This document shows positions 1 to 11,910 of a stretch of 11,910 nt of DNA, in pieces. Made by a program: the position numbers and the translations under genes. Location of the stretch: assembly GCA_015486785.1 (NCBI GenBank), contig WFQZ01000251.1:1-11910 (forward strand), read 5' to 3'. The DNA comes from Thermoflexales bacterium. GTDB lineage: Bacteria > Chloroflexota > Anaerolineae > B4-G1 > SLSP01. The notes under the pieces were generated by a model. It saw nothing but the letters and a program-made list of their open reading frames with translations, ran no database searches and had not been told where the DNA came from. How positions within the stretch are numbered: the stretch's first letter is position 1; each line of letters opens with the position of its first letter.

Positions 1-1031
1 CCAACGTGCAGATGCAGACGATCAACTCGGCCTTCCGCCCCACGCTGGATGTGTTCAGCTCGCTGGGCATCGCCCTGGTGCTGGGGTTCGGCGGGATGAT
101 GGCCCTGCGAGATAGCATCACCATCGGCGTCATCGTGGCCTTCCTCAACTACGTGCGGCGGTTCTTCCAGCCGGTGCGGGCGATCAGCAACCAATACTCG
201 GTGGTGCAAACGGCCATCGCCGCTGCGGAGCGCATCTTCGCCATTATGGACGAGTCGCCGCAGATCACCGACGCGCCCGACGCGCTCGAACTGGCGCAAG
301 TTGAGGGGCACGTGATGTTTGAGCATGTCTCGTTCCGCTACACGCCCGATACGCCGGTGCTGCAAGATGTGTCCTTTGAGGCGCGTCCGGGGCAGATGAT
401 CGCCATCGTCGGGCCGACCGGGGCCGGCAAGACCACCATGGTCAACCTGCTGATGCGCTTCTACGACGTGGACGAGGGACGGATTCTGCTCGACGGCCAT
501 GATCTGCGGCAGGTGACTCAAGAGAGCTTGCGACGGCAGATCGGCATGGTGCTGCAAGATAACTACCTGTTTTCCGGCACGGTGATGGACAACATCCGCT
601 ATGGGCGGCTGGACGCCACCGATGAAGAAGTCATCTCCGCCGCGCGGACGGCGGGCGCGGATACATTCATCCGCGCGTTGGCGCAGGGATACCAAACTCC
701 GCTCCGCGAGCGCGGCTCTAACTTGAGCTTGGGGCAGCGGCAGCTCATCGCCATCGCCCGCGCCATTCTCTCCGACCCGCGCATCCTGATCCTGGACGAG
801 GCCACTTCCAGCGTGGATACCCGCACCGAACGGGCGATCCAAGCCGCGCTGGAAAAGCTGCTCCACGGGCGGACGAGCATCGTCATCGCGCACCGGCTGA
901 GCACCATCCGCAGTGCGGGCCAGGTGTTGGTGCTTTCCCAAGGGCGCATCGTGGAGCGCGGCACGCACGCCGAATTACTGGCCGCGCAAGGGTTCTACTA
1001 TCAACTCTACACCAGCCAGTTTGGAGATTGA
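1..1031 (+). CDS. ABC transporter ATP-binding/permease protein, exporter type (MsbA/multidrug-like), 5'-truncated by window edge
   Basis: The translation begins in the last TM/coupling segment of a type-I exporter TMD. It then shows NBD motifs: Walker [11 protein letters not shown]-loop, ABC signature LSLGQRQ, Walker [10 protein letters not shown]-loop IAHRLSTI. The frame is open to the window edge and the stop TGA is at 1029-1031. Confidence 0.9.
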
Positions 1032-1038
1032 TTCCCCT

Positions 1039-1091
1039 CCGAAAGGTGCGGCGTATTTCCAAAGTGCGCCGCACCTTCGGCTTCGTAATTT
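1039..1091 (+). terminator. GC-rich hairpin immediately after the ABC exporter stop; putative intrinsic terminator or attenuator
   Basis: CCGAAAGGTGCGGCG (1039-1053) pairs with CGCCGCACCTTCGG (1067-1080), giving a ~14-bp stem with one bulged A and a 13-nt loop. It is followed by CTTCGTAATTTCCCC, which is only moderately U-rich. Confidence 0.45.
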
Positions 1092-1150
1092 CCCCTGACC
1101 TGTTTTCGGGTAAACTCCTAGCACCAAATCTCACTTGGGGAGGGGCTACC

Positions 1151-1993
1151 TTGAAAGAATCAGAATCCCGCTTACTTCCGATCACGCAGTTTCTTACCCG
1201 CGTTCCTTACTGGCTGGTGCTGGCTATCGTGCTGGCCCTGCTCTTCTTCTGGGGCATCGCGCACAACGGGGATTACCGCGTCATTTTCGACGCCACCCGC
1301 AAGGGCGTCTGGACCACCGTCTACGTCTCGTTGATCGCCTACTTGCTGGCGGTCCTGCTGGGGCTGCTCATCGGCTTGATGCGCCTTTCGCGCTACCGCC
1401 TGGTGCGGGAAGTCTCTTCCTTCTACGTGGAACTGATCCGAGGCGTGCCCATGCTGGTGCTGCTCTACTACATCGCCTTTGTCGGCGCACCGGCCCTGGT
1501 CACGTTCCTCAACCACCTGGCGACTCCGCTGATCAATGCCGGTTGGGTGCAGGAACTCAACGTGCGGGATTTGAACTTCACCCTCCGAGCCATCCTCGCG
1601 CTGATGGTGGGCTACAGCGCGTTCATCTCCGAAATCTTCCGCGCGGGCATTGAATCCATCAATCGCGGGCAGACCGAAGCCGCTTTGGCCTTGGGTATGA
1701 CCGGTGGCCAAACGATGCGTTACATCATCTTGCCTCAGGCCGTGCGCAACGTGCTCCCTCCGCTGGGCAACGAGTTCGTCGCTATGATCAAGGATTCCTC
1801 GCTCGTTTCCGCGCTGGGCGTGCAAGACATTACCCAACTGGGCAAGGTGTACTCGGCCTCCACGTTCAAGTTCTTTGAAACGTACAACGTCGTGGCCTTC
1901 CTGTACCTGCTGATGACCACCACGCTCTCTGTGGGCGTCCGGCGGCTGGAGCAACACATGTCCCGCTCGCGGGGCGAACGCCCGCAGCATTGA
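1151..1993 (+). CDS. Polar amino acid ABC transporter permease (His/Glu/Gln/Arg/opine family)
   Basis: Multi-TM protein with the EAA-type motif [22 protein letters not shown]. The preferred start is TTG 1151, preceded by GGGGAGGGG at 1137-1145. The ORF-track start 1028 (TTG overlapping the upstream stop) has no RBS and is less likely. Stop TGA is at 1991-1993. Confidence 0.8.
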
Positions 1994-2074
1994 ACGATCC
2001 GTGAACGGTAAGCACCCACGAATGCGGTAAAATACTTAGGCACGGAAACTATCTACCTTTCTAAGGAGGGACCT

Positions 2075-3298
2075 ATGTCATTCGATGTTTCTCAAGTCAA
2101 AAGGGATTTCCCTATTTTCCAGCGCGAGATTCACGGGAAGCGGCTGGTGTTCCTGGACAGTGCCGCCAGTGCGCAAAAACCTCAGCCGGTGATTGATGCG
2201 CTCGTGCGGGTGTATTCGCAGAGTTATGCCAACGTGCATCGCGGCATCTACACGCTGGCCGAAGAGGCGACGGCGGAATACGAGCAGGCACGGGAGAAAG
2301 TGGCGCGGTTCATCAACGCCTCGGCCAACGAGATCGTCAACGTGCGCAACACCACCGAGGGGCTTAACTTGCTGGCCTACAGTTGGGGTGAGGCCAACAT
2401 TGAGGCCGGGGATCGCATCGTGGTGACGGAGATGGAGCACCACGCGAATCTCGTTCCCTGGCAGCAATTGGCCCTGCGCAAGCACGCCGAGTTGGCCTTC
2501 ATCCCGGTCACCGACGAGGGCGAGTTGGACTTGGCCGCGCTTCCCCCGCTGCTGGCCGATGGGAAGGCCAAGCTGGTGGCTTGCACGATGGCCTCCAACG
2601 TCCTGGGGACGATCACGCCGATCAAGGACGTGGTGCGCATCGCCCGCGAGGCGGGCGCCGTCACCGTGGTGGATGCCGCCCAGGCCGCGCCCCACATCGC
2701 CATTGACGTCAAGGAGATCGGGGCGGATTTCCTGGCCTTCTCCGGACACAAGATGTGTAGTCCGAACGTGGGTATTCTGTGGGGGCGGCACGAGATGTTG
2801 GAATCGTTGCCGCCGTTTCTTTTTGGCGGCGACATGATCCGCTCGGTGCGCAAGTACGATTCCTGCTGGAACGATGTGCCGTACAAGTTCGAGGCCGGCA
2901 CGCCCTCCATCGCCGAGGCCATCGCCCTGGGCGCGGCGGTTGATTATCTCACCGCGCTGGGGATGGACGCGATCCACGAGCACGAAGTGCAATTGGTCCA
3001 ATACACGATGGAGCAACTGGCGGACATTCCAGAAGTTCACATCCTGGGGCCGAGTGCGGAACGGCGCGGCGGCGTGGTTTCCTTCTGGATGGACTGCGCT
3101 CATCCGCACGACATTGCCTCGATCCTGGACGAAGAGGGCGTGTGCGTGCGAGCGGGGCATCACTGTGCTCAACCGCTGCACACTCGTTTTGGCGTCCAAG
3201 CCACGGCACGGGCCAGCTTCTACGTGTATAATGACGAGGCCGATGTGGACGCGCTAGTCGCGGCCCTGCGGCGTGTCGTCAAGCTGCTAAAACGTTAA
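2075..3298 (+). CDS. sufS: Cysteine desulfurase SufS (class V aminotransferase, group II)
   Basis: 407 aa. PLP-lysine motif FSGHKM. C-terminal catalytic Cys in RAGHHCAQPLH. RBS AAGGAGGG lies 5 nt upstream of ATG 2075. Length and motifs are typical of SufS/CsdA. Confidence 0.92.
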   Translation: MSFDVSQVKRDFPIFQREIHGKRLVFLDSAASAQKPQPVIDALVRVYSQSYANVHRGIYTLAEEATAEYEQAREKVARFINASANEIVNVRNTTEGLNLLAYSWGEANIEAGDRIVVTEMEHHANLVPWQQLALRKHAELAFIPVTDEGELDLAALPPLLADGKAKLVACTMASNVLGTITPIKDVVRIAREAGAVTVVDAAQAAPHIAIDVKEIGADFLAFSGHKMCSPNVGILWGRHEMLESLPPFLFGGDMIRSVRKYDSCWNDVPYKFEAGTPSIAEAIALGAAVDYLTALGMDAIHEHEVQLVQYTMEQLADIPEVHILGPSAERRGGVVSFWMDCAHPHDIASILDEEGVCVRAGHHCAQPLHTRFGVQATARASFYVYNDEADVDALVAALRRVVKLLKR

Positions 3299-3318
3299 TT
3301 TCGGGAGGGAAGAAGACT

Positions 3319-3705
3319 ATGAACGGTGATTTGTACCGCGAGCAATTGCTCGATCATTACCACAATCCGGAAAACTTCGGCGTGTTGGAAGACCCGGACA
3401 TTGATATAACGCAGGAAAACGCCACTTGCGGCGATACGATCCACTTGACGGCCAAGCTGGACGACGAGGGGCGCATCTCCAAAGTTATGTTTGAGGGGCA
3501 TGGCTGCGTCGTCAGCACGGCCTCCGCGTCGATGTTCACCACCGAGGTGTTGGGTAAAACGCCCGCCGAAATCGAAGCGATGCAATTGCCGGACATCCAG
3601 CAGATGCTGGGCGGGGTCACGCTGAGTATGGGGCGCGTCAAATGCGCTATGTTGCCCCTTGAGGCGATGAAGAAGGGCTTGCAAAAGCTCGCGAAGTCAG
3701 CGTAA
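3319..3705 (+). CDS. sufU: SufU/NifU-like Fe-S cluster assembly scaffold / sulfurtransferase (Zn-dependent type)
   Basis: 128 aa. LYREQLLDHYHNPENFGVL...ATCGD...GHGCVVSTASASM...KCAML are IscU/SufU signature cysteines and the Asp of the Zn site. RBS GGGAGGG precedes ATG 3319. It sits directly after sufS. Confidence 0.88.
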   Translation: MNGDLYREQLLDHYHNPENFGVLEDPDIDITQENATCGDTIHLTAKLDDEGRISKVMFEGHGCVVSTASASMFTTEVLGKTPAEIEAMQLPDIQQMLGGVTLSMGRVKCAMLPLEAMKKGLQKLAKSA

Positions 3706-3715
3706 GGGGGAGCGT

Positions 3716-4093
3716 ATGAAATCCGTGGTTGCCACTTCACAAGCTCCGGCGGCAGTAGGGCCGTATTCGCAGGCGATTATGACCGCCGGTTTGATATTCA
3801 CCGCCGGGCAGTTGGGGATTAATCCACTGACCGGGAAATTGGCGGAGGGCGTGGAGGCGCAAACGCATCAAGCGATGCGCAATCTGCAAGCGGTGTTGGA
3901 ATCTGTCGGCAGCAGCCTGGATCGCGTGCTCAAGACGACCATTTTCGTGACCGATCTGGGCGACTTCCGGCGGATCAACGCGATCTACGGGAGCTACTTC
4001 AAAGATGCGCCACCGGCGCGGTCCACCGTGCAAGTGGCCGCATTGCCCTTGGGCGGGCTGGTGGAAATCGAAATGATCGCCGAGGTGGACTAG
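3716..4093 (+). CDS. ridA: RidA family protein (YjgF/TdcF; reactive enamine/imine deaminase)
   Basis: 125 aa with the characteristic N-terminus SQAPAAVGPYSQAI and a C-terminal Arg-containing motif (PPARSTVQV). RBS GGGGGAG precedes ATG 3716. Stop TAG is at 4091-4093. Confidence 0.88.
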   Translation: MKSVVATSQAPAAVGPYSQAIMTAGLIFTAGQLGINPLTGKLAEGVEAQTHQAMRNLQAVLESVGSSLDRVLKTTIFVTDLGDFRRINAIYGSYFKDAPPARSTVQVAALPLGGLVEIEMIAEVD

Positions 4094-4102
4094 GCGCGAC
4101 AC

Positions 4103-4138
4103 AAAAAAAGAGGCCGGATGTGCATCCGGCCTCTTTTT
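4103..4138. terminator. Symmetric bidirectional rho-independent terminator shared by ridA (+) and the tRNA operon (-)
   Basis: AAAAAAA-GAGGCCGGATG-tg-CATCCGGCCTC-TTTTT. A perfect 11-bp GC-rich inverted repeat (4110-4120 / 4123-4133) is flanked by an A7 tract on one side and a T5 tract on the other. It therefore reads as a stem plus U-tract on both strands. Confidence 0.85.
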
Positions 4139-4140
4139 GA

Positions 4141-4214
4141 TACCCCCGTCAGGATTTGAACCTGAAACCTTTTGGTCCGCAACCAAACGCTCTATCCAAT
4201 TGAGCCACGGGGGC
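4141..4214 (-). tRNA. tRNA-Arg, anticodon GCG (copy 1), no encoded CCA
   Basis: Minus-strand cloverleaf GCCCCCG-TG-GCTC/AATTGGATA/GAGC-G-TTTGG/TTGCGGA/CCAAA-AGGTT-TCAGG/TTCAAAT/CCTGA-CGGGGGT-A. The D-arm and architecture resemble bacterial tRNA-Arg(CCG/ACG). The anticodon loop TTGCGGA gives anticodon GCG. 74 nt. Confidence 0.75.
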
Positions 4215-4221
4215 TAAAAGG

Positions 4222-4295
4222 TACCCCCATCAGGATTTGAACCTGAAACCTTTTGGTCCGCAACCAAACGCTCTATCCAATTGAGCCATGGGGGC
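4222..4295 (-). tRNA. tRNA-Arg, anticodon GCG (copy 2, tandem duplicate)
   Basis: Identical to copy 1 except for a compensatory change at acceptor pair 7:66 (G-C in copy 1, A-U in copy 2). Same anticodon loop TTGCGGA. 74 nt. Confidence 0.75.
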
Positions 4296-4300
4296 AAAGG

Positions 4301-4390
4301 CGGGGAGGCAGGGATTCGAACCCTGGAGGGAGCTACTCACCCCCTAACCGCTTAGCAGGCGGCCCCAATCGTCCACTCTGGCACCTCCCC
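4301..4390 (-). tRNA. tRNA-Ser, anticodon GCT (type II, long variable arm)
   Basis: Minus-strand acceptor GGGGAGG/CCTCCCC. Anticodon stem GCCGC/GCGGT with loop CTGCTAA. 21-nt variable arm. T-arm CAGGG-TTCGAAT-CCCTG. Discriminator G. 90 nt. Confidence 0.82.
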
Positions 4391-4413
4391 AGAATCTATG
4401 CGCTTGTTAAAGG

Positions 4414-4500
4414 CGGAGGGAGTGGGATTCGAACCCACGGTGACCTCTCAGCCACAACGGTTTTCAAGACCGTCGCCTTCGTCCGCTCGGCCATCCCTCC
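4414..4500 (-). tRNA. tRNA-Ser, anticodon TGA (type II)
   Basis: Minus-strand acceptor GGAGGGA/TCCCTCC. Anticodon stem ACGGT/ACCGT with loop CTTGAAA. Long variable arm. T-arm GTGGG-TTCGAAT-CCCAC. Discriminator G. 87 nt. Confidence 0.82.
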
Positions 4501-4528
4501 TCAACGAAGGCCTTCCTCACGGGCGGGG

Positions 4529-4556
4529 AGTATACCACGCCGGAAGAGTTTGTCAA
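4529..4556 (-). promoter_or_regulatory. Near-consensus sigma-70 promoter driving the tRNA operon (minus strand)
   Basis: On the minus strand, TTGACA (plus 4551-4556) is followed by a 16-nt spacer and TATACT (plus 4529-4534). This lies ~25-30 nt upstream of the 5' end of tRNA-Ser(TGA) at 4500. Confidence 0.5.
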
Positions 4557-4620
4557 TGAACGTTACGCCCCGTTACGGGATTCCGCGAGCGGCGCGGGGC
4601 GGACGTCCGTTCACCAGAAC

Positions 4621-4655
4621 AAAAACTCCCCCTGATCGTGCTACCTCAGGGGGAG
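4621..4655 (-). terminator. Intrinsic terminator for the minus-strand PreA-like gene
   Basis: Perfect 10-bp stem CTCCCCCTGA / TCAGGGGGAG (4626-4635 / 4646-4655) with a 10-nt loop. On the minus strand it is followed by a T5 run (plus-strand AAAAA 4621-4625). It sits 19 nt after the stop at 4674-4676. Confidence 0.75.
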
Positions 4656-4673
4656 TTGACGCCACGGAGCAGG

Positions 4674-5753
4674 TTACTCTTCGGGCGGCAGGAGTGCGTT
4701 CACCGGGCAGCGGCTGATGCACAGGCCGCACTTTTCACAGTTTTCCTCGTGGATGCGAATCTTGCGGTTTTCGTCAAGGTACAACGCGCCGTAGACACAA
4801 CTGATCACACATTGGTTGCAGCCGGTACAGCGTTCCGGGACCAGGATCGGCGGTTTGGTCATCTGCGGCACGTCGTGTTTGAGGGCCAACCCCCGGATCT
4901 CTTCCACCGAGGCGTAGCCGTGTTGATCCAGCCAGCGGTCGAGCTGCCGGGCGATCTTCCCAAAGATGGAGTGCCCCTTGGTGATCGCGGCGGTACACAC
5001 GCCGACCGCCGTCGCGCCGGCCATCAGGAACTCCACCACGTCCGTGCCTTTGCTGATCCCGCCCACGCCGATGATGGGGATGTCCACCACTTGGGCGATG
5101 TCGTAGACCATCCGCAGGGCTATCGGCTTGAGGGCCGGGCCGGAAATCCAGCCGTAGCCTTTGCCGCCCATCCACAGTTTGCCGCCGTGTTCAATATCCA
5201 CGCCGAAGGCCGGGCCGTATGAGTTCACCGCTACGATGCCATCGGCGCCGGCTTCTTGCGCGGCGATGGCCGCCGGTTGCGGCTCGCGGAAGGGACTCAT
5301 CTTGACCAGCACCGGCACGCCGGCCACCTTGGCCGCGCGGATCGCGTCCTGCATTGGTTTGGGGTCGTCGGCGATGTAGTGGGTGCTTAACTCAATGGCA
5401 TCGGCAAACGGCTTGACTTTGGGGGCCATTTCCGCGATCTCTTCGGCGGTGTAGCCCATGCTGATGATCATCGGCAGTCCGGCTTGTTTGGCCTTGGCGT
5501 ATTCCACCTCCAACCACTGCTCCGGCGGCAGTTCCGTCCATAGTTCCGTGTTCAGGAAGTAGGTCTTAAAATCCGCCATGTTGGGCGTGGGCACATCCGC
5601 AGCCTTAACCGAGATGGTCTTGGTGACCAACGCCGCTGCGCCCCCCTTGGCACACGCCAACAGTGCCTCGCCATCCCGCACCGGCGGACCGGCAGCAGGC
5701 ATCACCGGATGGGCCAGAGTCAGCCCCAATAACTTTGTCGTCAAATCAGCCAT
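4674..5753 (-). CDS. Dihydroorotate dehydrogenase-family flavoprotein with C-terminal 2x[4Fe-4S] ferredoxin domain (PreA-like dihydropyrimidine dehydrogenase subunit)
   Basis: The TIM-barrel DHOD-like core (MGY...KMSP...GADGIVAVNS...GYGWISGPALKPIAL...IGVGGI) aligns with E. coli PreA segments. The C-terminus has two CxxCxxCxxxCP motifs (CTGCNQCVISC, CEKCGLCISRCP). The start is reassigned to ATG at 5753 (Met50 of the ORF-track translation, MADLTT), with GAAGGAGG 7 nt upstream. The in-frame extension to 5900 lacks an RBS. Confidence 0.8.
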   Translation of the reverse strand: MADLTTKLLGLTLAHPVMPAAGPPVRDGEALLACAKGGAAALVTKTISVKAADVPTPNMADFKTYFLNTELWTELPPEQWLEVEYAKAKQAGLPMIISMGYTAEEIAEMAPKVKPFADAIELSTHYIADDPKPMQDAIRAAKVAGVPVLVKMSPFREPQPAAIAAQEAGADGIVAVNSYGPAFGVDIEHGGKLWMGGKGYGWISGPALKPIALRMVYDIAQVVDIPIIGVGGISKGTDVVEFLMAGATAVGVCTAAITKGHSIFGKIARQLDRWLDQHGYASVEEIRGLALKHDVPQMTKPPILVPERCTGCNQCVISCVYGALYLDENRKIRIHEENCEKCGLCISRCPVNALLPPEE

Positions 5754-5780
5754 CGTAGTTCCTCCTTCAAAAGATATAGG

Positions 5781-5799
5781 CTCTTGTGAAACACAAGAG
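5781..5799. promoter_or_regulatory. Perfect 8-3-8 palindrome CTCTTGTG-AAA-CACAAGAG in the promoter region of the PreA-like gene; candidate operator
   Basis: Exact inverted repeat located ~28-46 bp upstream of the ATG at 5753, in the MVP-like/PreA-like intergenic region. On the minus strand it overlaps the spacer upstream of a TATATC -10-like hexamer (plus 5773-5778). Confidence 0.4.
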
Positions 5800-5874
5800 G
5801 AAATGGTGGGGTACGTGCTTATCGTAACCGGAAACTTGCCAGGTGTCAAGGAGTTGTCTGACATCCGCGCGACT

Positions 5875-11910: not shown

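Follow-up and report, generated by a model that had tools for sequence, protein, structure and literature searches.

The usual bacterial way of reading the CGN arginine box relies on a tRNA-Arg(ACG), a TadA substrate whose A34 becomes inosine (ICG), together with tRNA-Arg(CCG). The original prediction that prompted this analysis was right to take this arrangement as the norm for most bacteria. E. coli carries four ACG copies in an operon equivalent to the one described here: in serV-argVYZQ, the region most similar to our Ser(GCU)-Arg stretch, tRNA-Ser(GCU) is followed by four tandem tRNA-Arg(ACG) genes. The use of G34 for the CGY codons in bacteria without TadA is a previously described alternative (PMC6063277, PMC8629427, PMC8007984, PMC3711424). 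Among 1093 bacteria, Diwan and Agashe identified several major TadA losses, each accompanied by the disappearance of tRNA-Arg(ACG) and by GCG/UCG tRNAs, and in their reconstruction TadA is ancestral (PMC6063277). CPR bacteria use GCG, UCG and CCG (PMC8629427); according to a review, GCG takes the place of ACG in Thermotogae and Spirochaetes (PMC8007984); and in the Pneumoniae group of the Mollicutes a switch from ACG to GCG followed the loss of tadA (Yokobori et al., PMC3711424). Chloroflexota is not named as a GCG lineage in any of these four reports. A literature search on Chloroflexi with GCG or tRNA-Arg gave nothing specific either. Deeply branching bacteria without I34 are reportedly the subject of work by Rafels-Ybern et al. 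that appeared in MBE in 2019. Neither of the two anticodons at issue is mentioned by Wald and Margalit (2014).

Here we analyzed a stretch of 11,910 nucleotides, taken as a whole and referred to as the window, in which two neighbouring tRNA-Arg genes with a GCG anticodon had been noticed. In all likelihood both genes are functional and transcribed together, each encoding the standard arginine tRNA with which a Chloroflexota bacterium, most likely a member of the Anaerolineae, decodes CGY, and they occupy the 3' end of an operon that extends from a predicted promoter to a terminator. The trait belongs to the lineage and is of a type already described, the known alternative mode of CGN decoding: tRNA-Arg(GCG) in bacteria without inosine-34 is already documented, the genes are callable by any tRNA finder, and their sequences are present in many deposited MAGs. 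With the tRNA-Arg(GCG) of CPR, Thermotogae, Spirochaetes, Pneumoniae-group Mollicutes and Archaea, the window's tRNA shares the anticodon and the predicted decoding. It differs from the GCG lineages that lack inosine-34 in that its host belongs to the Chloroflexota, in that the absence of tadA and of an ACG gene is assumed for the window genome, and in that the gene is tandemly duplicated within a Ser-Ser-Arg-Arg operon.

The presence of two adjacent tRNA-Arg genes at 4141-4295, as originally proposed, was borne out by two methods. ARAGORN called both on the minus strand, the upstream copy at about 4222-4295 and the downstream copy at 4141-4214, and the Rfam tRNA model RF00005, whose gathering score is 29, matched them over its full length with 69.1 and 69.2 bits, respectively (E of about 1e-13 for each). 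In the Rfam cloverleaf alignment the anticodon loop of both copies, UUGCGGA, corresponds to U33-G34-C35-G36-G37. The anticodon was likewise read correctly at the outset, as ARAGORN and the Rfam fold both place G-C-G, and no other triplet, at positions 34-36. The A34 that characterizes the TadA-substrate tRNA-Arg(ACG) is therefore absent, and G34 in both copies offers TadA no base to deaminate. The first acceptor pair is a G1-U72 wobble in both genes, and neither of them encodes CCA.

The identity elements for ArgRS, as defined in E. coli and T. thermophilus, are A20, C35, G36 or U36, and A73 or G73. Reading of the sequences revealed A20 (within the D-loop GGAUAGAG), C35, G36 and A73 in both copies, and the GGAU or GGAC motif that contains A20 occurs in all 74 of the 74 distinct sequences of the family. 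Within this family the first acceptor pair varies, being G1-U72 in 47 sequences and G1-C72 in 27, and position 72 tracks the discriminator base: the combination U72-A73 was found 43 times, C72-G73 23 times and mixed combinations 8 times.

Alignment of the two copies showed that, as had been claimed, they are distinguished solely by a compensatory change, since the only two differing positions, G7/C66 in the downstream copy and A7/U66 in the upstream one, are mutual partners in the acceptor stem. In a tRNA of 74 nt, two random substitutions would hit partner positions and recreate a Watson-Crick pair with a probability of about 0.003. The original prediction regarded this change as confirming structural selection; the change does support such selection, but a single pair is not by itself a confirmation. 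An ENA metagenome contig (L001) and the NCBI MAG GCA_027007125.1 carry the same four-tRNA array, with these two Arg variants in the same order, which shows that the duplication did not arise from a single faulty assembly. Moreover, the downstream copy is identical in sequence to tRNA-Arg(GCG) genes of several Anaerolineae MAGs (L096, L118, L119 and L210). In the wider family, 99.9% of the cells of the cloverleaf are paired over the 74 distinct sequences, and 10 of the 21 pairs show changes on both sides; none of 500 shuffles reached the observed covariation score, and slid controls were 28-58% paired. Because the search pattern had set most of the anticodon stem, that stem is uninformative for this analysis. 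Both copies look functional, and the earlier statement that neither is a decaying pseudogene agrees with their equal Rfam scores, their intact identity positions and the strong stem covariation of the family.

The Arg pair constitutes the last two genes of an operon with the order Ser(UGA), Ser(GCU), Arg(GCG), Arg(GCG), all on the minus strand and separated by spacers of 23, 5 and 7 nt. The first gene, tRNA-Ser(UGA), lies at 4414-4500 (minus strand; ARAGORN; Rfam RF00005, 60.0 bits) and the second, tRNA-Ser(GCU), at 4301-4390 (minus strand; ARAGORN; Rfam, 50.3 bits), 5 nt upstream of the first tRNA-Arg; all four tRNAs are full-length matches to the Rfam tRNA model. About 28 nt upstream of tRNA-Ser(UGA), a sigma-70-like promoter was predicted at 4529-4556 on the minus strand, composed of TTGACA, a 16-nt spacer and TATACT with a TG extension. 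This is the sole site in the region 3900-4800, for which shuffles gave an expectation of 0.1, and it agrees with the consensus at 11 of the 12 hexamer positions, a match from which we infer its promoter function. Directly 3' of the last Arg gene, a hairpin of the intrinsic-terminator type, with no strand assigned, spans 4103-4138; it has a GC-rich stem of 15 bp, a loop of 4 nt and flanking runs of A and T. Its folding energy is -24.2 kcal/mol (z = -6.5), and none of 200 shuffles folded as well. A terminator pattern scan gave no match, and the hairpin was seen by folding instead; the scan probably missed it because the extension of the stem absorbs the T-run. A convergent ridA-like gene on the plus strand ends at 4093, and the location of the hairpin between this gene and the tRNA operon means that it can serve both directions, so that it probably terminates both transcription units.

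The comparison with E. coli extends beyond the anticodon. In both the window and the serV operon, tRNA-Ser(GCU) precedes tandem Arg tRNAs that read CGY. The window genes share with argV, argY, argZ and argQ the Arg-type D-loop (GGAUAGAG with A20), C35, G36 and A73, and the window tRNA-Arg is identical at 50 of 74 positions to the first tRNA-Arg(ACG) of the E. coli operon (901-977 of locus L211, which corresponds to NZ_CP101005.1 999458-1000185). In contrast to the E. coli tRNA-Arg(ACG), the window tRNA has G34 rather than A34, G37 rather than A37, U32 rather than C32 and a G1-U72 wobble rather than G1-C72, and its CCA is not encoded. The common gene order and the 50/74 identity suggest that, by position, the Chloroflexota GCG gene corresponds to the TadA substrate, and the shared Ser(GCU)-Arg order may be ancient. 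The spacers at the Ser-Arg junction also resemble each other (G-CC-TTT-G in the window, G-CCA-TTT-G in E. coli). We rejected this likeness as a sign of deep conservation and consider it probably due to chance, because the corresponding spacers of related Chloroflexota range from 3 to 26 nt and have unrelated sequences.

With the bacterial tRNA-Arg(CCG), the window tRNA shares the 3' half of the anticodon loop, C35-G36-G37-A38, which predicts an m1G37 made by TrmD, and its T-arm is presumably similar to that of the E. coli tRNA-Arg(CCG). Unlike the latter, it carries G and not C at position 34, and hence it would read CGC and CGU and not CGG. The sequence G36-G37 is the recognition motif of TrmD, a specificity from which G37 is probably modified to m1G37, and the 3' ends, given the absent CCA, would be completed by the CCA-adding enzyme. 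Aminoacylation and expression, like the m1G37 modification, are inferred features.

According to the established wobble rules, G34 would form a Watson-Crick pair with C and wobble with U, allowing a single tRNA species to read both CGC and CGU. The ten genes of the window contain 135 CGC, 26 CGT, 71 CGG, 16 CGA, 3 AGA and 3 AGG codons, CGC being the commonest arginine codon. Together, CGC and CGU account for 63% of the arginine codons of the window, most of which would be served by a Watson-Crick match, a share that fits the duplicated gene, and a second gene copy in tandem plausibly increases the amount of tRNA available for the most used arginine codon. An alignment of the window's PNPase with two solved homologues, given below, independently shows CGC in use for arginine. 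The reading of CGA and CGG would fall to UCG and/or CCG isoacceptors whose genes lie elsewhere in the genome. From the published co-distribution of tRNA-Arg(GCG) with TadA loss, the genome probably lacks both tRNA-Arg(ACG) and a TadA acting on it, and no deaminase gene was found within the window. Decoding of the CGN box would then be of the archaeal/CPR type (GCG, UCG and CCG) and not of the usual bacterial type (ICG and CCG).

In order to place this tRNA among its relatives, its D-arm and anticodon arm, with position 34 left free, were scanned against one genome per species in 185,579 species. At least 119 loci were matched and, among the 126 matches listed, position 34 was G in 124, C in 2 and A in 0; both C34 matches were outside the Chloroflexota. 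The pattern fixed G37, and ACG-type tRNAs normally carry A37, so that these counts show no more than that this tRNA body goes with G34, and the count of 0 for A34 says little about ACG genes elsewhere in the genomes. Of the 119 loci listed, about 109 carry Chloroflexota labels belonging to several classes (Chloroflexia, Anaerolineae, Thermomicrobiales, Caldilineaceae, Thermoflexales, Sphaerobacter, Nitrolancea, Thermalbibacter and Chlorohelix are among the labels); Dehalococcoidia and Ktedonobacteria are not among these 119. The other loci listed include four CPR/Patescibacteria MAGs (L102, L165, L180 and L193), one Abditibacteriota MAG and one thaumarchaeon, a Nitrosopelagicus archaeon (L201) with the same D-arm and anticodon arm. 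The tRNA is present in complete Chloroflexota chromosomes, for example OY970217.1 and OZ252150.1, and in complete or near-complete assemblies of Thermalbibacter longus (NZ_JAMSLR01), Nitrolancea hollandica (NZ_CAGS01) and Caldilinea aerophila. The original prediction had described a genomic G34 in this box as uncommon, which holds for bacteria overall but not for the Chloroflexota, where G34 is conserved. Of the two explanations that it offered, a different decoding strategy or a lineage-specific trait, the second is the correct one, as the comparison of related loci shows this tRNA body to be conserved, together with its G34, across the Chloroflexota.

Running ARAGORN on 0.83 Mb of the listed loci yielded 125 Arg(gcg), 3 Arg(ccg) and 1 Arg(tcg) genes, the last adjoining an Arg(gcg) gene in a Chloroflexi MAG (L127); no Arg(acg) gene was present among these 129 Arg tRNAs, in a sample that is centred on GCG genes and not random. 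The organization of the array was also recurrent in the listed loci: Ser(tga)-Ser(gct)-Arg(gcg) was found at least 22 times, Ser(tga)-Ser(gct) followed by two Arg(gcg) genes at least 9 times, and Arg(gcg)-Ser(cga)-Ser(gga) at least 27 times. The full array, Ser(tga)-Ser(gct)-Arg(gcg)-Ser(cga)-Ser(gga), was observed in at least three loci, and its left or right half in most of the other loci listed. The full array and its halves thus connect the Arg(GCG) gene with each of the four serine isoacceptors, and the Chloroflexota seem to share an ancestral cluster of serine and arginine tRNAs. At least 10 MAG loci, with the labels Anaerolineae, Thermoflexales or Thermoflexus, have tandem Arg pairs, and in these loci the copies are identical or differ by a compensatory 6:67 change. 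No close relative of the window was found among the loci listed; the closest of them, in an Anaerolineae MAG (L109), has a tRNA array with 87% nucleotide identity to that of the window and, in the same neighbourhood, SufS and NifU with about 70% amino-acid identity to the window's proteins. Linkage to the neighbouring genes thus recurs in related MAGs, with SufS/NifU-like genes in L109 and RidA-like genes in L100, L119, L173 and L210.

A loose pattern for bacterial-type tRNA-Arg(GCG) also matched 88 viral contigs of IMG/VR (L004-L091), in all of which ARAGORN called an Arg(gcg) gene. Many of these genes lie in phage tRNA arrays, with up to 41 tRNAs per locus, and the loci have a median GC content of 0.40; four Arg(acg) calls were obtained among the 88. 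According to a review, the tRNA genes missing from bacteria are missing from phages as well (PMC8007984), a statement with which the 88 viral contigs sit oddly.

Besides the tRNAs, the genes of the window are of a housekeeping nature, and the GC content is even throughout (0.56-0.64). They encode the ATPase and permease of an ABC transporter, a SufS-like cysteine desulfurase, a NifU-like scaffold protein, a RidA-like protein, a protein of the dihydroorotate dehydrogenase family with 4Fe-4S domains, a protein with SPFH (Band 7) and vault-shoulder domains, an HD-domain phosphohydrolase (HD plus HD_assoc) and PNPase, the latter matching solved structures with E = 9e-219. An ORF of 88 aa at 8730-8996 (plus strand) precedes pnp, the ORF pair spanning 8730-11393 (plus strand); this ORF probably encodes the ribosomal protein S15 (rpsO), as the equivalent 88-aa gene of L001 carries the Pfam domain Ribosomal_S15. 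The ABC ATPase gene at 6-1031 (plus strand) is the 3' part of a gene that in L001 encodes 601 aa, and it runs off the left edge of the window. For the dihydroorotate dehydrogenase/4Fe-4S gene at 4674-5900 (minus strand), the mechanical ORF has 408 aa and the gene called on the identical contig L001 has 359 aa; the true start is probably internal, given this shorter call. The 470-aa protein encoded at 5875-7287 (minus strand) combines the SPFH/Band 7 domain with the Major Vault Protein shoulder domain and shows a weak match to the Vault_3 repeat. Its gene is also present in L001, and a vault-shoulder-like protein is unusual for a bacterium.

Several other explanations for the Arg pair were considered. 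The GCG tRNAs could be auxiliary, the genome also having a tRNA-Arg(ACG) and TadA, with G34 adding capacity for CGC and CGU and inosine decoding being kept. There is some room for such coexistence, as the review, whose sample included Chloroflexi, listed GCG as the replacement of ACG in no phyla other than Thermotogae and Spirochaetes (PMC8007984), and the four IMG/VR loci with both gcg and acg Arg tRNAs show that the two can reside on one replicon. Nevertheless, we consider it unlikely, since among the 1093 bacteria GCG and UCG were absent from most TadA-bearing species and tended strongly to occur where TadA had been lost (PMC6063277), the 119 related loci listed contain no acg gene, and this tRNA fills the slot after Ser(GCU) that ACG genes hold in E. 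coli. A much smaller probability is assigned to the idea that one copy is a decaying duplicate and that a single copy is used. Tandem duplicates are often transient, and the identity of both copies in the relatives L096, L173 and L210 suggests a recent duplication or gene conversion. Against decay, the sole difference between the window's copies is compensatory and leaves the pairing of the acceptor stem undisturbed, the Rfam scores are practically the same (69.2 vs 69.1 bits) with all identity positions intact in both genes, and both copies lie between the predicted promoter and the terminator; in addition, two-copy arrays recur in at least 10 related MAG loci, with compensatory 6:67 differences.

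The occurrence of tRNA-Arg(GCG) on the 88 viral contigs, many times within large tRNA arrays, would be in line with tRNAs imported by a phage or another mobile element and standing outside the host's own set. This origin is scarcely credible for the window, where the flanking genes are housekeeping genes with nothing phage-like among them and the GC content is even, and where the array and its linkage to neighbouring genes recur in related MAGs, the array itself being conserved across the phylum. Finally, all known bacterial reassignments of sense codons involve arginine codons (PMC8629427), and a tRNA charged with an amino acid other than arginine, with CGC and CGU reassigned, was also weighed. 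We found nothing in favor of it and regard its probability as close to negligible: A20, C35, G36 and A73 are all present, and the CGC codons of PNPase fall on arginine at 19 of 32 and 18 of 32 positions in two solved homologues (56-59%), vs a background of 6.6%. Two functional copies of the lineage's own CGY-decoding arginine tRNA remain, by far, our preferred reading.

As a discovery this finding carries little weight, and its use is that of a marker for taxonomy and annotation. By its Ser-Ser-Arg(GCG) array the window can be assigned to the Chloroflexota, and the array predicts a CGN tRNA set of the archaeal/CPR type, which is relevant to codon optimisation. The array is also relevant to the expected absence of TadA-dependent mRNA editing and to the debate on whether I34 is ancestral in Bacteria. 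In this regard we put forward, as a tentative and rather doubtful proposal, that all Chloroflexota decode CGC and CGU by G34 without TadA or inosine-34, that the Arg(GCG) gene, in its conserved slot behind Ser(GCU), and the proteobacterial gene for the TadA substrate are direct orthologs, and that G34 is ancestral, with A34 and TadA arising later. If true, G34, which is common to Archaea and CPR, would be the ancestral bacterial state, the opposite of the reconstruction in which TadA is ancestral (PMC6063277).
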